Shown: in pieces, positions 1 to 64,000 of the stretch
Layout: every line of letters begins with the position of its first letter
How positions within the stretch are numbered: the first letter of the stretch is position 1
From: Dehalococcoidia bacterium
Lineage (GTDB): Bacteria > Chloroflexota > Dehalococcoidia > Bin125
Length of the DNA stretch: 64,000 nucleotides
Reading direction: 5' to 3'
Assembly (NCBI GenBank): GCA_963555985.3
Contig: OY820591.1
Coordinates: 2,048,001-2,112,000, forward strand
Made by a program: the position numbers and the translations under genes
Notes under the pieces: model-generated
Seen by the model: only the letters and a program-made list of their open reading frames with translations
Told to the model about the DNA's origin: nothing
The model's database searches: none

Positions 1-1159
1 GAACGTTCGGGAGGCGGCTGCGGCGGCGGGGGTGCGGCGGATCATTTATCTGGGCGGGCTGCAACCGCGCGCGGGCGCTTCGCCGCATCTTGCATCGCGG
101 CTGGAAACGGGCGAGGTCTTGTGTGGAGGGTCTACGCCGGTGACGGAGATTCGGGCGGGGATCGTGGTTGGCCCCGGCTCGGCGGCGTTTGAGGTGATTC
201 GGGATTTGGTCTACCACCTGCCGATCATGGTTGCGCCGCGTTGGGTGCGATCGCGCAGTCAACCGATTGCGCTGGATGATCTGTTGGCGCTGCTGGCCGA
301 TTTGCTTGATTTGGAGGACGGGGGCGAATCGCAGACCTTCGACGCGGTGGGGCCGGAGATTCTGAGTTATGCCGAGTTGCTGCGGCAGTTCGGGCAGGTG
401 GCGGGGCGGCGGGTGCGGATTGTGCCGCTGCCGGTGCTGACGCCGCGGCTGTCGTCGTATTGGCTCGATCTGGTGACTGCGGTGCCTGCGCGGGTGGCGC
501 GGCCTTTGATCGACGGCCTCAAACATGACCTGATCTCGGACGGCGCGAATGCACTGGACGCGCTGATCGATGCGCCGCGACTGACCTATGCGGAGGCGGC
601 GCGGCGGGCGTTGGCGGCGGAAGCGGCGGGCGGGTTGCCGATTCGTTGGACGGAGGGAGCGTTTCAGTACCGCCGGGAGCGGCACGATGTGTCCTGGTAC
701 GACAAGTCAGCGGCTGTGGAGATGGAGACGGCGGCATCGAGCGACGAGGTGTGGCGCGAGCTCAGCGCGATTGGCGGCGGGCGCGGCTGGTACTACTGGA
801 CCTGGTTGTGGCGTTTGCGGGGAGCGATTGATCGAGCGTTGGGCGGCGTGGGGATGCGGCGCGGGCGGCGTCATCCGACCGAGTTGCGGATTGGCGATCC
901 GCTCGATTTCTGGCGCGTGGTCGGGGTTGAACCCGGTCAACGCCTGACGCTGGTGGCGGAGATGAAGTTGCCCGGCTCGGCGGTGTTGGAGCTGGAGACA
1001 GCTGACGCTGAGGCCGGGGCGACGATGCGTCTGCGAGCGCACTTTCATCCGGCGGGGATGTTGGGGTTGTTGTATTGGTATGTGTTGTGGCCGATCCACC
1101 AGGTGATGTTTCGGGGTCTGGCGCGGGCGATCGTGCGGCGAGCGGCGGGCGGGGGGTAG
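1..1159 (+). CDS. YbjT-like NAD(P)-binding SDR/epimerase with C-terminal DUF2867 (SRPBCC-like) domain; 5' end lies outside the window
   Basis: ORF 32..1159 begins mid-domain (RRIIYLGGL..HLASR); C-terminal GDPLDFWRV...LVAEMKLPG..F.PAG..GLLYWY is typical of DUF2867. Confidence 0.85.
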   Translation, partial: NVREAAAAAGVRRIIYLGGLQPRAGASPHLASRLETGEVLCGGSTPVTEIRAGIVVGPGSAAFEVIRDLVYHLPIMVAPRWVRSRSQPIALDDLLALLADLLDLEDGGESQTFDAVGPEILSYAELLRQFGQVAGRRVRIVPLPVLTPRLSSYWLDLVTAVPARVARPLIDGLKHDLISDGANALDALIDAPRLTYAEAARRALAAEAAGGLPIRWTEGAFQYRRERHDVSWYDKSAAVEMETAASSDEVWRELSAIGGGRGWYYWTWLWRLRGAIDRALGGVGMRRGRRHPTELRIGDPLDFWRVVGVEPGQRLTLVAEMKLPGSAVLELETADAEAGATMRLRAHFHPAGMLGLLYWYVLWPIHQVMFRGLARAIVRRAAGGG

Positions 1160-1180
1160 TTGGAGAGGGTTGGGCGTTGG

Positions 1181-1250
1181 GTGCTGGTCACGGCGAGATA
1201 CCCCTGTTCAAGCCAGGGGCAGGCTCCGCGGCGGAGCGCGGGTATGACGG
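1181..1250 (-). repeat. CGTC-type REP palindrome carrying a nested ~24-bp insert
   Basis: gtgctggtcacggcgagata[cccctgttcaagccaggggcaggct]ccgcggcggagcgcgggtatgacgg; same core as the copies at 42.1-43.0 kb. Confidence 0.85.
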
Positions 1251-1374
1251 AACTGTGGGCGGGGGTATGAGGGATGGTGCGGGAGGGGAGAGGAATTGTT
1301 GATCCATGGCAGCGAGCGTGAACGCGATGAGCTCCTGCCGGGGGAGGTCGTATTGCCAGAGGGCCGAGAGGCGT

Positions 1375-1668
1375 TTATGCAGTGAGACCAGCACTCGTGC
1401 CTCCTGCGACCGGCGGGAAGATGTCCAACTCGCTGGTCGGGGCGACGCGGCTTTGCAAACCCTCAATGTGGCGGATGTCGCGGCCGTCGACCATGATTGC
1501 GACGAAGCGGCGGACGGTACCGTCCTCGTCGAAGAGTTGGTCGTGCAGGCCCTCGTATTCGGCGGCGAGGCGTTCGAGGATGCCGGCGACGGTATCGGGC
1601 GGATCGGCCAGATCGACGCTGCGACCGCCGACGAGCGGTCGCAGCGTGGCGTAGAAGCGGATGATCAT
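1375..1668 (-). CDS. MoaD/ThiS ubiquitin-like sulfur carrier with a 7-aa extension after the GG motif
   Basis: RFYATLR...DGRDIR...IFPPVAGG-TSAGLTA; directly downstream of AOR. Confidence 0.9.
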   Translation of the reverse strand: MIIRFYATLRPLVGGRSVDLADPPDTVAGILERLAAEYEGLHDQLFDEDGTVRRFVAIMVDGRDIRHIEGLQSRVAPTSELDIFPPVAGGTSAGLTA

Positions 1669-1685
1669 CTGCTTACCGGCTGGAG

Positions 1686-3548
1686 TTAGGAGATGATCTC
1701 GAGTTCGCGCAGCTTGGCTTCGCCGACGACGCCGTCGTCCCAGCCGCGCGCCTCGTAGTACTGCTCCTTCATCTGGTCGAGTTCGCAGATGTGGCCTTCC
1801 GCCGGTCCGGTCGCCGGTTCGGTGAGGAAGCGGTCGGGCAGGGAGTCGTCGCTGCCGTCGAAGCCAGCCAGGTTGTTGAAGTGGCGCTCGAGGTTGTAGA
1901 TGCGCTCGCCCGCGACCATCACGTCCTCTTCGGACATCGGCAGGCCAACGACGGTCTCGTAGAGCGCGGCGTATTCGGGCGCGCCGACCGCGAAGGCGGA
2001 GAACTTGCAGAGGTCGAGCGAGTCGGAGAAGGCGTGCAGGTCCTGGAAGATCTTGAGCAGCGGACCCTTGCCGTCCCAGTCGAGCGGGTCGGTCTTGACG
2101 GGGATGCCGAGCAGCTCGGAGGCGGGCGTGTAGCCGCGCAGGTGGCAGGCGCCGCGATTCGAGGTCGCGTAGCCCAGGCCCTCGCCCTTGATCCCGCGCG
2201 GGTCGTAAGCGGGGACGGCCTGGCCCTTAACGGCCATCGCGATCTCGGAGTGACCCCAGGCGACGGCGGCCTTGGCCGTGCCCTGACCCAGCGTCTGGCC
2301 GACGGCGGTTGAGCCCATCGCCATCTCTTCGGTCACGCGGACCATACCCGCGCCGTCGCCCCAGTCGAGCGGGGTGTCGACATAGCCGCGCTCGGAAGCT
2401 TCCATGTACATCGAGATCACATTGCCGATCTCGATCGCGTCCATGCCGTAGTCGTTGCACTGGTCGATCACCTTGGCGATCACGGCCGGGTCGTCGTTGC
2501 CGCAGTTCGCGCCCAGCGACCAGGCCGGCTCGTACTCGAACGACTCCATCTTCAGGCCCGCGTGCGGGCCTTCGGTGATCTCGACTTCCTTCTTGCAGGC
2601 GACCGGGCAGGCGTGGCAGGTCGGCTCGGCGGTGAGGAAGTCGTCGCGCATCCGCTCGCCGGAGACCGCATTGGCCGCATCGGGAGTGGTCTGCGTGAGC
2701 TGCGAGTTCTTGGTGCCCAGACCGCCGATCGAGTTGACCGCGTTCATCAGGACGTTCGTCCCGAACGCCGAGAGCGCGCCCGAACCATCCTTGAGGCTGC
2801 CGTCGTCGTTGACCGAGGACGGGGCAGTGACCGGCGATTCCATGATCAGCTTGAGGTGCTGGCCCTGGGCGGCGCGGAATTTCTGTCGCGGTTCGCCCTG
2901 TTCCGGTCGCCAGCGGCCGGCGCGGGTGCCGCGCACGACCACGCACTTGAGGTTCTTCATGCCGGCGACGGCGCCGGTGCCGCCGCGTCCAGCGGCGCGG
3001 TCGTCCTCGTTGAGGAAGGAGGCGAAGAGCACGCCGTTCTCGCCGGCCTGTCCGATGCTCATCACCGAGACGTCGGACCTGTTGCCGCTCTCGGAGCCGA
3101 AATGGGCAACGGTGTCGTGGATGCCTTTGCCCCAGATCTCGGAGGCGTCCTTGATCTCGACCTCACCGTTCTCGACTTCGAGGTAGACCGGGGAGTCGGC
3201 CTTACCGGTGATCAGGAGGGCGTCGAAGCCGGCCCAGCGCAAGCGCGCCGCCGACCAGCCGCCCATGTGCGAGTCGGTGACCGTCCCGGTCAACGGCGAC
3301 TTGGTGACGAACGCCAGGCGTCCGGACATGGTGACCTCGGTCCCGGTCAGCGGGCCGTTGACCAGGGCCAGCATGTTGTCGGGGCTGGTCGGGTCGGTGT
3401 CTGCCCCATTGTCCAGCAGGTACTTGACGCCCAATCCACGCGCGCCGATGTACTTGCGGGCGTCGTCTTCGTTGATGCCTTCGTAGCTGACCGTGCGGTC
3501 GCTCAGATTGATCCGAGCCACGCGATCGGCAAATCCGCCGAGAGCCAT
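1686..3548 (-). CDS. aor: Aldehyde:ferredoxin oxidoreductase (tungstopterin AOR family)
   Basis: Start reassigned to MALGGFADRV (ATG 3548); motifs KSPLTG, AAGRGGTGAVAGMKNLK, CxxCxxxC, EYE, YDPR..KG, SNRGACH. Confidence 0.95.
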   Translation of the reverse strand: MALGGFADRVARINLSDRTVSYEGINEDDARKYIGARGLGVKYLLDNGADTDPTSPDNMLALVNGPLTGTEVTMSGRLAFVTKSPLTGTVTDSHMGGWSAARLRWAGFDALLITGKADSPVYLEVENGEVEIKDASEIWGKGIHDTVAHFGSESGNRSDVSVMSIGQAGENGVLFASFLNEDDRAAGRGGTGAVAGMKNLKCVVVRGTRAGRWRPEQGEPRQKFRAAQGQHLKLIMESPVTAPSSVNDDGSLKDGSGALSAFGTNVLMNAVNSIGGLGTKNSQLTQTTPDAANAVSGERMRDDFLTAEPTCHACPVACKKEVEITEGPHAGLKMESFEYEPAWSLGANCGNDDPAVIAKVIDQCNDYGMDAIEIGNVISMYMEASERGYVDTPLDWGDGAGMVRVTEEMAMGSTAVGQTLGQGTAKAAVAWGHSEIAMAVKGQAVPAYDPRGIKGEGLGYATSNRGACHLRGYTPASELLGIPVKTDPLDWDGKGPLLKIFQDLHAFSDSLDLCKFSAFAVGAPEYAALYETVVGLPMSEEDVMVAGERIYNLERHFNNLAGFDGSDDSLPDRFLTEPATGPAEGHICELDQMKEQYYEARGWDDGVVGEAKLRELEIIS

Positions 3549-3650
3549 GATTGTTCCCCTTCGCCAACGCTCTGGTATGCGCGACAAGGGTAGCGGATCG
3601 CAAGCGAGGAACGCCCGCAGCGAATAGAATGGTCTTCGAGAGAGACTGGA

Positions 3651-4214
3651 ATGACGACGACTGCCACAACCATCGCGCTGCCACGCGCACCCGACCTGTC
3701 GAGGGCCGAGTTCGAGTTCGAGCACTCCAGAAACGAAGCGGTTCGCTCGGCCAATCGAGAACTCATTCGCGAGCGCTTTCCGCGTCACTGGACAGTGGTG
3801 TACGAGGGTGGACACCTAGCGGCGTTCGACGATCCACAGGAGTTTCTCGCATTTCTCAGACGTTTGGGCCCATTCGCCGGAGACAGCGCTTCCGCTAGAC
3901 CACCGTGGTCCTTGGCCGACGATTCATCTCGATCTAGGAAGGCCAGTGAACTGTCAGAACAATCCAGGCGCGAATGGGAGCGTAATCGCGCCTTCTGGAA
4001 CGCACACCACAAGCAGTTGGTGTCTGACCATCCGCACGAGTGGATAGTCGTCTACGGCGGAGGCAATGTCGCAACCGCAGCCGACCAACGTGAATTGTGG
4101 GTACTCCAGCACGGCTGTGATCAGGCGACCTGGGACGTCAGCCTGCGATCATCTCCGCGAAAGCCGCTCTATCGCTGGATGCCGCGACAGCCAGATCGCT
4201 CAACCAGCAAGTGA
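3651..4214 (+). CDS. Protein with two tandem DUF5678-like domains
   Basis: Two related segments RNEAVRSANRELIRERFPRHWTVVYEGG and RNRAFWNAHHKQLVSDHPHEWIVVYGGG; stop overlaps the next start (GTGA). Confidence 0.65.
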   Translation: MTTTATTIALPRAPDLSRAEFEFEHSRNEAVRSANRELIRERFPRHWTVVYEGGHLAAFDDPQEFLAFLRRLGPFAGDSASARPPWSLADDSSRSRKASELSEQSRREWERNRAFWNAHHKQLVSDHPHEWIVVYGGGNVATAADQRELWVLQHGCDQATWDVSLRSSPRKPLYRWMPRQPDRSTSK

Positions 4215-4699
4215 CCAGAATCGTCAACGGTTGGTTGCAGGCGGAAGATCGTTTGATCTCACATCAAATCCTGGACGATCTGGCACCATTCGTCTCTTGC
4301 CGGGTCGCCGTCGGCGACGACGAATTCGATGTCGATTTCCTCATTGACTCGGGATCCGATGCGACTACTCTCATGCTAGAGGATGCTTACCGACTGCTGA
4401 GTGACCGATTCTTTGAGTTGCCGTTCGCTCAAGACGGATCAGGAATCGACATCCACGGCGTCGGCGGCAGTTATCGGGCGCTTCCGTTCGATGCCACACT
4501 CATCCTGAAAGACCAGTACGACGATCCGATCTTGCTCCGCCAGATCATCTGGATCGCCGAGCCGACTCCGAGCGAACCGTCGATCAGCGGCAACTGGGAA
4601 ATTCCCTCCATCTTCGGTCGTGACGCCATCCGACCTGGCGACTTCGAACTGAGCTACATCAAAGGAACCGCCACCCTCATCCGCCCCGACGACGAGTAG
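4211..4699 (+). CDS. Retropepsin-like (clan AA) aspartyl protease
   Basis: FLIDSGS catalytic motif, IHGVGG flap, SIFGRDAI C-terminal motif; 162 aa. Confidence 0.85.
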   Translation: MTRIVNGWLQAEDRLISHQILDDLAPFVSCRVAVGDDEFDVDFLIDSGSDATTLMLEDAYRLLSDRFFELPFAQDGSGIDIHGVGGSYRALPFDATLILKDQYDDPILLRQIIWIAEPTPSEPSISGNWEIPSIFGRDAIRPGDFELSYIKGTATLIRPDDE

Positions 4700-4702
4700 T
4701 CC

Positions 4703-6340
4703 TCACGGGCGCATTCCGTAGCGGACTCTGATTCCCAGCTGGCTCGGCAACTGGGTCTCGTAGGCCAACTGGAGCCACTCGGCCAGCATTGGGCGGGTGG
4801 CTCGTGGATCGACGATGTCTTCGACTGCGAAGGCTTCGGCGGCGGCAAACGGGTCTCGCAAGGCGATCAGGCGCTCTTCGATTGCGTTGCGATGGGCAAT
4901 CGGGTCGTCCGCGGCTTCGATTTCGCGGCGGTAAGCAGCCGCTACGCCTCCCTCGATTGGGAGCGACCCCCATTCGCCCGAGGGCCAGGCGAAGCGGTAG
5001 CAGAAGCGGCTGAAGTCCTGGTGCGCGCCGCCCGCGACACCGTAGAGCCGACGCACGACCACAGTCGCCCAGGGCACTTGCGAGTCGTTGATCGCGGCGG
5101 CGGCGCGGACGCCCGCCCGCAGGGTGCCGGCCGATTCTCCGGGACGTCCGATCAGGAATCCGGGTTGATCGGCAAAGTTGACGATCGGCAGATGGAAGAC
5201 GTCGCAGAGGTCGACGAACTTCTCGAACTTGCGCGCCTCCTTGGCGCCCATCGCGCCGCCGTAGTGCATCGGATCATTGGCGAGCACGCCGATGGGCATA
5301 CCGCCGATGCGGGCGAAGGCGGTGACCTGGGAGCGTCCGTAGTAGCGGGCCATTTCGAAGAATGAGCCCTGATCGACGACCAGTTCGACCATGCGGCGGG
5401 TGTTGTAGCCGCGGTTGCGGTAACGCGGGATGATCGAGGCCAACTGCTCTTCGCGGCGATCGATCGGATCCTCGCACTCGATCACCGGCGGCAACTGGTG
5501 AACATTACTGGGCAGGTAGGAGAGGAAGCGGCGGATCTGTCGGAGTGCGTCGGCTTCGTCGGCGGCGTCGTTATCGACGACGCCGCTGTTGCGAGCGTGA
5601 ACCTCGTAGCCGCCCAGTTCTTCTTTGGTCAGCTTCTCGCCCATCGATCGGGCGACGAGCGGCGGTCCGCCGGCGAAGACCTGGGAGCTACCGCGCACCA
5701 TCACCGAAAAGTGGGAGGCCGGCACTTCCGCCGCCGGCAACCCCGCCACTGATCCCAGCGCGGCGGACACGACCGGCACTTCGGCCAGCAGCTTGCCCCA
5801 GCGCTGGGGCCAGTACAACTCGGGCAGGTAGGTGCGACCCATCTCGGCGGTGGCGCGGATGTCCGCGCCGAAGCCGTCGATCAGGCGGATCATCGGAACC
5901 TTCAGTTCCTGCGCGATCGCCTCGATCTGGCCTGACTTGTCGCCGCCGCTGTGGACTCGGATCTTGCCGCCCTTCTCGCGCTCGGCGAGGGAGCCGCTGC
6001 GGGGACGGGCGGTGAAGTCTCCGCCCGAGACCGCAACGGGGCGTCCGTCGATCTTGGCAGTGCCGATCACCGTGCCGGAGGGGTGAAAGCCGACCAACTC
6101 GCCATCGTCGTCGTAGTAGCCGGCACCGGCGAGCACGCCGCGTTCGCGGAACGAACCCTCGTCGGTGAGCAGATCGATCCGCTCGCGCACGGTCAGATTG
6201 CCGCGGTCGTGCTGCTCCTGGACCCGATCGGGGCCGCCCATTTCGCGCGCCAGCTCGCGGCGACGGTCGATCTGCTCGATTTCCGCTTGCCAGATGGCAG
6301 CGCCAGTTTCGTCCTCGTCGCGGCTGTGCTTGCGTGGCAT
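4703..6340 (-). CDS. Acyl-CoA carboxylase carboxyltransferase subunit (PccB/MccB-like)
   Basis: EMGGPDRV..QHDRGNLTVRERI, AGGPPLV, KEELGG, FADQPGFLIG; start at MPRKHS. Confidence 0.9.
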   Translation of the reverse strand: MPRKHSRDEDETGAAIWQAEIEQIDRRRELAREMGGPDRVQEQHDRGNLTVRERIDLLTDEGSFRERGVLAGAGYYDDDGELVGFHPSGTVIGTAKIDGRPVAVSGGDFTARPRSGSLAEREKGGKIRVHSGGDKSGQIEAIAQELKVPMIRLIDGFGADIRATAEMGRTYLPELYWPQRWGKLLAEVPVVSAALGSVAGLPAAEVPASHFSVMVRGSSQVFAGGPPLVARSMGEKLTKEELGGYEVHARNSGVVDNDAADEADALRQIRRFLSYLPSNVHQLPPVIECEDPIDRREEQLASIIPRYRNRGYNTRRMVELVVDQGSFFEMARYYGRSQVTAFARIGGMPIGVLANDPMHYGGAMGAKEARKFEKFVDLCDVFHLPIVNFADQPGFLIGRPGESAGTLRAGVRAAAAINDSQVPWATVVVRRLYGVAGGAHQDFSRFCYRFAWPSGEWGSLPIEGGVAAAYRREIEAADDPIAHRNAIEERLIALRDPFAAAEAFAVEDIVDPRATRPMLAEWLQLAYETQLPSQLGIRVRYGMRP

Positions 6341-6347
6341 GGTGTTC

Positions 6348-7379
6348 TCATCCGCCCTGACACATGGCCGCCAGATCACGGGCCGTATCTCTGGAGACAT
6401 CAGTACAGACCAACGGGAAGACTTCCGTCCCGTGGATCGTGCCCATCACCTGGCGGCAACGCGCGGGTACGCCGGAATCGAGCAGCAGGCGGTAGAAGGC
6501 GATGCCCTCATCGCGGAGCGGATCACACTCGTTCACCGAGATCGTGGTCGGGGGCAGCCCAATCACATCCTCGCCCGAAGCGAAGAGCGGCCAGGCGAGC
6601 GGGTCTTCGGCTTCAAAGGCGTCCCAGCCGTAACCCATCGCGCCCGTGTTGTGGTGCAGGTCGAGCAGGATGCCGTTGTTCTCGGTCGAGGAGGGCAGAT
6701 CGTCGCGGGGCCAGCTGCCGGCGATGTAGGGGCAGAGCGCGTAGAGACCCTGGACAACGCCGATGTCGCCGTCGCGCAAGAGCTTCATGCCGGTGGCGAG
6801 GGTTAGGTTTCCACCGCCGCTCTCGCCCGCAATGATGATCCGCGACGCATCGATCCCCAGCGCATCGGCGTTTGCAGCAACCCACTTCACGCCCGAAACG
6901 CAGTCGTTTAGGCCGCCCGGGTAGGGCACGACTTCGGGCGCGGAGGAAGCGACGACGCAGTTGCGGAAGTCCACCATCGCCACCGCTACGCCGTTCTGCG
7001 CAATGATCCGGCCCCAAGCCTTGTAGTTCGGATCGTAGGCCGACATCTGCGCCATGCCGCCGCCGTGGATGTAGTAGACGCAGGGCAGCGGCCCATCCGA
7101 CTCGGGGCGGATGTACTGGATCTTGATCGTGTTCCCGTCGGGTTCGGAGGTGAACTCTTCAGTCGTGATCGTGAGCCCATCAGAGGGCGCGACCTCTTCG
7201 GTGTCGCACATCGCCAGAAATGCGGTCAAGCCCTCGATCTGCGCGCGCGCTTCGGGCGAGTTGGCGCGTTCGATCACCTCCTCGCGGCTGGCCGCATCGA
7301 GCGAGCCAACCGACTCGAAGCCGCCGAACACGGCCTTGATCCGCGGGTCGATTCTGGGATCTTCGGAGAGTTTGGTCAT
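6348..7379 (-). CDS. HSL-family alpha/beta hydrolase (esterase/lipase)
   Basis: HGGG oxyanion motif, GESGG nucleophile elbow, DPLRDEG, HG. Confidence 0.9.
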   Translation of the reverse strand: MTKLSEDPRIDPRIKAVFGGFESVGSLDAASREEVIERANSPEARAQIEGLTAFLAMCDTEEVAPSDGLTITTEEFTSEPDGNTIKIQYIRPESDGPLPCVYYIHGGGMAQMSAYDPNYKAWGRIIAQNGVAVAMVDFRNCVVASSAPEVVPYPGGLNDCVSGVKWVAANADALGIDASRIIIAGESGGGNLTLATGMKLLRDGDIGVVQGLYALCPYIAGSWPRDDLPSSTENNGILLDLHHNTGAMGYGWDAFEAEDPLAWPLFASGEDVIGLPPTTISVNECDPLRDEGIAFYRLLLDSGVPARCRQVMGTIHGTEVFPLVCTDVSRDTARDLAAMCQGG

Positions 7380-7568
7380 GGCGGGTGCCTTTGCCGGCTG
7401 CAAGATCGCTGTCGGCGGCAGTCTATCCGCTCCACGTTCCGGCGAACTTCCCGATGCAGACTATGCCGAGTTCCGGATGGTTCTTGGGAGGATTGTGTAC
7501 CTGCGCGGTCAATGCTTCATCATGTCGCTGGAAGAGAACAGCGGCACGCAGTCGAAGGAGAGACGATC

Positions 7569-8969
7569 ATGGACGCCAATGAATTGGCCTTTGCCACGAT
7601 CGAGGAACTCGCACCGCAAGTGGCAGCCGGCGAATTGTCGCCAGTAGAGCTGACCGAGGCGCAGCTGGCCCGGATTGCCGCTGCGGACGGACGCTTGAAG
7701 AGCTACGCGACCGTGATGGCAGAATCGGCGCTGGCTGAGGCGCGGCGCGCGCAGGAAGAGATCGCGGCCGGCGACTATCGGGGGCCGCTGCACGGGATTC
7801 CGATTGCGGTCAAAGACCTCTGCTACACGACCGGGACACGGACGATGGGCGGGACGAAGGTGCTGGAAGACTTCGTGCCGGAGTTCGATTCGACTGTCGT
7901 CACCCGCCTGCGCGAAGCCGGTGCGGTACTGCTGGGCAAGCTCAATCTGACCGAGGGCGCGATGGCCGGCTACAACCGCGCACGGCAGGTGCCCGTCAAT
8001 CCTTGGGCGGCTGATCGCTGGACGGGCGTGTCTTCGAGCGGCTCAGGCGTGGCGACGGCGGCGGGGCTTTGTTATGCGTCTTTGGGTAGCGATACCGGCG
8101 GCTCGATTCGATCGCCCTCCGCGTCGTGTGGAATCGTCGGACTCAAACCCACATGGGGACGTGTCAGCCGCTACGGCGTGCTCGACCTCGCGCAGTCGCT
8201 CGACCACGTTGGTCCGATGTGCCGCTCGACTTGGGATTGCGCGGTCGTGCTTGAGGCGATGGCGGGCGACGATCCCAACGATCCAACGACCTTGCCCGAG
8301 CCAGCCCCGGCCATGCTCGACGGGATCGACACCGGCGTCGCCAGCCTGCGGATCGGATACGACCAGCGCTACGCGTCGGAGGATGTGATTCCGCCGGTCG
8401 CGGAGGCGGTCGCCGCATCGGTCGAGACGCTGGCGGCGTTAGGCGCGGAGATCGTCGAGGTCGAGCTGCCCGATGTTCGTCCCTACATGGCGGATTGGCC
8501 CACGCTCTGCTCGGTTGAGGCGCTCTTTGCGCATCTGGAGCATTACCCCAGCCGAGCCGACGACTACGGAGCCTGGTTCGGAGCCTGGCTGGAGCGGGGC
8601 GCGTCGGTGAGCGCAGTCGAGTACGCCGCCGCCTGCATTCGCCGCGAAGAGCTACGTGGCCTGCTCGCACGCGCCTTCGAGGGCATCGATATGCTCGCTT
8701 GTCCGGCCCAGGGAGGCCTGCCGCATCGGGTGACCGAGGACATGATGTACGACGACACGCCGGGCGACTTCGATCCGGTGCGCTTGCAGTACACCGCGCC
8801 TTGGGACATGAATCGCGCGCCCTCGCTGACCCTGCCCAACGGTTGGAGCGAACAAGGCCTGCCGATTGCCTTGCAGCTGGTCGGTCCGCTGGGCAGCGAG
8901 GCGGCGCTCTGCCGCGCGGGGTACGCCTATGAGCAAGCGACCGACTTCATGCGCCACCCGGAGCTCTGA
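7569..8969 (+). CDS. Amidase-signature family amidase
   Basis: GPLHGIPIAVKD, SSSGSG, GSDTGGSIR; aaggag RBS before ATG 7569. Confidence 0.92.
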   Translation: MDANELAFATIEELAPQVAAGELSPVELTEAQLARIAAADGRLKSYATVMAESALAEARRAQEEIAAGDYRGPLHGIPIAVKDLCYTTGTRTMGGTKVLEDFVPEFDSTVVTRLREAGAVLLGKLNLTEGAMAGYNRARQVPVNPWAADRWTGVSSSGSGVATAAGLCYASLGSDTGGSIRSPSASCGIVGLKPTWGRVSRYGVLDLAQSLDHVGPMCRSTWDCAVVLEAMAGDDPNDPTTLPEPAPAMLDGIDTGVASLRIGYDQRYASEDVIPPVAEAVAASVETLAALGAEIVEVELPDVRPYMADWPTLCSVEALFAHLEHYPSRADDYGAWFGAWLERGASVSAVEYAAACIRREELRGLLARAFEGIDMLACPAQGGLPHRVTEDMMYDDTPGDFDPVRLQYTAPWDMNRAPSLTLPNGWSEQGLPIALQLVGPLGSEAALCRAGYAYEQATDFMRHPEL

Positions 8970-8987
8970 TTCCCTCGCCGCACGCGG

Positions 8988-9812
8988 CTAGTAGTCCGTC
9001 GCTTCACCGCGCGCCTGCTGCGCCTTGCGTTCGTTCATGAAGTCGCGCATCGAGCCTCGGCTGTCCGCCGGCGGCGGAGCCATGCGCAGCCATGAGTTGA
9101 GACTCGTCGTGTAGCGGAACTGCGCCCCCCAGCCGAGCATGTCCGCCTGCGTGTGCCACATCTCCTTCTTGGTCAACAGACTCGCCAGCGGCGCCTCCGC
9201 GACACTCTCAGCCATCGCGCGAACGGTCTCGTCGAGTTCGTCGGCTGGCACGCTGCGCGTGACCAGACCCCACTCCTCCGCCTCCTTGCCCGACAGCACC
9301 CGCCCGGTAAACAGCATGTCGTTGGCCCGCCGTGGACCCACGAGATAACTCCAGAATGGGATCGAACTCGCACCGCCCATGCGCATGAACGGCTCGCCAA
9401 TCTTGGCATCGTCCGCCGCCACTACGAGATCACAGAGCATCGAGATGTACATCCCGCCCGCGAGCGCGTGCCCGTGGATCTGCGCGATGATCACCTTCGG
9501 GTTGTCCCAGATCGCCTCGTAGATCCCGCGCATGATCCGCTGGTGCTTGTGCCCGCTGACGATGTTCCAGTCACTCTCACCCTCGGGCGGATTGATGTAC
9601 GGGCTGCCGTCGATGTCGTAGCCCGCGCTAAACGCTGGACCGTTCGCTCGCAAGATCGCCACCTTCAGACTGTCATCCTCCGCGACCAGGTTGAGCGCAT
9701 CGAGCAGGTCGCCAAGCAGGTCGTGGTTGAGCGCGTTGCGTTTCTCCGGCCGGTCCATCGTGATCGTCGCAACGGGTCCCTGGATCTCGAACTGGATCGC
9801 GGTATAGGTCAT
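8988..9812 (-). CDS. Enoyl-CoA hydratase/isomerase family protein
   Basis: RPEKRNAL, FSAGYD, HGHALAGG, EAEEWGLV. Confidence 0.9.
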   Translation of the reverse strand: MTYTAIQFEIQGPVATITMDRPEKRNALNHDLLGDLLDALNLVAEDDSLKVAILRANGPAFSAGYDIDGSPYINPPEGESDWNIVSGHKHQRIMRGIYEAIWDNPKVIIAQIHGHALAGGMYISMLCDLVVAADDAKIGEPFMRMGGASSIPFWSYLVGPRRANDMLFTGRVLSGKEAEEWGLVTRSVPADELDETVRAMAESVAEAPLASLLTKKEMWHTQADMLGWGAQFRYTTSLNSWLRMAPPPADSRGSMRDFMNERKAQQARGEATDY

Positions 9813-9959
9813 GGTCGTCCCCCTTGTGCTCGCCGATTCGGAGCCTACCAACCGCCTCCGCTCTAGTGCCCGCAGGCGGGCTGGCGCGCGTTTTCTAGAC
9901 TTTCAGTGATCGCGCCCGACCGACGGCGCGAAGTTGCCGCCAACCAAGGCTCAGGAACC

Positions 9960-10811
9960 ATGCCCACAACCACCCCAACCATCGACTGCCAAGTGCACGC
10001 CTACGAGCGCAATAGTCCGGAGAACCCCTGGCGTTCATTCCTGACCGGACCCGACGAGGTCACCGGCGACGACATGGTGGAGGCGATGGACGCCGTCGGC
10101 GTCGATGGCGCCATCCTCATCTCGCCCTTCACGATCTACGGCTACGACCCCACCTACGTGCTGTCGGTACACGCGAAACACCCCGATCGCTTCGGACTGG
10201 TCAAGCCGTTCGATCCGCAGTCGGCCTCGGTCGCCGACGAAGTCGCGGAGTGGACGGCGCAGCCGGGCGCGGTCGGCGCGCGGGTGATGCTCAGCTTCGA
10301 GGATTTGAGCGCCGATGATCCGGGCGTCGACCGCATTCTGGAGGCGGGCGCGCAGGCCGGCGTACCGGTCAATGTCCTCTGCTCCGGCAAGATTCCGCTC
10401 TTTCGCGAGTTCGCGCGGCGGCATCCCAACACGCAGTTGGTGATCGATCATGTCGGCTTGGCGCAGCCGTTTGATCCGCCCGCGCCGGCGCAGCCCTGGG
10501 CCGACCTCGAAAACGTGGCCTCGCTGGCGCAGTTTGAGCATGTAGCGATCAAGATTTCCGGGGCCTGCACGCTCTCGCACGAACCGTTCCCTTATTCCGA
10601 CATCTGGGAGCCGCTGGAGCGGCTGTTCGAGGCGTTCGGGTTCGAGCGCTGTATGTGGGGCACCGACTGGACGCGGGCGGTGAATCTGTTGACTTACGAG
10701 CAAGGCGTTGAGGCGTTTCGTGTGACCGAGCGGCTCTCGGAGGTCGAACGTGCCGCGCTGATGGGCGGCACGCTGCAAGAGATTTACGGCTGGTCGCCCG
10801 GCGCAACCTAA
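9960..10811 (+). CDS. Amidohydrolase_2 family protein
   Basis: IDCQVH, VIDHVG, KISG, RCMWGTDW. Confidence 0.88.
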   Translation: MPTTTPTIDCQVHAYERNSPENPWRSFLTGPDEVTGDDMVEAMDAVGVDGAILISPFTIYGYDPTYVLSVHAKHPDRFGLVKPFDPQSASVADEVAEWTAQPGAVGARVMLSFEDLSADDPGVDRILEAGAQAGVPVNVLCSGKIPLFREFARRHPNTQLVIDHVGLAQPFDPPAPAQPWADLENVASLAQFEHVAIKISGACTLSHEPFPYSDIWEPLERLFEAFGFERCMWGTDWTRAVNLLTYEQGVEAFRVTERLSEVERAALMGGTLQEIYGWSPGAT

Positions 10812-10868
10812 GCGCCACCCGACTCTCTCCTCCCTCTTGTAGAGACCTGCGCATAAGTCGATTTTGTC

Positions 10869-10983
10869 CCGTCATTGCCGCGCTCCGACGCGGCAATCTC
10901 GCTGCGTGAGCGACGATGGTGCAGATCACGGCGAGATATCCCACAGGACGGAGACAGGCTCCGCGGCAAGCGCGGGTATGACG
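10869..10983. repeat. CGTC-type REP doublet (inverted pair with conserved spacer), with a nested insert in the right arm
   Basis: ccgtcattgccgcgctccgacgcggcaatctcg...cacggcgagata[insert]ccgcggcaagcgcgggtatgacg; close match to 42769-42863, spacer included. Confidence 0.85.
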
Positions 10984-11003
10984 ATCTTTGATTTACGCAA
11001 AGG

Positions 11004-11045
11004 TCTCCTTGAGGGGGAGATGCCCCGTAGGTGCAGAGGGGGTGA
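11004..11045. repeat. CTCCC/GGGAG-type palindromic repeat
   Basis: tctccttgagggggagatgccccgtaggtgcagagggggtgag; resembles the hairpins at 39.3, 56.1 and 61.6 kb. Confidence 0.55.
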
Positions 11046-11099
11046 GAACGCCGCAGTCCTCTCACCAAACTTCACCGATCTCCCACACCACCCCCCGCG

Positions 11100-11996
11100 T
11101 TAGTGGGCGGCGCTGCTTGCCTCGACTCCGGCAGCGGCCGTTTCGCTCGCAGCGGCGGGCATCAGCTCGGGCAGCCGACCGGGTTCCGGCTCTGTCTCCG
11201 ACGCGGGCGCGATCAGGCTGATTGCCAGCGCTCCGGAGATCGGATCGCGGTAGCAGGCGGCCTTGACCGCGAAGGCGGACTCAATCGTCTCTGGCGTGAG
11301 CACATCCTGCGGCGGGCCTTCGGTGAGCACCCGCCCTTCGCTGAGCAAGACCAGACGATCGCAGTATCTGGCGGCCAGATTGAGGTCGTGGATAGCGGCG
11401 ATGGCAGTGAGCCCATCGTCAACCAGATCTCGTACCAGGCTGAGAATCTTGAGTTGGTGGAGGATGTCCAGGTTGGCGGTCGGCTCGTCGAGCAGGAGGA
11501 TGCTGGGCTGCTGGGCGATGGCGCGGGCGAGGAAGACACGCTGGCGTTCGCCGCCGGACAAGGTGTCGAGCGTTCTGTCGGCAAACGCTTCGGTCTCGGT
11601 CAAGCGCATCGCGTCGCGGCTGATGCGAGCGTCTTCCTTGCCCTCCACCTGAAACCGCCCCAGATGCGGGTAGCGTCCCATCAGCACCAACTCGAACGCG
11701 GTGAAGCCCTGCGTATAGGGAGCGATCTGTGGAACGAGCGCGAGGATTTCGGCGACCTCGCGGGCGCGAAGCGACTTGAGCTCCGCTCCATGCAGCGAGA
11801 CTGCGCCCTCCTGGTAGCCGAGGACATTGGAGAGCGCGCGCAGCAGGGTCGACTTGCCCGCCCCGTTGGGGCCAATCAAGCCAACGAACTGTCCGTGTTC
11901 CGCGCGCAGATCGACCCGATCCAGCAGCCGTTTCGCTTCGACGCTGAAGGAGAGCGCCTGCGCCTCGACTGCGGGTTTGTGATTGCGGGTGACCAT
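11100..11996 (-). CDS. Cobalamin/Fe-siderophore ABC transporter ATP-binding subunit (BtuD/FepC-like)
   Basis: GPNGAGKST, LSGGERQR, LLLDEPT, IHDLNLAARY. Confidence 0.92.
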   Translation of the reverse strand: MVTRNHKPAVEAQALSFSVEAKRLLDRVDLRAEHGQFVGLIGPNGAGKSTLLRALSNVLGYQEGAVSLHGAELKSLRAREVAEILALVPQIAPYTQGFTAFELVLMGRYPHLGRFQVEGKEDARISRDAMRLTETEAFADRTLDTLSGGERQRVFLARAIAQQPSILLLDEPTANLDILHQLKILSLVRDLVDDGLTAIAAIHDLNLAARYCDRLVLLSEGRVLTEGPPQDVLTPETIESAFAVKAACYRDPISGALAISLIAPASETEPEPGRLPELMPAAASETAAAGVEASSAAH

Positions 11997-11999
11997 GTC

Positions 12000-13298
12000 C
12001 TACTCGGGCAAGCTAAAGGAGGCGGCGGGTGGGTCGGTGAAGTCATCCGGCCAGAGGATTCGCGCGAGCTCCTCCGCGCCGCGAATGTTCCAGTGCGAGA
12101 GCGTGGTGAAGAGCTTGCTGTCGACGATGTAGACCGCCTCGTTCCGGATCGCCGGCACTTCCGCCAGCGCTTCGTTCTCGAACAGGCTCTGCCGAAACTC
12201 CTCCGCGCCGAAGGCCGCCGGTTGGGGGATGAAGATCACATCCGGCGACATGGCGATCACCGACTCCAGGCTGATCGTCTGATTGCCCTCCACCTCTGCG
12301 GCGGCGTTAAGGCCGCCGGCAGCCTCAATCAGCTCGCCCTGGGTAGAGCCGACCCCGGCGGTCCAGATGGAGTCGCCATATTGAGTCAACGACAGCACGC
12401 TCGGCCGATTCGACTTGCCGGCGGTGATGTCCAACACCGCCTGGTAGCGCGCCTGCACCTCGCCGGCGAAGGCAATGGCGCGTTCCTCCTCACCGAGCAT
12501 GTAGCCAATCAGCAGAACGTTGTTGATCTGCGCCTGCGGGTCAAGCTCCAGTGCGGTCTGAATGACCAGAATGCCGGCGCGCTGGAGGGCGTCAATGCCC
12601 TCAACCGGGTACCAGGGACTGGTCACGACGATGTCGGGTTCGGCGACGATGATCGTTTCCGGATCGCGGGATACCTCCGGCTTGTCGAGCACGAGCTCGG
12701 CAATGTTGGAGTAGGTGGCGTCTTTGGAAACCGCGCCGACGGCGACGAGGCGCTCGCTGGGCACGAGTGCGAGCACAACCTCATCGTGGCCGATCGAGGC
12801 GGTGACGATCCGCAGCGGCTTGGCCGGAATGCTGACAACTCCACCCAGTCCCTCAACCTCGCGCGGCCAGCCGTGGTTGCTTGGATCAACAATGCCGGGC
12901 ACGCCCTCGAACGAGAGAGCTTCGTCGCTCGGCTCTTCCGCTTGGGCGACCGTTTGCTGTTCGGTCTGCTGTTCGGTCTGTTGCTGCGGCTGGGCTTGAA
13001 CTTGTTCAGCTTGGCTTTCAGTTGTCTCCTCGGCGGACGCTGCGGGCTCGGACTGTGCTTCCGTCTGCTCCTCTGCCTCTTGCTGAACAGTCTCAACCGA
13101 CTGTTGGGCGGGCTGTTCCGAGGGAGCCTGAGCTTGTGGTTGCGCCTGCTGCTCTTGCGGTTGCTCCGCCTGGGCTGCTGCGGTGGCTTGAGCGGACGGC
13201 TCGGCCTGGGGCGGTTCGTCGGATGAGCAGGCCGCAAGCGCGACGCCCAAGAACAGCACCAGTGGTAAGAGAATCACGCGAACCTGTGGCATCGACAC
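12000..13298 (-). CDS. Cobalamin ABC transporter substrate-binding lipoprotein (BtuF-like) with a Q/E/A-rich linker
   Basis: Lipobox LAAC, Gln-rich linker, KPLRIV..., SLESVIAMSPDVI; in the operon under the B12 riboswitch. Confidence 0.88.
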   Translation of the reverse strand: MSMPQVRVILLPLVLFLGVALAACSSDEPPQAEPSAQATAAAQAEQPQEQQAQPQAQAPSEQPAQQSVETVQQEAEEQTEAQSEPAASAEETTESQAEQVQAQPQQQTEQQTEQQTVAQAEEPSDEALSFEGVPGIVDPSNHGWPREVEGLGGVVSIPAKPLRIVTASIGHDEVVLALVPSERLVAVGAVSKDATYSNIAELVLDKPEVSRDPETIIVAEPDIVVTSPWYPVEGIDALQRAGILVIQTALELDPQAQINNVLLIGYMLGEEERAIAFAGEVQARYQAVLDITAGKSNRPSVLSLTQYGDSIWTAGVGSTQGELIEAAGGLNAAAEVEGNQTISLESVIAMSPDVIFIPQPAAFGAEEFRQSLFENEALAEVPAIRNEAVYIVDSKLFTTLSHWNIRGAEELARILWPDDFTDPPAASFSLPE

Positions 13299-13324
13299 GC
13301 CGACTCCTCTCGATGGCCGCCTCG

Positions 13325-14419
13325 TCAGAGCGAGTAGACCTGTCGTTTGTTCCTAATCAGCAGGAGGATGAAAAACGGCGCTCCCACGAAGGCGGTCAGA
13401 ATGCCGACGCGGAACTCGGCCGGTTGGATGATCGTGCGGGCGACGGTGTCGGCCAGGATCACGAAGGCTGCGCCGCCGAGCGCGCTCATCGGGATCAGGA
13501 CGCGGTTGTCCGGCCCCAGCATGAGCCGGAGAATGTGCGGAATCACGAGGCCGACGAAGGCGATCGTGCCGCTGACCGCGACAGCGGCGCCCGTCGCCAG
13601 CGCGGAAGCGGCCAAGAGGACGATGCGCGTGAAACCGGTGCGGACGCCCATCGAACGCGCTTCGTCATCGCCGAGCATGAGCAGGTTGAGATCGCGCGCC
13701 ATCAGCAGGAGCAGGAGAGTGCTGCCCAGGATCAGCGGGCCGGCAATCCGCACGTGCTCCCAGGAGCGGGCGTCGAGTCCGCCGGCCAGCCAGAACAGGA
13801 TCTCGCGCAGGGCGTCGTTGTCGGGCAGGACGATGATGATCGCGGAGATGACCGCGCCCAAAAAGGCGTTGACCGCGACTCCGGCGAGCAGGAGCGTCGC
13901 CATCGAGAAGTGTCCGCCGACCACGGCGATGCCGTAGACCAGAAACGCCGCCGCCATCGCGCCGGCAAAGGCGAAGGCCGGCAGCGCCAGGAAGAACAAT
14001 CCAGCCATACCCGTCGCAATAGCGACCACTGCGCCCAAGGCGCCGCCGGCGGAGACGCCGATGATGCCCGGATCGGCCATCGGATTGCGGAACAGTCCCT
14101 GCATCGTCGCGCCGGCTACGCCGAGCGCCATCCCCACCACCGCGCCGACGATGATCCGGGGCAGCCGGATCTGGTCGATCACGAGCTGCTCGGTGCGCCC
14201 GAACTCGGGTACGTCGAACCCAATCGAGGAAAGCACGATCCAGGCGACATGGCTGACGGGAATATCAACCGGGCCGAGGCTGAGCGAGATCAGGCCGACC
14301 AGCAGCACTAGCGCCAGCAGGATCGAGGCGCCGATCGTCAGACGGGCGGAGACGCCCATCCGGCGGTAGCCGTGCAGCTTGGAGATTCCCGTGACGCGCA
14401 AACGAAACGCCTCCAACAT
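13325..14419 (-). CDS. Cobalamin ABC transporter permease (BtuC/FecCD family)
   Basis: IRLPRI, QGLFRNPMADP, GTIAFVGLVIPH, GAPFF. Confidence 0.92.
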   Translation of the reverse strand: MLEAFRLRVTGISKLHGYRRMGVSARLTIGASILLALVLLVGLISLSLGPVDIPVSHVAWIVLSSIGFDVPEFGRTEQLVIDQIRLPRIIVGAVVGMALGVAGATMQGLFRNPMADPGIIGVSAGGALGAVVAIATGMAGLFFLALPAFAFAGAMAAAFLVYGIAVVGGHFSMATLLLAGVAVNAFLGAVISAIIIVLPDNDALREILFWLAGGLDARSWEHVRIAGPLILGSTLLLLLMARDLNLLMLGDDEARSMGVRTGFTRIVLLAASALATGAAVAVSGTIAFVGLVIPHILRLMLGPDNRVLIPMSALGGAAFVILADTVARTIIQPAEFRVGILTAFVGAPFFILLLIRNKRQVYSL

Positions 14420-14505
14420 TGCTCCGCTGGAGGCGTGGAATTCGACCTGCCCGGACGGCTGCCCGGAGATCGAGGGACCTCTCTGAAGCGGAGAGTTGTC
14501 ACCTC

Positions 14506-14672
14506 ATCGTCCAGGCAGGTCTCCTGGCTCGCGGGCGGAGTGCTGTGCCGAGCCCTTCCCATCGGCGATCCGACAGTGGGCCTCAGCTCCGTCTCCCGCT
14601 CACAGTGGCGCTACCGCGTCGGAATTGCACCGACTTCCCTATTCTCCCGGGACGGGCACCTGGACGAGTGTT
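14506..14672 (-). promoter_or_regulatory. Cobalamin (AdoCbl) riboswitch
   Basis: Minus strand AGGTGC...AATAGGGAAGTCGGTGCAATTCCGACGCGGTAGCGCCACTGTGA...CCACTG...TGGGAAGG...GAGCCAGGAGACCTGCC (B12 box), upstream of the btuC-like gene. Confidence 0.95.
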
Positions 14673-14760
14673 GTGATGTGGAGGCTAGCAGGCGCACCCT
14701 GCCGTAAACAAGCTCAGTGCGCACGCCTAGCCTGCGCCCTGCATCTCCCAAGGGGAGACT

Positions 14761-15561
14761 ATGAAGGAAGGCAACATGACCGAAGCTTCGTTTGCCCGCT
14801 TCGAAGACAAGGTGGCGTTGATCAGCGGAGCCGCCAACGGCATCTGCCGCGTCAGCGCCGAGATCATCGCCGCCGAAGGCGGAAGGATCGCCGCCGTCGA
14901 CTACGACCGGGAGCTGCTTGACAGCGCGATGGAGGCCTTCGCCCAGGCCGGCGGCGGCTCGCATCACGCCTATCCCGCCAATGCGCTCCGGCAGGAGGAA
15001 GTCGACGCCGTCGTCGCCGACGTGATCGACCGCTTCGGTAGGATCGACATCCTGATCAACGGCGTCGGCGGCTCGACGATCATCGCCAACTCAGCCGCGC
15101 GTGCCGACGAACTGACGATGGAGGAGTGGCAGCAAGTGCTCGACTTCAACCTCAGCGGCACGTTCCTCTTTTGCCACGCCACAATTCCGCATATGACCCG
15201 GCAGGGCAGCGGCAAGATTGTCAACTTCGCCTCGATCGCCGGCCGGGGTAAGAGCGCCAGTAGCTCCTCGGCCTACGCGGCGGCCAAGGGCGGGATCATC
15301 GCCTTCACGACCAAACTCGCGTTGGAGGTCGGTCCCGCAGGCATCAACGTCAACGCAATCGCACCCTCAGCCACCCTCACCGAACGCATCCGCCGCCACT
15401 GGGAGACCCGGCCCGCAGAACTGCGAGAACAAGCCGTCGCCTCAACCCCGCTGGGCCGGCTCGCCGAACCAATCGACCAGGCCAATGTCGTCTGCTTTCT
15501 GGCGTCGTCGCACGCGGACTTCGTCACCGGCGTCACGATCGATGTAACCGGCGGTGCCTAG
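14761..15561 (+). CDS. Short-chain dehydrogenase/reductase (FabG-like)
   Basis: SGAANGI, YAAAK, VNAIAP; alternative start at 14776. Confidence 0.92.
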   Translation: MKEGNMTEASFARFEDKVALISGAANGICRVSAEIIAAEGGRIAAVDYDRELLDSAMEAFAQAGGGSHHAYPANALRQEEVDAVVADVIDRFGRIDILINGVGGSTIIANSAARADELTMEEWQQVLDFNLSGTFLFCHATIPHMTRQGSGKIVNFASIAGRGKSASSSSAYAAAKGGIIAFTTKLALEVGPAGINVNAIAPSATLTERIRRHWETRPAELREQAVASTPLGRLAEPIDQANVVCFLASSHADFVTGVTIDVTGGA

Positions 15562-16595
15562 AGCTCTCCCGACTTCATCACTGGCAAGACCTCTTCCGCG
15601 AACAGCTGCATCGATCCCAGCACCTGCTCTTGCGAGAGGTCGCCGAACCAGAAGTTCGCGTTGAAGTGGTCGGTGCCCATGACTTCGCGGAGCTGCTTGA
15701 TCTTGGCGATGCAGGTATCGGGCGTACCCATCACGAAGTAGCGGTCGAGCAGATCCTCCGCCGTTGGTTCCGTGTCCAACGGGATCGCGACTGCCCGACC
15801 GTGGTCGACACGCGCCAGACCCTGGCGGAGGCTTAGGGTCACGCGCATGTTCCAGCGGGCCTGCTCGACGATCGCCGGCAACTCCGATTCATTGTGCGTG
15901 ACGTAGACGGGGCGCTGAGTGCTGACCCGAACTGATTCGCGCCGCGCGGGATCCGGAATCGCCTGATCGAAGGTTTGGCGGAACTCGGCTAGCCGCTCGA
16001 TCGGGATGCCGAATCCGCCGGAGACCAGGTTGAAGCCTCGCTCTGCGGTGGCCGCGATCGACTCGTGGCTCTGTCCAACCACCCAGAACGGCGGATGCGG
16101 CTTCTGCACGGGCATCGGAAAGATGCTGGTCTCGTCGAAGCAATAGTACTTGCCCTCGTGTGAGAATGGCTTGCCCGCGAATGCCTTAAGCAGGATGTCG
16201 ACGGACTCGTCAAAGCGTTCCCGGCTCTCGTCGAGCGTGTGACCAAGCCGGTCGAACTCATAGCGCTGATAGCCGCGACCCAGCCCGACATCAAGCCGGC
16301 CGCCGCTGAGCACGTCGGCGGTGGCGATCTCTTCTGCAACCACCAGGGGGTGGTGCAGCGGCAGCACCACGACGGCGGAGCCGACCCGGATCCGCTCCGT
16401 GTGAGCCGCGAGGTGCATCGCAAACATCAGCGGACGCGAGAGGTAGCCGTAGGTCGAGAAGTGATGCTCGGCGCACCAGATGCTGTCGAAGCCCAGCCGG
16501 TCGGCGCTCTGGGCCATCTCGGTCGCCCGCGCGAACACCTCGGCATGGTCCTGACCGCCTGGCGACTGGAGCAGCAGGAAGGTTCCGCAATCCAT
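15558..16595 (-). CDS. LLM-class (luciferase-like) flavin-dependent oxidoreductase
   Basis: WCAEHHF, HPLVVAEE.A..D.LSGGRL.VG.GRG, PVQKPHPP. Confidence 0.93.
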   Translation of the reverse strand: MDCGTFLLLQSPGGQDHAEVFARATEMAQSADRLGFDSIWCAEHHFSTYGYLSRPLMFAMHLAAHTERIRVGSAVVVLPLHHPLVVAEEIATADVLSGGRLDVGLGRGYQRYEFDRLGHTLDESRERFDESVDILLKAFAGKPFSHEGKYYCFDETSIFPMPVQKPHPPFWVVGQSHESIAATAERGFNLVSGGFGIPIERLAEFRQTFDQAIPDPARRESVRVSTQRPVYVTHNESELPAIVEQARWNMRVTLSLRQGLARVDHGRAVAIPLDTEPTAEDLLDRYFVMGTPDTCIAKIKQLREVMGTDHFNANFWFGDLSQEQVLGSMQLFAEEVLPVMKSGEL

Positions 16596-16659
16596 GAGGT
16601 CCGTTTCCGTTGCCGAGCGCCGAAGCCGCGCCCTGCCAATGCTGCCTAGCGCGATCCGT

Positions 16660-17640
16660 TCAGCCGTTCAGCGCCCGGTCGAGGGCGGACATTTCGTCGC
16701 GCTGCCAACGCCGGGAGATCTCTGAGTCCGGTACCAGCGCATTCGAGCCATGAAATGCGCCTGGATAGATGTGCAGCTCCACCGGCACATCGGCCTCCAG
16801 CAGGCCCTGCGTGTAGGCGACGCTCTCGTCGACGAAGAGATCGAGCGTGCCGACGTTGATGTAGGCCGGCGGTAGTCCGGCGAGATCGGTGGCGCGGGCC
16901 GGCGCCGCGTAGGGCGAGACATCCTCGCCGCCGGCGTTACCCGACAGGTACGCATTCCAGCCGGCGAGGTTGGAAGCGCGGTTCCAGACTCGCGGGTCGA
17001 GGATCGCATGGCTGCTGCGGGTGATGTTGCGATCGTCCAGCATCGGAAAGACCAGCAGCTGGAAGCAGACATCGACCTCGCCGCGGTCGCGGGCGACCAG
17101 TGCCAGACCTGCTGCGAGTCCGCCGCCGGCGCTGCCGCCGCCGATCGCGATCCGGCCGCGGTCGACGCCAAGCTCGTCGGCGGCCGAAGCGAACCAGCGC
17201 AGCCCGGCGTAGCAGTCCTCAATCGGCGCCGGGAACGGATGCTCGGGCGCGAGCCGGTACTCGACCGACGCGACCATCACGTTCAACTCGGCGGCGATCC
17301 CGGCGCAGTACGGGTCGTTCATGGCGACGCTGCCGAGCACCATCCCGCCTCCGTGGATCCAGTACAGCGCCGGAGCGCTATCCGGCAGCGACGTGGGACG
17401 GTAGAGCCGGACCATCACCTCGGGCGCGCCGTCGGGTCCGGGGGCCATGCGATCCTCGGTCACAACGCCCTCGGGCAGCGCCGCCGCCGGCAGCACGCCG
17501 TCGAGCATGCCGCGCAGCTCGGCGGCGGACTCGGGCGTGCTGAGCATGGCTTCCAGATCGCCTAGGCCCGGGAACTGTTGCAGCCCGGCAAGGTGTTCGG
17601 CGTCAAGGTACGCCTCAATTTCGAGTTCAGGGATGGCCAT
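16660..17640 (-). CDS. HSL-family alpha/beta hydrolase
   Basis: HGGG, YRLAPEHPFPA, GGSAGG, DLFVDE, GAFHG; start at MAIPEL. Confidence 0.92.
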   Translation of the reverse strand: MAIPELEIEAYLDAEHLAGLQQFPGLGDLEAMLSTPESAAELRGMLDGVLPAAALPEGVVTEDRMAPGPDGAPEVMVRLYRPTSLPDSAPALYWIHGGGMVLGSVAMNDPYCAGIAAELNVMVASVEYRLAPEHPFPAPIEDCYAGLRWFASAADELGVDRGRIAIGGGSAGGGLAAGLALVARDRGEVDVCFQLLVFPMLDDRNITRSSHAILDPRVWNRASNLAGWNAYLSGNAGGEDVSPYAAPARATDLAGLPPAYINVGTLDLFVDESVAYTQGLLEADVPVELHIYPGAFHGSNALVPDSEISRRWQRDEMSALDRALNG

Positions 17641-17827
17641 GGTGAGTTCTCCTGGTGGCGTCTGAGATCGCTTGCGGGGGCGTCCCGCATCTACCGGTGT
17701 TGCAAATCGTACCAAGCCCGCCACCGCTGCTCGGCCAGGGTCATCCACGATCGGGCGTCGCGCGCTCACTGCTTGCAACGTTTCCGCGCCCGGCCTAGCC
17801 TGAGCTACCGAACCTGCGGGGGTGTGG

Positions 17828-18142
17828 ATGCCGTCTCAATATCCGATCGATCCAAGCCGTACCGATCTCGCCCGGGAGTTCATGGCCAACCCCCTGGGCC
17901 CTCACAGCGCCGCGCTCCAGCGCATCGTCACCCGTATGCGCGACACCGAAGCGACCGGACGCTACGTCCTCGTCACCCGCGTCCCCTACAAAGAGTGGGG
18001 GCTCGCGCAACTCTCCGGTCAGCGCGGCGTGGATCTCACCCTCCTCGAAGACCAGGTGTTTACGTCTATCGAAGACGCGGAGCGCGCGGTGTTCAAACTG
18101 CGCTGGGAACTGATCACCGGTACCCCACTCCTACTCGACTAA
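17828..18142 (+). CDS. N,N-dimethylformamidase small-subunit-like protein
   Basis: EFMANPLGPHSAALQR...AERAVFKLRW; immediately upstream of the large subunit. Confidence 0.75.
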   Translation: MPSQYPIDPSRTDLAREFMANPLGPHSAALQRIVTRMRDTEATGRYVLVTRVPYKEWGLAQLSGQRGVDLTLLEDQVFTSIEDAERAVFKLRWELITGTPLLLD

Positions 18143-18164
18143 TCCATCCCCGAGGGAGCGATTC

Positions 18165-20396
18165 ATGCTCGAAAAGAAGATCGCGGGCTACAGCGACGAG
18201 ATCAGCGTCGCTCCCGGCGAACGCATCCGCTTCATGGTCAGCTGCGAGCCGGGCGTCGATCGCTACCAGGCCGACATCGTCCGCCTCATCTCCGGCGACC
18301 GCCAGCCCGGCGGCCCCGGCTACCGCGATGAACTCTTGCCAACGCCCATCAGCGGCGAGTACCCCGGCCGAACGCAAGAGACCTACTGCGGCTCCTACGC
18401 CATCGTCCCTCACGGCCCCGCCTTTGACGGCCTCAGCGACCTCTCCCTCCAGGCCGCCATCTTTCCCACCCTGCCCAGCCTCCGTCGCGCGTGCCTGATC
18501 TCCAAGATCGACGTCGCCGCCGGTCGCGGCTTCGCCCTCTGGACTGATCCCGCCGACGGCCTCGTCCTGCAACTTGGAGACGGCGCTGGGGGGCTGCAAG
18601 AATTTGCCCTCGGGCAGCCCTTCGTCGCCCGCGAGTGGTACCTGGTCAGCGCCACGTACGACGCCGCCAGCGGCGACGTTCAGCTGCGGCAACAGTTGCT
18701 GGACTCCTACGCCCGGGACACGTCGAGCGGCGAGGCCAGACATGTGAGCGAGGGGGCCGCTGTCGTCGCCTGCGACGCGCCGCTCCTGATCGCGGCCGCC
18801 AGCCGCGAAGAGGCCCGCGGGAAACCGATCGGAGAGATGATCTTCAACGGTCGCATCGAGCGTCCGGTCGTCGCCTCCCGCGTCCTGGAGCGCAGTGAAA
18901 TCGAGGCCCTCCGCACGGGCGCGGTTCCCCTTGACCTGCGCCCCGACATCTGCGCCGCCTGGGACTTCGCCCGCGCGATCGAGACGGACGACATCCTTGA
19001 CATCTCCCCCAACCGCGCCCACGGCGAACTGATCAACCTCCCGATTCGCGCCGTACGCGGCTCCACCTGGACTGGCGAGGAACTGAACTTTAACCACGCG
19101 CCGGATCAGTACGCCGCGATCCACTTCGTCGACGACTCGCTCTACGACTGCGAATGGGACGCCGACTTCGAGCTGGAAGTCCCCGCCGATACGCCGAGCG
19201 GCCTCTACGCCGCCCGCCTTGTGGCCGGCGACCAGGAAGATCACATCACCTTCATCGTGCGCCCGCCCCGCGACCGCGCCACCGCTTCGCTCGCCCTGCT
19301 GATCCCCACGGCCAGCTACATGGCTTACGGCAACTCGCGCGGCACCGTGGAGGCCGGGGGCGAGCTGCACACCAACCGCCTCGCCGAGATCGGGCCGGAG
19401 GACCGCTACCTCAACCGCCACCCCGAGTACGGCAACTCCATGTACGACAACCACAACGACGGCACCGGCGTCTGTTACTCCTCGCGCCTGCGCCCGCTGA
19501 TCAACATCCGTCCGACCCATCATTGGCTCTGGCAGCTGAGCGCCGACATGCACCTCGTCGAATGGCTCGAAGCGCAAGACATCCCCTTCGACGTGATCAC
19601 CGACGAAGACATGCACCAGGACGGCGTCTCACTGCTCGAGCGCTATTCCTGCGTGATGACTTGCAGCCACCCCGAGTACTACTCCACCAACATGTGGGAT
19701 GCGGTTCACGCCTTCACCCAGCGCGGCGGCCGGCTGATGTACATGGGCGGCAACGGCTTCTACTGGCGCGTCGCCTACCGCGACGACAAGCCCGGCGCCA
19801 TGGAGATGCGCCGGACCGAGGACGGCTCCCGCTCCTGGGCCAGTGAGCCGGGCGAGTACTACATGGCCTTCAGCGGCGAGTACGGCGGGCTCTGGTGGCG
19901 TGCCGGACGCACGCCGCAGTCGCTTGTGGGCAATGGCTTCATCGCCCAGGGCTTCGACCACTCCTCCTACTTCCGCCGCACCTCGGACGGCCACGATCCC
20001 CGCGCCGCCTTCATCTTCGAGGGCGTCGAGGGCGAGATCATCGGCGACTTCGGCTTAATCGGCAACGGCGCCGCCGGGCTCGAACTGGACTCCGCCAGCC
20101 GCGCCTACGGAACGCCGCCCCACGCCCTCACCGTCGCCACCTCCGAGCAGCACACCGACGCTTACATCCGTGTCAACGAGGACATCGGTCACATGCTGCT
20201 CGCCATCGGCGGACAGGACGATCCCCAGGTGCACGCCGACGTGGTGTTTTTCGAGACGCCGCGCGGCGGGGCCGTGTTCTCCACCGGCTCCATCGGCTGG
20301 AGTTCCGCCCTCTTCCACAACAATCACGACAACAACATCTCGCGTATCACGCGGAATGTGCTCGACCGATTCTTGGACGCAACCCCGCTCGCATAG
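18165..20396 (+). CDS. N,N-dimethylformamidase large-subunit-like protein
   Basis: GYSDEISV.PG, SYMAYGN, SMYD.H.DG.GV.YSSRLRP, HPEY, YMGGNGFYW, GAVFSTGSI. Confidence 0.88.
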   Translation: MLEKKIAGYSDEISVAPGERIRFMVSCEPGVDRYQADIVRLISGDRQPGGPGYRDELLPTPISGEYPGRTQETYCGSYAIVPHGPAFDGLSDLSLQAAIFPTLPSLRRACLISKIDVAAGRGFALWTDPADGLVLQLGDGAGGLQEFALGQPFVAREWYLVSATYDAASGDVQLRQQLLDSYARDTSSGEARHVSEGAAVVACDAPLLIAAASREEARGKPIGEMIFNGRIERPVVASRVLERSEIEALRTGAVPLDLRPDICAAWDFARAIETDDILDISPNRAHGELINLPIRAVRGSTWTGEELNFNHAPDQYAAIHFVDDSLYDCEWDADFELEVPADTPSGLYAARLVAGDQEDHITFIVRPPRDRATASLALLIPTASYMAYGNSRGTVEAGGELHTNRLAEIGPEDRYLNRHPEYGNSMYDNHNDGTGVCYSSRLRPLINIRPTHHWLWQLSADMHLVEWLEAQDIPFDVITDEDMHQDGVSLLERYSCVMTCSHPEYYSTNMWDAVHAFTQRGGRLMYMGGNGFYWRVAYRDDKPGAMEMRRTEDGSRSWASEPGEYYMAFSGEYGGLWWRAGRTPQSLVGNGFIAQGFDHSSYFRRTSDGHDPRAAFIFEGVEGEIIGDFGLIGNGAAGLELDSASRAYGTPPHALTVATSEQHTDAYIRVNEDIGHMLLAIGGQDDPQVHADVVFFETPRGGAVFSTGSIGWSSALFHNNHDNNISRITRNVLDRFLDATPLA

Positions 20397-20453
20397 CAGA
20401 CTCGCCAAGACCAGGCGATCAGTTGGTCGTTCAGTATCAGATGGTCGTGAAGA

Positions 20454-20529
20454 TGGTGGCCCCAACGGGATTCGAACCCGTGCTACCAGCTTGAAAGGCT
20501 GGCGTCCTAGGCCTCTAGACGATGGGGCC
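20454..20529 (-). tRNA. tRNA-Glu (TTC)
   Basis: GGCCCCATCGTCTAGAGGCCTAGGACGCCAGCCT-TTC-AAGCTGGTAGCACGGGTTCGAATCCCGTTGGGGCCACCA. Confidence 0.97.
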
Positions 20530-20592
20530 CACTGCGACCCAGCCTACACCGCGCGGGCGGGAGCCGGTGTCGCCGCGGCGGCGGGCTGATAC

Positions 20593-21780
20593 TTAGTTGG
20601 CGCTCAATTCCGCCATTGCGGCGGCGAATCCAGGGGCGGCGCCTTCGAGCTCACGCTGTTCAACGCAGTAGGAGATGCGGAAGTAGCCGGGCATTCCGAA
20701 ACCGCGTCCGGGCACGACCAGGACGCCTTGCCGCTGGAGCGCAGCGACCAACTCCATCTCGTCGGCGACCGGCGACTGCGGGAACATGTAGAACGCGCCC
20801 TCCGGCTTGCGCACGCGGTAGCCGGCGCTCGTGAGCACGTCGTAGAGGTAGTCGCGCTTCTGCTGATAGTCGAGGGTGTCAATCGTGACGGTCTGGAGGT
20901 TGCGGACGAGATGCTGCATGATCGCGGGGGCGTTGACGAAGCCGAGCACGCGGTTGCAGAAGATCAGCGCGTCCATCAGCAGGCCGCCGTCTTCGTAGTC
21001 GGGATGCAGGGCGATGTAGCCGATGCGGTCGCCGGGCAAGGCCAGGTCTTTCGCGTGCGAGGTGACGGTGATTGTGCGCTCGTAGGCGAGTTGGGGGAAG
21101 GCGTAGGTGTGCTCGTCGAAGAGGATCTTGCGGTAGGGCTCGTCGCTGACGAGGAAGATTTCGGTGCCGAACTCATCGCTCTTGCGGCGCAGCAACTCCG
21201 CCAGCGATTCGATGAACGAGGCCGGATACATCGCGCCGGAGGGGTTGTTGGGCGAGTTGACGATCACCATCTTGGTGCGCGGCGAGAGCTTGGTCGCCAG
21301 TTCCTCGAGATTGGGGATGAAGTCGCTGTCGCAGCCGACCACGACCGGCCTTGCGCCGTGGTTGGCGGCGTAGAAGAGGTACTCGGCGAAGTAGGGCGTG
21401 AGGATGATGACTTCGTCGTCGCGGTCGCAGAGCGAGTGGACGACGACGTTGAGCGCGGCGGCGGCTCCGACGGTCATGACAACGTGATTTGCGTCGTAGG
21501 CGAGACCGGTCTCGTCGGAGAGCGCGTCGGCGACGGCCTGGCGGGTTTCGACGTAGCCGGCGTTGGGCATGTAGCGGTGCGCGCCGGGCGCGTCGGTCTG
21601 AGCGAAGCGGCGGAGTTCGTCGAAAAACTGCGCGGGCGGTTCGGCGATGGGATTACCGAGCGAGAGATCGAAGACGTTTTCGGCGCCGCGCTCCTGGCGG
21701 AGTTGGATGCCGAGTTCGAACATGCGCCGAATCCAGGAGCTGTCCTCCATCGCCTGCCGAATTTCAGCCGCAATTGCCAT
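20593..21780 (-). CDS. Class I/II PLP-dependent aminotransferase (aspartate aminotransferase-like)
   Basis: Start at MAIAAEI; SSWIRRMFE, NSPNNPSG, SDEPY, SHAKDLALPGDRIGY. Confidence 0.93.
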   Translation of the reverse strand: MAIAAEIRQAMEDSSWIRRMFELGIQLRQERGAENVFDLSLGNPIAEPPAQFFDELRRFAQTDAPGAHRYMPNAGYVETRQAVADALSDETGLAYDANHVVMTVGAAAALNVVVHSLCDRDDEVIILTPYFAEYLFYAANHGARPVVVGCDSDFIPNLEELATKLSPRTKMVIVNSPNNPSGAMYPASFIESLAELLRRKSDEFGTEIFLVSDEPYRKILFDEHTYAFPQLAYERTITVTSHAKDLALPGDRIGYIALHPDYEDGGLLMDALIFCNRVLGFVNAPAIMQHLVRNLQTVTIDTLDYQQKRDYLYDVLTSAGYRVRKPEGAFYMFPQSPVADEMELVAALQRQGVLVVPGRGFGMPGYFRISYCVEQRELEGAAPGFAAAMAELSAN

Positions 21781-21818
21781 CGCCGCGTCCTCCGTCGTTC
21801 GGGTGGGTTTGTCGCAGG

Positions 21819-22250
21819 CTAGCCCAGTTCGGCCTTCAGCAGCCTGCGCGCGAATTCGCCGATCTCGTCGCGGATTCGACGGAATACGGCGGTCAGTTCC
21901 TGCTCGCTCAGATCGGGATCGTTCGGGTCCTCGAACGAGTGATGCAGCGTCCGCCGCGCGCCCGGGAAGACGGGGCAGGTCTCGCGGGCCGCGTCGCAGA
22001 CGGTGAGGACGAGGTCGAATTCGTCGTTGAGGTAGCGGTCGGCGTGGTCGGAGGTGTGGGCGGAGAGGTCGATGCCGACTTCGGACATGACTTGGATAGT
22101 GATGGGATGGACGCCCTTCGGTTGGGTACCGGCGCTGGAGACTGCGGCGCGTCCATCTCCCAGCGCGCGAATCCAACCTTCGGTCATCTGGGAGCGGGCG
22201 CGGTTGCCGGTGCAGATCACGAGCAGGCGGAGCGGGTCGCGAGCGGGCAT
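21819..22250 (-). CDS. arsC: Thioredoxin-coupled arsenate reductase (LMW-PTP fold)
   Basis: CTGNRARSQM P-loop, TVCDAARETCP redox cysteines, FEDP. Confidence 0.88.
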   Translation of the reverse strand: MPARDPLRLLVICTGNRARSQMTEGWIRALGDGRAAVSSAGTQPKGVHPITIQVMSEVGIDLSAHTSDHADRYLNDEFDLVLTVCDAARETCPVFPGARRTLHHSFEDPNDPDLSEQELTAVFRRIRDEIGEFARRLLKAELG

Positions 22251-22371
22251 GAAGAAGCTCGAAGCGCGTAGACGGCGGGGCGAATGGGAGCCTAGCAGGG
22301 CTTGAGCGAGCTCTACGGAGTTGGCTCACCAGATTCGCCAACAGGCATACACTCGCCCAGAGGACGAGTGC

Positions 22372-23799
22372 ATGAGCCAACGGCCTTCGTCGTATCGCAG
22401 GCGGCCGGGCGATGTGATTCTGCGCCGCGCACGGCTTGAGACCGAGGTAGTGCGTGCGCGCACGCCGCGGCGGATCCGCTTCTCGCCCCGGCTTTGGATG
22501 GTTCCGGCGATCTTCGCTGCGATCATGCTCGCGGGCGGCGCATTGCTGCATCTGCCCTTCGCCTCCAGCAGCGGCGAGTCGCTTCCCTTTTTCGACACGC
22601 TCTTCACAGCCGTCTCAGCGGTCTCGGTTACGGGACTCACGCGCTTCGATACGGCCGATTCCTATTCGGGCTGGGGCGAGTTGATCACGCTGGCACTGTT
22701 CCAGATCGGCGGCTTGGGCGTGACGATGTACGCAGGAGTGCTGATTCTCCTGGCGGGACAGCGGCTGGGGATGCGGGGGCGACGGTTCCTGGGGATTGAG
22801 TTGATGGGCGCCGGGACGGAGCGCTCGGGCGCGCCGCAATTGCTGCGACGGGTGATGATCTACACCATCGCGGTCGAGTTCACGACCTTCCTGGCGCTGC
22901 TGCCTTGGTTCCTGCTTGAGCAGCCGGGCGGGGTCGGCCTTGCCCGCGCGACTTGGCTCGCGCTGTACTCCGCCGTCTCCGCCTTCAACAATGCCGGCTT
23001 CGATCTGATGGGCGGCGGCCAAAGTTTCACCGCTCAGGCGCATGACGCCTGGCCGGTGTTGGTGATGGGCGTTTCCGCCTTTCTTGGTTCGCTCTCTTTC
23101 CTCACCGTGTTCGATCTTCGGCGCGGCCGGCGGCGCTGGAGCCTCGATACGAAGATCGTGGGGACGGGGATGGCCATTCTGCTCGTACTTGGGATGGCGC
23201 TCTTTCTCGCGTCGGAGTGGAACGGGCTGCTGGGCGGGCAGAGCGTCGGTTCGCGCGTGGCCAACTCGTTCTTCCTCTCGGTCAACCGCACCACCGGCAT
23301 GACCAGCGTGCCGATCGACGAGGCCAACGAGACCAGTTCGGTGGCGATGCTGATTTTCATGTTCATCGGGGGCGCGTCCACCTCCACCGCTTCGGGGATC
23401 AAGATCGGTTCGTTCATGGTCGTCGCCTTCGGCGTGTTCTCGGCGCTGATTGGACGCCCGCGCGTGATCGCGTTCGGGCGCGAGATTCCGGCTGCGGTCG
23501 TGCTTCGCGCGAACGCGCTGGTCTTCATCGCCTTGGGCGGATACGCCTCCGGGCTCGTGCTGTTCATGGCGGTCGAACAGGACTTGCAAGTGCTCCCGGC
23601 CGCGTTCGATGTGATGTCCGCTCTGGCCAACGTGGGCTGGACGCAGAACATCGCCGCGAGCGCGTCCACGGCCGGCGCGAATATCCTGATCGTGATGATG
23701 TTCGTGGGACGGTTGGGGCCGCTTGTGATTACAGGGCTGATTCCCGATCGTCCGCGCGAGCGCTTCCGCTATCCGACTGCGGCCGTGCGGATCGGCTAA
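22372..23799 (+). CDS. TrkH/KtrB potassium uptake membrane subunit
   Basis: Four pore-loop glycines (SVTGL, NNAGF, RTTGM, NVGW), MFIGG, MFVGRLGP. Confidence 0.9.
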   Translation: MSQRPSSYRRRPGDVILRRARLETEVVRARTPRRIRFSPRLWMVPAIFAAIMLAGGALLHLPFASSSGESLPFFDTLFTAVSAVSVTGLTRFDTADSYSGWGELITLALFQIGGLGVTMYAGVLILLAGQRLGMRGRRFLGIELMGAGTERSGAPQLLRRVMIYTIAVEFTTFLALLPWFLLEQPGGVGLARATWLALYSAVSAFNNAGFDLMGGGQSFTAQAHDAWPVLVMGVSAFLGSLSFLTVFDLRRGRRRWSLDTKIVGTGMAILLVLGMALFLASEWNGLLGGQSVGSRVANSFFLSVNRTTGMTSVPIDEANETSSVAMLIFMFIGGASTSTASGIKIGSFMVVAFGVFSALIGRPRVIAFGREIPAAVVLRANALVFIALGGYASGLVLFMAVEQDLQVLPAAFDVMSALANVGWTQNIAASASTAGANILIVMMFVGRLGPLVITGLIPDRPRERFRYPTAAVRIG

Positions 23800-23832
23800 G
23801 GCGCGGGGATTCGCGGAGAGGAGCTGTGGATC

Positions 23833-24468
23833 ATGCAAGTCGCCGTGCTGGGTCTGGGGCGCTTCGGCGCTCATCTCGCGGAAACGCTGTACGACCAGGG
23901 GCATGACGTGCTCGCGATTGATATGGATGAAGGCAGCGTCAACGATCTCAGCGAGAAGGTGACGGACGCGCGGATCGCCGATATCACCGACCTCGACGCG
24001 CTTGATGCGCTCTCACTGGCGGATGTCGACGTGGCCGTGGTCGCCACTGCCGATCTCGAAGCATCGGTACTGGCGACGATGAATCTGCAACAGCTCAAGG
24101 TAGGCGCGATCTACGCGAAGGCGCGCTCCGACCGTCACGCGCGCATCCTTCAGTTGATTGGCGCCAGTCGCGTGATGCGGCCTGAGCGGGACGGGGCGGA
24201 GCGGTTCGCGCACATGATTCAGGTCGCTGCGGCGATCGACTTTCTGCCGCTCACCTCCGCCTACGGGATCGGGATTTTCGCGCCGCCCGCGCGCTGGATC
24301 GCGCAGCCGCTGGCCCACGCCGTCGCACAGGCCACACCGAGACGATTGCTCGCGCTCGTGCGGGGAGACGAAGTACAGCTCAATCCCGTCCTCGATCAGC
24401 AGCTCCGGGCCGGGGATCAGCTCGTGTTTGCGGCGACTGACCGGGAGTTGGGCGCGCCGCTCGCATAG
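23833..24468 (+). CDS. TrkA/KtrA NAD-binding regulatory subunit
   Basis: GLGRFG Rossmann motif, IGA..V..PE. Confidence 0.9.
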   Translation: MQVAVLGLGRFGAHLAETLYDQGHDVLAIDMDEGSVNDLSEKVTDARIADITDLDALDALSLADVDVAVVATADLEASVLATMNLQQLKVGAIYAKARSDRHARILQLIGASRVMRPERDGAERFAHMIQVAAAIDFLPLTSAYGIGIFAPPARWIAQPLAHAVAQATPRRLLALVRGDEVQLNPVLDQQLRAGDQLVFAATDRELGAPLA

Positions 24469-24528
24469 CGAGTGGCGCGGAGCGGAGACGGCGAAGGCCG
24501 GCTGATCGGCCGGCCCTCGGTTCGCGTC

Positions 24529-24603
<75 letters not shown>

Positions 24604-24705
24604 CCGTCGGGGACAGATATTGGAGAGATGCGCGTGTGCGGTTGACTTGCGATGCTGCTCTGCGCGGTTGGCAGCAGCCGGTTGGCGCTGCGAAGGGCGT
24701 AGAGC

Positions 24706-27687
<2,982 letters not shown>

Positions 27688-27990
27688 TGCGCTACGCCGT
27701 TCGCAGGCGCCGTTTGCAATCGGCTCCCGCAACCGCGCTGTTCCAGCGCAGGATCGCATGTTCAGAACCACACACGCGCCTCACATCGGCCAGCCCAACC
27801 CGGCGGGCGCAAGCGCCGCCGGCCTCGACCCGGCCTCCGCGAGACGTCTCCCGCAGCCCCCCAACAAACGGTCGCAGCCGTCGCGAGGGGTGCTGTGGAC
27901 GCATCTCTCCATCTGTCCCTTGTCAAGGCGCATCCCGAGGTCGGTCGCCCCGCGTCGGCGGGGACGGCTGATCCGGGGGTGCAAGAAGCA

Positions 27991-28020
27991 ATCTTAGCCA
28001 CGCGCGAGCGGGGATGTCAA
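27991..28020 (-). promoter_or_regulatory. Sigma70-type promoter of the 23S-tRNA unit
   Basis: TTGACA (28020-28015) - 18 nt - TAAGAT (27996-27991), followed by a boxA-like GCGCCTTGACAA near 27920-27931. Confidence 0.7.
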
Positions 28021-28067
28021 CAAGGGGTTTACAGAGGAGGCGCGAGATTCGGTGGAAATCGGCTCCC

Positions 28068-28439
28068 TTAGTCCACAACATCCGCCGTCTCCGGCAGGTC
28101 GCCAAGCTCGAGGGCGTCCAGTTCTTCGTCCGACAACTCCGGCACGCGCGAGATCTCCAGCGCGCCGAACTCGTCCTGCGCCAGCGCGAGATCGTGGTCC
28201 ATCTGCATCCCGAGCCAGACTTCCGGGGAACTGCCGAACGCCTTCGCCAACCGCACCGCCCATTCGGCGGTGATTGGAGCGCGCTCGTAGCAGATGTCGG
28301 CGAGCGCGTTGGCTTCCACGCCAAGATGTTCGGCCGCCCTCTCGATCGACATGCCGGTACCCGGCAGACAGAACTCCAGCACTGTGCCGCCTGGATGCGG
28401 GGGATAGCGCAGGGTCATGGCAAGCCTCACCGCCCTCAT
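28068..28439 (-). CDS. higA: HigA-family antitoxin (HTH)
   Basis: PPHPG, ITAEWAVRLAKAFGSSPEVWLGMQ; start may be 28418. Confidence 0.9.
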   Translation of the reverse strand: MRAVRLAMTLRYPPHPGGTVLEFCLPGTGMSIERAAEHLGVEANALADICYERAPITAEWAVRLAKAFGSSPEVWLGMQMDHDLALAQDEFGALEISRVPELSDEELDALELGDLPETADVVD

Positions 28440-28720
28440 CGTCCGTGGTAGTCCACGTAGTCGATGTCGTAGAGGATATCGCCTTCAACGCGGAAGATGA
28501 TCCGCCAGTTCGCGCTCACTCGGATTGACCACCATCCGGCGCGGTCGCCAGACAACTGGTGCAGCCGATAGCCCGACACCCGCAAATCCTCAAGGCGCTT
28601 GGCTCGGCTCATTCGCGCGAGGATTGCGGCAAGCTTCTTCGCGTATCGCGGATCTACGCGGCTGAAGTCACGCTGTTCATGCAGCAACCTGAGCGCCCGC
28701 GAGCGAAACAGCAACTCCAC
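28436..28720 (-). CDS. higB: HigB/RelE-type toxin
   Basis: FRSRAL, YRLHQLSGDRAGWWSIRVSANWRIIFR, DYVDYH. Confidence 0.9.
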   Translation of the reverse strand: MELLFRSRALRLLHEQRDFSRVDPRYAKKLAAILARMSRAKRLEDLRVSGYRLHQLSGDRAGWWSIRVSANWRIIFRVEGDILYDIDYVDYHGR

Positions 28721-28723
28721 CCG

Positions 28724-29563
28724 CTAGAACCGGTCCTGATACGACCTCGCCAGCGACTCCGACGGATCCGCCTGAATCCCCAGCGGCGCGATCGGATAGC
28801 GCAGACCGTTGCGTGAGAGCGCGGCCAGGCCGTCGATCAGCTTGGGCAGATAACGCGGCGGGATCGCCATCAGCAGCTCGTCGTCCTGGACGCCGCCGAA
28901 GCGTCGTTCGGCGAAGCAGGGGATTGAGAGCGACGGCTCGCCCGTGCGCAGCGCCCGGCCCCAGCTATCGGCGCAGGCCGACTCGCCCACCGAGGCGAAC
29001 TCGAACTTCTTGAAGCCCGAGTACTGCAAGCCGTTGATCAGGATGATCATCTGCCCCGGCGTCGCGTAGAGCAGTACCACGTCGGGTGGATCCAGCCGCC
29101 CCGTCGCGATCGGCGAGAGCGCCAGCGCGGCGTAGCGACCGTAGGGCAGGACGTCCATCGCCTGCTGATGCAGGATCGAGTCCTCGTCGGTCTCGAACCA
29201 GACGTTGGTCATCGTCGTGCGCAGCCGCCACTCGCCGTCGTCCTCGTTCGGATGCAGACCGACCGGCGCGCCGCACTGCGCCCCGATCAGGTCGTCCATG
29301 GTCACGCCGAGCGTGAAGTTGAGCCAGCGCGCCTGAGCCACCAACTGATCCAGGGCGTGCTTGAAACGCGGGCGGCGGATGCGCTCAACTTCCTGCATCT
29401 CCTCAATGGTCTCGAACATCTTCATCCCGACCGGCGTCGCGGTCAGGCGCAGATAGCGCTGCAACCCCTCCACGATGGCGGGCCAGTCGTAGCGGTCGGG
29501 TTCGGGCGGGGCGTCGGGGGCGACGCCGACGGCAGCTGCGGTGGTCATGGGGTTCGACTCCAT
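28724..29563 (-). CDS. DUF169-family protein
   Basis: PVGMK, PDVVLLYATPGQM, ESACADSW, IPCFAERRFGGVQDDEL. Confidence 0.8.
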   Translation of the reverse strand: MESNPMTTAAAVGVAPDAPPEPDRYDWPAIVEGLQRYLRLTATPVGMKMFETIEEMQEVERIRRPRFKHALDQLVAQARWLNFTLGVTMDDLIGAQCGAPVGLHPNEDDGEWRLRTTMTNVWFETDEDSILHQQAMDVLPYGRYAALALSPIATGRLDPPDVVLLYATPGQMIILINGLQYSGFKKFEFASVGESACADSWGRALRTGEPSLSIPCFAERRFGGVQDDELLMAIPPRYLPKLIDGLAALSRNGLRYPIAPLGIQADPSESLARSYQDRF

Positions 29564-29649
29564 CTCTGCGCTCCAGCGCTCTGATTGGACTAGATCGCAT
29601 GGTACGAGCTCGCCCGCGCCAACCGCCTGCTATGATCCGCTCAACAGAG

Positions 29650-30939
29650 ATGTCCCAAAAGGAGTCAATTTTGCACAAAATATCCATAACTCTTCCGTCG
29701 CCCTCGATTGTGACAGCGCTCTCGCTGATTGCCGCCTTCGCCGTGGGCATGGTCGCCTACCACTTCGCCTTCTCCGACGCCAACGCCGACTCGCACGACA
29801 GCGCCGCCGAGGTCCGCGTCGCCACCCGCAGCCTCGACGACGGGCGCGTCGAAGTCGCCGTCCAGCAACGCGTCGCCGACGCCGCCTGGGGCGCGCGCCA
29901 ACTACCTGAGGCCCGCTTCCTGCCCGCCGATGTCGAGCCCGGCGTCTGGCGCGTCAGTTCCGGCGTCCCGATCAGCGCTGCCGATGCCGACGGCAGCTCA
30001 TTGCTCTGCATCGTCGCGCACGGCGCAACCGACGACTTCTTCTGGCGAGTGGTCAAGGGTTGGTCCAGACAGGCGTCGATCGACTCGGGGCTCAACGTCC
30101 GATTTCGGCAGTCGCAGGACGGAGCGCAACAGGCATCGCAGATCGAGCAGTGCAGCGCCGACGGCGCATCCGTGATCGCTTCGACCCTTGCGGATCCGGA
30201 TGCAGTGCGGGATGCACTGCTTGCGGCGAAGGCAGCCGGAGCAAGGATCATCACCTTCAACTCAGGCGCGGAATACGCCGCCTCGGTCGGTTCTGAGCTG
30301 CACATCGCACTCGACGACCAGGCCGCAGGCCGTCTGGTCGGAGAAGTCTTCAATAGCAAAGGCATTTCCGGGGCAATCGGCTGCCTGTTGCACGAGGAGA
30401 ACAACGTCGGTCTGATCACTCGGTGCGAGGCCCTGGCCGCAACCTACACGGGCGGCGACGTGATCAACATTCGGTTGCCTGAAGGCGGCGATCCGGCTGC
30501 GATACAGGCGTCAATCGAGGAACGGCTGCTTGACGCCGACAACGCGCCTCTGGTCGCGCTAGTCGGCTTGAACTCCAACACCCTGACTGCGGCGCTGTAT
30601 GCGATCCTGGGAACGGCCGATCAGTTGGAACAGACCGTACAGCTCACAGCCGTCGGCGGCAGTCTCGATGTGACCAAGATTCCGGCCGAGAAGCGAAGCA
30701 GGCATATCTCCTTCCACGTCAGCGCCGCCCCTGAGGCGCAGGGATACTTGGTCACAGCCGCGTTGCAGATGGTCCACAATCACACCACACCTGCCAGATT
30801 CATCGGATCGCCGACGATTCTGCTCGCCGAACCGCGCGTCCTGGACTTGCAGACGGCCCGGGCCGATCCTCGAGCCGCCAAAGACACTCTGGGCCGTTTG
30901 GCGGAGCGAATCGCATTGGGCGACCAATACGACGAGTAG
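29650..30939 (+). CDS. Membrane-anchored sugar-binding-type (Peripla_BP) protein with an extra N-terminal domain
   Basis: TM helix, then VRVATRSLDDGRVEVAVQQR...WRVSS domain, then IVAHG..DDFFW, IITFNSG, D...AG..VG; start uncertain. Confidence 0.7.
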   Translation: MSQKESILHKISITLPSPSIVTALSLIAAFAVGMVAYHFAFSDANADSHDSAAEVRVATRSLDDGRVEVAVQQRVADAAWGARQLPEARFLPADVEPGVWRVSSGVPISAADADGSSLLCIVAHGATDDFFWRVVKGWSRQASIDSGLNVRFRQSQDGAQQASQIEQCSADGASVIASTLADPDAVRDALLAAKAAGARIITFNSGAEYAASVGSELHIALDDQAAGRLVGEVFNSKGISGAIGCLLHEENNVGLITRCEALAATYTGGDVINIRLPEGGDPAAIQASIEERLLDADNAPLVALVGLNSNTLTAALYAILGTADQLEQTVQLTAVGGSLDVTKIPAEKRSRHISFHVSAAPEAQGYLVTAALQMVHNHTTPARFIGSPTILLAEPRVLDLQTARADPRAAKDTLGRLAERIALGDQYDE

Positions 30940-30959
30940 CTCAGGCCTGACCGCAGGCA

Positions 30960-30982
30960 TTCCCAGCTTGCCTGGGAATCTC
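30960..30982. repeat. Degenerate ATTCCC-N-GGGAAT palindrome (REP-like)
   Basis: attcccagcttgcctgggaatct. Confidence 0.45.
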
Positions 30983-31066
30983 GCTCCCCCTGATGGCGGG
31001 GACGGCCGCCCGTGCCTCCCGTTCGCTACCTTGCACCAAACACCGCGCCCAACGAAGGACACCACC

Positions 31067-32290
31067 ATGCCCGCACTTGACGGACTTCGCGTCCTCGACA
31101 TGACCCAGTACGAAGCGGGCACGTCCTGCACGCAGGCGCTGGCCTGGCTGGGCGCGGACGTGGTCAAGATCGAACAGCCCGGCCAGGGCGACCCCGGCCG
31201 CGGGGCGCGCGACGACCAACTGGACTCGCCCTACTTCATCGCTTGGAACTCCAACAAACGCTCGGTCGCCATCGACCTGCGCTCCGAGCGGGGTCGCGGC
31301 TTGCTGCTCGAAATGGCTCCCCACTACGACATCTTCGTCGAGAACTACGGTCCCGGCGTGATGGAACGGCTCGGCCTCACCTACGACGTGCTCAAGGCGG
31401 TTCACCCGAGCATCATCTACGCGCGGCTCAAGGGTTTCGGTCTCTCCGGGCCATACTCCGAGTTCAAGTGTTTCGATCCGATCGCGCAGAACGCCGCCGG
31501 CGCATTCTCGACCACGGGCGAAGCCGACGGTCCACCGATGATGCCGAAAGCGGCAGTCGGCGACTCGGGCACGGGGATGCAGCTTGCGTTTGCCATCGCC
31601 GCCGCCTACATCCAAAAACTGCGCACCGGCGAGGGACAGCAGATCGAGATCTCGATGCAGGAGGCGATGACCTACTACATGCGCACCTACGTTTCCCAGA
31701 CCGAGGGGTGGGGCGAAAGTGTCGTGCCGCGCAACGGCAACGGCTTCGGATTCAGCGCCTCAGATCTCTACCCTTGCAAGCCGTTGCCGGGCTCGGACGG
31801 TGCGAACGACTACGTCTACATCATCCTCACAACCTCCCGGATGTGGGACACGCTGTGTACGGCGATGGATCGACCTGAATTGACTGTCGACCCACGCTTC
31901 GCCGAAGACGCAGGCAGGGTTGAGCATCAAGCGGAACTCCAGGAGGAGATCCGCACCTGGACGCTCCAGCACAGCAAGTGGGAGGCGATGGACATCCTGG
32001 CCAAGGCCGGCGTGCCCTGTTCCGCCACGCACGACACCTACGACCTCTTCCACAATCCGCATCTCGAAGCGCGCGAGTTCATTCAGCAGCTCGATCACCC
32101 GGAATGGGGTCCAATCCGCCAACTCGGTTGGGCGCCGCGGCTATCCGCGTCGGAGGTGCCGATGAAGGCGGCCCCGTTGCTCGGTCAGCACACCGCCGAG
32201 GTGCTCTGCGACGATCTGGGGATCGAGTCGGAGGACTTCGCCAAACTCCAGGCGGAGGGTGTCGTGAGCGCGGTTCGCGCCCGCGACTAG
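31067..32290 (+). CDS. Family III CoA-transferase (CaiB/Frc-like), paralog 1
   Basis: MPALDGLRVLDMTQYEAG, WNSNKRS, ENYGPG, VGDSGTG catalytic Asp. Confidence 0.93.
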   Translation: MPALDGLRVLDMTQYEAGTSCTQALAWLGADVVKIEQPGQGDPGRGARDDQLDSPYFIAWNSNKRSVAIDLRSERGRGLLLEMAPHYDIFVENYGPGVMERLGLTYDVLKAVHPSIIYARLKGFGLSGPYSEFKCFDPIAQNAAGAFSTTGEADGPPMMPKAAVGDSGTGMQLAFAIAAAYIQKLRTGEGQQIEISMQEAMTYYMRTYVSQTEGWGESVVPRNGNGFGFSASDLYPCKPLPGSDGANDYVYIILTTSRMWDTLCTAMDRPELTVDPRFAEDAGRVEHQAELQEEIRTWTLQHSKWEAMDILAKAGVPCSATHDTYDLFHNPHLEAREFIQQLDHPEWGPIRQLGWAPRLSASEVPMKAAPLLGQHTAEVLCDDLGIESEDFAKLQAEGVVSAVRARD

Positions 32291-32746
32291 GATCTGTTCA
32301 CGCCGACACATCGCCATCGCCCCGGAATCCGGAAGCGAGGTAGTATCAGAACATATACACTTACCTTCCCAGGAGGCGACCGCCATGTCCCAGACCGCAT
32401 CCCGCCCCTGTTTCAGATATTCTCCGCACGCCACCAATCTCCTCCGTCGGGACTCGTCCCAATCCGAATACCCGAACCTGAAAAAAGCTGAACGCCTGAA
32501 CGCACGATCTCCCGTCAATTGCTGAGAATCCGGATCCGTCGCCCTCAGAAAAAAATCTGCCCTGAACACCTGAACACCCGATCACCGCCAACGCCATCGA
32601 CCATGAACATGCCCCGAAACCTCATTCGCCGCCCCGCTCTCGACGTGAGGCGGCCAATCAGGGCCGCACGCGGCCTCAATCCACACTGGGCTTCCCTATG
32701 ATGGTGAGGATTTTCACCGCGACCGCGCCGGTAGGAGGACACCACC

Positions 32747-33967
32747 ATGCCAGCACTCGACGGACTCCGAGTCCTCGACATGACCCAATACGAAGCGGGC
32801 ACGTCCTGCACCCAGGCCCTGGCCTGGCACGGCGCGGATGTGGTCAAGATCGAGCAGCCCGGCGTCGGCGACCCCGGCCGCGGCGTCGGCAGCGGCGACG
32901 CGATCGACTCGCACTACTTCATCAACTGGAACGCCAACAAGCGCTCGGTCACGATCAACCTGCGCGACGAGCGCGGCAAGGCGCTGCTCTTCGAGATGCT
33001 GCCGCACTACGACGTGTTCGTCGAGAACTACGGGCCGGGCGTGATGGAGAAGTTGGGCCTGACCTATGAGGCGCTGAAGGAAGTCCACCCGAGCATCATC
33101 TACGCGCGGCTCAAGGGCTTCGGCCTCTCCGGTCCGTTCGCCAACTTCAAGAGCTTCGATCCGGTCGCGCAGAACGCCGCCGGCGCATTCTCCGTCACCG
33201 GAGAGGCGGGCGGCCCGCCGATGCGCCCGGGGGCGTGTGTGGGCGACAGCGGGACGGGGATGCAGTTGGCCTTCGCGATCACCTCGGCGTATGTGCAGAA
33301 GCTGCGCACCGGCGAGGGCCAGCACATCGAGATTTCGATGCAGGAGGCGATGACCTACTACGTGCGCACGCCGGTCGCGGGCACGCAGAGTTGGGGCGAC
33401 GTGGCGGCGGAGCGTCGCGGCAACGGTTGGTTCGGCCCGACCGATCTCTACCCCTGCAAGCCGCTGCCCGGCTCCGACGGCGCGGACGACTACCTCTACA
33501 TCATCGCCCTGACCACGCGCATGTGGGACACCTTCTGCGCGGCGATGGGTCGGCCGGACATGGTCGTCGACCCGCGCTTCTGCGACGAGCAAGCGCGGAT
33601 CGAGCACAACGATGAACTGAAGGCCGAAATCCGCGCCTGGACAATGCAATACGACAAGTGGGAGGCGATGCAGATTCTCGGCGAGGCCGGCGTCCCCTGC
33701 TCCGCCACCCACAGCACCTACGACCTCTTCCACAACCCGCATTTCGAGGAGCGCGAGTTCATCCAGGACATCGACCATCCCGAATGGGGGCCGATTCGTT
33801 TGTTGGGTTGGGCGCCGAAGATGTCGAAGAGCGAGGTGCCCATGACCGCCGCCCCGCTGCTGGCGGAGCACACCCGAGAGGTCCTCTGCGACGATCTCGG
33901 CATTGAGGGTGAAGAGTTCGCCAAGCTCGAGGCTGAGGGCATCGTCAGCAGCCGCAACGGCGCGTAG
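32747..33967 (+). CDS. Family III CoA-transferase (CaiB/Frc-like), paralog 2
   Basis: Same motifs; 5' region nearly identical in DNA to paralog 1. Confidence 0.93.
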   Translation: MPALDGLRVLDMTQYEAGTSCTQALAWHGADVVKIEQPGVGDPGRGVGSGDAIDSHYFINWNANKRSVTINLRDERGKALLFEMLPHYDVFVENYGPGVMEKLGLTYEALKEVHPSIIYARLKGFGLSGPFANFKSFDPVAQNAAGAFSVTGEAGGPPMRPGACVGDSGTGMQLAFAITSAYVQKLRTGEGQHIEISMQEAMTYYVRTPVAGTQSWGDVAAERRGNGWFGPTDLYPCKPLPGSDGADDYLYIIALTTRMWDTFCAAMGRPDMVVDPRFCDEQARIEHNDELKAEIRAWTMQYDKWEAMQILGEAGVPCSATHSTYDLFHNPHFEEREFIQDIDHPEWGPIRLLGWAPKMSKSEVPMTAAPLLAEHTREVLCDDLGIEGEEFAKLEAEGIVSSRNGA

Positions 33968-33979
33968 CTGGGCCGTCGG

Positions 33980-34861
33980 CTAGCGCAGGTTGCGCAGCCG
34001 CGGGTCGAGGGCGTCGCGGACCCAGTCGCCCATCAGGTTGCCGGTGAGCGCGATCGTCAGCAGGGCCAGGCCGGGCAGCCAGATTGGCCACCAGGCGACG
34101 CTCATGAAGTCGCGGCCCTCCGAGATCATCACCCCCCACGACGCCGTGCCCGGCGGCGCGCCCACGCCGAGGAAGGTGAGCGCGGCCTCGGCCAGGATCA
34201 CCAGTGCGACCTCCAGCGTCATGATGATCACGATGCTGTTGACGACGTTCGGGAACAGATGCTTCCGCAAGATCCAGGCGGGGCCCGCTCCGGTGGCGCG
34301 AGACGCCGTGACGAAGTCGCGCTGCTTGAGGGACAGCACGTCGGCCCGCACCAGCCGCGCGTACGAGGGCCAGGTCCAGATCAGCAGGATGATGATCACG
34401 TTGCGCAGGCTGGCTCCCACCAGTGCCGCCAACAGCACCGCGAAGAGGATCGCCGGCATCGCCAGCTGCACGTCCACCAGGCGCATCAGCAACTGGCCGA
34501 TGAGGCCGCCCGCCCAGCCCGAGATCAGTCCCACCAGCGTCCCGATCAGCGCCGCGCCCGGCACCACGATGCCCACCACGATCAGAGAGATGCGCGCGCC
34601 GTACAGCAGCCGGCTGAAGATGTCCCGCCCGACCTGGTCCGTGCCCAGGGCATAGTCCCAACTGCCCCCGTCGAAGACGGGCGGCTGCAAGCGAGCGCCC
34701 AGGTTGATGAACTCCGGGTCGTGCGGCGCCAGCCAATCCGCTCCCACGCCCGCCACGAGCAGCGCCAGCGCGATCAGAGCGGGCACGGACAGCCCCAGCC
34801 AGCGCCGCCAACGGACGCCGCGGCCCGGGCCCAGCTGCACCGCCGTCGGCTGGCCCGCCAT
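33980..34861 (-). CDS. Peptide/nickel ABC transporter permease (DppC/OppC)
   Basis: LGTDQVGRDIFSRLLYGARISL, EAA loop; start overlaps the upstream stop (TGATG). Confidence 0.92.
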   Translation of the reverse strand: MAGQPTAVQLGPGRGVRWRRWLGLSVPALIALALLVAGVGADWLAPHDPEFINLGARLQPPVFDGGSWDYALGTDQVGRDIFSRLLYGARISLIVVGIVVPGAALIGTLVGLISGWAGGLIGQLLMRLVDVQLAMPAILFAVLLAALVGASLRNVIIILLIWTWPSYARLVRADVLSLKQRDFVTASRATGAGPAWILRKHLFPNVVNSIVIIMTLEVALVILAEAALTFLGVGAPPGTASWGVMISEGRDFMSVAWWPIWLPGLALLTIALTGNLMGDWVRDALDPRLRNLR

Positions 34862-35799
34862 CAGGCGTCCCCCGCCCGGATGCGCGGGTCGATCAGCCGG
34901 TAGGACACATCGACCAGCAGGTTGACCAGCGCGATCGACGCCGCCAGCACGATGATCGAGGCCTGCACCATCGGGAAGTCGTTCTTGAAGATCGAGTCGA
35001 TGATCAGCCGGCCGATGCCCGGCCACGCGAAGACCATCTCGATGATCACCGAGCCGCCGATCAACCGGCCCAGCGAGAGTCCCAGCATCGTCACGACCGG
35101 CAGCAGCGCGTGCCGCACGGCGTGCCGCCCGATGATCACCCGCTCGCTGAGTCCCTTGGCCCGCGCCGTGCGGATGAAGTCGGTGTCCATCACCTCGATC
35201 ATCCCCGAGCGGGTCAGCCGCATGATCGCGACCAGTTCGAACAGGCCGAGTGCGATCGCCGGCAGGATCAACGAGCGGAACCCTTGTTCATCGCCCCCGG
35301 TCGGAAACCAGCCCAGCTGCACAGCGAAGAAGAAGATCATCATCAGGCCCAGCCAGAAGCTGGGCGTGGCCTGCCCGATCACCGCCACGAAGCGCGACAG
35401 CCAGTCAATCGCCGTGCCGCGCCTCAAGGCCGCCACGATGCCCAGCGGCAGCGCCAGCGCGAGCGCGAACACCACGCCCGCCGCCCCAAGCTTGAGCGTG
35501 CTCGCCGCCCGGTCGCCGATCTCGTCGAGCGCCGGTTGGCCACCGCCCCGCCACGAGGTCCCGAAGTCGCCTTGCGCCAGGTTGCCCAGGAACGTGCCGT
35601 ACTGAACGATCAGCGGTTTGTCCAAGCCCAGATTCTTCCTCAGGCGTTCGACTTCTTCCGGACGCCGCTGCTCGGGCGAGAGCAGGGTCGACTCGGGATT
35701 GCCCGCAAGGCGCGAGACAAAGAAGACGGTCGTCGCGACGATGAGGACGACGAACAACGCCTGGATCAGGCGGAGGGCGAAGTAGTTCCAGAACTCCAT
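34861..35799 (-). CDS. Peptide/nickel ABC transporter permease (DppB/OppB)
   Basis: LGLDKPL..QY, GDFGTS, DFIRTARAKGL, FAWPGIG. Confidence 0.93.
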   Translation of the reverse strand: MEFWNYFALRLIQALFVVLIVATTVFFVSRLAGNPESTLLSPEQRRPEEVERLRKNLGLDKPLIVQYGTFLGNLAQGDFGTSWRGGGQPALDEIGDRAASTLKLGAAGVVFALALALPLGIVAALRRGTAIDWLSRFVAVIGQATPSFWLGLMMIFFFAVQLGWFPTGGDEQGFRSLILPAIALGLFELVAIMRLTRSGMIEVMDTDFIRTARAKGLSERVIIGRHAVRHALLPVVTMLGLSLGRLIGGSVIIEMVFAWPGIGRLIIDSIFKNDFPMVQASIIVLAASIALVNLLVDVSYRLIDPRIRAGDA

Positions 35800-35871
35800 C
35801 AGGTCCCTTGCGGATCGCGCGCCGGAGCTCCGCCGACCCTACAGGCGGCAAGTGCGCCGAGCGGCGCGGCC

Positions 35872-37845
35872 TCAGGTGGCCTTGCGCCGCTGGATGCCGT
35901 AGGCGTTGCCCCCCCACATGAAGCCGGTGCGTCCTCCCTTCGGCCAGTTGACGTCCGCCCGGGTCAGCACCGCGTCCGGGGCCTCGACGAGGAAAATGAA
36001 CCACGCTTGACGGGCGTGTTCCAGCATCAGCTCCGCGATCATCTCCTGGCGCCGCGTGGAATCGAGCTCAGTCCGCTGCGCGAGGTACAGCTCGTGCAGG
36101 GCCGGATCCTGCACCCCCTCGCCGTTGAGCTTCGTGAAGTAGGACTCGGGCCCGGCGCAGCAATCCCACATCGATCCGATGTCGCGGACGACGTTGGCCC
36201 ACATCCAATAGAGGCCCACGGGGCGGTTGGGCCCCCCGACCACGTAGGCGTCGGAGAAGTAGTCGGAGACGAGCGCCACCTCTGGCTGCGTGCGGATACC
36301 GACCGCAGCCAGGTCCTGCGCCACGGCCAGAGCCATATCCGACATGAACGCGCCGCCCCAGTCGGTCGTGTAGTACAGCGGGACCTCGAACCCGTCCGCG
36401 TAACCAGCCTCCGCCATCAGCTGCCGCGCCAGCTCAGGGTCGTAGTCGTATTGGACTGCCTGCCTCTGCTCCGCGGTCGGGAAGCCGTACACGCCGCTGA
36501 ACGTGAACAGTGAATAGTGCCCCTGGCCGAGCAGAAGGTTGTCGATTAAGGCTTGGCGGTTGATCGCGTGGTTCGCGGCCTGGCGCACGCGGAAGTCCAG
36601 GAACGGGTTCGGGCTACCGTCCGGCATCGTCTCGGGGTACAGGTTGGGATAGATCACCTGGACGGTCTGGCCAACGGCGGGTTGGAACTGCACGGTGAAG
36701 TCGGGGTCGTCCAGGTATGGCTCCACGTTGTTGGGGCCCAGCCCCGGCACCACGTCAATCTCCCCGGCCTCGATGCCGGCCAGCCGCGACTGGATCTCGG
36801 GCCGCACCACGACCCGCTGATGCTTGTGGTGGGCATAGCGCGGCACCACGACGGGATGGTCGGCCGGGAGGAAGTGGTCCTCGAAGCGCTCGTAGACGAA
36901 GTCCGTGTCGTCTTCGTGGCTGACGAAGCGGAACGGGCCGGTGCCCATCGGCGAGGTGTCCATCGCGAGGTCGCCGCGCGCCTCCGTGTCCGCTTGCGAC
37001 ATGATCACCACCTCGCCGGTCCCGGTCAGGTTGACGACGAAGAAGCCCGCATCGGGCGCCGGCAACTCGAACGACCAGGTACGGTCGTCCACCGCCTCGT
37101 TGCGGACCCAGTTCGCGGAGCTGCGGCCGACATTCCCGGGGGTCCAGCCGCCGGGGTGATCGGTCGTCGCGCCGCCCTGGTGGTAGGCGGCCTGCCCGGC
37201 CATGCGTTCGTAGCTGAACACCAAGTCGTGGGCGGTGAGGATCGAGCCGTCGTGGAACTGCGCCGGCACCACCGACGCCCGAACCGTGACAGGATCGATC
37301 CACTCCGGCGCGGCCAGATTTGCGATCGCCGCGCCTTCAGCGGGATCCCATTCCATGGCCGCGCTGAACACGGCGCCGTGCGAGTACAGGTTCGCGTTGC
37401 TGCCGGTCCGCATCTGGTCCAGCCCCCCAGCGTCGGAGGGGACCACCACAGTGATCGTCGCGTCCAGATCGACCTCGTCCAGCGGCCAGGGCTCCGACCA
37501 TTCCTCGCTCTCGCCCGGCGTCACGATCTGGGCCTGCTGCTCCTGCTGCGCCGCCCCCTCGACCTGCTGTTCGGCTTGCTGCTGCGTGGTCTGCTGCTGA
37601 TCGGCCTGCTGTTGCATTGCCTGCTGCTGTTGCTGTTGGACCTGCTCCTGCTGCATCGCCTGTTGCTGCTGTTGCTGCTGTTCCTGAGCCTGCGCTGCCG
37701 ATGGCTGTGCGTCGTCGTCATCGTCGCCGCAGCCGACCAATGCCAAACCGCTCGCGCCGACGCCGGCTCGCGCCGAGGCCCGCAAGAGCGACCGCCTCGA
37801 CATCCTGCTACGGCGCATCCGCTGCCAATAGTTTCGTTTGCTCAC
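35872..37845 (-). CDS. Family 5 ABC substrate-binding lipoprotein with Tat signal and poly-Gln linker
   Basis: GTG start; SRRSLL twin-arginine signal, LVGC lipobox, polyQ, FHDGS, GTGPF, VRQA.NHAINR, YDPE.ARQL. Confidence 0.9.
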   Translation of the reverse strand: MSKRNYWQRMRRSRMSRRSLLRASARAGVGASGLALVGCGDDDDDAQPSAAQAQEQQQQQQQAMQQEQVQQQQQQAMQQQADQQQTTQQQAEQQVEGAAQQEQQAQIVTPGESEEWSEPWPLDEVDLDATITVVVPSDAGGLDQMRTGSNANLYSHGAVFSAAMEWDPAEGAAIANLAAPEWIDPVTVRASVVPAQFHDGSILTAHDLVFSYERMAGQAAYHQGGATTDHPGGWTPGNVGRSSANWVRNEAVDDRTWSFELPAPDAGFFVVNLTGTGEVVIMSQADTEARGDLAMDTSPMGTGPFRFVSHEDDTDFVYERFEDHFLPADHPVVVPRYAHHKHQRVVVRPEIQSRLAGIEAGEIDVVPGLGPNNVEPYLDDPDFTVQFQPAVGQTVQVIYPNLYPETMPDGSPNPFLDFRVRQAANHAINRQALIDNLLLGQGHYSLFTFSGVYGFPTAEQRQAVQYDYDPELARQLMAEAGYADGFEVPLYYTTDWGGAFMSDMALAVAQDLAAVGIRTQPEVALVSDYFSDAYVVGGPNRPVGLYWMWANVVRDIGSMWDCCAGPESYFTKLNGEGVQDPALHELYLAQRTELDSTRRQEMIAELMLEHARQAWFIFLVEAPDAVLTRADVNWPKGGRTGFMWGGNAYGIQRRKAT

Positions 37846-38061
37846 TGGAGCATCCAATCCAAAATCGCCGGTTGCGTCTTGTCCGTTGAGGCGATCGCAG
37901 GGAACGTACCCCCCCACACACACATGTCAACCGGGAGTCTGACCGAAGCAGCGAGAGGCGCCCGTTCCGCGCTGCGCGCCCCAGCTGCAGCGGGCGGTTG
38001 CGCGTTCCCTATCATGGTGGGCAAGACCGCCCGCTGTCGCGGGCGGCGGGAGGACATCACC

Positions 38062-39294
38062 ATGCCGGCTCTTGATGGAATGCGCGTGTTGGACATGACC
38101 CAGTACGAGGCGGGCACTTCCGCCACTCAGGCGTTGGCCTGGCTGGGGGCGGACGTGGTCAAGGTGGAGCAGCCCGGCGTCGGCGATCCCGGGCGCGGGG
38201 TTCGCACCGGGACGCTCAACTCGCCCTACTTCATCAACTGGAACTCCAACAAGCGCTCGGTCACGATCAACCTTCAGGACGCCAAGGGGCGCGAATTGCT
38301 GTTGGAGATGCTGCCTCACTACGACGTGTTCGTGGAGAACTACGGGCCCGGGGTGATGGAGCGGCTGAACCTGACCTATGAGGTGATGAAGGAGATCAAC
38401 CCTTCGATCATCTACGGGCGGCTGAAGGGGTTCGGGCTGTCGGGGCCGTGGGCGGAGTACAAGTGCTTCGACATGATCGCGCAGGCGGCGGCGGGAGCGT
38501 TTTCGGTGACGGGCGAGCAGGAGGGGCCGCCGATGCTGCCCGGTTCGACGGTCGGCGACTCTGGCACCGGGGTTGAGCTGGCGCTGGCGATTACGGCGGC
38601 GTATGTGCAGAAACAGCGCACAGGTGAAGGGCAGTTCATCGAGATCACGATGCAGGAGGCGATGACGTATTTCATGCGCACTCGGATCGCCTATGCGGAC
38701 TGGGGCGAGAAGGTCGCGCCGCGGCGGGGGAACTCGGCGGGGGCGCCGACGGATCTGTATCCGTGCAAGTCGACACCGGAGAGCGAGGCTCGGGGCGGGA
38801 ACAACGACTGGGTGTACATCATGGTGGTGACGTCGCGGATGTGGGACACGTTGTGCGCGGCGATTGACCGGCCGGAGCTGCTGGTCGATCCTCGTTTCGA
38901 GGACATGTGGAAGCGGAATGAGAACGGGAAGGAGTTGTACGCGGAGATCTCGAAGTGGACGCTGGAGCGGACGAAGTGGGAGGTGATGGAGTATCTGGGC
39001 GCGGCGGGGGTGCCGTGTTCGGCGGTGCTGGACACGTACGACCTGTTCCACAACCCGCATTTCGAGGAGCGCGGCTTCGTGCACGACCTCGACCATCCGG
39101 CGCACGGGCCGATTCGGCTGCTGGGCTGGGCGCCGCGGATGTCGAAGAGCGATGTGCCGCTGGTGCGGGCGCCGCTGTTGGGGGAGCACACGAGCGAGAT
39201 TCTGTCGGACGACCTGGGCCTGTCGGCGGGGGACTTGCAGGAGTTGGAGGAGGCGGGGATTGTGGGCGGGCCTCCGGTGTTTCCGGCGAAGTAG
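38062..39294 (+). CDS. Family III CoA-transferase (CaiB/Frc-like), paralog 3
   Basis: MPALDGMRVLDMTQYEAG, VGDSGTG; ggagg RBS. Confidence 0.93.
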   Translation: MPALDGMRVLDMTQYEAGTSATQALAWLGADVVKVEQPGVGDPGRGVRTGTLNSPYFINWNSNKRSVTINLQDAKGRELLLEMLPHYDVFVENYGPGVMERLNLTYEVMKEINPSIIYGRLKGFGLSGPWAEYKCFDMIAQAAAGAFSVTGEQEGPPMLPGSTVGDSGTGVELALAITAAYVQKQRTGEGQFIEITMQEAMTYFMRTRIAYADWGEKVAPRRGNSAGAPTDLYPCKSTPESEARGGNNDWVYIMVVTSRMWDTLCAAIDRPELLVDPRFEDMWKRNENGKELYAEISKWTLERTKWEVMEYLGAAGVPCSAVLDTYDLFHNPHFEERGFVHDLDHPAHGPIRLLGWAPRMSKSDVPLVRAPLLGEHTSEILSDDLGLSAGDLQELEEAGIVGGPPVFPAK

Positions 39295-39304
39295 GGAGGT
39301 GGGA

Positions 39305-39357
39305 CCCCCCTCTGTCCCTTCGTCCCCTCTCCCCCCGCAGTGCGGGGGGAGAGGGGA
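39305..39357. repeat. CTCCC/GGGAG palindromic repeat (strong hairpin)
   Basis: cccctctccccccgcagtgcggggggagagggg perfect inverted repeat. Confidence 0.7.
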
Positions 39358-39361
39358 CGCC

Positions 39362-39865
39362 TTGCAGGGGTTGGCGCCGATTTTGCCTGAGGGGGAGATT
39401 CGGGCTCTGATTCTGGGTTCGTTTCCGAGTGTGCGCTCGCTGGAGACGGGGGAGTATTACGCGCATCCGCAGAACTGGTTTTGGCGGGTGATGGCGCATT
39501 GCGGGGTGATTGAGGACGCGCGGGCGCCTTATGTGGAGCGGGTGGAGCAGGTGCGGGAGCGGGGGATTGCGGTTTGGGATCTGTACGGGCGGGTGCGGCG
39601 GGAGGGTTCGGGGGACGACGCGATTCGGGAGCCGGCGGCGAATGCGGTTGGAGAGGTGATCGGCTGGGAGCAGCCGGTGTTGCTGAACGGCCGGCGGTTG
39701 CGGGAGTTTCGGCGAGCGTTTCCCGGGGTGGAGGCGGAGTTGATCGCGCTGCCGAGCACGAGTCCGCGTCCGCTGCATTGGAACACGGAGGCGTCGCAGG
39801 CGGGGGCGTTGGAGGAGTGGCGGTCGGCGTTGGCGTCCGCGGGGGTGGTCAGTAATTTGGGGTGA
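39362..39865 (+). CDS. UDG-superfamily family 6 (hypoxanthine/DNA-deoxyinosine) glycosylase
   Basis: LILGSFPS, YYAHPQNWFW, IAVWD, EGS.D..I, LPSTSP; TTG start assumed. Confidence 0.85.
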   Translation: MQGLAPILPEGEIRALILGSFPSVRSLETGEYYAHPQNWFWRVMAHCGVIEDARAPYVERVEQVRERGIAVWDLYGRVRREGSGDDAIREPAANAVGEVIGWEQPVLLNGRRLREFRRAFPGVEAELIALPSTSPRPLHWNTEASQAGALEEWRSALASAGVVSNLG

Positions 39866-39910
39866 GTGGGGTATTTTTGGCGGTTTTGGTTGGGAATTGC
39901 GTGATTTGGT

Positions 39911-39965
39911 GTTCGATTGCGTTCGATTGCGTTCGATTTTGGACGATTCCGGTCGATTTTGGACG
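39911..39965. repeat. 10-bp-period tandem GTTCG-core repeat
   Basis: gttcgattgc gttcgattgc gttcgatttt ggacgattcc ggtcgatttt ggacg. Confidence 0.8.
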
Positions 39966-40064
39966 GCGGTGGTTGGGGTTGGTCGAGCGTTGGTGATGCT
40001 TGGCTCCGGCCTGGGCGGAAATGGGGGACGGGGCATGACGGGATCGTTTCGTGGGGGCTTGATC

Positions 40065-40097
40065 GTACAAGTGTACTGTGTTGGTAGTGGGTGTCAA
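40065..40097 (-). promoter_or_regulatory. Sigma70-like promoter overlapped by a GTAC-N4-GTAC palindrome (possible LexA box)
   Basis: TTGACA-16nt-TACACT on the minus strand; gtac aagt gtac at 40065-40076. Confidence 0.5.
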
Positions 40098-40183
40098 GGT
40101 CGTTGGGGAGTGTGGGGGGGGCGATAGTTCGAGGGACGGTTCAGGGTGGCAGAGTTGCAAGGGGGAGGGGTTACGCTTGGCGC

Positions 40184-40462
40184 GTGATCATCCACTTTCG
40201 ACATCGGGGGTTACGCCGACTCTTTGAACGGGGAGACCCGAGCGGAGTTCCACCTCGGCATCGGAGGAAGATCCTGGCCATTCTGCACCTGCTCGACGAG
40301 GCCGCCGGACCGCACCAAATGCCCGACCGTTCTTTGCGGTTACACCCCCTCAAGGGGGATCGGGAAGGCGAGTGGGCGGTTGACGTCAGCCGGATTTGGC
40401 GGATCACCTTCCGATTCGTGGACGGCGATGTCCGCGATGTGGACCTGGTTAACTACCATTAG
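40184..40462 (+). CDS. higB: HigB/RelE-type toxin
   Basis: IIHFRHRGLRRLFE, LHPLKGDREGEWAVDVS..WRITFRF, DLVNYH. Confidence 0.92.
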   Translation: MIIHFRHRGLRRLFERGDPSGVPPRHRRKILAILHLLDEAAGPHQMPDRSLRLHPLKGDREGEWAVDVSRIWRITFRFVDGDVRDVDLVNYH

Positions 40463-40482
40463 TTCAGGACTGGAGCGAGACC

Positions 40483-40773
40483 ATGCCGATGTACGATCCA
40501 CCGCACCCTGGCGAGTCGGTTCTCTTGCTTTGCCTGGAGCCGCTTGAGCTCTCGATTGCCGATGCGGCCGCGCACCTGGAAGTCGACGAGGCGTACCTGG
40601 GGGCGCTGTGCGAGGGTCGGGCTGCGATCAACGCGGACTTGGCCATTCGCCTGGAGCAGGCGTTCGGCGGTACGGCTGATGTGTGGATGCGGATGCAGGC
40701 CTCTTACGATCTCGCCCAGATGCGGCTGAAGTCTGGTCATATCCAGGTCAAGCCGATCGGCTCGGCGGCCTGA
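40483..40773 (+). CDS. higA: HigA-family antitoxin
   Basis: MYDPPHPGE, AIRLEQAFGGTADVWMRMQASYDL. Confidence 0.92.
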   Translation: MPMYDPPHPGESVLLLCLEPLELSIADAAAHLEVDEAYLGALCEGRAAINADLAIRLEQAFGGTADVWMRMQASYDLAQMRLKSGHIQVKPIGSAA

Positions 40774-40775
40774 TC

Positions 40776-41042
40776 ATGTCGCGCAACAATCCCCATCATC
40801 CTGGCGAGACGGTCCTGGAGGACTGCATTGAGGCCCTGGGGCTGACGATTGCTGAGGCGGCAGAGCACCTTCAGGTGAACGTGGGTGCGCTCAGTGCGAT
40901 CTGCGAGTGCCGCGCTCCGATCACGGCAGAGATGGCGGTGCGCTTCGAGATGGCGTTTGGGAGCACTGCGGATGCGTGGCTACGGATGCAGGCCGCCTAC
41001 GACCTTGCCCAAGCGCGGAAGACGGCCTGCGAGATCAAGTGA
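40776..41042 (+). CDS. higA: Second HigA-family antitoxin (possible premature stop near the C-terminus)
   Basis: NPHHPGE...AVRFEMAFGSTADAWLRMQAAYDL; EIK-TGA-IERAA-TAA. Confidence 0.88.
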   Translation: MSRNNPHHPGETVLEDCIEALGLTIAEAAEHLQVNVGALSAICECRAPITAEMAVRFEMAFGSTADAWLRMQAAYDLAQARKTACEIK

Positions 41043-41065
41043 ATTGAGCGGGCGGCGTAACGCGG

Positions 41066-42028
41066 CTACTGAACTGATTCTCCGGACCAAGTCAGTAGTT
41101 GCCCGGTCTCAACATCCTGCACGCTCCGCAGGTTAGGTGGATTCTGACCATCGTAGATGGCCTCATCCAACTGGGATTGGATGAGGCCCCTCGCTGGGCT
41201 TGGCTCATCCTCGTGCTCCGCCCCTGAAACAACCCACATAGACCTATGTGGAGTGCTAAAGTCGGTCCCCGACAAAGTCGCACCACGAAGATTCGCTGCT
41301 TCAAGACTAGCGTCACTAAACTTTGCGAACGTGAGATCGCACTTAGAGAAGTTCGTACTAGTGCAAATCGTCCTTGCGAGATTCGCATGCCTCAGGCTCA
41401 CACCTGAAAGATTCAAGCCATGAAGATCTATGCCGACTAGCCTCACCCCGTCAAGATCAACAGCAAAGTCCTGGCTCCGCTCAAAGCAAAGTTCATCTGA
41501 CGTCCGAGAACCAATAAAATCTATAGCGAAGCTAACGTCTTCTCGAACCGAGCCACCGTCATCGCGCTCTGTCTTCGGTTTCTGGGCATTGTCGCCTCTA
41601 GCAGGATCCCGTACAAAAGCAGCGAGAAGTCTGAGCGACTGGATATAGTACTGCTCCCGATCTTGCCGCGACAGTGAGACCAAAGTATGCATCGCACTCA
41701 AGCGCACAGCATTCAGATCATGCCCAAGCATTTGGGCCGCAGCTTGGAATCGCTGATTCGAGATCGCTTCGTGCGCAGCGTTGACGCTGTCGCTCGTAGC
41801 TTTGACCTGCTGTTCGGCGACCCAGCCGCGCCAAATTGCGAGTGGTAGGGCCAACAGCCCGCCCATCATCAGCATGACGTTGCGAACCGTCGTGCTGAGG
41901 CTCTCTTTGTTGTCTCCAGTTCCAGTCAAGTCTCCCCAGAAGACGGCTGATAGCCCCGCTCCGACACTCAGCACGACGACCACAGCGACGCTGAACCAGA
42001 ACGTCCCTGACCTCAGAAGATCCCTCAT
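41066..42028 (-). CDS. Membrane-anchored pentapeptide-repeat protein
   Basis: Two N-terminal TM segments, LPLAIWR, NQRF..AAQMLG, pentapeptides (ANLAR, ANLRG), C-terminal GLIQSQLDEA...DVETGQLLTW; visibly lower GC. Confidence 0.85.
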   Translation of the reverse strand: MRDLLRSGTFWFSVAVVVVLSVGAGLSAVFWGDLTGTGDNKESLSTTVRNVMLMMGGLLALPLAIWRGWVAEQQVKATSDSVNAAHEAISNQRFQAAAQMLGHDLNAVRLSAMHTLVSLSRQDREQYYIQSLRLLAAFVRDPARGDNAQKPKTERDDGGSVREDVSFAIDFIGSRTSDELCFERSQDFAVDLDGVRLVGIDLHGLNLSGVSLRHANLARTICTSTNFSKCDLTFAKFSDASLEAANLRGATLSGTDFSTPHRSMWVVSGAEHEDEPSPARGLIQSQLDEAIYDGQNPPNLRSVQDVETGQLLTWSGESVQ

Positions 42029-42096
42029 TAGACATTCTCCGTGACCCCAAGAATACTCGCGATTCGGCGGGCTGTTTCTGAGAACCGGGACACCTC
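42028..42096 (-). pseudogene. Remnant 3' end of a restriction-modification gene paralogous to 43010-46099
   Basis: Encodes EVSRFSETARRIASILGVTENV* versus EVAWFSETARRIAALLKT*; 32/38 nt identical by eye (42059-42096 vs 43029-43066). Confidence 0.8.
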
Positions 42097-42113
42097 CGAC
42101 GACCTACCTGATT

Positions 42114-42296
42114 CCGTCATACCCGCGCTCCGCCGCGGGTATCTCGCCGTGTTCAGCACGGACGTCGGTGCTCGTCGCGGCGAGATTGCCCCCTGTTCAG
42201 GCCAGGGGCAGGCTGTGGCGGAGCACGGCAATGACGGATCTTGGGGGGTGGGTGCTGGTCACGGCGAGATTGCCGCGACGGGGCGCGGCAATGACG
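42114..42296. repeat. CGTC-type REP cluster (doublet plus single copy) downstream of the GIY-YIG gene
   Basis: ccgtcatacccgcgctccgccgcgggtatctcgccg...cggcgagattgcc[insert]gtggcggagcacggcaatgacgg; gtgctggtcacggcgagattgccgcgacggggcgcggcaatgacg. Confidence 0.9.
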
Positions 42297-42336
42297 AGGT
42301 GGGGGCGATGACGGTGCTTGTTGGGTCTCCGTCGTA

Positions 42337-42627
42337 TCAGGCTAGGTCGAAATAGAGGTCTCGCCACTTAGGGTTGAACTTGTCGATCATGCCGCGACGA
42401 CGGGTCTTGCTCCAGCGCTTGATTTGTTTCTCTCGGGCGATCGCTTCGTCCATATGGTCGTGGGCTTCCATCCAGACCAGCTTGTTGATCTGGTAGCGCT
42501 TGGTGAAGGCGGAACCTTCGCCGCGTTTGTGCTGCCAGACGCGACGGGCGAGGTCGGCGGTGACGCCGGTGTAGATGGGTCCGTGGGGTCGGCTGGCGAG
42601 GATGTAGACGCAGGGTTGGCGGGGCAT
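42337..42627 (-). CDS. Stand-alone small GIY-YIG nuclease (96 aa)
   Basis: CVYILAS..HGPIYTGVT.DLARRVWQH, FTKRY, AIAREKQIKRW, NPKWRDL. Confidence 0.92.
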   Translation of the reverse strand: MPRQPCVYILASRPHGPIYTGVTADLARRVWQHKRGEGSAFTKRYQINKLVWMEAHDHMDEAIAREKQIKRWSKTRRRGMIDKFNPKWRDLYFDLA

Positions 42628-42651
42628 GGTGGGTAGGGTAGCGGGGGCTTG

Positions 42652-42969
42652 GTGCTGGTCACGGCGAGATACCCGCGGCAAGCGCGGGTATGACGGATCT
42701 TCGGCGGGGCATGGTGGGTAGGGTAGCGAGGGTTTGGTGGTCGCGGCGGCGGGGTACCTCCTCTACTACGTCATTGCTGCGCTCCGTCGCGGCAATCTCG
42801 CTGTGCGAGCGACGACGGTGCAGAACACGGCGAGATACCCGCGACGGAGCGCGGGTATGACGGAGGTTTTGTTGGGCGCGGGTGTGACGGATCTTTTGGG
42901 TGTGGGCGGCAGGCAGAGAGGTTGGTGCTGGTCACGGCGAGATTGCCGTGGCGGGGCACGGCAATGACG
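42652..42969. repeat. CGTC-type REP cluster upstream of the GIY-YIG gene (single, doublet, partial, single)
   Basis: Copies at 42652-42696, 42769-42863 (doublet), 42876-42890 (partial) and 42925-42969. Confidence 0.9.
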
Positions 42970-43009
42970 AGGTGGGGGCATGTCGGATGTTTGGGTGTTC
43001 GGCAGGTTG

Positions 43010-46000
43010 CTAGGTTTTCAGCAGGGCGGCGATGCGGCGGGCGGTTTCTGAGAACCAGGCGACTTCGGTGACGGTTAGGGGGCGGCCCAGCACCTTCTCT
43101 TCTCGGTAGCTGAGCCACTTTTTGAGGACCTGGTAGCCGCCCAAACGGTATTCCCAGACCGCCAGCGGTACGTTTGCCCAATATGTCTTGTCGTTCAGGT
43201 AGATGTCCACCGCTTGCCCGTGCTTGACGATCTTGCCTCGGCCGGGCATGACGGCTTGGTTGGCTCCGAAGCGGCCCCAGTTGGCGGTGAGGGCGAAGTC
43301 GTCGGGTTGCATTTGGGTTCCGTCGGTTGTGGTGGGGACGGCGATGGTGTGGTCTAGGTAGGCGGAAACGTCGGACTCGGTGTCGAGGAGGCGGGCGAGT
43401 TGGCGGCCTTTGGCGGCGGACTTGGCGAGAGCTTCGGGGGTGCCGGGGAGGGGGATGCGGGGCCAGCCCAACCTCAAGGGGTCGGCATTGGCGGCTCGGT
43501 ACTTTGGATCGTGCAACGTCGCCACGACGTGGTAGAACAAGTTCTCAGGCTCAGCATCTAGGGATTCGACGTACTTGACGCCTCTGTCGGACAAGTTGAG
43601 CACCCGTTTGGTGGTGTCTGACTCAAGATCAAATTGGAGATCGCGGAGATAGAGCGGGAACCAGCTTGAGAGTCCGTTGCCGAAGTTGTCCGCCATCGCT
43701 CGCACGACAGTACCGCGCTGATACTCAGACTGTGGCTCCCGTTCACGGGCTTCGAGCCAAAGGTTCTCTGCGAACACGTGCGACTGATATTCCGGTCGTG
43801 GACGATCCAGTAGGCCGGCCTGGTCTGACCAGTAGAGCCAGCGGAGATCGAAGGGGCGGTAGGCGTAGCGAATGAAGTCCGTGTCGGCTGCGTCTACGTG
43901 TTCGGCGATGCGCTGCTTGAGCTGATCGAGATCGATGTCCACTACGAGCGAGTCGCGGCTGGTCTTGACGCCGGGGTAGTAGGCGGGGAAGAGGTCTACG
44001 AGGGAGGGCCAGTCGAACCAGTGGTCGCTGACGGCGACGGGGGTGAAGGGGAGGCCGAGGCCGGGCGTGGGGGCGATGGGTTGGTAGAGGGCGGACGGTT
44101 CGGATTCGGCGGTTTCGTCCAGTTCTTGGAGCTTGCCGACGCCCCAGAGTTCCCGCCAGTCGATCTGTTGGGCGGACTGGTGGGATTGCTTGCGGATCAG
44201 GGTGGCGACGGCGGTGCCGACCTGGATGCCGAGCGGATCGTCGGGGGTGGAGAAGATGCTGGGGTCGGGGTCGCCGTCTGGGGTGAGTTTGCCGGTGCGG
44301 TATTTGTCGCCGTTGAGGTTGTCGATGCGGATGTCGTCGAAGGCGTGGAGGTAGCGCTGTCTCATGCCGGGGAAGGAGAGTCCGTCGAGCCAGGAGTAGT
44401 TGGAGATGAAGCAGACGACGCCCTCGCCAGTCTTGTCGGCGATGCGGCGTTCGGCCATGCGGAAGAAGCGGACGTAGAGGTCGTTGAGGCCCTGTCCCTG
44501 TGGTTTGGGCAGGTCTGGGCCGTTGACTTGGCGGTAGGCGTCGGAGAGTTCGCGCTCCTCGTCGACGGCGACGCCGGCGAAACCGCTGTAGGGCGGGTTG
44601 CCGAGGATGACGAGGATGGGTTGTTCCTGTTTGACGGCGTCGGCCTGTTGGCGTTCGTGTTCAAGTTCGGGGAAGGGCATGGGTTTGGTGGTTTCGGGTT
44701 CCCAGCCGATCAGGGCGTTGGTGAGGAAGACGCCGGCGCGCTGGTTGGGTTCGAGCGCGGCGCCCAACTGTTCGAGGGCGAGTCCGATTTCGAGGTGGGC
44801 GACAACGAGCGGGGCGGGCATGATTTCGAAGCCGAAGATGCGGGTGGTTGCGGCCTGGCGGGCGGCGGCGGGAGCGGCTGCGCCCTGGCCGGTGGCGAGT
44901 TCGGTTTGAGCGATGCGGCGCAGGGTCTCGATCAGGAAGGCGCCGGTGCCGCAGCAGGGGTCGAGCACGTAGACGCGCTCGTCGGCGAGTCCTTTGGGGA
45001 TCTTGAGGTCGTCGCGGAGGGCCTGGTCGACGCGGGCGACCATGTAGCGGACGACTGCGCGGGGGGTGTACCAGACGCCGAGTTGTTTGCGGAGGTCGGG
45101 GTCGAAGGCTTCGAGGAAGGGTTCGTAGAAGTACTGGACGGCTTCGCCTTCGTAGAAGCGTTTGAGGAATTCTTCGCGGTCGACGCGGTCGAGGGCGGCT
45201 TCGGTCCAGTCGAGGACATCGGTGAGGTTGAGGCGTTCGAGCCGGCCGGGGTCGGTGAGGTGGTGGAAGAGCATTCGCAGGACGGGCGCGCGCAGGCGGT
45301 AGGCGGTGTCCCACCAACGGAAGCGGTCAGTTTTTCCGGCGGCGAGATCGGCGCGGGAGGAGAGGACCCAGGCGGTGAAGATTCCGTAGAAGAGGGTTTG
45401 CACGAGGGTGGAGCGGAAGAAGTCCTGTCCGCGGGCGTCCTCGTAGCGCATGCCCAGGGCTTGCTCCAGGGCCTCGCGGATGGGGTCAAGGGAGGTTTCA
45501 GCGGCGGCGGCTTGTTCGACGCGCTGAAGCGCCGCTTGGGCGTAGGCGGCCAAGAGCCGGGCCAGGTCGCGCGGATCGGCGATGGCTGCCTGGTGCGTCA
45601 TCACACGAGTCAAGTACTGACCCAGAGCGAGTCCGTGTCGGTTGGCGGCGGCGGTCGGGTGCTTGAGGAGTGCGGTGAAGTCGGCGTCGGTATCGGCGAG
45701 GGAGTAGCGTTCGAGGACGGCTTTGGAGCCATCGCGGTCCTCGCCGACGAGGGCGAACGCTCGCAAGTTGGTGCACAAGACGAGTTTGTGTTGACGCCAG
45801 TACTTGTCGACTTGTTCGGAGGCGATCAGGGCGTCGAGGTCGTGGTCGGAGCCTTTGACCTCGACGACGCCGCGGTCGGGTTGGGGTTGGTCGGCGGAGA
45901 AGAGTCCGAGGTCGGGTTGGCCGGATGTGGTCTCGGCGTAGTGGACGACGGCGCGGACTTTGGGTTTGAGTTGGTCGCCGAGGGCGTCGAAGAGGTTGTC

Positions 46001-46099
46001 GAGAGCGGTGTAGTGGGAGAGCTCGGGCGTGCCGACGCGGTTGACGCCGGCGATGGCGTGGAGGTAGTGGAGGACGGCGGTTCGGAGTTCGGAGTTCAC
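43010..46099 (-). CDS. Fused restriction-modification enzyme: PD-(D/E)xK nuclease + N6-adenine methyltransferase + Type ISP-like C-terminal specificity domain, no helicase
   Basis: GTG start VNSELR overlaps the upstream stop; PDLGLF...VEVK; YFYEPFL..FDP..RKQLGVWYTP; DPCCGTG; GNPPY; YAYRPFD.RWLY; VWEY.LGGYQVLKKWLSYRE. Confidence 0.88.
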   Translation of the reverse strand: MNSELRTAVLHYLHAIAGVNRVGTPELSHYTALDNLFDALGDQLKPKVRAVVHYAETTSGQPDLGLFSADQPQPDRGVVEVKGSDHDLDALIASEQVDKYWRQHKLVLCTNLRAFALVGEDRDGSKAVLERYSLADTDADFTALLKHPTAAANRHGLALGQYLTRVMTHQAAIADPRDLARLLAAYAQAALQRVEQAAAAETSLDPIREALEQALGMRYEDARGQDFFRSTLVQTLFYGIFTAWVLSSRADLAAGKTDRFRWWDTAYRLRAPVLRMLFHHLTDPGRLERLNLTDVLDWTEAALDRVDREEFLKRFYEGEAVQYFYEPFLEAFDPDLRKQLGVWYTPRAVVRYMVARVDQALRDDLKIPKGLADERVYVLDPCCGTGAFLIETLRRIAQTELATGQGAAAPAAARQAATTRIFGFEIMPAPLVVAHLEIGLALEQLGAALEPNQRAGVFLTNALIGWEPETTKPMPFPELEHERQQADAVKQEQPILVILGNPPYSGFAGVAVDEERELSDAYRQVNGPDLPKPQGQGLNDLYVRFFRMAERRIADKTGEGVVCFISNYSWLDGLSFPGMRQRYLHAFDDIRIDNLNGDKYRTGKLTPDGDPDPSIFSTPDDPLGIQVGTAVATLIRKQSHQSAQQIDWRELWGVGKLQELDETAESEPSALYQPIAPTPGLGLPFTPVAVSDHWFDWPSLVDLFPAYYPGVKTSRDSLVVDIDLDQLKQRIAEHVDAADTDFIRYAYRPFDLRWLYWSDQAGLLDRPRPEYQSHVFAENLWLEAREREPQSEYQRGTVVRAMADNFGNGLSSWFPLYLRDLQFDLESDTTKRVLNLSDRGVKYVESLDAEPENLFYHVVATLHDPKYRAANADPLRLGWPRIPLPGTPEALAKSAAKGRQLARLLDTESDVSAYLDHTIAVPTTTDGTQMQPDDFALTANWGRFGANQAVMPGRGKIVKHGQAVDIYLNDKTYWANVPLAVWEYRLGGYQVLKKWLSYREEKVLGRPLTVTEVAWFSETARRIAALLKT

Positions 46100-47005
46100 T
46101 CGCGTCCCACTCCGCCGCGCCAGACGAGGGGTTGTCCGGTTTCGGCGTCGAGCACGCCGTCGAGGATGGGGGGGTCGTCGGGATCGGCCATGGCGGAGTC
46201 GATCTGAGCTTGGGTGAGTCCGACGGCTGGGCCTTCGAGTCGGTCGGAGAAGATGGCGCCGCTGATGTCGGCGCCGAGCAGGTTGGCGCCGGTGAAGTTG
46301 GCGGCCCAGAGTTCGGTGCCGTGGAGGATGGAGCGGGAGAGGTTGGCGTTGGTGAGGTTGGCTCCTGAGAGCCAAGCGCCGGAGAGGTCGGCACGGCGCA
46401 GAATCGCGTCGACGAAGTAGCCGCCTTCGGCTCGAGCGCCGGCCCAGTTCTGTCCGGTCCAGTCAATCGGATGCCAACCCGGGAGCCGTTGCGACACCGA
46501 GTCTGTACGCACACGCACGAGGGTCTGTCTGTCGAACGGCAACGGCTTGACCGGCTTACGCCAACGCTTCGTCGTCATCGTCAACCTCCGGCGACGTCAG
46601 CCGCTCTCCGCTGGTCAGCATGGTAATGACGGCGAGCGCGTATCGATCAGGATAGTCTTCAGCGAGCTGCCGCAGCGTTAAGATCGCCGCACCCCGGACG
46701 CCGGCGTGAGGGCTCAGAAGCCAGTCCACGGCTCGATTGAACCGCTCATCCAGTAGCGTTTGATGCGCGGTCTCGGCCTGGCGCTCGCTGACGCGGCTGC
46801 GCCAGATGGCGAGGGGAAGAGCGATCACGGCGGCGGCGATCAGGCCGAAGTTGCGCACCTCGTCGGAGGAGTCCCACCAGATGATCGCGACTGTGATCAG
46901 CAGTACTAGCGCGGCGATCGTGACCAGCGCCAGGCGCGACTCTAAGCGCCACAATGCTGAGCGGAGCAGTGCTTCCAACCATCGCAGCGGGTCAATCCAA
47001 CTCAC
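46096..47005 (-). pseudogene. Membrane-anchored pentapeptide-repeat gene split by a frameshift near 46560-46585
   Basis: N-half 47005-46556 (TMs, LPLAIWRSRV, DERF) and C-half 46584-46096 (ADLSG/ANLTN repeats, GLTQAQID...DAETGQPLVW) together match the architecture of 41066-42028. Confidence 0.75.
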
Positions 47006-47952
47006 CGCCGCTGTCCGTCCAGTTTCTCTACTAGCGAGGCCACCATTGACATCATCGGACAGGCCGCGCCTAGCTCTTTGGCGCGCTCCACCGGCTGCTT
47101 GAAGATCGCGTCCACCTCCAGCGGACGGCCTTCGTTGTAGTCGATGGAGGTGCTGGGTTTGTAGGCGCCCATGCCTGCGGTCAGAGTGAGGTAGCGGTGG
47201 CAGAGATCGTCGCTGTCGATTCTCGAAGATTCGCCGTGTGCGGCGAGGTCTGCGTTGCCGGCTGCGACGACCTCCTTGATGATCTCGTGGGCGATGTGGT
47301 GGAGGGCGGGGTCGTGAATCACTTGATCGGTGCCGACGCCTCCGGCGATCACACAGAGACCGTTGAAGGGGATGTTCCAGCCCAGCTTGACCCATCTGGC
47401 CATGAGCAAACTTGGCTCAGGGCGGATTTCGACCTTGCTGCCGTCAAAGAGGGCGACAGCATCGGCGAGTTGGTCGGCGTTGTCTCCGTAGTGGCCGAGG
47501 TTGAGCGCTCCGAACTCCTGGTGATTGACCTGTCCGGGTTGGCCGCGGCTGACGCCGATGAATCCCATTCCGCCGAAGACTTCGACGTTTGGCAGGGCGG
47601 CGGCGACTTCTTGATCCACGTTCAGGCCGTTGAGGATGGCGATGACTCGCGTTCCTTCGGATAGCACGGGAGCGGCCAGTTTGGGCAGATCGGGTAGGGC
47701 CGTTGCTTTGAGACCGACCAGCAGCCAATCGACTGGGCCATAGGCTGCGAGCGCCTCGGGCGACCTTGCGATCGTGGGTTTGGCGATGTGCAGATCGCCC
47801 AGGTGACTGCTCAGGTGCAGGCCGCCGGCCTTGACTGCTTCGTAGTCGCGGCGCATGAGGAAGCGGACATCGTGTCCGGCTTCGGCGAGCCTCATGCCGT
47901 AGTAGCCGCCGACGGCGCCCGCGCCGATCACGGCGACGCGCTGCGCGCCCAT
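47002..47952 (-). CDS. panE: 2-dehydropantoate 2-reductase family protein
   Basis: GAGAVGGYYG, LNGL, RWVKLGWNIPFN, YKPS..ID....RPLE. Confidence 0.88.
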   Translation of the reverse strand: MGAQRVAVIGAGAVGGYYGMRLAEAGHDVRFLMRRDYEAVKAGGLHLSSHLGDLHIAKPTIARSPEALAAYGPVDWLLVGLKATALPDLPKLAAPVLSEGTRVIAILNGLNVDQEVAAALPNVEVFGGMGFIGVSRGQPGQVNHQEFGALNLGHYGDNADQLADAVALFDGSKVEIRPEPSLLMARWVKLGWNIPFNGLCVIAGGVGTDQVIHDPALHHIAHEIIKEVVAAGNADLAAHGESSRIDSDDLCHRYLTLTAGMGAYKPSTSIDYNEGRPLEVDAIFKQPVERAKELGAACPMMSMVASLVEKLDGQRR

Positions 47953-47953
47953 C

Positions 47954-49126
47954 TCAGACCCTTGAGGCGGAACCGACGAACCGGTCGATCCGGAAGAGAT
48001 GCAGATCGTGCTCGGTCTGGCGGTACATGCTGAGGTCGGCCAGCGCTTCGCCGATTGCGGGGGCGAACTTGAAGCCGTGACCGGAGCAGGGGCTGGCGAG
48101 TGTGATGTTGGGACGCTTGGGGTGGATGTCGATCAGGAAGTGGGCGTCGGGCGTGTGCGTGTACATGCAGGTCTCGGCGCGGAGCAGCTTGCCGCCCACG
48201 TCCGGGAACGTGCGCGACAGCCAGTAGCGCACGTTGGCCTCGTCCTTCTCGGTCAGTTCGCGGTTGTATCCGTTCGGATCGACCTCGTCCAGCGGCTGAT
48301 GGTGTCCGAGCTTGAAGCCTTTGCCCACGTTGGGGAACCCGTAGGCGAAGTCCTGGGGGCCGCGTTCCCACATCCAGAAGGGGAGCGCGCCGACCTCGAA
48401 CGCTTCGGGGTTGGTCTTCGGCTCGAACCAGAACATCACCTGGCGCGTGACGGTCAGGGGTAGATTGAGTTTGCCGACGAGCCCAGCGTTCCAGGCGCCG
48501 GCGGTGACGATCATGCGCTCCGCTTCGTAGCGACCTTTGGCGGTGTTGATGATGATCGGCGACTCCAGGTCGTCCATATCGGAGGGCAGCCATTTCTCGA
48601 CCGGCTCGTCGAAGTGGAGTTCTGCGCCGTGCCGCGCGGCCTGATCGAGTTGTCCGTTGAGGGCGGGCTCGATTTCGATCATGCCGCCGCGCTGCTCAAG
48701 TACACCGACGAGATCGTCGGTGGCCATGACGCCCGGGTAGCGTCGTTTGAGTTCGGCGGCGTCCATGTAATCGACCGGGATGTTGTGCTCCCTGGCGCTC
48801 GTCAGCACACCCTGTACGAGTCCGGCGTCCTCCGTGCCCAGCGAGAGCGCCCCGGTCTGGGTGAAGATCGGGCGGCCGAGCTCGGCGGCGAGTTCGTCCC
48901 AGAGCTCGTAGGCGCGGCGCACGAAGGGGACGTAGGACGGGCCCTCGTAGTAGGCCTCGCGGATGCCGCGGGTGTCGCCGTGGGTCGAGCCGAACATATG
49001 CGGCGGGCGGAAGCGGTCGAAACCGATGACTCGCTGTCCGCGCAGCGCCAGCCGCCAGGCGGCGGCGGAGCCCATTGCGCCCAGACCGATGATGGCGACG
49101 TCGTAGGGTTCGTTCGCTGTGCTCAT
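47954..49126 (-). CDS. solA: Monomeric sarcosine oxidase / N-methyltryptophan oxidase family flavoprotein
   Basis: GLGAMGS, GSTHGDTR.IR.AY, CMYT.TPD, CSGHGFKF. Confidence 0.88.
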   Translation of the reverse strand: MSTANEPYDVAIIGLGAMGSAAAWRLALRGQRVIGFDRFRPPHMFGSTHGDTRGIREAYYEGPSYVPFVRRAYELWDELAAELGRPIFTQTGALSLGTEDAGLVQGVLTSAREHNIPVDYMDAAELKRRYPGVMATDDLVGVLEQRGGMIEIEPALNGQLDQAARHGAELHFDEPVEKWLPSDMDDLESPIIINTAKGRYEAERMIVTAGAWNAGLVGKLNLPLTVTRQVMFWFEPKTNPEAFEVGALPFWMWERGPQDFAYGFPNVGKGFKLGHHQPLDEVDPNGYNRELTEKDEANVRYWLSRTFPDVGGKLLRAETCMYTHTPDAHFLIDIHPKRPNITLASPCSGHGFKFAPAIGEALADLSMYRQTEHDLHLFRIDRFVGSASRV

Positions 49127-49128
49127 CG

Positions 49129-49596
49129 TTAGCTCCCCGCTGCTGCGCTGGCCTGGGCCTTCATCTCGGAGGCGACTTGGGTCATTGAGTTGTGCTCCCA
49201 GTAGAGGACGTGCTCGACGTGCTCGCGGATTGACCAGTCGTCGTTGGGGGCTTTGGCGTCGAGCAGGGCGTCGTTCATGTGCAGGAGCTGACCGACTAGC
49301 TCGGCGCGCTGGAAGATCAGGTCGCGGGTGAGGTGGGAGAGCGGGGATTCCTGCATCTGTTTGGCGGTGTAGCGGGCAGTCGAGACGGCGCCGGCGTGCA
49401 TCCGGTCGTGCTCGGCGTTGTGGACGAGCAGGCGGCGGACGCCGCCGTTCATGGCGCAGCCGTGTTCGGTCGGGAACGAGAGATCGTCGTCCGACAGGCC
49501 GGCCAGTTGCTCGACGGTGTCGGTGAGTTGGCGCAGCAGCGCCAGCGCCAAGCGCGTGGACTCGGCAGTCGATGGGGCGGCTTGAGTGGTCGTCAT
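49129..49596 (-). CDS. DinB-like four-helix protein
   Basis: H...HDRMH and WSIREHVEHV motifs. Confidence 0.6.
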   Translation of the reverse strand: MTTTQAAPSTAESTRLALALLRQLTDTVEQLAGLSDDDLSFPTEHGCAMNGGVRRLLVHNAEHDRMHAGAVSTARYTAKQMQESPLSHLTRDLIFQRAELVGQLLHMNDALLDAKAPNDDWSIREHVEHVLYWEHNSMTQVASEMKAQASAAAGS

Positions 49597-49608
49597 GGGA
49601 GCCTCCGT

Positions 49609-50670
49609 CTATTCGGGCCGGGTTTCGGCCAGGAACTGCAACAGGGTTCGGTTCGTGAAGTCGGGCGCTTCTTCGGGGAAGAAGTGTCCTGCGCCGGGCA
49701 CGCCGACGGCGCGCAGGTCGGGGAAGTACATCGGAAACTGGTCGAAGAAGGGATTGCCGGAGGGAATTTCCGTGCTGGGCTCACTGTCGGGCGTGAGGCG
49801 GGAATTGCCGTACATCCAGAGAGCAGGCTTCTCGAAGCGCTTGTGGCGATCCTCGGGGCCGTACTCCATGAACTCGCGGCCCCAGGGGTGATCGTTGAGG
49901 CCGCGCCGCCAGACTTCGCCGACCTGGGCTGAGGTCAGCCGCTCGCAGCGGTAGCCGCCGGCGACCTGATCGTCGGCGTGCATTCGGTGGAAGGGCAGCG
50001 CATGGCGGTAGTAGGAGATGGCGGCGGCGTGGGAGCCGGGATCGGCGAAGGCGTCTTTGTAGACGCGCACATCCTTATCGGTCGCCCAGCGGTTGGGCGA
50101 GAGCCTGCGTCCGACTGACCATGGGGACTCCGGCCAACCGGGCAGTTCCGGATCGGATTCTCCGGTGAAGATCGCCTCGATGAACTGCTCGTGGTATTCG
50201 GCGTAGAAATGCTCGGGCAGGGGTCGCGCCTTGAACCAGAAGCCGTGGATGGCGAACGGCGTCCAGACCGTGCAAAGGGTGTCCATCAGCGCCGTGCGCG
50301 AGACCCGTTCGGGCCAGTCGATGACGACTTTGAAGCCGATGATGCCGCCCCAGTCGTGTCCGACCAGGGCGACCTCGTCAATGTCGAAGTGATCCAGCAC
50401 GCCCACCATGTCGGCGGCGAGGGTGCGGCGCGAGACCGGGCCGGGGGGTTTGTCGGAGTCGCCGTAGCCGCGCGTATCAGGGACGATCACGCGGTAGCCG
50501 GCGTCGACCAGGGCAGGAATCTGGTAGCGCCATTCATACGAGGTCTCGGGGAAGCCGTGGATCAGGAGGACGGGTTCGCCGTCGGACGGACCGTCGGTGA
50601 GGACGTTGATGCGGATCCCGTTGGAGTCGATGCGCTGGGTTTCCATCTGACGCTCCGATCGCTGTGTCAC
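49609..50670 (-). CDS. Epoxide hydrolase-like alpha/beta hydrolase
   Basis: HGFPE, PDTRGYG.SDKP, GHDWGG, GAGHFFPEE; start may be 50646. Confidence 0.9.
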   Translation of the reverse strand: MTQRSERQMETQRIDSNGIRINVLTDGPSDGEPVLLIHGFPETSYEWRYQIPALVDAGYRVIVPDTRGYGDSDKPPGPVSRRTLAADMVGVLDHFDIDEVALVGHDWGGIIGFKVVIDWPERVSRTALMDTLCTVWTPFAIHGFWFKARPLPEHFYAEYHEQFIEAIFTGESDPELPGWPESPWSVGRRLSPNRWATDKDVRVYKDAFADPGSHAAAISYYRHALPFHRMHADDQVAGGYRCERLTSAQVGEVWRRGLNDHPWGREFMEYGPEDRHKRFEKPALWMYGNSRLTPDSEPSTEIPSGNPFFDQFPMYFPDLRAVGVPGAGHFFPEEAPDFTNRTLLQFLAETRPE

Positions 50671-50695
50671 GCAGGCTAGCGCGGAGCGGCGGTCG

Positions 50696-51133
50696 TCAGT
50701 CGAGGTAGCGGCGCAGGAGGGGGGTGAAACCGGCTCTGGTGAACTCTTGGTCGGCGGTGAGGATGCTGGTGATGCCGTATTCGCGCATGATCACGATGGC
50801 GACGCAATCTTGGAGCGAGAACGTGGAGCTGGCGAACTCGCCCGCGTAGAGGTCGAGTGCGGCTTCCATCAGCGCCACATCGTGCGGTACGACGGTGTAG
50901 TTGGGATTGGCCCGAATGGCCTGCAAACTCCGTGCGACCCGCACTCGCACTGCCGTGGGCGTACGCGAGAAGTGCGCCAGGGTTTCCAGGATCGCGCCGT
51001 CGCTGGTCACCAGCGGCTGCTGGGGGTCGAGGTCGGCGGCGGCCTGCTCAGACACTACGCGCCAGTCGTCCCGCCGAGCTCGCTGCGCGATCAAGTGGAC
51101 GCTATCGACGAATATCGACTCCGCGCCGGCCAC
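50696..51133 (-). CDS. PIN-domain (VapC-like) toxin
   Basis: IFVDS, ILETL, SLQDC, ILTADQEF acidic residues. Confidence 0.85.
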   Translation of the reverse strand: MAGAESIFVDSVHLIAQRARRDDWRVVSEQAAADLDPQQPLVTSDGAILETLAHFSRTPTAVRVRVARSLQAIRANPNYTVVPHDVALMEAALDLYAGEFASSTFSLQDCVAIVIMREYGITSILTADQEFTRAGFTPLLRRYLD

Positions 51134-51348
51134 TACGCATCGCTCGGCTGGCGGAATCGCTCAAGGTAGGCATCGATGTCGTCCGCCGCCGGACCAAGCT
51201 CTTCCGGATCAACAGGGCCGATCATGCGTTGGAGCAACTCCTGCGTCGTCGGAGCGCCTGGTTCGCGCGGCTGAACTGGGACGTACCAACTGGGGCGCTC
51301 GCGCGGTTCGTTGGCGTCGGCGCCGTTGGGGGTTGGGTCTTGCGGCAT
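51133..51348 (-). CDS. Putative antitoxin of the PIN toxin
   Basis: Small acidic ORF with caggag RBS; stop overlaps the toxin start (TAGTG); ends ADDIDAYL. Confidence 0.7.
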   Translation of the reverse strand: MPQDPTPNGADANEPRERPSWYVPVQPREPGAPTTQELLQRMIGPVDPEELGPAADDIDAYLERFRQPSDA

Positions 51349-51405
51349 GGCGGTCTCCTGCGGGTATTTTACCGCCAATTGCCCCGCCCCGGATTGGGGC
51401 GGGGT

Positions 51406-51440
51406 GTTCGGTCTTGTTCGGATTTGTTCGACTGTGTGCG
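51406..51440. repeat. 10-bp-period GTTCG array upstream of the vapBC-like pair
   Basis: GTTCG at 51406, 51416, 51426; GTGCG at 51436. Confidence 0.7.
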
Positions 51441-51519
51441 GATTTGGGGGTGTTTGGCTGCGGATGTGTTGCTGCGTGCGGGTTGGTCCGGGCGGCGGCT
51501 ACTTCGGCGCGGGGATGGG

Positions 51520-54500
51520 CTAGCTTTCGGTGGAGTTGACCCAAGAGCTGTCGTAGCCCCTGGTTCTGCCGTCGACCTCTATCGACAGGGTGGCTTTGAC
51601 GCGGGTGTTGCTGATGCCGCCGGCGGTGCCGTTGACGCTCAGCGAGTCACTCGTCGTCGGGGCAACTGTTTTCCATGCCTTCCAATCATGGACGTTCTGC
51701 ACCTCATAGCCGATCTTGACGCCCGCGGTGGCGTTGTCGCTCCGCTCCCAACTCACGGTCAGACCGCAGATGCCCAGCCAGTTGCAGGTCCCGCTGTGCG
51801 TAACATTCTGCGGCTGATGGGGGATGGTGGCGAAGGCGACTCGGGCGATGGCGGTGGTGCAGGCGGCGTCGCTGTAGGCGTGGTACTCGTAGACGGTGAC
51901 CGAGGTGAGGCCGCTGACGTCTTGGGTGGTCGTGCTGCTGGCCGAGGAGCAGGTTCCGACCGTCGGACTGGTCTGCTTGACGTACCAGTTGCCGGTGTGG
52001 TCGGCGATCGTCAGGGTGGTGCTGGTCGGGCCGTTGACCCAGGGCGCGCTGAGCGATGAGGCGAGCGTGGTGAAGCTGACGCTGGCGATCTTCGTGCTAC
52101 AGGTGGAGTCGGAGTAAGCGTCGTAGGTGTAGCTGGTACCGGCGGTCAGGCTGCCCTGGTTGTAGGTGGTCCCGCCGATCGCGCCTGAGCAGGTACCGAC
52201 GGGCGTGGGGACGGTCTTCTTCACGTACCAGTTGCCCGTGTGCCCGGCAATCGTCAGCCTTGCCGAATCGTGGTCGATCCAATCGGCGGTGAGCGAGGCC
52301 AGCGTGGTGAAGGAGGCGCTAGCGAGCTTCGTGCTGCACGTGGAGTCGGAGTAGGCGTCGTAGGCGTAGGCGGCGCCGGCGGTCAGTCCGGTCAGGTCCA
52401 CGGCGGCGGTGTTGGCCGCGACGGGACCCTGGCAGGTCGTATGCGGCGCGATGTCCGCCTTGTAGTACCAGGCGGCGGTGTGGTTGGCAATGGTCAGCGT
52501 GGCTGTGGTGTCGGCAATCGCGCTGGCGGTCAGCGAGTGGGTGCTGAATGTCTCGCTGGCGAGTTCGGTGGCGCAGCCGGAATCGGAGTATGCCTTGTAG
52601 ATGTAGGCGGCGCCGGCGGTCAGGCCGGTCAGGTCCACGGCGGCGGTGTTGGCCGCGACGGGACCTTGGCAGGTCGTGTGCGGTGCGGCGTTGGCTTTGT
52701 ACCACCACTGCGCGGTGTGCCCGGCGATAGTCAGTGTGGTCGTGGTGTCAGCGATGGCGCTGGCGGTCAGCGACAGCGGCGTGGTGAAGGCGGCCGCCGC
52801 GGCCATCAGGTTGGCGGTCGTGCAGGCGCTGTCGCTGTAGGCCGAGAAGGTGTAGGAAGCGCCCGGCGAGAGATCGCTCAGGGTGACCGAACTCGTATTC
52901 GCGGCGACGGACGTACAGGTCGTCTGGCCCGTGGTCGTGGATTTGTAGTACCAGGCGGCGGTGTGCCCGGCGATGGTCAGCGTCGCGCTCGTGGCGGTGA
53001 TGCTGCCGGCGCTGAGCGAAACTGTGGACGCCGAGCTCGACCAGGCGCCGCGCAGATAGCCCTGGTCGGCGCGGACGCGGACATGGGTCCAGGCGGTCTG
53101 CGAGGTGGTCAGGGTCGTGGTCGCGGTCAGCGAGGCGCTCGACGTAGCGGCGACCGTCGCGCACTGGCTCCAGGTCGAGTTGTCGCTGCTGCACTGGACG
53201 ACGTAGGAGAGGTCTCCGCTTGCGCCGGACGGCTTGTCCCAGCCGATCGTGTAGGTGACGGTCGTGCCAACGGTGCTCACGCTGCTCACGGCGATGTTGC
53301 CCGGCGCGGCGGGCGCGGTGCCCGAGGGCACGCCGATGCTGACCCAGCCGCTCACGCGCTGCGCCTGGCTTGCACGGATGCGCACGTTGGTCGCCGTGCC
53401 GGTCACGCTGGGCGAGACGTAGAAGTTCGCGGTCTGGCTGGCGGCTTCTGTGTGGCAGTCGCTCCAGGTGTACGGAGTGCTGGAACTCGTGGTGCATTGC
53501 ACGTCATAGGCGTAGTCGCCGGTGACGGAGACGGGCCGGTTCCACCAGACCTTGAGCGCGCCGTCGTGGTACTGAGCGCCGGCGCCGGCGGGTTCCGAGA
53601 CCTCGGGATAGGAGCTGAGCCAGAGGCTGCGCTGTCCAGCGCTGACCGCTTGCACGCGCATGCGCTGGATGCGGTTCTGGCTCTGGGCGTTGGCGATGGC
53701 GTAGCCGAGGCTCGACGATTGCGACTGTTTGGCCGATTGACTGTTCTGTTGGCTGACGGTGTAGGTGACGCTCGAGGACAAGGACTGATTGCTGGTGGAG
53801 GCGATGTCGGGCGGGCAGGGCGTGTGCGTCCAGTCGTTGCCGCTGGTCTGGGCGCTGCACTCGATCTCGTAGGAGAAGGCCTGCGCGGCGCTCGCGCCGG
53901 CCGGCTTCTCCCAGTACAGCGTGGTGGTCACCTGCGAGGCGTTTTGAGTAGTAGTGGAGGTCAACTTCGTGGACGTCTGCGCCTGGGCTTGCGTGGCGGC
54001 GGGCGCGTTCGCGTTCTGCCAGATGCCGCCCAGCCGGTTCATGGAGGCGACCGCGACGATGTAGGCCTGGCTGTCGCTGACGCCCTCGATCACGGTTGAG
54101 ACGCCGCTGCGCGGGTCGGCGGCGGTGGCGGGCACGTTCTTGATCCGGGTCCAGGACTTGCCGCTGTCGGCGCTGAGGTTGACGGCGTAGTGGGTGATCG
54201 GGGTGTGGCCGGTGCAGGAGCCGTCGCTGAAGTCGCAGATGTTCCAGAAGACGTCGATTTCGCCAGAGGTCGTGCGCGCGGTGGCCAGGTTGGTGACCCA
54301 ATGGGGGTTCTGGATGCCTCGGGCGGGGGCGGAGTTCTTCCAGGGTCCGATCGCGTTGTTCTCGCGCGCGCGGACGGCGACGGTGATCTCGCCGGCCGTG
54401 TGGTGGGTCGAGTCGATGATCTTGAACTTGGTCGCGTTGAGGTTGCCGGCGACGGTCGTCCAGCTGATGCCGCCGTTCCAGCTCTTGCGCACGTCGTAGC

Positions 54501-55855
54501 CGGTGGCGCCCGTGACGGCGCTCCACTCGGCGTCGATGAAGCCCTGGCCGCGGTAGGCGTTGACGCTGGCGGGCTTGGCGGGCAGTCCGGGGATGGCGAC
54601 CTCGGCGCTGGTCTGGTTCTCGCCGAAGCGCGTCCGCACGCTCACGACCACGCGCTGGTCGGCGGACTGCTCGCCGCTGAGGGTGATGGCGACGTTGCTG
54701 CCGGAGGTGTAGCTGGTCAGCGTCTTGACCTGGGACCAGGTGGCGCCGCCGTTCTGGCTGAGGTCGATGCGCCAGCCGGTGATCGGTGTGCCGCCGTTGC
54801 ACTCGGCGTTGCTGATGTCGCACTGGGTCCAGCTGACGGTGAGGGCGTTGCCGCTGCGGCTGGCGCTGAGGTTGGTGACCGCCAGGGGGACCGTGACGGG
54901 GTGGATTTCGCCGGAGTAGCTCCAGAGGCCGGCGCCCTTGTCGTCGCGGGCGCGGACGCGCAAGACGTGCCAGAAGTAGTTGGGAATGCCGACCGGGCTG
55001 TCGGGATCAGTGAGCCGCGCGGAGGTGCCCGTCACGTTGGTCGCGCCGCGCTTCCACCAGTAGCCGGACAGGCCGAACTCGACGTCGTAGCCGGTCGCGC
55101 CCGTGACCGCGCTCCACTCGGCGTCGATGAAGCCCTTGCCGTCGCTGCCGCGATAGCCGACGACGGAGGCGGGCCCGGCGAGCGTCTGCGGGGCGATCGC
55201 GGAGGAGTTGCGCCAGCCGCTCCAGCCGGTCGCGTTGCCGGCGCGCACGCCGACCACGTAGGTCGCGTTGTTATCGACGCCGCTGATCGTGATGCTGGTC
55301 GCCGAGTGGTTGTCGTCGGGGTCGGCGGCGGACACCCAGTTCCAGGCGCCGTTGACGCTGTAGGTGATGTGGTACTTATCAGCTCCACTGACGCTGTAGC
55401 CGGTGACGGTCAGCGAGCCGTCGGAGCGGGTCACGTTCACGCTGGTCGGCGTGGCCGGTACCGGGTTGACCGGGCCGAAGGCCTGCGAGTTGATCCAGGA
55501 GCTGCCGAGGCCGTCCTTCCAGGCCTGCACGGCGACGATGTAGGTCTTGGCCGCCTCGAGGCCGGTGATCGTGGTGTGTCTGGCGCTGACGTCGCTGACC
55601 GCGCGAGTCCAGCTCCAACCGCCGTCCGAGGTCCAGTTGACGTTGTAGGTCACTCCCGAAGTGGGAGATCCTTGCCAGGAGACGTAGATCGTGCTGTCGC
55701 CGGTGCGGTTCGGCGCGTCAAATCCGGCGGGCGGTTCGGGCGGGGATTGGGCCGCGACGGGCGAGACGGAGCAGAGGGCGGCAAAGGCGAGCAGGGTCAA
55801 CAGTAGCGCGGTCGGCCAGCGTCGCCGGATCTCGCGGGGGGGGGGGGGCTCTCAT
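51520..55855 (-). CDS. Large secreted fibronectin type III repeat surface protein; start codon out of frame across a poly-C tract
   Basis: Many FN3-like modules (W..V.GATGYDV...VRAR) and five ~80-aa C-terminal repeats; ATG 55855 joins ORF 55800 in frame only if C13 were C12 or C15. Confidence 0.85.
55836..55848 (-). repeat. Homopolymer C13 (G13 on +) in the signal-peptide coding region
   Basis: ctcgc ggggggggggggg ctctcat. Confidence 0.95.
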
Positions 55856-55985
55856 GCAAGTTTACGACGCTTCACTTCGGCGAAACGATTTACGGGCTCA
55901 GGTTAGCATTTCCGTCATTAGGGTGCTGGGGGGTGGCTGGGCGCAGGTATGAGGGAGCTCATTGACGGATGCACAAGTCTCCGAA

Positions 55986-56046
55986 CGCGGGAATCCGGAT
56001 GTCACTCGAGACGCCGCATGGATTCCCGCGTGCGCGGGAATGACGG
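55986..56046. repeat. CGTC-type REP, ATTCCC/GGGAAT subtype, as a partial doublet
   Basis: cgcgggaatcc...ggattcccgcgtgcgcgggaatgacgg. Confidence 0.8.
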
Positions 56047-56066
56047 AATTTGGGATTACGCGCAGG

Positions 56067-56150
56067 TCTCCTTTGAGAGAGGGCTGAGGTGAGGGTTGGC
56101 CGCTCTTTGTCCGCTGTGTAGCCCTCACCCTCTCCCAGAGGGAGAGGGGA
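56067..56150. repeat. CTCCC/GGGAG-type palindromic repeat doublet
   Basis: tctcctttgagagagggctgaggtgaggg...ccctcaccctctcccagagggagagggg. Confidence 0.7.
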
Positions 56151-56184
56151 TCGGAAGAAGGGGAGGGGGACTCCGAGTGGCTGA

Positions 56185-57162
56185 CTAGTCGAAGGCGGGG
56201 AGGACTTCGTTGACGACGCGGTCGTACATGGCCTGTTGGTCGTAGCCGACGAGGCGGAGAGTGATCGTGGTGGCGCCGGCGTTGACGTAGGACTGGATGT
56301 CGGCGATGCACTGCTCGGGTGTGCCCATGGCGACCCAGAGGCCGAGCATCTCGTCGGAATACTCGGTGTTGTAGTAGGCCTCGAGGTAGCGGCGGGACTC
56401 GTCGAGGGCGGCCTGGCGGTCGTCGTTGACGTTGATGTTGTAGTAGATGCAGACCTCGAAGTCGTCGGGCAGTTGGCGGCCTTCTTCGGCGGCGTAGCGG
56501 CGGATGTCGGCCATGTACGCCTCGACGATCGCAGGCGGTTGGAAGGTCGTCATCCAGCCATCGCCGAGCCGCGCCGTGCGGCGCAGCCCGGCCTCGCGGT
56601 TGCGGGTCAGATTCGGGCGCGGATTCGACGTCACCCAGATCGGGATCGGCCGCTGGACCGAGCGCGGCTCGATCGTGACATTGTCGAAGTCGTTGTACTC
56701 GCCGTGGTAGGAGGCGTTGTCCTCCGAGGTCAGCAAGCGCATGACTTCGATCGCTTCTTCCATCCGCTTCATGCGCGACTCGGGCGCGACGCAGAAGGCG
56801 TCGAACTCGTGCAGCATGTCGCCGCCGCCGGGCGCGGCCTGGCCCATGCAGGCGGCGAAGATCGAGCGTCCGTTGGACATGAAGTCGAGCGAGGCGTACT
56901 GATAGGCGAGCAGCAGGGCGTCGCGCAGCGGGGTTGAGGCGAAGCAGGCCGGTCCGATTTTGACGCGCTCGGTGACCACCGCCAGCGCGGACATGAGGCC
57001 GAGCGCATCCAGTCGCGGCTTGGCCAGGATCGAGTCGCCGACCCAGATGCTGTCCCAGCGTTCGTCGGCGTCGGCTTGCTGTGCGAGCGCGATCATGTCG
57101 TCTAGCGTTGAGGCGCCGGTGACGACGCCCCGGTTTGAGAGTGTGAGTCCGAATTTGACCAT
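56185..57162 (-). CDS. LLM-class flavin-dependent oxidoreductase
   Basis: MVKFGLTLSNRG, WVGDSILAKPR, PRSVQRPIPIW, RLGDGW. Confidence 0.92.
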   Translation of the reverse strand: MVKFGLTLSNRGVVTGASTLDDMIALAQQADADERWDSIWVGDSILAKPRLDALGLMSALAVVTERVKIGPACFASTPLRDALLLAYQYASLDFMSNGRSIFAACMGQAAPGGGDMLHEFDAFCVAPESRMKRMEEAIEVMRLLTSEDNASYHGEYNDFDNVTIEPRSVQRPIPIWVTSNPRPNLTRNREAGLRRTARLGDGWMTTFQPPAIVEAYMADIRRYAAEEGRQLPDDFEVCIYYNINVNDDRQAALDESRRYLEAYYNTEYSDEMLGLWVAMGTPEQCIADIQSYVNAGATTITLRLVGYDQQAMYDRVVNEVLPAFD

Positions 57163-57214
57163 GACGAACCTCCCTGTCGTGGGCGTAGGGTAGATCGAGG
57201 GGGAGGAGTCTGCG

Positions 57215-58174
57215 TCAGCGGAAGGCGGGCAGGATTTCGTCAACGATGCGCCGGTATTGGGGCAGCTGGTCGCTGCCGGCGATGCGGATCGTGATCGTGG
57301 TCGCGCCTGCGTCGATGTACTGCTGAATGCCGTCGATACAGCGCTCCGGCGGCCCGTAGGTGCACCAACGATCCACGGCTGCGGGCGAGTGGTCGAGCAT
57401 GTAGTAGTCGTCCAGGTAGCGCTTGGCGTCGCGGAAGGCGAGCTCGCGGTCGTCGTTGACGTTGAGCGTGCAGTAGACATGCACCTCATAGTCGTCGGGC
57501 AGTTTGCGGCCTTGTTCGGCAGCGTAGCCGCGAAGCTCGGTGAGGTATTCGGCTACGAGCGGCGGGGTCAGAGTCACCGTCATCCAGCCGTCGCCCAAGC
57601 GCGCTGCGCGAGAGAGTCCACGCTTACGGTTTACGGGATCGTCGGGGCGGGCGTTGGAGACGACCAGGATCGGAATCGGCCGCTGCACCGAGCGCGGCTC
57701 AATCGTGATGTCGTCGAAGTCGTTGTAGCGCCCGTGATAGGAGGCGTGGTCTTGGGAGGTGACCAGGCGAATGATCTCGATCGCCTCCTCCATCCGCCCG
57801 GAGCGAGTCTTGGGCGCGACGTTGAAGTCTGCAAACTCAGAGTTCTCCGGCGCTCCCTGACAGGCCGCGAAGATCAGCCGTCCCTGCGAGATCACGTCGA
57901 TCGCGGCTAGCTGATAGGCCAAGAGCAGGGCCGGCCGGATCGGCGTGGTCGCAAAGCAGCCCGGGCCAATCCGCACGCGCTCGGTGAGGGCGGCCAACGC
58001 GCTCATCAGCGAAAGCGCGTCCAGACGCGGCTTGGCGGTGATCGAATCGCCGACCCAGATGCTGTCCCAGCGCTCGTCGGCGTCGACGAGGCGGGCGAGG
58101 TCGAACATGTCCTCGAGCGAGGAGTCGCCGGTCACGAGTCCACGGTTGGAGAGGGTGAAGCCGAATTTGGTCAT
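57215..58174 (-). CDS. LLM-class flavin-dependent oxidoreductase (tandem paralog)
   Basis: MTKFGFTLSNRG; same motifs as its neighbour. Confidence 0.92.
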   Translation of the reverse strand: MTKFGFTLSNRGLVTGDSSLEDMFDLARLVDADERWDSIWVGDSITAKPRLDALSLMSALAALTERVRIGPGCFATTPIRPALLLAYQLAAIDVISQGRLIFAACQGAPENSEFADFNVAPKTRSGRMEEAIEIIRLVTSQDHASYHGRYNDFDDITIEPRSVQRPIPILVVSNARPDDPVNRKRGLSRAARLGDGWMTVTLTPPLVAEYLTELRGYAAEQGRKLPDDYEVHVYCTLNVNDDRELAFRDAKRYLDDYYMLDHSPAAVDRWCTYGPPERCIDGIQQYIDAGATTITIRIAGSDQLPQYRRIVDEILPAFR

Positions 58175-58250
58175 GGGAGCTCCTATAATTGTCAGTAGGG
58201 TACCGTCGCTGTTGCGGCGCGATGTTTTCTGACCGAACGCTGGAGACGGA

Positions 58251-59489
58251 ATGGCCTTCGACATCGAGCGGCGCGATGCGGCGATCTTCTTTCGCGGCCA
58301 ACTGACTCGAAGCCAAGCAGTACGTGGCGCGTGCTCAGCGCTGCACCAAGCAGTGAATGAGCGCGGCTATCGAGATGTGGCTCTCGACTTCTCCGAGTGC
58401 AGTGCAGCGACGGAGGCGTTCATACTCCCCCTTCTTCCAATCGTTGCGAATTATCGCGAGGTTGATGGTGTGAGATTCGATATCACACTGCCTAGGTCAA
58501 ATGACCTCTACCGCCTCTTCAGCAATGCGAACTGGGCCTATCTCATCGAGCCCGAGCGCTTTTCTCCGAGCTCATTTTCGGACCAGCACATTCCCGTTCA
58601 GCACTACCACACCGAAACTGAGATGCAGGACATCCTCGATCAAATGCTGGAGTTCTTCATTCGTCAGCCGGGCATAAGGAAGTCGGTCCTCATTGCACTT
58701 GAGTGGGCGTTGGGTGAGATCATGGATAACGTGATTCGTCATGCAGAGTCGGAGGTCGGTGGTTTTATCCAGGCAACCGCCTACGGCAATGGGGCTGAGT
58801 TCATTGTCGCCGATGCCGGAATCGGGATCCCGCGGTCTCTCAGAATTCGAGATCCAGAAACCGCCCTCAGCGAGGCCATTCAAACGCTCCGCACCCGAGA
58901 CGACAAAGTGGGTCAGGGAAACGGGCTGTTCGGCACTTATCGGCTCGGCAGTCTTTCTCCTGGCCAATTCGAACTCCTGTCGGACCGGGCCGTGCTCTAC
59001 CACGATCAGCGACGAGGCATACCAGTGACTCGGTTTCAGAGTATCCCGTATCTGGGGACATCAGTCCGTTGTCGGATCGGCTCCAATGATCCCGCACTGC
59101 TGGAACGCGCGCTTGAGATCGGCGGGCGCAGTGGACTACCTGTGTACAATTATGTAGAGAGAGTCTTCGAATCGGAAGCAGGTGAACTGGTGTTCCGGGT
59201 AAAGGAACGAGCCGAGCGAGACGTGAACTCCCGACGGTCAGGCGCGCGAGTACGACGGCAAATCGAGAATTTGCTGGCCGAGGAGGACCATGTCGTGATC
59301 GACTTTGATGGCGTCGATGTCATCTCCAGCAGCTTCGCTGATGAGGTCTTCGGCCGATTGTTCCTTGAGCTCGGACCGGTAACGTTCGCGTCCCGCATTC
59401 CCTTGCGAAACACGAACGAGACCGTCCGTGGGCTGATCGACCGTGCGATCGTCCAGCGAACGCGTCTCACGGACAGCTCGTCGCGTTAG
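58251..59489 (+). CDS. STAS-like / HATPase / DUF4325 (STAS-like) fusion protein
   Basis: N-terminal LDFSEC; EIMDNVIRHA N-box, DAGIGI, GQGNGL; C-terminal VIDFDGVDVISSSFADEVFG; lower GC. Confidence 0.8.
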   Translation: MAFDIERRDAAIFFRGQLTRSQAVRGACSALHQAVNERGYRDVALDFSECSAATEAFILPLLPIVANYREVDGVRFDITLPRSNDLYRLFSNANWAYLIEPERFSPSSFSDQHIPVQHYHTETEMQDILDQMLEFFIRQPGIRKSVLIALEWALGEIMDNVIRHAESEVGGFIQATAYGNGAEFIVADAGIGIPRSLRIRDPETALSEAIQTLRTRDDKVGQGNGLFGTYRLGSLSPGQFELLSDRAVLYHDQRRGIPVTRFQSIPYLGTSVRCRIGSNDPALLERALEIGGRSGLPVYNYVERVFESEAGELVFRVKERAERDVNSRRSGARVRRQIENLLAEEDHVVIDFDGVDVISSSFADEVFGRLFLELGPVTFASRIPLRNTNETVRGLIDRAIVQRTRLTDSSSR

Positions 59490-59516
59490 GAGACAGCGCG
59501 TCCACGCCTGCGATTG

Positions 59517-60308
59517 CTAGACCCCTAGACCGCGGAGGGCAAACTCTCTGACGGCCTCCGCCAGGGCTTCCGGCGCTTCCAGGTCGGCGACGTGGGCGGC
59601 GCCTGCGAGCTCGATCTGCTGGGCGCCGGGGATGGCGCTGCGCCAGATGTCGCCCATCGCTTTGGCGACGACCTTGTCGTTCTCGCTGGTGGCGATCAGC
59701 GTGCGCGTGTCGATTCGGGCGAGACGGCGGCCGACGCCGGTGTCGGGGATGGGCCAGAGGAACTTAGCGCTGGCGCGCAGATCGAGCAGCTCTCCGACGT
59801 AGGCGTCAAGCGGGTCGCGGTCGGCCATGAGCAGGGCGGTGCGCTGATCGGGATTGCTGAACAGAACTGCGGTGGGGAACCCGGGGTGCTGGGCGAACAT
59901 GTCCTCGCCCGGATGCTCTTCCGACCAGAGACCGAGCGGATTGATCAGCGTGAGCGACTGCACCGCATCGGGGCGAATCGCTGCGATTTCGGCGGCGATC
60001 CAGGCGCCGATGCTCACACCGACCAGGTGGGCAGAACCGACGCCGACGGTGTTGAGCAGATCGACGTTGAAGAGCACTAGGTCGAGCGCGTCGCGGACGC
60101 CGGGCAAGTCGTCTTTGGCCGGCCCCCAGCCAGGCTGATAGGGCGCGATCACGTCGAAGTCGTTGGCGAGTTCGGCGATTGCGCCACCCCAGCGGGGGAT
60201 GCCGGTGACGGGATGGAGGAAGAGCAGGGGCGGACCTTCGCCGCCGCGCCAGACGTGCGCGGTCTGTCCGCCCGGGCTGAGATCGAGGGTTGAGAGTTCG
60301 GGCATCAT
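59517..60308 (-). CDS. Alpha/beta hydrolase
   Basis: GGEGPPLLFLH, GVSIG, AAHV. Confidence 0.88.
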   Translation of the reverse strand: MMPELSTLDLSPGGQTAHVWRGGEGPPLLFLHPVTGIPRWGGAIAELANDFDVIAPYQPGWGPAKDDLPGVRDALDLVLFNVDLLNTVGVGSAHLVGVSIGAWIAAEIAAIRPDAVQSLTLINPLGLWSEEHPGEDMFAQHPGFPTAVLFSNPDQRTALLMADRDPLDAYVGELLDLRASAKFLWPIPDTGVGRRLARIDTRTLIATSENDKVVAKAMGDIWRSAIPGAQQIELAGAAHVADLEAPEALAEAVREFALRGLGV

Positions 60309-61615
60309 GTCACTCCTGCAAGTTCGGGTGTTTCCCCGCTCGAGTGCGGGGACGGGCGTGTGCGTGCGGGTTTGTTCGGTTCTGTTCGGCTGCGGTCGAA
60401 TGTCGCGCTCGCTTTGACGGGGGCGGGCGACCAATGGTCGGCATATTCGCTCCAGAGCCGGCGCAGACGCGGGATCACCCGCTCGGCGAAGAGGCGCGTA
60501 CTGTGGAGCGTCAGGTCATGGGGCAGATCGCCGAACTGGAAGACGCCGATCAGGTGCCCCACTCGGAGCGAGCTCACGAGGTGTTCGAGCTGTTCGGTCA
60601 CGGTCGCCGGTGAGCCGGCGGCGAGCGCTCCGCTGTCGATCCGCTCCTGCCAAGTCGGCTCCGAGGTCGATGGGGACGGTTCCGCCTGCTGCGCCAAGAG
60701 TCTGGCGGCGCGTTCGCGGAGACCGCGCTCCGTGCGCCAGCCCGGCGCTTCGCTCCAGCCGGGGAATTCGTTTGCCGTGTGGCGCTCGGTATAGCGCAAG
60801 TGCGGCTCGTAGAGCTGCTGCGCCTGATCGTCGGTTTCGGCGACGATGATCGTTTGGGAGACCGCTCCCTGAAACGGGTTGCGGGGCAGGCCGCGCGCCG
60901 AGATGGTACGCCAAAAACCGTCCATCGCCGCTTGCGCCGGAGCGAGGCCGCGGCTGGCCAGACAGGAATAGTTGTAGCCGCGCTCGGCGCAGAAGTCCCA
61001 GGTTTCGTGAGAGATGCCGTCCGCCGGAATCCAGATCGGGGGGTGCGGTCGCTGGAGTGGTCGCGGCCAGATGTTCACGTAGCGCAGCTTGCTGTACTCG
61101 CCGTTCCAGCTGAAGACTTTCGGATCCGTCCAGGCGCGGAGGATGAGGTCGTGATGCTCGCGATAGCGCTCACGCAGTGTGACCGGATTGAGGCCACAGG
61201 CGTAGTTGGCGTCCATCGGCGTACCCAAGGGAAACCCGGCGATGATCCGGCCGCCGGAGATCACGTCGAGCATCGCGATCTCTTCGGCTACGCGAGTAGG
61301 CGGGTTGTAGAGCGGGAGGGAGGTCCCGAGCATGATGATGGCGGCGCGAGAGGTTCGGCGGGCGAGCGCGGCTGCCATCAGTTGGGGCGAGGGCATCAGG
61401 CCGAAGACGTTCTGATGATGCTCGTTGACGATTAGCCCATCGAAACCCACCCGCTCGGCGTACTCGAGCTGGTCCAGATATTCGTGGTAGGCGCGGTGGC
61501 CGCGCAGCGGCTCGTAGAGCCGCGAGTCGGCGTCCACCCAGACTGAGCGGTTGCGCTCGCGGAAGTCAGCCGGCAGGTGCGGCCAGGGCATTCCGTGGAA
61601 CCAGTGGAATTTCAT
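60305..61615 (-). CDS. LLM-class flavin-dependent oxidoreductase
   Basis: MKFHWFHGMPW, NEHHQN, PLQRPHPPIW; the C-terminus runs through a GTTCG array. Confidence 0.92.
   Translation of the reverse strand: MKFHWFHGMPWPHLPADFRERNRSVWVDADSRLYEPLRGHRAYHEYLDQLEYAERVGFDGLIVNEHHQNVFGLMPSPQLMAAALARRTSRAAIIMLGTSLPLYNPPTRVAEEIAMLDVISGGRIIAGFPLGTPMDANYACGLNPVTLRERYREHHDLILRAWTDPKVFSWNGEYSKLRYVNIWPRPLQRPHPPIWIPADGISHETWDFCAERGYNYSCLASRGLAPAQAAMDGFWRTISARGLPRNPFQGAVSQTIIVAETDDQAQQLYEPHLRYTERHTANEFPGWSEAPGWRTERGLRERAARLLAQQAEPSPSTSEPTWQERIDSGALAAGSPATVTEQLEHLVSSLRVGHLIGVFQFGDLPHDLTLHSTRLFAERVIPRLRRLWSEYADHWSPAPVKASATFDRSRTEPNKPARTRPSPHSSGETPELAGVT
60364..60398. repeat. 10-bp-period GTTCG array inside the 3' end of the LLM gene
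   Basis: GTGCG 60364, GTTCG 60374, GTTCG 60384, GGTCG 60394. Confidence 0.65.
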
Positions 61616-61673
61616 GCTTCTCTCCCGCTCCCCCGTGCAGGGGGAGCGGGGAATGCTTGCCTGACTAATCGAC

Positions 61674-62912
61674 CTAGTTGGCGCCGCTGAGGACCGGGGC
61701 CGGAGCGGCGACATGCTCGGCGCCGACTGGCTTGGGCGACCAGTGGTCTTCGTAGTCTTCCCAGATGTGCTTGACGCGGGGGATGACCTGCTCGGCGAAG
61801 AGCTTGGTGGAGGCTCGGGCCTTGTCGTCGGGCATGTCTCCGCAGTGGAGGAGGGTGACGAGGTGTCCGACCTGGAGCTTGGTGGCGAGCGCTTCGATCT
61901 GCTCGGTGACGGAGTCGGGCGAGCCGGCGACGATGTAGCCCTCGCGTACCCAGTCCTTCCACTCGAGCGTGTGCGCGATGCCGAGACCTTGCGCCCCGCC
62001 CGCGCGCAGACCGGCGCGGATCGTGTTCTCGGTGCGGTAGCCGGGGGCGTCGGCGAAGCCCGGGTAGACGTGCAGACACTTGTCGAAGAAGTACTGGAGA
62101 TGCTCGGTGTACATCTGCTCGGCCTGATCGTCGGTCTCGGCGACGACGACCTGCTGGGCGAAGGCGCCCTGGAAGGGGTTGAACTCGACGCCCATTTCGC
62201 CCAGACGGTTCCAGAAGCCCTGCATCAGGGCTTCGCCGCGGACGTAGCCGTTGAACGAGAGGTAGCTGTAGTTGTAGCCCATCTCGCCGCAGAAGTCCCA
62301 GGTTTCGACGGAGCCGCCGCCCGGGATCCAGATCGGCGGGTGCGGCTTCTGGAGCGGGCGCGGCCAGAGGTTGACGTAGCGAATCTTGTTGTACTCGCCG
62401 TTCCAGGAGAAGACGTCGGGGTCCTGCCAGGCGCGCAGGATCAGGTCGTGGTTCTCCTTGTACTTGTCGCGCAGCGTGGCCGGATTGGAGCCGAAGCAGA
62501 AGTTGTCGTCCATCGAGGTGCCGACCGGGAATCCGGCGACGAGGCGTCCGCCCGACATCACGTCGAGCATGGCCATTTCCTCGGCCACGCGGGTGGGCGG
62601 GTTGTAGAGCGCGATCGACTGGCCCAGCAGCAGGATCGTCACGTCCTGGGTGCGGCGCGAGAGGGTGGCGGCCATCAGCTGGGGCGAGGGCATCATCCCA
62701 TAGGCGTTCTGGTGATGCTCGTTGATGCCGATGCCGTCGAAGCCGAGCGAGGCGGCGTATTCGAGCTGGTCGAGGTACTCGTTGTAGACGCGGTGGCCTT
62801 CGACGGGGTCGTAGAGGCGGGAGTCGACATCGACCCAGACGGAGCGGTTGGTCTCGCGGAAGTCCTCCGGCAGGTGGGGCCAGGGCATCAGGTTGAACCA
62901 GTGGAATTTCAT
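61674..62912 (-). CDS. LLM-class flavin-dependent oxidoreductase (tandem paralog)
   Basis: MKFHWFNLMPW, NEHHQNAYG, PLQKPHPPIWIPGGGS.ETW. Confidence 0.93.
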   Translation of the reverse strand: MKFHWFNLMPWPHLPEDFRETNRSVWVDVDSRLYDPVEGHRVYNEYLDQLEYAASLGFDGIGINEHHQNAYGMMPSPQLMAATLSRRTQDVTILLLGQSIALYNPPTRVAEEMAMLDVMSGGRLVAGFPVGTSMDDNFCFGSNPATLRDKYKENHDLILRAWQDPDVFSWNGEYNKIRYVNLWPRPLQKPHPPIWIPGGGSVETWDFCGEMGYNYSYLSFNGYVRGEALMQGFWNRLGEMGVEFNPFQGAFAQQVVVAETDDQAEQMYTEHLQYFFDKCLHVYPGFADAPGYRTENTIRAGLRAGGAQGLGIAHTLEWKDWVREGYIVAGSPDSVTEQIEALATKLQVGHLVTLLHCGDMPDDKARASTKLFAEQVIPRVKHIWEDYEDHWSPKPVGAEHVAAPAPVLSGAN

Positions 62913-63006
62913 GGCGGGTCTCCTGTGTTGAGGCGTTGCTGTCAGTGTAGGGGGTGAGCCTCTGGGCGGGCAGATCATCTACGCTGAGTTCGTAGGGGAG
63001 TCGTCC

Positions 63007-63321
63007 ATGCCCGAATTCGCCCACGCCGACTACGGCATCGTCCCGACCGAGACCACGCCCGAAGAGCGCGCCGAGAACCTGCGCCGGCGCGCGGAAAGCG
63101 ACCGCAACGTCGATTTCTGGAACGAGCACTACCGCGAGCTGACCGAGCGCTACCTGCACCGTTTCCTGGTGATCTACGATGGCGGCGAGATGCGCGATTT
63201 CAAGGATGCGATCTCAATGAACGACTTTCTGCGTACGCTGCCCAAAGAGCAGCGGGACGCCGCGATGCACCAGTACGTTGACTATGCGGTGTATGTGCCA
63301 ACGGCATTTCCCATTCGATGA
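63007..63321 (+). CDS. Single-domain DUF5678-like protein
   Basis: RNVDFWNEHYRELTERYLHRFLVIYDGG, homologous to the repeats in 3651-4214; ATGA overlap with the next gene. Confidence 0.7.
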   Translation: MPEFAHADYGIVPTETTPEERAENLRRRAESDRNVDFWNEHYRELTERYLHRFLVIYDGGEMRDFKDAISMNDFLRTLPKEQRDAAMHQYVDYAVYVPTAFPIR

Positions 63322-63805
63322 CGAGGCAGTTCCGCGGCAAGTTCTGGCATCAGCGCACGACCTACGCCGCGCTGCCGGATGAGTTGCGTCCATACATTGA
63401 GGCCGAGCTGACGCTCTACGACCGTATGGGCGAAATCCCGTGGCAATCGACACCGGAAGCCCGTACACAATCCTCCATCCGAACGATTCCGACATTCTGC
63501 TTGGTCAAGCACTCCGCGACCTCGATTTCGCCGGGCACCGCCAGCGATTCGCCCTTGGCGGCGTGGGACAAGGGACGACAAACGCCATCATCGCGCCCGC
63601 GACGTTGACCTTCGCGGATGAACAAGGCCAGCGCGAAACGATCCGGCTGCCGATCCTGATCGCCGAACCGACTCCCTCCTACCGCTCACATGAGGGCAAT
63701 TGGCGACTACCCAGCCTCCTCGGCTGCGATGTGTTGCGCTACTTCGACCTGACCCTCTCCTACCACCCGCCCTCGGTGACGCTGACGGAGGCAGCCCCCG
63801 CCTGA
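63318..63805 (+). pseudogene. Retropepsin-like aspartyl protease, frameshifted (-1) near 63440
   Basis: MTRQFRG...EIP and AIDTGS...GGVG...IAEPTPS...GNWRLPSLLGCDVL lie in different frames; span is 488 nt versus 489 nt for paralog 4211-4699. Confidence 0.82.
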
Positions 63806-63841
63806 TACCCTGCGTGGCTGCCCCAACCGAAAGCCGCCGCC

Positions 63842-64000
63842 ATGACCCTCGATCATCCCGTCGACACGACGCCCGCCGACTTGCTGCGCTCCGCCCGCGA
63901 CGCGGCTTGGAGCGAGGACGAAGCCCGCGCCGCCGACGCCTACCACTGCGCCATCCGCGCAATTGAGCAGGCATTCCGCCAGATCGCCACGCCCGACAAC
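63842..64000 (+). CDS. Partial ORF, possibly HEPN-like helical protein; runs off the window
   Basis: MTLDHPVDTTPADLLRSARDAAWSEDEARAADAYHCAIRAIEQAFRQIA... Confidence 0.4.
   Translation, partial: MTLDHPVDTTPADLLRSARDAAWSEDEARAADAYHCAIRAIEQAFRQIATPDN

Follow-up and report, generated by a model that had tools for sequence, protein, structure and literature searches.

Small GIY-YIG proteins of the Ssn family (cd10448) are site-specific nucleases of single-stranded DNA (Chenal et al. 2025, Nat Commun 16:2388, PMC11893778). They bind a CGTCAT-tagged hairpin, called NTS or SRM, and cut just upstream of it, and their genes are typically flanked by such hairpins. Experiments with the Neisseria and Wolbachia homologues have shown that they are the cognate nucleases of these repeats, active enzymes rather than mere binders and specific for ssDNA; the substitutions Y6A, Y17A, and E64A define catalytic mutants of the Neisseria enzyme, a 94-aa protein, and the C that follows the palindrome is critical for binding (Chenal et al. 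2025, PMC11893778). Four enzymes have been characterised, from N. meningitidis (SsnA), N. elongata, N. wadsworthii, and Wolbachia, and in Neisseria SsnA modulates natural transformation. An analogy with RAYT and IS200 systems has already been drawn in the same work, and literature searches brought up that paper alone as relevant, with no follow-up on mobilisation.

The hairpins belong with a superfamily of CGTC-tagged REPs that includes the Neisseria dRS3 element and was reported in five phyla, Chloroflexi not being among those named, with no dedicated enzyme found for the repeats (Di Nocera et al. 2013, BMC Genomics 14:522). Ssn now fills this enzyme gap. The repeats described below resemble those of that superfamily in their unpaired CGTC tag, GC-rich stem, short tail, and mostly head-to-head dimers. 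Nested, alternating repeats of several types also make up the Neisseria intergenic mosaic elements and the BIMEs of E. coli, which differ from the present ones in composition and host. GIY-YIG homing endonucleases of the I-TevI type have the catalytic fold and residues in common with the protein studied here (protein A, encoded by gene A), their genes lie in or beside their recognition sites, and their copies decay. However, protein A has no separate DNA-binding domain and its target would be an ssDNA hairpin instead of an intron-less dsDNA allele.

A GIY-YIG gene between inverted CGTC-tagged repeats

Gene A lies in a 64-kb stretch of DNA (hereafter the window) from a probable Dehalococcoidia MAG, in a region where defence and toxin-antitoxin genes form a patchwork and spacers are long. 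Its predicted product is, as originally proposed, a stand-alone protein: a Pfam search yielded a GIY-YIG match (PF01541, E 5e-15, residues 5-76) and no other domain. The ATG at 42627 is taken as the start codon, in keeping with the orthologues, which begin with MPR(Q/E)P. The putative catalytic-site residues Y8, Y19, R29, H33, E66, and N85 are all present, the first two and E66 being nearly invariant and R29, H33, and N85 invariant in an alignment of 22 homologues. The protein is thus comparable to Ssn in size (~95 aa) and in its single domain, and Y8, Y19, and E66 have the same spacing as Y6, Y17, and E64 of the Neisseria enzyme with an offset of two residues, the residues having been matched by spacing only. 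Protein A is 40-83% identical to homologues that are also flanked by repeats. No NCBIfam model scored above its cut-off in a search with protein A, and no PADLOC model matched it.

The gene is flanked by seven complete CGTC-tagged hairpin repeats, three on one side and four on the other, and by two head fragments (Table 1), in agreement with the predicted figures of about three and four to five. The pattern CGTCATWSCCGYG has ten matches in the window, against a mean of 0.04 and a maximum of one in 100 shuffles, and six of them fall within 42115-42969. Single units behave as DNA hairpins by folding (-10.4 and -11.1 kcal/mol, z -2.7 and -3.5). Doublets fold far better than their shuffles (z -8.2 and -7.4), and the segment 42765-42866 (-41.7 kcal/mol, z -8.2) forms one long hairpin; the unit at 42181, with its insert, folds no better than shuffles (z +1.0; 171 of 200 shuffles at least equal). 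The doublet at 42769-42862 is one of a family of ~93-nt heterodimeric doublets. As in the published target, a C directly follows the palindrome, here in 7/7 complete repeats. With their 9-bp stems, loops of 5-6 nt, and ATCTCG as tail, the repeats of this locus are a variant of the published SRM, whose degenerate sequence fits only one of the seven. The small duplicated piece that contains the start codon of gene A and its leader belongs to an 85-bp tandem duplication in which a REP is included.

Table 1. Gene A and CGTC-tagged repeats, with their positions in the window.
Feature	Position	Strand	Description
Distant REP	1194..1249	-	stem ATACCCGCG; nested 24-nt hairpin; between convergent DUF2867 (+) and AFOR (-) genes
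Distant doublet	10870..10983	+	same family as 42769..42862; hairpin 10870-10901, head 10971-10983; right arm with insert; between convergent amidohydrolase (+) and ABC ATPase (-) genes
REP/SRM hairpin	42115..42146	+	CGTC tag, 9-bp stem ATACCCGCG, tail CTCG; left arm of a convergent doublet with the 42181..42236 unit
REP hairpin	42181..42236	-	stem ATTGCCGTG; 24-nt nested small hairpin in 3' arm
REP hairpin	42265..42296	-	stem ATTGCCGCG
Head-only REP fragment	42300..42314 (approximate)	-	tag and 5' half-stem, no 3' arm; read by eye
ssn-like gene A	42337..42627 (stop codon included)	-	predicted 96-aa single-domain GIY-YIG nuclease
REP hairpin	42665..42695	-	stem ATACCCGCG; 37 nt upstream of gene A start codon
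Duplicated 37-nt piece	42703..42739	-	gene A start codon and leader; 95% identical to 42618-42654
Convergent REP doublet	42769..42862	+	arms ATTGCTGCG + (42769-42800) and ATACCCGCG - (42831-42862); 30-nt spacer
Head-only REP fragment	42876..42890 (approximate)	-	read by eye
REP hairpin	42938..42969	-	stem ATTGCCGTG
REP, ATTCCCGCG type	56018..56045	-	first 25 nt match the NTS consensus published for Neisseria

On the basis of these sequence comparisons, gene A is most likely a member of the Ssn family and the surrounding palindromes its cognate Ssn-related motifs, that is, CGTC-tagged REPs; we give this reading a probability of roughly 0.85. For the biochemistry of protein A, we infer from its characterised homologues that a monomer would recognise the hairpin only in ssDNA and only on the tag-bearing strand, reading both the sequence of the stem and the C just past the palindrome. 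The strand would then be hydrolysed a few nucleotides 5' of the CGTC tag by the GIY-YIG site with Mg2+, the site being putatively formed by the six residues named above. On this reading, gene A lies between inverted copies of its own target, in a repeat-ssn-repeat layout, as SsnA does between its CGTCAT-tagged hairpins. The cuts might serve the restriction of incoming ssDNA, as in Neisseria, or the maintenance and spread of the repeats. In contrast with SsnA, the host of protein A is probably a member of the Dehalococcoidia rather than a proteobacterium, and the transformation role established in Neisseria cannot simply be transferred to an uncultured Dehalococcoidia-like organism. A further difference concerns the target, as repeats with the 9-bp ATACCCGCG/ATTGCCGCG stem and ATCTCG tail mostly escape the published search sequence.

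Repeat families and a second small GIY-YIG gene in the genome

The repeats extend over the whole genome, with about 540 heads: one count gave 537 of 15 stem types, another 546, of which 138 are without a hairpin. The tag is CGTC(AT) in every subfamily. As with the NTS in Neisseria, the motif is present in hundreds of copies. Contig C1, the main contig, holds 282 repeat clusters, the largest being the seven-head cluster at gene A. The published SRM search sequence has 209 matches in the genome and 23 in the reversed genome, and the background from three 1-Mb Markov-1 simulations scales to 23-57 per genome. In the genome, 81 sites match the initial 25 nt of the Neisseria NTS consensus, compared with none in the decoy, and the local ATTCCCGCG subfamily is identical to this 25-nt stretch. 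Among 398 hairpins, adjacent pairs no more than 80 nt apart are convergent in 83 cases, tandem in 7 and 6, and divergent in one. The tag strand seemed under-represented on one strand, but we draw no conclusion on replication from this, as no credible origin or terminus can be read from the cumulative GC skew of C1, which climbs nearly monotonically.

Gene A has a single small GIY-YIG companion in the genome, paralog B (C1:84724-85014), which lies inside a five-head cluster of another stem type, ATTCCAGCG/ATTCCAGGC. Both genes are located in top-ranked REP clusters, each with its own stem type, and each is single-copy, the only additional trace being the adjacent 37-nt fragment (Table 1). Paralog B would thus have its own type of target, so that two paralogs with separate repeat families are found in one genome, a difference from the SsnA/NTS system. 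Within the window, the distant copies at 1194-1249 and 10870-10983 do lie between convergent genes. The 10.9-kb doublet, proposed to match the one at 42769, can be aligned to 42760-42875 along its two arms and spacer, the exception being the insert in its right arm. The genome-wide doublets of the two types differ in their divergence: on C1, an identical copy exists elsewhere for 13 of 27 B-type doublets, with one sequence represented nine times, whereas the nearest copy of A-type doublets differs at 1-12 positions. The A-type doublets are the older ones. B-type doublets lie inside a larger palindrome closed by ATTCCCGCG arms.

This organisation resembles that of RAYT/REPIN systems in several respects: a single-copy gene has inverted members of a genome-wide REP family on its two sides, the REPs pair into doublets with long hairpin folds, each paralog is associated with its own REP type, and repeats occur between convergent genes. 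It differs in the tag, CGTC versus GTAG, and in the enzyme, a hydrolytic GIY-YIG nuclease in place of an HUH/Y1 transposase. The lack of an HUH transposase originally noted in the window holds for the entire genome (96% complete), where four candidates were scored and none matched Pfam Y1_Tnp (PF01797). A tblastn search for a cognate gene of the abundant ATTCCCGCG subfamily, with ten diverse homologues (E<=10), detected only genes A and B and one weak match at C1:254604-254798 (E 0.003), and this family is possibly a population that has outlived its enzyme.

Repeats and stem types at homologous loci

We searched for homologous loci with an 8-sequence alignment as seed; the best 80 loci listed include none from Neisseria or Wolbachia. 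The flank statistics cover 96 homologous loci at which each flank extends for 150 nt or more. A GTC-tagged hairpin lies within 300 nt of the gene in 84 of the 96, on both sides in 58, and hairpins number 4.12 per kb close to the gene but 0.52 per kb at a distance of 900-1500 nt, an eightfold local enrichment that spans many phyla. The two flanks share an exact inverted match of 14 nt or longer at 51/96 loci, compared with 5/96 mismatched loci. The two closest orthologues carry a hairpin on each side at 34-38 nt. The orientation of the repeats around the genes is mostly convergent (upstream, 78 '+' versus 46 '-'; downstream, 69 '-' versus 43 '+').

Stem type tracks the protein clade and not the host genome. 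Each well-supported protein clade has one stem type across genomes, and single genomes can hold two to four clades with differing stems; on a 102-row tree, the stem label changes 43 times, whereas 200 shuffles average 60.5 changes and never go below 55. Gene and repeats also co-occur among relatives: 9 of 41 related genomes have at least 76 CGTCAT heads and eight of these nine encode an ssn homologue (E<=1e-27), the threshold having been set after the table was seen and the genomes not being independent. One relative reaches about 2,500 heads in 3.4 Mb. Another, G014, has 230 heads and no small GIY-YIG gene, so that the repeats can persist without the enzyme.

The original prediction had paired the GIY-YIG protein with the repeats as their cognate enzyme, in a RAYT/REPIN-like arrangement. 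The pairing is borne out here by clusters of own stem type, clade-linked stems, REP-rich relatives that mostly possess the gene, and the lack of a RAYT, and the nuclease activity has been published for homologues; the mobilising part of the claim is a hypothesis there as here. Since the role of cognate nuclease was already published, the idea was right but not new, and since the question of the enzyme was answered in 2025, the gene A locus confirms a system rather than discovering one (Chenal et al. 2025). What probably goes beyond that paper, whose main text does not use the word 'paralog', is the probable Dehalococcoidia host, the two paralog-specific families of heterodimeric doublets, the repeat populations without a cognate gene, and a relative with at least five dispersed deleted units. 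A search of its supplementary tables for the stems Chloroflex-, Dehalococc-, and Anaerolinea- in names gives five rows, with apparent SRM counts of 13-30. The locus extends repeat-rich Ssn systems to a probable Dehalococcoidia lineage, and its natural pairs of enzyme and target, whose specificities (ATACCCGCG/ATTGCCGCG and ATTCCAGCG/ATTCCAGGC) are new, could serve the ssDNA tools proposed by Chenal et al. 2025.

Possible mobility and control of the repeat-ssn-repeat unit

The repeat-ssn-repeat unit might in addition be a present or recent selfish mobile element, REPIN/RAYT-like or homing-like, in which the nuclease drives the copying of itself and of gene-less doublets. We regard this as possible but doubtful, and it would complement the Ssn explanation, not replace it. 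We know of no strand-transfer chemistry for the GIY-YIG fold. As the enzyme only hydrolyses DNA, copying would have to proceed through host repair or replication of the cut hairpin, for example by break-induced copying in which a filled site serves as template for an empty doublet, rather than by covalent cut-and-paste.

Suggestive data come from the relative G007, which has one intact A-type gene and at least five dispersed, deleted repeat-ssn-repeat units (on its C1 near 695, 703, 990, 1256, and 1465 kb). These have in common substitutions and the same ~105-bp internal ssn deletion but are unrelated in their outer flanks. The deletion of a sixth copy is another one, and a CTAGGGCGTGTTCACA-like end is present at some copies. 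However, a 6-nt direct repeat, AAGCGC, borders the ~105-bp deletion and leaves a small chance that it arose recurrently. In a second relative, G032, 21 matches were found; many contain in-frame stops and many are located at the ends of contigs. The dominance of convergent pairs, also the commoner arrangement around the genes, and the identical twins of B-type doublets likewise agree with mobility, although gene conversion among repeats could also yield dispersed identical copies. On the other side, the ssn genes are single-copy in this genome and the G014 repeats persist without an enzyme. We saw no new insertion, empty site, or target duplication, the synteny with the nearest genomes being too eroded for site comparison: coding DNA is only 72-81% identical, and the two neighbours of the 10.9-kb doublet are separated by ~34-165 kb in four of the five nearest genomes, while in G007 only one of these two genes was matched. 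The support found here for mobilisation by Ssn is circumstantial. The hypothesis that Ssn spreads its repeats was also raised, without a test, in the discussion of Chenal et al. 2025 (PMC11893778), and the multi-locus deletion derivatives, identical dispersed doublets, and orphan repeat populations provide comparative material on it.

In its most general form, which we put forward only tentatively, Ssn and the CGTC repeats could constitute a second, independently evolved replicator of REPIN/RAYT type, run by a hydrolytic GIY-YIG nuclease. The unit would copy itself and give rise to gene-less derivatives, first internally deleted units, like those of G007, and then the 85-95-nt heterodimeric doublets; each paralog would have its own population, young for the B-type and older for the A-type, and such populations could survive when their enzyme is lost, G014 and perhaps the ATTCCCGCG family being cases in point.

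It is less probable, and on balance unlikely, that the repeats next to the gene mainly control ssn as autoregulation sites, terminators, or insulators, all other copies being ordinary REP-type elements of structure or RNA stability that the nuclease happens to bind. The position of the repeat upstream of gene A, which recurs at 34-36 nt from the start codon in the two closest orthologues, would suit such control, and the distant copies of the window lie downstream of convergent genes, as is typical of REPs. A regulator hypothesis was also the starting point of the Ssn study, which found the homologues to be active nucleases of ssDNA only (Chenal et al. 2025, PMC11893778). Self-regulation, moreover, would need neither hundreds of copies nor paralog-specific families. 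Mere coincidence, with gene A an unrelated UPF0213-like housekeeping protein and repeats gathering in any long non-coding stretch of such a defence and toxin-antitoxin patchwork, is highly improbable: the only solved relative of protein A is indeed a UPF0213 protein (1ZG2, BH0048; E 2e-6, 31 bits), but this match is far weaker than those to its repeat-flanked homologues, the two small GIY-YIG genes of the genome each occupy a top-ranked cluster, and hairpin enrichment and clade-linked stems recur at homologous loci across many phyla.

The repeat cluster around gene A

The 96-aa GIY-YIG gene of the window (gene A) is surrounded by palindromes of the form CGTC-AT(A/T)(C/G)CCG(C/T)G-loop-complement-CTCG. 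The head of these repeats, namely the CGTCAT tag and the 5' half-stem, occurs ten times in the 64-kb window, against 0.04 expected and a maximum of one in 100 shuffles, and six of these ten copies lie at the gene A locus. Seven complete hairpins are found there, three on the downstream side of the gene and four on its upstream side; a nested 24-nt hairpin sits in one of the seven, two head-only fragments (42300-42314 and 42876-42890) accompany them, and the gene is bracketed by 55-nt arms that are 93% complementary. DNA folding gives hairpins for single repeat units (z -2.7 and -3.5) and a single long hairpin for the doublet at 42765-42866, composed of two convergent repeats (z -8.2). The original prediction had described this palindrome surround, as well as distant copies, which are indeed present between convergent genes, and a matching doublet at 10.9 kb, whose alignment to the one at 42.8 kb spans both arms and the spacer. 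The association of gene A with the repeats is real and far beyond chance. An 85-bp tandem duplication (42607-42758) spans the upstream repeat together with the leader of gene A, its start codon, and the first 10 bases of its coding sequence, so that a dead copy of the gene start precedes the real one by 85 bp.

The assembly (3.33 Mb, 65% GC, 11 contigs, 96% complete, 7.5% contamination) contains three GIY-YIG matches: gene A, its paralog gene B on the main contig (C1), and a 652-aa frame, presumably UvrC. The window corresponds to C1:2048001-2112000. The gene A cluster, with seven heads, is the largest of the 282 head clusters on C1, and its repeat density thus differs from the genome background. 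Gene B lies within a cluster of five heads, a size exceeded by three clusters only, with one doublet on either side and a stem pair (ATTCCAGCG/ATTCCAGGC) unlike that of gene A; it is flanked by a carboxyltransferase and an unannotated protein. A domain search of the genome for a Y1/RAYT transposase detected none. The neighbors of gene A are a pentapeptide-repeat protein, with a HigB/HTH pair just past it, and, on the other side, a Type IIG restriction-modification enzyme of 1,121 aa, forming a patch of defence and toxin-antitoxin genes. Such a setting would suit a defence-like role, for example ssDNA restriction as in Neisseria, a single locus being in itself no evidence for it.

Features of the two ssn-like loci and of the associated repeats (bare coordinates, window; C1, main contig)
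Feature	Position	Strand	Details
Gene A ORF, 96 aa	42337-42627	-	Sole Pfam match GIY-YIG catalytic domain, E 5e-15, residues 5-76
Gene B, 96 aa	C1:84724-85014		64% identical to gene A
Type IIG restriction-modification enzyme	43010-46375	-	PADLOC E 6.5e-96; Pfam Type_ISP_C, N6_Mtase
HigB-like toxin with HTH partner	40091-40773	+	
Membrane pentapeptide-repeat protein	41066-42028	-	
A-type doublet, ATTGCCGC + ATACCCGC			32 times; ~93 or 97 nt, two spacer variants; flanks gene A
B-type doublet, ATTCCAGC + ATTCCAGG			28 times; 83-85 nt; flanks gene B
Third doublet pairing, ATTCTTGC + ATTCCCGC			7 times
Nested mosaic elements, ~200 nt	C1:78240-78580, 172060-172400, 1926460-1926800, and ~15 others		

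Relationship of gene A to the Ssn family

The idea that the GIY-YIG protein is the cognate enzyme of the CGTC repeats was right in substance and had already been published: it rediscovers the Ssn system of Chenal et al. 2025 (Nat Commun 16:2388, PMC11893778). According to that paper, SsnA of N. meningitidis is a 94-aa protein (cd10448) that binds the 28-nt NTS hairpin CGTCATTCCCGCGMAVGCGGGAATCYRG, exclusively as ssDNA and on one strand, and cleaves a few nucleotides upstream of it; cutting is lost in the mutants Y6A, Y17A, and E64A, and the C right after the palindrome is critical for binding. At least one motif occurs near 71% of the homologues (on both sides in 42%), and a homologue is encoded in 137 of the 169 genomes with >200 motifs. 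Their discussion notes that NTS-ssnA-NTS resembles an insertion sequence, likens it to IS200/IS605 and REP-associated transposases, and raises domestication and repeat expansion as hypotheses. The CGTC-tagged REP superfamily, including the Neisseria dRS3, had been defined by Di Nocera et al. 2013 (PMC3733652), who reported mostly head-to-head dimers and the seeming absence of a dedicated transposase. The lineage and repeat variants found here were not seen in the sections of PMC11893778 that were consulted.

We consider it probable, at roughly 85%, that gene A belongs to the Ssn family. Its predicted product has a single domain and the expected size, and its residues Y8, Y19, and E66 match by spacing, at a constant offset of two, those mutated in SsnA. 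These three are near-invariant among 22 homologues from related genomes, with R29, H33, and N85 invariant, and the C directly after the palindrome is kept in the repeats at gene A. The published degenerate sequence of the target repeat (SRM) has 209 matches in the genome vs 23 in the reversed genome and 23-57 per genome as scaled from three 1-Mb Markov-1 simulations. For the NTS consensus, 81 copies match the first 25 nt, vs none in the decoy, and only one matches the full 28 nt, because the tail in this genome is ATCTCG or ATCCAT. Two points weigh against taking membership as settled: the SRM search sequence fits just one of the seven complete repeats at gene A, and the only solved relative of the protein is a UPF0213 protein (E 2e-6). 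Elsewhere, C1:254604-254798 has a weak tblastn match to one Ssn clade (E 0.003, 30% over 76 aa) and may be a remote GIY-YIG remnant.

Repeat types and nested mosaics across the genome

Genome-wide, 537 CGTCAT heads fall into 15 stem types, mainly ACCCGCG (174), TCCCGCG (167), TGCCGCG (67), TCCAGGC (34), and TCCAGCG (32). Under a slightly wider head definition, the hairpin is closed in 408 of 546 heads, the other 138 being head-only. Adjacent pairs within 80 nt, among 398 family hairpins, are convergent in 83 cases, tandem in 7 and 6, and divergent in one, and the doublets are heterodimers. An identical twin exists for 13 of the 27 B-type doublets on C1, with nine copies of one sequence; A-type doublets (n=31) are 1-12 edits from their nearest copy. 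Identical B-type cores are enclosed by a larger conserved palindrome closed in turn by ATTCCCGCG-type arms, and the repeating unit is therefore a nested mosaic, in which the loop of a ATTCCCGCG-type hairpin contains a second stem (AGGCCTTTGC/GCAAAGGCCT), and this stem encloses a ATTCCAGCG/ATTCCAGGC doublet. The 83-nt core is identical in nine mosaic copies. We found no gene of its own for the abundant ATTCCCGCG family in this assembly; this very stem flanks a distinct Ssn clade in two relatives (G024 and G013).

Some of the 138 head-only heads are outer arms of large nested mosaics, and 44 of them have another same-strand head next within 45 nt; in relatives (loci L005, L009, and L010), half-site arrays accumulate just outside the complete repeats beside ssn genes. 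Repeats at ~19 sites genome-wide, including 42181-42236, 1194-1249, and C1:59353, 963360, and 2786758, carry an inserted small hairpin of 23-24 nt (core CCCCTGG-loop-CAGGGG, preceded by AGCCTG), always at the start of the 3' arm and in at least four stem types (TGCCGCG, TCCCGCG, TCCTGCG, and ACCCGCG). It looks like a second-order insertion targeting the repeats. In the only carrier folded (42175-42240), the outer hairpin is no better than shuffles (z +1.0). The cumulative GC skew of C1 rises near-monotonically over ~2.8 of 3.1 Mb, with no V, and C2:12049-12145 exactly repeats C1:3056331-3056427, which, together with the 7.5% contamination, hints at redundancy or odd joins within the assembly.

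Homologues, stem co-variation, and possible mobility in other genomes

Matches at E<=1e-5 were found in 16 of 41 related genomes, 24 of these 41 being in the same family. Full-length homologues are nearly always bracketed by a '+' hairpin upstream and a '-' hairpin downstream, with stems varying by paralog (ATACCCGCG, ATTCCCGCG, ATTCCTGCG, ATTCCGGCG, ATTCCAGCG, GCCCCAGA, GTCCCCGC(C/G), TCCCCCGCG, and ATTCCGACG). We added the best 80 loci from a species-representative collection (Dehalococcoidia, Alpha-, Beta-, and Gammaproteobacteria, and other groups), the three closest, at 81-89% identity, all being MAGs titled Dehalococcoidia. Repeat enrichment extends to these homologues: across the 96 loci with usable flanks, 84 have a GTC-tagged hairpin within 300 nt of the gene and 58 on both sides, hairpin density falls from 4.12 per kb close to the gene to 0.52 per kb at 900-1500 nt, and exact inverted flank-to-flank matches of at least 14 nt occur in 51 loci vs 5 of 96 mismatched ones.

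Stem type also follows the protein. A 31-row tree contains four clades (support >=99/99), each with one stem type across different genomes, and single genomes hold several clades (four in G018, three each in G007 and G024, and two each in G013 and this genome). On a 102-row tree, stem labels change 43 times, whereas 200 shuffles average 60.5 changes and never have fewer than 55, a comparison inflated by host relatedness; the within-genome paralog contrast is the cleaner evidence for co-variation. By head counts, the 41 genomes split into nine with 76-2,517 (controls 3-13) and 32 with at most 46, the cut-off of 76 having been set after inspection of the table, and eight of the nine repeat-rich genomes have an ssn homologue at E<=1e-27. 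The exception is G014 (230 heads, one contig, 98% complete), whose repeat population is orphan, since this genome has no small GIY-YIG gene, just a 696-aa GIY-YIG frame. G019 (3.4 Mb) has 2,517 heads, ~1 per 1.35 kb, and only one close ssn homologue.

We consider it possible, though rather unlikely, that the repeat-ssn-repeat unit is being copied with the help of the enzyme, or was until recently. The relative G007 carries an intact A-type gene between single ATACCCGCG repeats plus six loci with decayed units, five of which have the ~105-bp deletion junction and several substitutions in common, with unrelated sequence beyond the repeat zone; the presence of a defective unit at five places implies copying of the entire unit subsequent to the deletion. 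In another relative, G032, many of the 21 matches contain stop codons and many are located at contig ends. However, the G007 deletion is bounded by two AAGCGC repeats, and unit copying could come from gene conversion between repeat clusters. GIY-YIG nucleases are not known to join DNA, and any spread must therefore rely on host repair. In this genome, moreover, each ssn gene occurs once, the sole further copy being a 37-nt duplicate of the start region next to gene A, and we found no comparable empty repeat sites.

A deeper Ssn clade (loci L013, L014, and L025; relatives G040 and G031) is flanked by an imperfect GTCATCCTGAGCG.AGCGAAGGA-type repeat instead of CGTCAT hairpins, and two of its three members (L013 and L025) have a C-terminus ~20 aa longer.
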